A stretch of 20,000 nt of DNA from NCBI GenBank assembly GCA_010093815.1, contig ML996572.1. One strand, 5' to 3'. Each line of letters starts with the position of its first letter. Positions within the stretch are counted from its first letter, which is position 1. Positions 1 to 20,000 of this stretch are shown piece after piece. Position numbers and translations under genes: made by a program. The notes beneath the pieces were generated by a model that had not been told where the DNA came from, ran no database searches, and was given only the letters and a program-made list of their open reading frames with translations. This DNA is from Pseudovirgaria hyperparasitica. Its lineage: Eukaryota.

Positions 1-1574
1 CAATATCCTAGGCCAAAAGGGCTTTCATACGATTGAGCCAGCAGTGGTCAAGGCAGTGTTGGGGACGCAATTCGAAGATTTTGGGCTGGGAAGTGCGAGG
101 TGTGGGAGCTTTAAGGGGCTGTTGGGCGATGGAATCGTAAGTGTCTCTTTCTGCTAAGTCAACCGTACATCACTGTTGCATGGCAGCTCGTTTTCCCTCG
201 TGAGTCAGTGAAGAAGAGTAACCCGATTTAGAGCTTGCGATGTTAGGCTTAAATTTTTGTCTACCTTCTACAGCATCCGGACGGCATACCTTGTTCCTTT
301 TTGTACACTCGCGTTCCGATTCTTCTGTCACATGGTCGTCACCATTATCTGAATCTAACAAGCACTAGTTCTCCTCCGACGGCAAACAATGGCAACATTC
401 CCGTGCCCTCCTCCGCCCTCAATTCGCCCGTGCTCAAGTCGCCGACCTCGATCTTGAGGAGAAACACTTGCAACATCTCCTCCGTGCCATCCCGATAGAG
501 TCCACAGGATGGACCAACGCAATTGACATCGCTCCGCTCTTCTTCCGCCTCACCCTAGACTCCGCAAGCGAATTTCTCTTTGGCGAATCCACAGACTCGC
601 AACTCGCCGCCCTACCCTCCTACCCACGGCCCAAAACTGCCGCCCTCGCCGAGTCCGACTTCGCTTCCGCCTTTGACGAGGCCCAGCGCCTCCTCACCCT
701 CAGCTCCTACGCCGGTGACCTATACTGGCTCCTCCAAGGCCCCGCATTCCGCAAGGCATGTGCGCAATGCCACACCTTCATCGACCACTACGTGCACAAA
801 GCACTCACCGAAACACCTCCCGATGCCCCAGAACAGCAGCGTCCAGACGAGCGTTACATTTTCCTCCGCGCACTCGTACGCGATACGCGCGACCCGCTCG
901 AGCTACGGCACCAGCTGCTCTCCATCCTACTCGCCGGCCGCGACACCACGGGTGGGCTGCTATCATGGGTCTTCTACCTGCTAGTGCAGCACCCGGATGT
1001 GTTCCAGAAGCTGCGCGCAGAGGTCCTTGCACACTTCGGCACGTACGCCGCGCCGCGCAATATCACGTTCGCCGGCTTGAAGGGGTGCGGGTATCTGCAA
1101 CATGTGCTAGCTGAGACGCTCCGTCTGCACCCCTCAGTGCCGATGAATGGGCGTCGCTGTCTGCGCAGCACTACGATCCCGACGGGTGGGGGCCCGGATG
1201 GGAATGCGCCAGTGTATGTGCGTGAGGGTCAGGAGATTATTTATACGGTGTATGCGATGCATCGGCGAGTGGATCTGTGGGGTGCTGATGCGAATGAGTT
1301 CAGACCAGAACGCTGGGAGGGTCGGAAGAGTGGGTGGGAATACTTGCCGTTTAACGGTGGGCCGCGGATCTGTCTCGGTCAGCAGTTTGCACTGACGGAG
1401 GCAGGGTTTGTGGTTGTGAGGCTGCTACAGAGGTTCGAAGGATTGGAAGGTGTGGGTGTGCCGAAGGCCGGAGAGAGAGTGAAGCATGCGGTTACCTTGA
1501 CGAGTAGGCCAGGCGAGGATGTGACAGTACGATTTAAGGTCTCCAGTGAAAAGGAACGGGACCATGATGAATGA
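1..1574 (+). CDS. Cytochrome P450, CYP52 clan (alkane/fatty-acid hydroxylase-like); 5'-partial; exons <1-136 and 369-1574, intron 137-368
   Basis: Frame from nt 2 reads NILGQKGFHTIEPAVVKAVLGTQFEDFGLG..LLGDGI, then a GTAAGT donor (137). CTAAC branch (355-359) and TAG acceptor (366-368) join it to FSSDGKQWQHSRALLRPQF, in frame with ORF 468-1574. Motifs: I-helix AGRDTT, K-helix ETLR, PERW, heme FNGGPRICLG. Confidence 0.93.
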
Positions 1575-1878
1575 GTCCACAATATGAAGGATTTAGCATC
1601 ATGATAAGAGAGCAATGTGATCTTGAGATATCACCTAGCAATTGGATATAAGATTCCAGGCTATAATATGGACGTAACGCCCCGTGTATCCGTACTGTCA
1701 TGTGCATGAACTTAAACAAAACCAGCGCTAACATGGCCCAACTCCAACAGTTTATGAATATGAACCACGAGACTCCTCTGAACCAATGCCAACAAGGACT
1801 GTATCACAAAAGTGCATTTGATACCGGACACAAAAACGCCTCCGCCATGCTGGGTATATTCGACAGGGCCGATGCCGC

Positions 1879-4327
1879 CTATTTTCCTGCGTGAAAAGCA
1901 AACTTTGAGAGATCGAACGAGACTCCGGTAGACTTGCCGGTCAAATCTTCGTCTGGCTCAGACTCGCCGCCACTGTCAGGCACAAGCATGTCCTCGCTCC
2001 CCTTGAGGTTTTGTTTGCGGCCCACAGAGGTTGATACTTCGATGGACACAGGAGGAGATGGTGAGCGTAAACCATCACTTCCTGGGACAACAATGGTGTT
2101 CCCAGTCTCTTTCCATTCGGCATCGGAGATATCTGGATAGTCATCAATAGTTTCGGATGTAGCGCCCGGTAGTGTGTCAGATACAGAGGCTACATCTCCA
2201 GTCTTTAACGATGGCTCAGGCTGGCTCGAAAAGATCGGGGGTAAGGGTATCGGACGAGATGTGGAACGTTTGGATTTAACAGGGGCTGAATATGTTCGAG
2301 CAAATCTCCTCTCGGTCGCGTTCTTTACCATTTTCCTACTCAAAGTGGGCGAGTCAATGTCCCTTGCTGACTGAAGCGCAAACCTTGAGTGAAGATCTCC
2401 GAGGTTTTTGCGTATGGAGTCGTCGAACACTGAGGGTTCATACAGGTCGTCGGTCGGTGAACTTCCAACAGATGTAGCAGGTGTCAGACAGCCTGTACTA
2501 ATCTGCGACTCGACGGTCATATTTGTCATTGCAGTCATCTGAGATGTATCGCCGTCGAGACTGTCTCTTTGCGACAGCGCAGGAGTGGTAGGAACATCCG
2601 CTAGTACAGACATCTTCTTTCTAGGCTTCACAAAGTCATGTTCAAGGTCGGGAAGCTCAGCCATGGCATCTTCAACCGAGTCATCAGAGAACAGATTGAA
2701 GTCGAAGGATTTATTTTTCCCCTCACCGCTCACTGCACGCGTTGGCTTGCGTGTAGCAGTAAGGGTGGGTCCAAAGAAGTGGCTTTTTTCATCAGCGTCT
2801 TCAAGTGTGGGTTGCTCATTGGCTCTGCTGACAACAGGTCCGACACATAATCTTGGCCTTTTGGGTGCGTGGCGCCCTGCATTCATTGTGGTATCGGATG
2901 CTGACCTACGCGGGGCTGATGCGTTGCGAAGAGCAGGTCGGCGTGGCTGCATGGCCTGGGCAAGGCTCATCTGCGACGCAGCGTTAGCTGTGAAAGGTCC
3001 TGGGTTGTCTTCGAGCAGCCGCTGTTGACTAGGGTTTGGTCGGAAGACATTTGGATCCAGTTCAGCCAAGGGGACCCGCTTCTTGAAGAACTGATCGATA
3101 GGCTTCCCTTTCTTTGGATCATCATTCTCGGATGAATTCTCGCTGCCAGTCGTTGAGTTGAGTCTCTTCTTGATAGAGGCGACAAGACGTTCACCGGATT
3201 GCGAAGCTTTGGTCTTCTCCGGAACTATCATTGTCAGCTTGGTGTGGGGATTCAGTCTGCCCTGGGCGATCCCTCGTGCTGTCTTTGGTTCCAAGGAGGC
3301 CCCTATGTAGGGCATATCGCCAGCTTGTAGATTGTCCGGCAGCGGCGTCAAATGTACGAGTTCTTGAGCATCTGGGCAGTACACCCACTGGTACAAGAAA
3401 GTTCTCTCAGCTTGTTCGAATGAAGTCTCGTATCCGGCCGGAAACTTGATCTTACCATCGAACCTGGCGGCGGAAACTAGACGCTCAATCGTTTTATACT
3501 TCCGCACATGCCTGTATGCCGTCTTAAGGCCCATGCTGGCAGGGTTTTTCAGGTAATCACAGCCACTCAGAATAGCCATACGTCTGAACTCTGCATCAGA
3601 CCATCCAACAAGACTGACTTCTCGACAGGCGGTGAAGTCTTGTCTCCTGACCATGATACATTCTCCGTAAGCGTCCAGCTTGGTGAGAAGTGTCTTGGCA
3701 CCAAAAACTAGGAGATCGGAATCCTCAGAAAGAATTGCCTGGATAATACCCTTCTGCTCGAGGTATACCATCTGAGCGTCGGCCTCGTATGGAGCAACAA
3801 CATATTGCACATTTGCACGCTTCAATTCCTCGATAAAACAAAGTGCCACCTCGGGAGTAATATCGACAGCTTTCGCAAGCTCCTGGTGAGCTAATGATGA
3901 TTTACCCGCTTTGAGAAGATCTGTACCGATTCTTCTAGCTTCTGCCCTTGCGCTTGCTCGATCTTTCTCGGTCTCCGCTTTGCTCGGTAAATAGTCGCCG
4001 TCGAACACTAGATAGGGCGTAATGCCAAAGTGTATGAGCATGTGTACCCTCTTCATACAGAACTCGATGTGCCTAGTGCACGTTAGCGCACACTCAGTAG
4101 CAGATACAGATCTTGCGTACTGCATAGTGAATTGGCCGAGAGCAAGCTTGACGCCGCAGGTATGAGCCCCACGATGAAGCCATCCGTACGCGTCAATGCC
4201 AACAACATGGCCAGCAAACTTCCTTATGTGGCATGGTTTCTGGATTGACTTGAGCAGAGGGAGCAAGCCTGCCAGTTCTTAGCTGAAATCTAGACATGCA
4301 AATCCTACACGAACCGGTAATCCCCAT
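1879..4327 (-). CDS. EXO1: Exonuclease 1 (XPG/Rad2 family 5'-3' exonuclease), ~784 aa; exons 4327-4315, 4268-4121, 4072-1879
   Basis: Spliced N-terminus MGITGLLPLLKSIQKPCHIRKFAGHVVGIDAYGWLHRGA; XPG motifs LVFDG, VAPYEADAQM, SEDSDLLVFG, ILSGCDYL; long low-complexity C-terminal tail. Introns 4269-4314 (GTTCGT..CAG) and 4073-4120 (GTACGC..GCTAAC..TAG). Confidence 0.95.
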
Positions 4328-4455
4328 GTTTATGCCTCGCGGAAGCCTCGAATGTGATGACGGGAGGGGCCGCAATTCAAGACGACATGGCGAAAAGGAA
4401 CCAACAAATTCGAATAAAGTATCGAGCAGAAAAACAAGTCGTTAGTCCCGTAAAC

Positions 4456-4592
4456 TCGCGTACGAGCGTGCAGTTGCGTATCGAGAGAACTCGAGCTCCG
4501 TCGGGGCAGTTGGATGCGGTGAGGCGAACGCGCCGGGATGGGAAGAACACCCAAAGGACGCGACGTGCTACGCCGTAAAAGGTATGTCGCGT
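4456..4592. promoter_or_regulatory. Cluster of four MCB-like ACGCG cores upstream of EXO1
   Basis: TCGCGT 4456-4461, ACGCGC 4528-4533, ACGCGA 4558-4563 and TCGCGT 4587-4592, ~130-265 bp upstream of the EXO1 ATG. MCB/MBF control of DNA replication/repair genes is established in ascomycete yeasts; function here is inferred. Confidence 0.55.
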
Positions 4593-4899
4593 GTATAAGG
4601 AGCAGCTGAGCAACCTACAAAACTATCTCCTCGATACTCTATAAGAAAATGTAGCAGCAGGTCTGACTAACAACCTAATTTGCTGAGAATTAGATATCTT
4701 AGCACAACCGAAGACTTCAAGTACATCCGATAGATCAACCCTGAGTAGACTGCGCACTGCTTGAACCGCGATGTCTCAGGTGGCTGTTCCTTAAGCGGGA
4801 GACCGGCGCTAACGGCGTGTTATCGATAAGCATTTTGTGTAGGTCTTGCCCAACTCCATCTGATTTTATTTTGACGTAGAACTACGACAGCAGAATACG

Positions 4900-5486
4900 A
4901 TGCCGACCAAAACCTTCACCAAAGTGCAAAAGCACATTGCCAAGAAGAAGGGGAAGAACGCAGCTCTCCATGAGCATAGCCGGGACTCGCACAGACTGCA
5001 AAGAGCGGCGATGCGGGATGACAAAGTTCAGAGAATCACGTCTGCGAGAGCGAAGCAGAATCAGCCTTTATGTGAGCAAGGACAGCCTGAATTCTTAACA
5101 CTAAGCTGATGATGTCCCAAGTGCAGAGAATCGCCTGGTTTCATGGCATCGCGACCGAACGTGATCCACCATTGGACATATCCACAATCCAAGGCCTAAT
5201 ACGAGAATGCATACATCGCGACGACGAGGAGCTAGGAAAGTTGAAGTCTGAACGTAGAGCAGGACGTCCACCAAGTACGCGTGAGGTTATGCTAAAGCAG
5301 AGGGTGGACGAAGAGACGAAAGAGCATAAGTCAGGTTTCTATCTGCCAGATCTAGAGGACGAGAAGAACATCGATGCGCTCAAGGAGTGGAATGGCGACT
5401 ATGTGGCATTGAATACCGTAAATTTCGTGAGGATTTCTGATGATGGAACGAAACACCAATCGAAGTTTCCCCCGAGGCAGAAATAG
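4900..5486 (+). CDS. TMA16: Translation machinery-associated protein 16 (pre-60S factor), ~178 aa; exons 4900-5071 and 5122-5486
   Basis: Basic N-terminus MPTKTFTKVQKHIAKKKG..LHEHSRDSHRLQRA..RDDK and C-terminal RRAGRPPSTRE..GFYLPDL..LKEWNG match my recollection of the Tma16 family. Intron 5072-5121 (GTGAGC..CTGAT..AAG) joins the two ORF-track fragments in frame. Confidence 0.85.
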
Positions 5487-6380
5487 CCAATGAAGCACAT
5501 GAAAAAATAGAAAGTTGTGGTGTGTATGTGGATTGTGATACCCCAGGCAGCGAGATGCAGTTACGTGTGGGTCAGATATTCACATGGGCGGAGATGATGT
5601 AGATGCAGACCTTTGCCGTACACTGCATCGCCAAGAAGCTCTATAGCTGCACCAGGCCACTGGCTTGCCAAGGTCGACGGGAACCCGGCAGAAGTGGTGA
5701 TAAAGAAGTAGAAGGGGGATACCTTTGATACGCACATACTGGTATTTATGTCATTCTGCTGTGGCTTCTGCTCCCAAATTTGAATATCCTGCAAGTTCCC
5801 GCGCCCGGCAAGTCGTCAAATCGAACATGCGCTGAAACTTCGCTTCATTGAAGCTGAGCCTCAATCCAATGACTCTATTGGCTCAAGCGGATTTTACCAG
5901 CTTGACCGAGCATCGCACTCCGTCTCTCTTGACCTAGTCGAAGTTGACAATTTGATGCGCCTCGTAAACTTTGGTACACCATGACAAAGAGATGGTGCTG
6001 GGTGACTATCGACGGTCGGGCTTATGTTGCGATTGGAGAAAGCATCAACTTGAACATCTGGCATTCACACTAGTATTAGCTTAGATGTCATCGAAGGGCC
6101 TTCCTTGTCCACATCTTACGCTGAATGTACCAGGCGTAAATAAGCTTTTGATGTAAACAATGCCCCCGAGATGTTACTATGTAACAAGGGGTTTCCCTCG
6201 ATGCCGAACTCGATATGATGTAATGGATTCACATCAGGCTATGGCTTATCAAAGATCGATGAGCCAGATTGTAGGATAGCTTGAGCTAGCCACTTTGCGG
6301 TCTGCCCACATGATGCCGGCAGCATAGCAGGTTCAGACGTTGGCGACTTAGGGTCATTCGTTGTTGACAATTTTCATACC

Positions 6381-6480
6381 AGCAATTGCATGATGACTGT
6401 CTCTTAACGAGGATTTTTGGCGCCCGATAATTCGAGACAGTGCAGAAATGAGGACGTGTATACGGAATCCTGACGTTGTT
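6381..6480 (+). ncRNA. Weak candidate box C/D snoRNA
   Basis: Box C ATGATGA 6390-6396, C'-like ATGAGGA 6448-6454, box D CTGA 6470-6473, G-U-rich terminal stem AGCAAT/GTTGTT. No rRNA/snRNA target recognised. Confidence 0.2.
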
Positions 6481-6670
6481 GAGCTCGCCGGTAGCTTCCA
6501 TCAGATGCGGAGATGCAGGGCGCAGTAGGCTTATACGTTCCTAGGGCAGACATACCACTAAGCGATCAATGTGCGACGTAGATCAAATCATTACCGGCTT
6601 TAATGGATTTGTTCGCCAATACGGATGGATAGAGAGTAGGCGATAGACGTCATCTGTTTCACATCCTTAT

Positions 6671-7470
6671 TCAACCGAATTGTGAGCAAGCCGCGTCATG
6701 ATGCCTCTTGCATTCTAACCTGCAAACTCTTTCCCCACATTTCAAACATCGTATACGGCCCCAGTAGCCACACATTACACAGAAACGTCTGATCGGTGGC
6801 CCATGTGCTGAAGGCGGCGCAACACGGGCTGCGTTATATGATAAAGGTGGTGCGGAGATTAGAGCCTCAAGCTCTTCGGGCGTGGGTGCAGGCGGTACGG
6901 TAGACTCGAGCAATGGATACTTTAGCAATGGATCTGGTGACTCTTTTGATATGCCAGTCATTGGCGCGGGTGTTTGATTTTGGGAGGCAGTCGCTGGTGT
7001 ACGTGGAGCTGTAGAGACGCGTCTAGAGCCGTCTAGAGCCCTTGCTACAGCCTTAGAAGGATTGCTGCGTATTTCAGCCTCTTCATCAGCGAGATAGTTG
7101 TCGAATCGTTTGCCAGATTGCAATATTCGGCGCACGTTTGCAGTATTTCCGCCTTTGAATGCTATTTGGGGAATTAGTGAATGTGGCGCATACATCCCGT
7201 TGTCTCTGACATACCGCCCTCTTTCTTCTTAGAAGGTATGTTGACCTCTTTGGTGCTTGTATCGCTGTCCAGTAGGTTCAATCGCTTGGTCAGACGCATC
7301 TGCACTGCTGCTGCGGTGGCTTCACTGCTGTCCCGGCCAGCTGCGACTCGACGCCTCTTGCCGGCAGGATTAATGGCGACTTTGGACGGATCGAAGCCTG
7401 TATCTACGATATAGGCCCAGCCCGGACCAGGAGCTGAGCCAGTGTTCGGAAGCACTTCGATACGAGGCAT
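6671..7470 (-). CDS. VPS71: HIT-type zinc finger protein, SWR1 complex subunit Vps71/Swc6 (ZNHIT1-like), ~248 aa; exons 7470-7215 and 7161-6671
   Basis: MPRIEVLP..PGWAYIVDTG start, NVRRILQSGKRFDNYLADEE block, C-terminal RRFCVMCGYWGRIRCLKCGERVCRLECKRHH zf-HIT. Intron 7162-7214 (GTATGT..CTAAT..TAG) joins ORFs 7174-7533 and 6671-7195 in frame. Confidence 0.82.
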
Positions 7471-8753
7471 TGTTAGTCGTAGTAGAAAGCATGGTAAGTG
7501 AAGATTGAGGTCTGGAACATGGTGGTCGAACACTCCATATCATATCCATTAGATAATACGGAGCTTTGATGTTACCGGGATACCTCACGTCCCCTCGGTC
7601 ATTACCTACTACAAAACTATCACCCAATGATCGACCGCTATCTGTGTACATGGAGTAGAAGGTGAACCATTGAATACAGCTCCTCACATACGGTTCCCGT
7701 CAATGGCTGTGATATAGTACCCAATGGAGCATACCTGGAACCTAAAGCAGATAAGAACCCTACCGACTACCGGGCCGCTGTCAACGTGAATTCGATCGAG
7801 CCAGAGGAAAGCGCGATTGGCATCCTTACACAGAGCGACACGCCAATATGAGTTTTGCAACGGTCAAATGTTGGCGTAAAGTTTCGTCGCAAAGGTTTCC
7901 TGCCAAGAAGAGTTTGAGTGGGTGGTACAGCATAAGGCATAGTAGTTGTATTGTTGATGCAATGGCCTGCATGATGAAGATCTAGTCTCTGTCCAAGGGA
8001 TGAGAAATGCGACGCGACAATCTAAATGCAGTAAATGGTATAACGTACGATTACAGCATATGTATGTCGAGCCTCGTTTCATTCTCTCTAGGGGTCCGGC
8101 AGAGGAAGTCTTACATATTATGATCACCACGGTAGTCGACACCAAGAATGGGTACCATATCTGTACTTTGACCGCACTTGGTGGTGAGGATTCTCTCAGG
8201 CGCACTTGAAATTGGTGCTTTGTTCGATATGACCAAGGTCAGCCGAAGGGGGATAAACGGCAGGTATTGCTATAGTTTGAAGGCAGCCGTGTGTGATGAA
8301 CTGCTGCTGGAATACCAGACCAAATTTGAGGGAGGGAAACAAAGAGGGTTTCCAAGGTATGGCGGGTAGGGTTCTTTCAAGTCCTTCACATCATTCTTGT
8401 CGTGTGTTGCTTTTCGAGAACTACAAGCGTAACAATTACGCCTTTCCGCAATACTGTTCGATTATTCGTTGTCATTGGTCAATATTCTATTGAGATTCTT
8501 GTTAGGAAGAGATTAAATCCTAGTAGTAGGTTCATAAAGGTAGTGAAGTTCTGCAAGAATTCAAGTCCACCAATGCGGCCGTCTTCTTACGATGTTTCGC
8601 ATTTCTGCTTCTACTACACGATAAGTTTTTACTCTGAAAGCATCGAGGCCTAGTCGATGATGGTCAGTACGTTCAAAAGATCAAAGATATTCATGTCAGG
8701 GCAAGAGGAGGAGGAGCAAAAGGGCAATATCTCGAAATGGCCGCTCGAAATCC

Positions 8754-8884
8754 AAAACAAAAGCTCATGCCCGGGATCGAACCGCAGATCATGCGCCTCT
8801 GCGCCCCTGCAGATACTTAGCTCCTTCATCTGGTGCTTTTCTTCAGTGGTGGGTCATGTCGTTAACCAACTAGACTAATTCTCC
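8754..8884 (-). ncRNA. tRNA-like RNA polymerase III unit (non-canonical ncRNA or tRNA pseudogene with ~50-nt insert)
   Basis: Minus strand: A box/D-arm TAGTCTAGTTGGTTAACGAC (A box 8877-8866), B box GGTTCGATCC (8783-8774), terminator TTTTGTTTT (8762-8754), upstream TTTATAA (8925-8919). Acceptor, anticodon and T stems do not pair properly. Confidence 0.6.
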
Positions 8885-9157
8885 CACTGGGGACTGGAAT
8901 CTTGGAAGGATGATTCAATTATAAATGGGTGGTTGGATATCGAACTCTTCACTTTATTGTTTGCCAAGCACTAGGGCTCGCCCGGTAGCCCGCAAGGCCC
9001 GCCGAGGTTCCATCGCGGTCTACACCTGACTCTCGTCTGTTTGCTTCCCAGTTCTAACTGGCGAGCGATCTAGTTCTCCGTTTCGTTGCATCACAGTGTT
9101 TGTCTTTCGTCTCGTGCCCAATACAATTGCTCTCCGCATAACGAAATTTCATGTACA

Positions 9158-9996
9158 ATGGCGCCTCGAAAGGAACCGAAAGAGCCAAGAGAGAACGCCG
9201 CTGACATGATTCTCACGTACCTCCGCAAGCAGAAGTACACTCACCTCACACCAATTCATGCCTTTACTGACACTCTACCTCACTTCGCAGTCGTCCCTAC
9301 TCTGCAACCGATATCTCCGCCAATTTACACAATAAGGTGACTAAAGCTGCGACTGCAAAGCTTCTGAAAGACCTACACGAGCGCAAGGAGATCGAAGGTC
9401 GCGCCGCCGGCAAGCAGATTGTGTACCACTCAGTCCAGGTTAGCTGCAACATCATTTTAGCATATCACGGCACGTAGCCATCATTCGTTTGCGTTCGCCT
9501 TCATCCCAGGAACGGGTTTTTACTGACACGCAGCTCTGTATTTACCGGGCTCTTCGCGAAAGCCGACCATTTCTCTGCTAACAACCACTAGTCCGCAGAC
9601 GACGGTGCTTCACCAGAGGATCTTGCGGCCATTGATGCCCAGATCAACACCTACCGTTTCCAAACATCAGATCTGCAAGCCTCCATCAAAGTCCTGAAAG
9701 GCAGACTCTACACACTATCATCGACGATGTCCACCGTGGACCTCGTAGCGACCATGGCGAGTCTTGACGCCGAGAGAGCTGAGATATTGGCGCGACTTAG
9801 CCCGCTTCGTGCTGGGAGTGTTAAGCCAGTTGACACAGCGGAGATGAAGCATGTAGATGCTGAGTTGAACAAGTGGACCGGCATTGAGGTGAGACGACGA
9901 AAGATTGAGGCCGAAATGTGGGCGCTAATGAGAGATCTGTTGCCGGAGGGTACGGATCATGCAGAGCTGAGAGAGAAGCTGGGGCTGGACGAGTGA
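9158..9996 (+). CDS. HOP2: Homologous-pairing protein Hop2 (TBPIP/Meu13), ~209 aa; exons 9158-9234, 9291-9438, 9592-9996
   Basis: Spliced winged-helix ILTYLRKQNRPYSATDISANLHNKVTKAATAKLLKDLHERKEIEGRAAGKQIVYH, then coiled coil and C-terminal RRRKIEAEMW..LREKLGLDE. Introns 9235-9290 (GTACAC..CTGAC..CAG) and 9439-9591 (GTTAGC..GCTAAC..TAG). Confidence 0.9.
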
Positions 9997-10167
9997 GGAC
10001 ACTGTCTGGACATGTCTCTATCCTTCTAACTTTGACTCATGTTGCTACGGAGATCTATTCTGGGTGAACAGGTCAGAGTGTAAGTATTTTAGATCTGTGT
10101 GAGTAATGGTATCCATGGTCATCACAAAGAGCTTCGGATGAAAGCACATCCCTAAGCTAGTGTCTCA

Positions 10168-11768
10168 TCAAGTTGTAAATCGGAAGGAAGGATGATCATC
10201 ACCAAGATTATCGACATCGTCTCCCTCCAGCCGCCAATCCCTCTCACCCCTATCTCTTTTTTTGTTCTCTCTTCTGACGCCAAAGAACAGTATGGTGCAA
10301 GAAGCGCCGCATACCCACAGAAGCCCAAGAGAAACACCATAGCCCGTCGGATACCGAGGTCTCTCACTGTCCAGAAAAATATTCGACGCGACAATTCCTC
10401 CCATATTGCCAAAGCCAACTGTCATGGCAGCACTCACGCTCCTCTTGTAGTGACCAGCCATTGAATTCTGCACCCATGTCAAGACAACTGAATGTGTGAT
10501 TGAGTTTCCGGGTACGATGAGGAAGAGGGCGAAATACTTGACGCCCTTGGAAAGACCATGCTGGTTGAGTAGTACGATGTAACCGACAGACGCAACCAAC
10601 AGACCAAGAATGCAAAATGAATAGCGATGTCTCAAACGATCGGTTGCCAATGCATTTACCAGGGCGACACAAGTCGCGACGATTAATACTGGAATAGTGC
10701 GTACTTGCGCCGCTTCAGCGGTGTACCCTAGCTCGCGAATAATCGTAGGCATGAAGAAGCTTGCGGAGTAACCTGTGTTAACGACACCAAAGTACATCGG
10801 TACAGCAATGTAGATTTTCCAATCCCGGAAGATACGTTTCAGAGCGGGCTTGTCAAGCCTATTCATGGCTGCCTCACCCACGTCAGCATGCAAGCGTGCA
10901 GCCAACATCGCCCTTTCGGGCTCCGAGAGGAACTTCGCTGTCTCTGGCCAGTCGACAACCCAGAACTTGGCCACCAGACCGATCGCAACGGTCGCGAGAC
11001 CCTCAATGATAAAGATCCAGCGCCATCCACGGTACCCGCCAACTCCATCCATGTGCGCCAACGCGTATGCCAGGAGCCCGCTAAATGCGCCTGCGAGAAG
11101 GCTTGCGCTGAAGAAAAGCGTTAATCGCCACTGGAGCTCGAAACGCTTGTAATACATGCTAATCAGGTAAATGCAACCAGGAAACAAGCCCGCTTCGAAA
11201 AAGCCGATGAGCACACGCATGGCAACAAGACCTTCGACGGACTTGATAAGGCCCTGACCAACTGTTGCGATGCCCCAGAGGACCATGATCAAGCTCAGCC
11301 AGGTGGATGGCGCAACTTTTTTGAGGATCATGTTACTGGGGATTTCGAAGAGAATGTATGGGATCTGGAGGCGTCAGTGGCGAAATAGTGTAGAATGTGA
11401 TATCACAAACAAAGAACACGAAGAGAGCAATGTTGAAATCATTCCCAACCATATTCAAGTCCTCGGTCATGCCCTGGATCCGCGCATTCCCTTCGAATGT
11501 CAGCTGACCTCAACAAAGATCTCTGAGAGCGATTCCGCATTTTGACAGTTCTATCGATTGGCCACATACCTATGTTCGACCGATCTAAGAACGCCATCAA
11601 GAATAGGACGAAAAGGGGTGGTAGTATATTCAGATCGCATTTCCGGAGCAGCTTTTTCTCCTGTATAGCGTCAATGCTGACGTTCAGCTCTACCGCATGC
11701 TCTTCATCTTTGACCCCCTCCACATGCGTGTTGAGCTGCGCAGAGTCGGTCTTCTCTCCGAAAAGCAT
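10168..11768 (-). CDS. MFS transporter, anion:cation symporter (Dal5/Tna1 allantoate-nicotinate permease) family, ~491 aa; exons 11768-11570, 11490-11411, 11364-10168
   Basis: Signature KLLRKCDLNILPPLFVLFLMAFLDRSNIGNARIQG, FEIPSN, EAGLFPG, GWRWIFIIEG, LGDDHPSFRFT; ~12 hydrophobic segments. Introns 11491-11569 (GTATGT..CTGAC..AAG) and 11365-11410 (GTTTGT..CTGAC..CAG). Substrate cannot be assigned. Confidence 0.9.
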
Positions 11769-12827
11769 TGTACCGGATCTGTTATTCACTTGAGCCCCTT
11801 CTCGAATGTCTATCGTCGTGATGGAGTCACGAGCGAAAGTAATGGTGAATGAAGCAAGAGAGAACTCGAGAAGTAGAAGAAGAATATTTAATTAGGCACA
11901 GTGCCAAATACAGCATTGACCGACGACGGACCGTCAAGGTCAAACAGACACGTCAGGTCAAGCACATACGGGTGCAAAAGGTAAAGCGCATTTCACTCTC
12001 CTTGCGCGGTGTCTATCATTCTCTCAACTTGGCATAGTGGGAGACCTCGCCTCGCAAACATCTCGGAGACGCCGGCAGCTAGAGTACAGGTCTATCTTGC
12101 GATTAATTCAATCATCCGAAGTGCCGTTTGGTTGCAGCATTGGTATACAAGGATACCCCGGATTCCCACAGCGAGTTACGACCTGCGACAGAAAAACGCC
12201 GGACGGACCTGCGATAGAGAGGGCATACGTTGCTTTTGAGTACTGTGATAATAAGCGACCAATAAGTGGTAGATTGATAAGGGTACGCACGGGTTTATCA
12301 TAGCTGCTATGTTGTACGCGATGTTCGTTGTATTACAGGGGGCTTTCTATTCTGCATCGGCGGAGATAGAATAAATCCAGCGGCTTCCCTTTTCGGTAGA
12401 GTGCGAGTGCCTTTGAATAAGATGTTGGGAACTGAAAAAAGCCCAACTAATTAATCATTTCTGCCCGAAAGTATCATCCATTTTGTTTTCCGAAAATTCA
12501 TCTTTTGCCTCCCAAACTTACCTCCGTTGAAAAAGATGGGCACCCTATTCGATAGATACGACGCATCTCATTGGCAACCGCACGTAAGCTTGCTTCCTTG
12601 TTTATGCAAGTAAACCAAATAATTATTCTCGTAAACACTGTCACATTCATGGTGAATGCAGTAACACGCGTATGAAACTCCGCTCGGCATCAAGAAATTG
12701 AACATGTCAGGTCAGCCATTTAATTCAAGAGCGCACGTACAAACCCAAACGGTTCGATTGGATCCCATCGTATTGTCTCACTCCAAACTCTTTGGCCAAG
12801 ATCGATACCCCGATGCTGTGACGATGA

Positions 12828-14048
12828 TCATTTCCACGTCAGTTTCCAGGTGTCTTCTCCCCTTCGGAAAGGGATGACTTCAATATCACCAGTAGCGTTC
12901 TTCAGCACATCAGGGACCTTTGCGCCTTTCCTCTCTAGTTGAATTTTGCGGCCATGGGCATGCTCTGGCAGCTTATAGAACTTTCTACCGCGATTGCTCA
13001 AGAAGTCTTCAAGCGACGCCGCTGTTACCTCTCTTGAGATCCATCCCTTGGCTACGGCCTCTTCGATGGCTCCAATCACAAGCTGCGTGGCACAGCTCTG
13101 GGTAAAGCATCCCGCTGCGGCCTTCTTGACACCTGTTTTGGCTGTCACTGGATGTGGCGCCGAGTCGCTTCCTATATACTATTTTCAGAATTGCGTGTGT
13201 GTGTACAGACTGTACTTACCAAAGAAGAATTTCCCGTTTCCTCCTTCTACTGCAGCGCGAACGAGAGCCACGCGATCCTCCATAGTCTTGGCCACAGGCT
13301 TACAGAAGTTGAAAGCATCACCGCAGACATCGTCAACACATATCCATAGATGGTGAGCTGTGATAGTCGCTGCAACACTCGGTCCGCATTTTAGAACAGC
13401 GTCCAGAGCATCGCGCGTCGTACAATGCTCTAGAACTATCCGAAGCTTCGGGAAAGCATTGTGAATCTTGTGAAGCGTTGGAAGGAATAACTTCTCTGCA
13501 TTGAGAACTGACACAGCGCTCTCACCTGCCTTTTCGCTGGCGATAAAGTTTCCAGAAGGTGTGCTTGGTGCTTCGCCATGCAGGTTCAGGACCATGTCGT
13601 TCCTCTGCATAGCTTCGAAGATTGGGAAAAAGCTCTCATAGTCTACGACTCCTGACTGAGAATTCGTCGTCACTCCAGCTGGATAGACTTTCACACCGGT
13701 AATACCTGCACTAGCGGCGTCATCGATGATCTCCGGGGTGAGGGATTCGGTCATGTACAGAGTCATGAGAAATTTGACGTCTGGTGCTAATGGCTGGATT
13801 CGGGCAAGATACGATTTTGCGGCTTCTACAGTAGTGACAGGCGGGATGAGGTTAGGCTACTGAGCATCAGCTTGTTATCACCACTACAGCCAAGCGAAGC
13901 TGAATGGGAAGATCTGAAATACCATCACATACACGGTATCGACCCCGCCTAATCTGATCGTGGGAACCACCATTCTCATCATCTCGCCATCTCGCAGGTG
14001 CACATGAAAGTCTGCTGTAGGAGCCAGCTCAATCTTTTCGAAATCCAT
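12828..14048 (-). CDS. URA4: Dihydroorotase (monofunctional, PyrC/Ura4 type), ~368 aa; exons 14048-13923, 13856-13220, 13171-12828
   Basis: ADFHVHLRDG metal motif, VMPNL, GVKVYPAGVTTNS, LNLHGE, IVLEHCTT, ATITAHHL, FCKPVAK, FFFGSDSAPHP. Introns 13857-13922 (GTATTT..TAG) and 13172-13219 (GTAAGT..TAG). Confidence 0.95.
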
Positions 14049-14664
14049 TTTGAGCCTTTTACCTCAGGGAGTGCAGAATATCATACTTCACCTGGTTCTA
14101 CGATATCAAAAATATGAGGTGGTGCAGCGCCCTTGAAAAGTAACTACTTTTTCAAGGCTAGCGTAAATGGCGCTGCGCCCTAACCCACCTGGGCAGGACC
14201 ACGCTGGAATAGCGCCGTTCCTGGTGATGAAACTACGAAACAGTGTGATGACGATGAATCTTGATATAATGAGCTCTTGGAGTATTAGGTAGATGCGCCG
14301 AATTCAGTTGTAAGCTTTCCCCCAGCCTAGCCTTACTAGAAGCTGGAGTAAGGCTGTCAAAGCACTGTCAGGATCATAAACCTAACATATCGTTGTACAG
14401 ATACTGAGAATCAGAAACTTGTGTAACGTGGGTAGAGCCATACGATCATCGATCGCGGACCTTATTATCCTCTTACGTGTTTTTTGACTATTACCACCAT
14501 GCCTCAACATCGCCTATGATTGAATACTAGTTATAAAGGGCAGGCTTATCACCATGAGGCTAGTACTTATGGTCGTAAGTCGTGACTATCTAATTAATTA
14601 ACGTTTTTGAGCTTTACTTTCGTGATGCTGCCTGCGGGCGGATACATATCGGCAATCTAACCCC

Positions 14665-14905
14665 TGTTGTGTATGTTATGGAAGAAACCGTTGATTGGAG
14701 ATGATATACGGAGCATTATTGGGCTTTTGTTTGTGTAGATAAGTGTATTATAAGTAGAAAGTAGACGTGATTGAGGTCATTAAATGTATTCTATAAGTGT
14801 GTAAAGAACTAAGTTCTAGGAGATAGAGTCGAAGCTATTTAACCGTTTAGACACTAGTCCTATTTAGGAAATAGTATCCCTTACTTAAAGTGCCTTCTAA
14901 TAATA
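14665..14905 (-). repeat. Putative 3' LTR of the copia element (~241 bp)
   Basis: Begins TGTTG (14665) and ends TAATA (14901-14905, RIP form of CAACA); abuts the polypurine tract. The second LTR is not in the window. Confidence 0.65.
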
Positions 14906-14912
14906 CTCCCCT
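14906..14912 (-). other. Polypurine tract of the copia element
   Basis: CTCCCCT on + = AGGGGAG on -, immediately before the LTR and downstream of the pol end. Confidence 0.65.
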
Positions 14913-15062
14913 ATACTAAGTATATATATATATATACTTAGTAATATTAGAATAAAGAAAAGCTTAAAGTAAGTAATAGTAAGAGATAGTACTAAAAGAA
15001 TAAAGGAAAGAGGGGTATAAGAGAAATAACTAAGAGAGAAATAACTATAAGTAAGATAACTC

Positions 15063-18000
15063 TACTATAAACTAATTACTATCTTTATTTAATTTAGTAG
15101 TAGTAAGGGTAGTCCTTTTATTCCTATATTAGTAATATTATTATAACTTATAATATACTATATAGATATAACTCTATTAGTAAATAATTCTTAAACTATA
15201 TAATAGTATATTATAATATATTTAGACTATACTATAATTTACTAGTTTTAGATAAGGGCTATAGTAGCTTAATTATCTATAAGAAGATAGGGAACTAGAA
15301 TATTATAACTTATAAAGATCTCTTTTATATCTAGTAGAGTCTACTATAAGTAACTTATAGCCTTTAAGTAGGCTATATATTCTACTTTATAGGTCGACTT
15401 AGTAATATATAATTATCTTTTACTATTCTAGGCTACTAAGCTTCTATTTAATTAAAGTATATATATAGAGATAGACTTTATAGTATTAGGGTCTAAACCC
15501 TAGAAAGTATCCGAGAATATATTAATTTCTATAGTATCTTTTAACTTCTTTAGTATAAGGTATTAATTAATAGTATACTTAAGATAGTATAATATACTAA
15601 AAGTAATCTATATATATTATACCGACGGATTTATATTAAATATAGTATATATATCTACTATAAAAGTAAGATCTAGACGCGTACTAGTAATAAGGTAATT
15701 AAGTAACCTAATTAATTATATATATATAAGCTACTATTCTTAATTAATAATTTCTTCTAAATATATTAGAAAGGTATTTATATCTACTAGAGTCTTTCTA
15801 CTATTATAGTCTATTATACTAAACCTCTTTAGAATATATTAAGAGTAAGCCTTCTATAAGAGCTTAATTTCGCCTTCTTATAATTAATTAATCTTAATAT
15901 CTAGAATTAGGCGGGCTTCTCTAAGGTCTTTATATTTTATATAATTTATAATCTTATATTTAAATTATTATATATACGAGCTCTCCTCTATAAGTAGAAG
16001 GTTATTAATATATATAGTAATAATAATATATCTAATAAAGATATATAGATTAAACTATAACTATTAGAATTTAAGAGACTAGAGAAGGTTATATAAGGTG
16101 TGAAACTATTTCTAACTAGACTATTTTAACCTATAAATTACCTTCTATAGCTTAAGAATCTTACCTAGCTTTTTAAATCCTAGCGGGTGCCTTATATAGA
16201 TATTTTTAGATAGACTACTATTTAGATAGGTAGTATTAAAATCGATCTAGTAAATATACTTACTATATTATATAGCCTATTAGAGTATAATATAAAGAGA
16301 ATTATACTTAATAATAGGTATAAAAGTTTTATTATAGTTAAGACTATATTTCTATATAAAGCCCTATATAATAAGATATATCTTATAAACTTTAGTATTA
16401 TCTATAGTAGTCTTAATATTAAATATCTATCTAGAACTAACTATTATAGGGATATTTATAGTAAGCGGAGCTTCCTACTATAATATAATGAATTACTAGC
16501 TAGAGCCATAGAAGAATACGTAGACTCTAGTACGAGTAGCGTAAGGGATAGTATAACACGTAGAAGAGGGGCCTATAATACGATAGGTAGCCTTAGATAA
16601 TAATCTAAGGCTAAGGTAGACATCTATAAAGAGAGCTAATCATAGGTACTTAGAATAGGTATTCTAAGTAGTCCACTAGATAATTAGGAATAGAATATTA
16701 GTATTCTAAGTAATATACTAAATACTTAGAATAAGCATTCTAATTAGAGGACCTTAGTAGAACTATATAGACCCTTTAGACCCGACCTCTAGAAGATAGT
16801 TCTATAGTAATTAATTTAAACTTATACTAATATAATTACTACTTTACTCGCCTACTAGCTAGTTACTATTTATACCCTATTAATACTTACTATAAATCTA
16901 CTTACGCCTTTCGGAGCCTTCTAAGTACCTTTACCTTTAGGAAAGCCGGGATACTCTATAGAACGGACTACTTTAGGGATAAGCTATACCCTTATCGAGG
17001 AAGGTTTATTATATATAATTAATTAATCTTATAACTTCTTAGCTCCTTTTTAATAGCTATTTACTACTAATACTAATTAGAAGAATTTCTAGTCTCTTTT
17101 AGATTTATAGGAACGTTTATATTTAAGGTAGTATTAACTAATAGAGTATAGATTATTTCCTTCTCTTCTATATCTACTAAATTTATAGAGTTATTAAAAT
17201 AAATTATATACTTATATTTTCTTCTAAAATAAGATATATTAGAAGGTAATCTTAATAGATATAGATTTTTATATAGTAGGTTATAGCTAGAGGAAGATTT
17301 AAATTTTAGTTAATTTACCCTAGGTATAGTAGAAGGCGTCCTACTATAAGAAAGGGTAGATAATCTTTATTAGAGTATCTTAGTAAGACTTATTATATCT
17401 TCTATATAGGGCTAGAGGTCCTATATATTTTAGACTATAACTAGTATATTACGAGATACTTCTCTATTATCCGACTCTTCTTTAGAGCTATCTCTTTCTA
17501 TAATAATTAAGGAAAGAGATTACTATAGAAGTGGTCTTAGACTAAAGAATACGAAAGTAATATCTTATAACTTAATAATAACCTTATAGTTAGGAATATA
17601 GTACTTATAGATTTTATCTAATTTACTATAACTAACTAGAATACCTTTCTCTAATCTATAGAGGAGCTTACTATCTAGCTTTTATACTTCTTTTAGAATA
17701 TATATATAGTAGATAACTCTAAATAGATATAAGTTTTAGATAGAAGGCTTCTTACTAAAGAGAGTATAATATAGTATATCAACTATTAGGAGAGAGGTAT
17801 ATAGTATAATATTCTTAATAAACGTTATTATATAAATTACTTTAGCCTAGAATTTTAACTTAGTATTAGAAGAGAGAATAGATCTTACTAATATTTAAAC
17901 TATATAGTTAAACCTTTTAGCTATTCTATTTAACTTATAAGAGTAGATATAAGAGGTAATATATATAGTACCCGTCTTATAAAAGAAGTCTTAAAGACTT

Positions 18001-18105
18001 TTAGTAATATATTTACCACCTTAGTTAGATATAAATTCTTTAATATCTATATTAAACTACTTCTTAATATATATAAAGAACTATATAATAATATTAGAAG
18101 CTTTT
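15063..18105 (-). pseudogene. RIP-inactivated copia pol (integrase core, SH3-like domain, RT, RNase H)
   Basis: Literal translations (de-RIPed in brackets): SN*GGKY (SDQGGEY) ~18009-18029; NRIAKRFNYI (NG.AERFNRT); F*AKV (FWAEA); YKIYLII*GFI*KYSLNYNKTFIP ([24 protein letters not shown]); IYRLK*SS*K* (IYGLKQSGREW) ~16106-16138; YINN (YVDD) 16001-16012; RNase H FSDT, *NSKR*..KSTYKVEY, DN*ATIAL, SKYI, NITNIGIKGL. Confidence 0.9.
16457..17013 (+). mobile_element. ~557-bp insertion in the copia pol, probably a solo LTR of another family
   Basis: Separates the copia pre-RT motif VPINLKETRNSSN*Y***IAIKKEL (~17110-17020) from its normally adjacent IVSSR*IF (~16450-16420). More GC-rich than its flanks; ends TATAGTAA..TTATTATA are compatible with RIPed TGTAGTGA..TCACTACA; TATAAA at 16625. 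No clear TSD; strand tentative. Confidence 0.6.
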
Positions 18106-18282
18106 TATTAGGACTTAGCCTTAGATAGAACCCGATCTATATGTACCTTAGCTAATAGGGTTAGAAGGTAACGTAAAGGGCGGTAAATAGTCACGTACTA
18201 GATAGATTAGCGTCCCTTTATATATATACTCTCGGATTCCTACTAAAAGGGTTCGGTAGTAATTCGTTCTATAATAGAATAT
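18106..18282 (+). repeat. Truncated, more heavily RIPed gypsy LTR (copy A)
   Basis: 177-bp ungapped direct repeat of 18283-18459; about 21 differences by hand count, all transitions. Confidence 0.9.
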
Positions 18283-18510
18283 TGTTAGGACTTAGCCTTA
18301 GGCAGGACTCGACCTGCACGTACCTTAGCTAACAGGGTTAGGAGGTGACGTGAAGGGCGGTAAATAGTCACGTGCTAGATAGATCGGCGTCCCTTTATGT
18401 ATATACTCTCGGATTCCTACCGAAAGAGTTCGGTAGTAATTCGTTCTATAATAGAATACACCCCATTATTCCATCTGGCTACACTACTATCTAATAATCC
18501 TATTCTTACA
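18283..18510 (+). repeat. 5' LTR of the gypsy element (copy B, ~228 bp)
   Basis: TGTTAGGA...TTCTTACA imperfect inverted termini, TATA-like TATGTATATA near 18397-18406, PBS 2 nt after the 3' end. Confidence 0.75.
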
Positions 18511-18512
18511 TT

Positions 18513-18524
18513 CGAATTACTACC
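18513..18524 (+). other. Self-priming primer binding site
   Basis: CGAATTACTACC is the exact reverse complement of GGTAGTAATTCG at 18432-18443 inside the LTR. Confidence 0.75.
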
Positions 18525-18544
18525 CATATAGTACTATAGTTAAG

Positions 18545-19858
18545 ATAGTCTAACTAGAACCAAGAAGGTCGACACGATCCACTATAGGGACAAGTAACAC
18601 TATATTAAATAATAGGGATCCTCTATAATCGGCATTAAATCTAGCCGTTCTTAATAGAGAAGTAGAGATGTCCGACCGAATCACGGAACTTTCTAATAAG
18701 GAAATGGTGGATACACTAAGCGACTTCCCATAATAGGAAGCTAGACAACGAGTCGTGGTAGAGCTACACGAGGAATCGCAACCATCAATCGCCGAACTAT
18801 AGGAGCACATCGCCAATCAAGCCCGAGAGATATAGATTCTTAAAGAATAGACCGAACGTGCGAAACTCCTCGCAAAACGACGAGAACTTAACGAGTCTCT
18901 TAAAAGACTACGCGGAATGATAGTAGGTGGATAACTTCCTATACTAATTCAGGCGGAATTAGTTCACCTACCATTAGAGTTGCGATAATCTACCGTACAC
19001 CCGGCCGCTTCGTTACCGATTTACCCTGCTCCTTCCTTAGGTATACCGAAACCTAAAGATCCGACCATATTTATAGGGAAGAACCAAAAGGAGTGGAAAG
19101 ATTAGAAGAGAGACTGCGAGAAGTACTTCCTCGATAACCCTATGCTCTTTTCTACCGAAGCATAACGCATTTCATTCGGAGAACGTTACTTAGGTTCATA
19201 ATCCCGCGATCAATGGGATAGACAGAAGGAAGTTAAGCTACTATCGGCGACAACCTAGGAACATTTAGCTATATTTATGCTAAATACCCTTGGAACTAAC
19301 GGAGAACGCGAAAGAAAGGTACTATCTAAGTTAAGAAGCGTGGCACAACGACCGAACTAGACACCTACTTAACTACTATAATACCTATAAAACCTCTAGG
19401 ATAATATCCCTATACTATAGGAAAATATTCGCATATTCTAGTTTCGTGAAGTACTACTCCCGTTAATCCGCGAAAGATTAGGAATAGTATTATTAAGTTT
19501 TAACTATCTACACGAATTAGAGGAGAAAGCTAACGAATACTACCGCATCCTTAAGGAACGCGGCTCTCTAGGTAAAACCGACGAACCCTATACGGGTTAG
19601 AAACGAGGTCGATCGAATACGTTCGATTAAGAGTAACCTCACCGCGATTAACGCTAGAAGAGTGTAAATCGGGGTAGAAACGCGTTAAGAGGATACCGAA
19701 ACAATCGAGGCGGTGGTTCCCAACACGGAAAAGGATAAGGCATAGGCTTAAATGTAACGCCTATCGCAAAATAGTAGGATCATAGCGTACTTTATTACTA
19801 TAAGTATAGAGAAAAGGGATATATTTCGCCTAACTATAAGAATCCGAAAAAAGAATAG
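18545..19858 (+). pseudogene. RIP-inactivated gag
   Basis: Same frame at the putative ATA (ex-ATG) start 18545 (..EPRRSTRS..KPKDPTIFIGKNQKEWKD*KRDCEKYF..) and at the knuckle YYKYREKGYISPNY 19796-19837 (= CX2CX4HX4C after reversing TGY>TAY and CAT>TAT). Internal stops read are TAA/TAG. Confidence 0.85.
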
Positions 19859-20000
19859 GCTAGTACGCGAGACCTAACCGCGTTCTTAGCTAAATTATAT
19901 ATACTTAGGAGGAGCCGTAGCGCCTTCCGGCGAGTAAAGACCTAATATTACTAAAAGTATCGTTACCCATAGTAAATGGTAATAAAACTATATAGGCCCT
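19846..20000 (+). pseudogene. Start of gypsy pol (N-terminal flank of aspartic protease), -1 frame relative to gag
   Basis: Frame 1 reads ..RVLS*IIYT*EEP*RLPASKDLILLKVSLPIVNGNKTI*AL, resembling the strand before an (L/I)DSGA protease motif that would lie just outside the window. Confidence 0.55.

Follow-up and report, generated by a model that had tools for sequence, protein, structure and literature searches.

Rodent BC1 RNA is a Pol III RNA that is derived from tRNA-Ala and refolded to a non-cloverleaf form; it is made from one gene, contains an A-rich region and seeds the ID SINEs. The family reported here is likewise tRNA-derived and (in its predicted fold) non-cloverleaf, but it comprises nine genes, has no A-rich part and has no detected progeny. 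RUF70 of Yarrowia lipolytica, with 13 copies, was found by northern and argued to be functional from compensatory changes (PMC2566860), and we count it as a precedent for a selected multicopy RNA family; it is ~70 nt long, has no internal promoter and lies behind an intact tRNA-Trp, whereas the present family has A and B boxes of its own inside a refolded tRNA-derived body. RUF6 of Plasmodium falciparum is alike in consisting of 15 dispersed structured-RNA genes with internal A and B boxes, a conserved lower stem and a variable head, but it is tied to var clusters and regulates var in trans (PMC5175341), whereas the neighbours of the present family are unrelated; Rfam scans of the window and of other copy loci gave no relation to RUF6 by sequence. 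Fungal tRNA SINEs (AfuSINE2, MgSINE and Foxy) share a tRNA-type promoter, dispersal and, at times, low copy number with the present family (AfuSINE2 is 140–493 bp long and low in copy). According to PMC5063351, from which these likenesses also come, the Pol III transcript is the template for new SINE copies, which show target-site duplications and a tRNA-unrelated region; the present family, in contrast, has no target-site duplication, no tRNA-unrelated tail, a conserved upstream TATA and a structure that appears to be under selection. Finally, milR-1 to -4 of Neurospora are, as here, non-tRNA Pol III units that have T-runs and TATA-like elements and belong to a filamentous ascomycete, but milR-1 is without A and B boxes (both from PMC3547838) and conservation in the present family lies at a junction rather than in a hairpin arm.

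The element that we analysed lies in a window (that is, the whole 20,000-nt stretch under study, 1213550-1233549 of contig ML996572.1) of the genome of Pseudovirgaria hyperparasitica, a Dothideomycete described as a mycoparasite of rust sori (PMC3317363). We conclude that the family to which it belongs is real and undescribed: its nine members are Pol III-type genes of tRNA origin, the evidence that their RNA structure has been under selection is good, and the family has no particular link with HOP2, the gene adjacent here. The family is undescribed in open-access full text, and the repeat or non-coding RNA tables of the genome paper could bear on its novelty. A 23-letter core pattern had 0 matches in metagenome collections, which hold few fungal genomes; looser patterns had 46 metagenome and 5 viral matches, which we read as chance (best score 15.7 bits with model R1, versus 56–168 for members), and Rfam on 20 of the 46 metagenome matches gave nothing useful. 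The absence of a homolog outside the genome is a weak one, given the few fungal genomes in the collections; EXO1 of the window matches a protein labelled Pseudovirgaria hyperparasitica at 100% identity, and the nearest relative after it is 66% identical.

Promoter, tRNA ancestry and the HOP2 neighbourhood

The element is on the minus strand, flanked by HOP2 and by a zf-HIT gene (VPS71 in a first-pass annotation made from the sequence alone), and the motifs listed for it in that annotation were all found in place. Its transcription signals are as follows.

8925-8919, minus strand: TTTATAA, as read in the letters
8918..8925, minus strand: upstream TATA element; TATAAT from 8923, 31 nt 5' of the conserved CCCC; reads TATAAA on the plus strand at 8920-8925
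8877-8866, minus strand: A-box-like TAGTCTAGTTGG; strict pattern in 7 of 9 copies (all but L004 and L069)
8783-8773, minus strand: B box; GTTCRANNC in 9 of 9 copies
8762-8754, minus strand: Pol III-type terminator TTTTGTTTT; T-run of at least 4 here in 9 of 9 copies, with more runs downstream
8759..8895, minus strand: predicted Pol III transcript of ~135 nt; start placed at a purine 1–3 nt 5' of CCCC and end in the first T4, on the basis of alignments

This is the layout of a type 2 Pol III gene, with B box, T-run and TATA in all nine copies and a strict A box in seven. The combination of A box, B box and T4 occurs once in the window and on average 0.01 times in 100 Markov resamples (14.5 kb each, built from window positions 1-14500). 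TATWA stands 31 or 32 nt 5' of CCCC (-31/-32) in every copy, against a background of 0.00085 per position (~0.002 per copy); among the 40 resident tRNA genes of our comparison set, 19 have a TATA-like word at -55 to -30. Conservation sets in abruptly at CCCC (8892), 15 nt 5' of the A box, and stops at the T-run, and from this onset and the fixed TATA offset we infer a Pol III start just 5' of CCCC and an RNA of ~135 nt. The ~120-nt tRNA-derived non-coding RNA proposed previously holds as a tRNA-derived Pol III-type unit and needs amending in length, as the conserved part starts at 8892. Since this unit begins 5' of the tRNA-like part, the acceptor-stem failure noted previously is, under our structure model, a matter of the wrong frame: the 5' leader belongs to the predicted fold.

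The view that the element is not a foldable tRNA is borne out by ARAGORN, which made 0 tRNA calls in the window and at eight of eight copy loci (all but L069), intron-containing canonical tRNAs included; neither with nor without an intron does the element give a cloverleaf with a 7-bp acceptor stem and an anticodon loop. Rfam at E<=5 placed no family at the element in the window, and RF00005 had no match at the element in the window, L003, L005, L008 or L069. Descent from a tRNA gene is nevertheless visible in the D-arm-like and T-arm-like contexts of the A and B boxes and in likeness to resident tRNA genes. In a comparison with 40 of the 49 tRNA matches of the genome, a Val(AAC) gene ranked first for four of six copies tested and second for the other two (~2–2.5 sd); the two Val(AAC) genes fit the 5' part best, through the old anticodon arm, and the T arm also fits. 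Because the 3' end is matched by Gln genes too, sequence likeness suggests Val(AAC) as the source isotype and does not settle it. In the simplest history, a tRNA gene would have gained ~50 nt at the variable loop and its anticodon-arm strand would have re-paired with its own leader.

Two other accounts of its origin or processing were rejected: a 5S rRNA chimera (hand-picked likeness p 0.008–0.09, which disappears without the shared word, p 0.15–0.61) and a tRNA minihelix serving as an RNase P/Z signal, which can be drawn in subfamily A (L001–L004) and is lost in L006 and L069. Separately, three resident tRNA genes (L034, L048 and L046) are apparently mis-assigned by ARAGORN through intron placement, L034 resembling the Arg(ACG) gene L035 and L048 having an unusual long intron; 5S genes are dispersed in the genome (20 matches), and L057:1501-1620 is a divergent 5S rRNA type in which both strands of one helix are changed relative to L058/L059.

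On the HOP2 side of the element lie the following.

9158..9996, plus strand: HOP2; exons 9158-9234, 9291-9438 and 9592-9996; Pfam TBPIP; joints in RNA runs X3 and X4; context, outside the family
8920..9010, minus strand: upstream flank shared with L004, which is the HOP2 proximal promoter region; 75% over 52 nt, E 1.5e-5; local alignment to ~-118

The identity of HOP2 is confirmed (TBPIP, E 2.9e-11, with agreeing spliced RNA contigs), as is the plus-strand TATAAA upstream of its ATG at 9158. The suggestion drawn from this geometry, that the element modulates the HOP2 promoter, finds no specific support. The TATA is explained by the Pol III unit, since it keeps the same offset in all nine copies; HOP2 adjacency is one of nine copy neighbourhoods, and the Pfam-named neighbours of the other copies (IPP transferase, DUF7907, GNAT, cofilin-like, ZIP transporter and capsule-synthesis-like; 6 of 34 frames matched) are unrelated, the neighbouring genes being tandem, convergent or divergent and 0.2 to >1 kb away. 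A local effect of the element on HOP2 is possible. More generally, the copies might act as DNA-level landing pads for TFIIIC and TFIIIB (that is, insulators or promoter modulators, here on HOP2), their RNA being incidental. Retention of the B box in nine of nine copies, even through deletions, accords with this, as do the start of the 5'-most HOP2 RNA contig at 9002, 77 nt from TATAAA, and the presence of 8920-9010 in the flank of another copy; the best-conserved part of the element, however, lies outside both boxes and has paired changes that matter only in RNA, and other copies adjoin unrelated genes, and we consider landing pads very unlikely. A TFIIIC-bound insulator, as once put forward for this locus, leaves the paired stem changes unexplained, though TFIIIC probably binds the element as a side effect. 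The ~75% likeness of 8920-9010 to the L004 flank suggests that part of the HOP2 promoter travelled with the RNA gene.

Several observations concern the surroundings alone. An out-of-frame ATG 7 nt 5' of the HOP2 ATG (window 9151-9160) starts a short, overlapping reading frame. X3/X4 RNA contigs cover 7623-8477, a stretch between the element and the zf-HIT gene with no Pfam-named gene and only a 72-aa open reading frame listed. An AT-rich block at 14750-18250 (GC 0.22–0.27) is probably a RIP-mutated repeat and is adjoined by an amidohydrolase (dihydroorotase-like) gene at 13185-13766. Elsewhere, a tRNA isopentenyltransferase (IPPT) gene (L003:2462-3181) ~0.8 kb downstream of L003 is probably a coincidence.

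Nine dispersed copies

The unit is present in nine dispersed copies in the 35.4-Mb genome; the further copies for which the first-pass annotation had allowed thus exist, eight of them beyond that in the window. Searching the genome at the DNA level gave 8 loci (81–100% identical, across six contigs), the same 8 being recovered with the most distant copy as query, and an 18-letter core pattern matched 8 times (control 0). A second pattern matched 10 times; one of the two new matches, L069, scores 56.4 bits (E 4e-13) under a model built from the first eight copies only, and the other is without a score. All nine exact matches to a 15-letter linker pattern are family members, and one-mismatch matches number 14, versus 21 in the control, with none above 8.6 bits. 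Nine is a lower bound, as copies were found by core similarity and core-diverged members would escape.

Subfamily A and subfamily B (L005–L008) differ unevenly along their length. The core (alignment columns 45–104, 60 nt) is invariant at 49 of 60 positions in eight copies and 93% identical between subfamilies; corresponding values are 92% for the leader, 71% for the A-box arm and 59% for the 3' hairpin, and the TATA-to-start spacer, at 0.29–0.58, is mostly near random (unrelated flank 0.41–0.56). Changes within the family show no C-to-T excess, and a 12-mer found upstream in subfamily B is about as frequent as the background would give (9 vs 8). Homology between pairs of copies extends into the flanks, ending 35–175 nt upstream and 8–150 nt downstream at places that differ by pair (for example, ~118 nt upstream for L001/L004 and ~175 nt for L005/L006; ~95–130 nt downstream for L001/L003 and L006/L008), and four 5S genes of the same genome have no comparable shared flank. 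An LTR or MITE-type element was rejected, the copies being without fixed common ends.

The family could alternatively be a low-copy, tRNA-derived SINE-like mobile element whose conserved structure serves copying by a LINE reverse transcriptase. Tests of this reading have largely failed it, and we regard it as unlikely. The tRNA-type A and B boxes, the dispersal and a copy number as low as that of AfuSINE2 would suit such an element, and at three or more of the other copies long RNA contigs run from the flank into the element, so that flanks could travel in read-through RNA. Against this, the TATA 31–32 nt upstream, which a Pol III transcript cannot carry, is kept in nine of nine copies; shared flanks stop at different places for each pair, without fixed ends; and there are no target-site duplications, the longest direct repeats equalling those of mismatched loci (4.89 vs 4.79; 5.67 vs 6.06). 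Nor is there a body or tail past the B-box hairpin: DNA searches gave family members only and no LINE end, with the proviso that a RIP-decayed end could be missed. A RIP-tolerant pattern (all C-to-T and G-to-A changes, plus 2 mismatches) likewise returned the same 8 copies and no decayed ones, copies lacking the P3 arm (defined below) being invisible to it. Two routes of spread, duplication of DNA pieces and copying of read-through RNA with selection for intact promoters, are both compatible with these data.

Long RNA contigs join flank and element at L002:1651-1900, L006:150-1500 (upstream) and L008:1-1500 (downstream; all coordinates approximate), suggesting Pol II transcripts that overlap these copies. 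Among the pieces listed, the RNA contigs over the element in runs X3 and X4 derive from the flanks of L002, L006 and L008, and the letters private to the window copy are without depth; as such contigs cannot reveal a short RNA, we treat this result as neutral.

Predicted fold and paired changes

Covariation supports a predicted fold that consists of a three-way junction followed by a 3' hairpin, with the following parts in the window copy.

8889..8892, minus strand: 5' strand of P1, CCCC; pairs with GGGG 8804-8807; invariant in 9 of 9 copies; pair probability 0.58–0.99
8845..8888, minus strand: P2 arm; leader AGUGG (8884-8888) pairs with CCACU (8845-8849); top is a D-arm-like hairpin with the A box
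8812..8844, minus strand: P3 arm; lower stem GAAG/UAUC, which is weak; upper stem-loop at 8819-8837, in which AGC-A-CC / GG-A-GCU closes a loop of 7 nt
8798..8811, minus strand: junction UG(C/U)N, P1 3' strand GGGG and linker GCAGA; invariant or wobble-keeping in 9 of 9 copies
8762..8797, minus strand: P5 3' hairpin; invariant G.A mismatch in the base stem; T-arm-like top loop with the B box; probability 0.94–1.00 in 9 of 9 copies

Across 38 pairs and nine copies, 94.5% of cells are paired and 8 of the 38 pairs are changed on both sides, in an alignment (A5) that was fitted to the structure model and in which three of these eight lie in poorly aligned helices. Among the 25 well-aligned pairs, 5 change on both sides. 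A tree-based neutral simulation with the same 20 changes gave a mean of 0.41 double changes, with 0 of 5000 runs reaching 5, and confining it to the 13 variable columns raised the mean to 0.80, again with 0 of 5000 reaching 5; the simulation ignores gene conversion, which could likewise homogenise the core, and the sample is small, at nine related sequences. Eight copies had served to fix the structure before L069 was found, and L069 then added two double changes at predicted pairs. By arm, P2 has two pairs altered on both sides (L008 and L069), and P3, which is mostly without a tRNA counterpart, has C-G to G-C in L003/L004 and C-G to U-A in L069.

Other observations count against the fold. 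P1 never varies and is therefore without covariation; the lower P3 stem has a probability of only 0.00–0.52, with one pair broken in 3 of 9 copies; P2 is absent from the predicted ensemble of L008 (0.00), which prefers another pairing; and folding energy is unremarkable (z +0.08 to -2.75 across 8 copies, -1.21 for the window copy). All nine copies could also accommodate an alternative hairpin, UCUGC/GCAGA, at a probability of 0.00–0.30. The two 6-bp hairpins described previously can both be drawn, and neither is the conserved fold: 8798-8803/8783-8788 relies on base 8785, which is private to the window copy, and 8827-8832/8810-8815 has a pair probability of 0.17 in the window copy and is impossible in L069, where its 5' strand is missing. 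A pseudoknot between the P3 loop and UAUCUG was also rejected, as L069 keeps UAUCUG though the loop is absent.

L069 (L069:1470-1583) is a natural deletion variant of ~105 nt, in which the upper stem-loop of P3 and the greater part of the T-arm are missing, and lies between a ZIP transporter and a cofilin-like gene. Judged from its sequence, the upper P3 arm would be dispensable in at least one copy, or L069 differs in role. P5 is shortened in both L006 and L069, which lie on separate tree branches (modest support), and both retain a closed stem and the B box. The window copy has four private changes; as two of them break pairs (8851 and 8785), it may be weakened relative to the family, and it keeps the whole core (156.7 bits under the family model, versus a range of 136.8–167.7 for full-length copies).

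These patterns bear on two further readings. The copies could be recently duplicated, functionless tRNA pseudogenes homogenised by gene conversion, a process that can keep a core alike; the D and T arms are indeed tRNA-like, and the highest scores for the 5' part belong to Val(AAC) genes. We give this very little weight, given that the best-conserved part is the ~50 nt without a tRNA counterpart, that double changes are far above neutral expectation and that promoter geometry is intact in nine of nine copies although the spacer drifted. The copies could also yield precursors of Argonaute-loaded small RNAs (milRNAs), like the Pol III-made milR-1 to -4: in PMC3547838 the main Neurospora milRNAs are made by Pol III from units with T-runs and TATA-like elements, one of them from a tRNA-containing precursor, and P2 and P5 are hairpins of 15–20 pairs with bulges. 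Such a family should conserve a 20–25-nt arm, whereas here the hairpin arms vary and the junction is invariant, which makes this origin improbable in our view.

A probable selected RNA gene family and its possible role

We therefore favour, with a probability of about 0.68, a lineage-specific family of Pol III RNA genes that goes back to a tRNA gene and has been maintained by selection acting on its RNA. The earlier idea of a tRNA-derived Pol III RNA is strengthened by the nine copies, the fixed promoter geometry and the paired changes in stems outside the promoter boxes. In the mechanism that we envision, which for its first steps follows type 2 promoter biology, TFIIIC on the internal A and B boxes would place TFIIIB on the TATA, and Pol III would make ~135 nt and stop in the T-run. 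The 5' leader would then pair with the old anticodon-arm strand (P2) and with GGGG (P1), closing the three-way junction, with the new arm P3 in the former place of the variable loop and the 3' hairpin followed by a U tail. The A-box and B-box arms would tolerate change while promoter and stem survive, whereas change would not be tolerated in the junction, in the GCAGA linker or at the base of the hairpin, and copies may have spread with variable flank (including the promoter) and then been pruned to functional ones.

As to what the RNA does, decoding, rRNA guiding, a Y RNA and known ribozymes all failed as options, and what is invariant is a junction, not an extended single strand; from this we weakly infer a protein-binding role. 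We put it at slightly under even odds that the invariant surface is a putative protein-binding site and that the RNA works in trans, either as the scaffold of a small ribonucleoprotein or as a decoy. An rRNA guide snoRNA was rejected on a longest complement of 8–10 nt in four copies tested versus a null mean of 9.1 (the rDNA stretch holds 1000 N), and complementarity to rRNA, 5S, HOP2 or VPS71 RNA is at chance level. The Y RNA partner Ro60 (TROVE, PF05731) has no match in the genome, in which an incomplete assembly or introns can hide one. In comparison with vault RNA, whose two ends pair with one another, the 5' end of the present RNA is predicted to pair with the middle rather than the 3' end, and Rfam gave no vault match. 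Known self-cleaving ribozymes and riboswitches were set aside, with Rfam giving only IsrM over L069 at 24 bits (cut-off 376) and a match in a flank, both read as chance. A more far-reaching proposal, which we advance tentatively and think rather doubtful, is that of a new fungal small RNA class born from a tRNA gene, in which ~50 nt acquired at the variable loop, together with a co-opted 5' leader, would have turned the cloverleaf into a three-way junction with an invariant surface; the product would be an abundant ribonucleoprotein or catalytic RNA, kept by the mycoparasite at tRNA-like gene dosage, with a modular P3 that one paralog has shed.

In our reading, the Pol III transcriptome of filamentous ascomycetes past tRNA, 5S, U6 and SRP RNA and the Neurospora milRNAs is little described, and the nine paralogs provide a model of the structure, a naturally occurring deletion variant and well-defined targets for mutation. 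If our main reading is true, a tRNA gene was converted to a new folded RNA within a single fungal lineage, and low-copy 'SINE-like' calls in fungi may conceal selected RNA genes.
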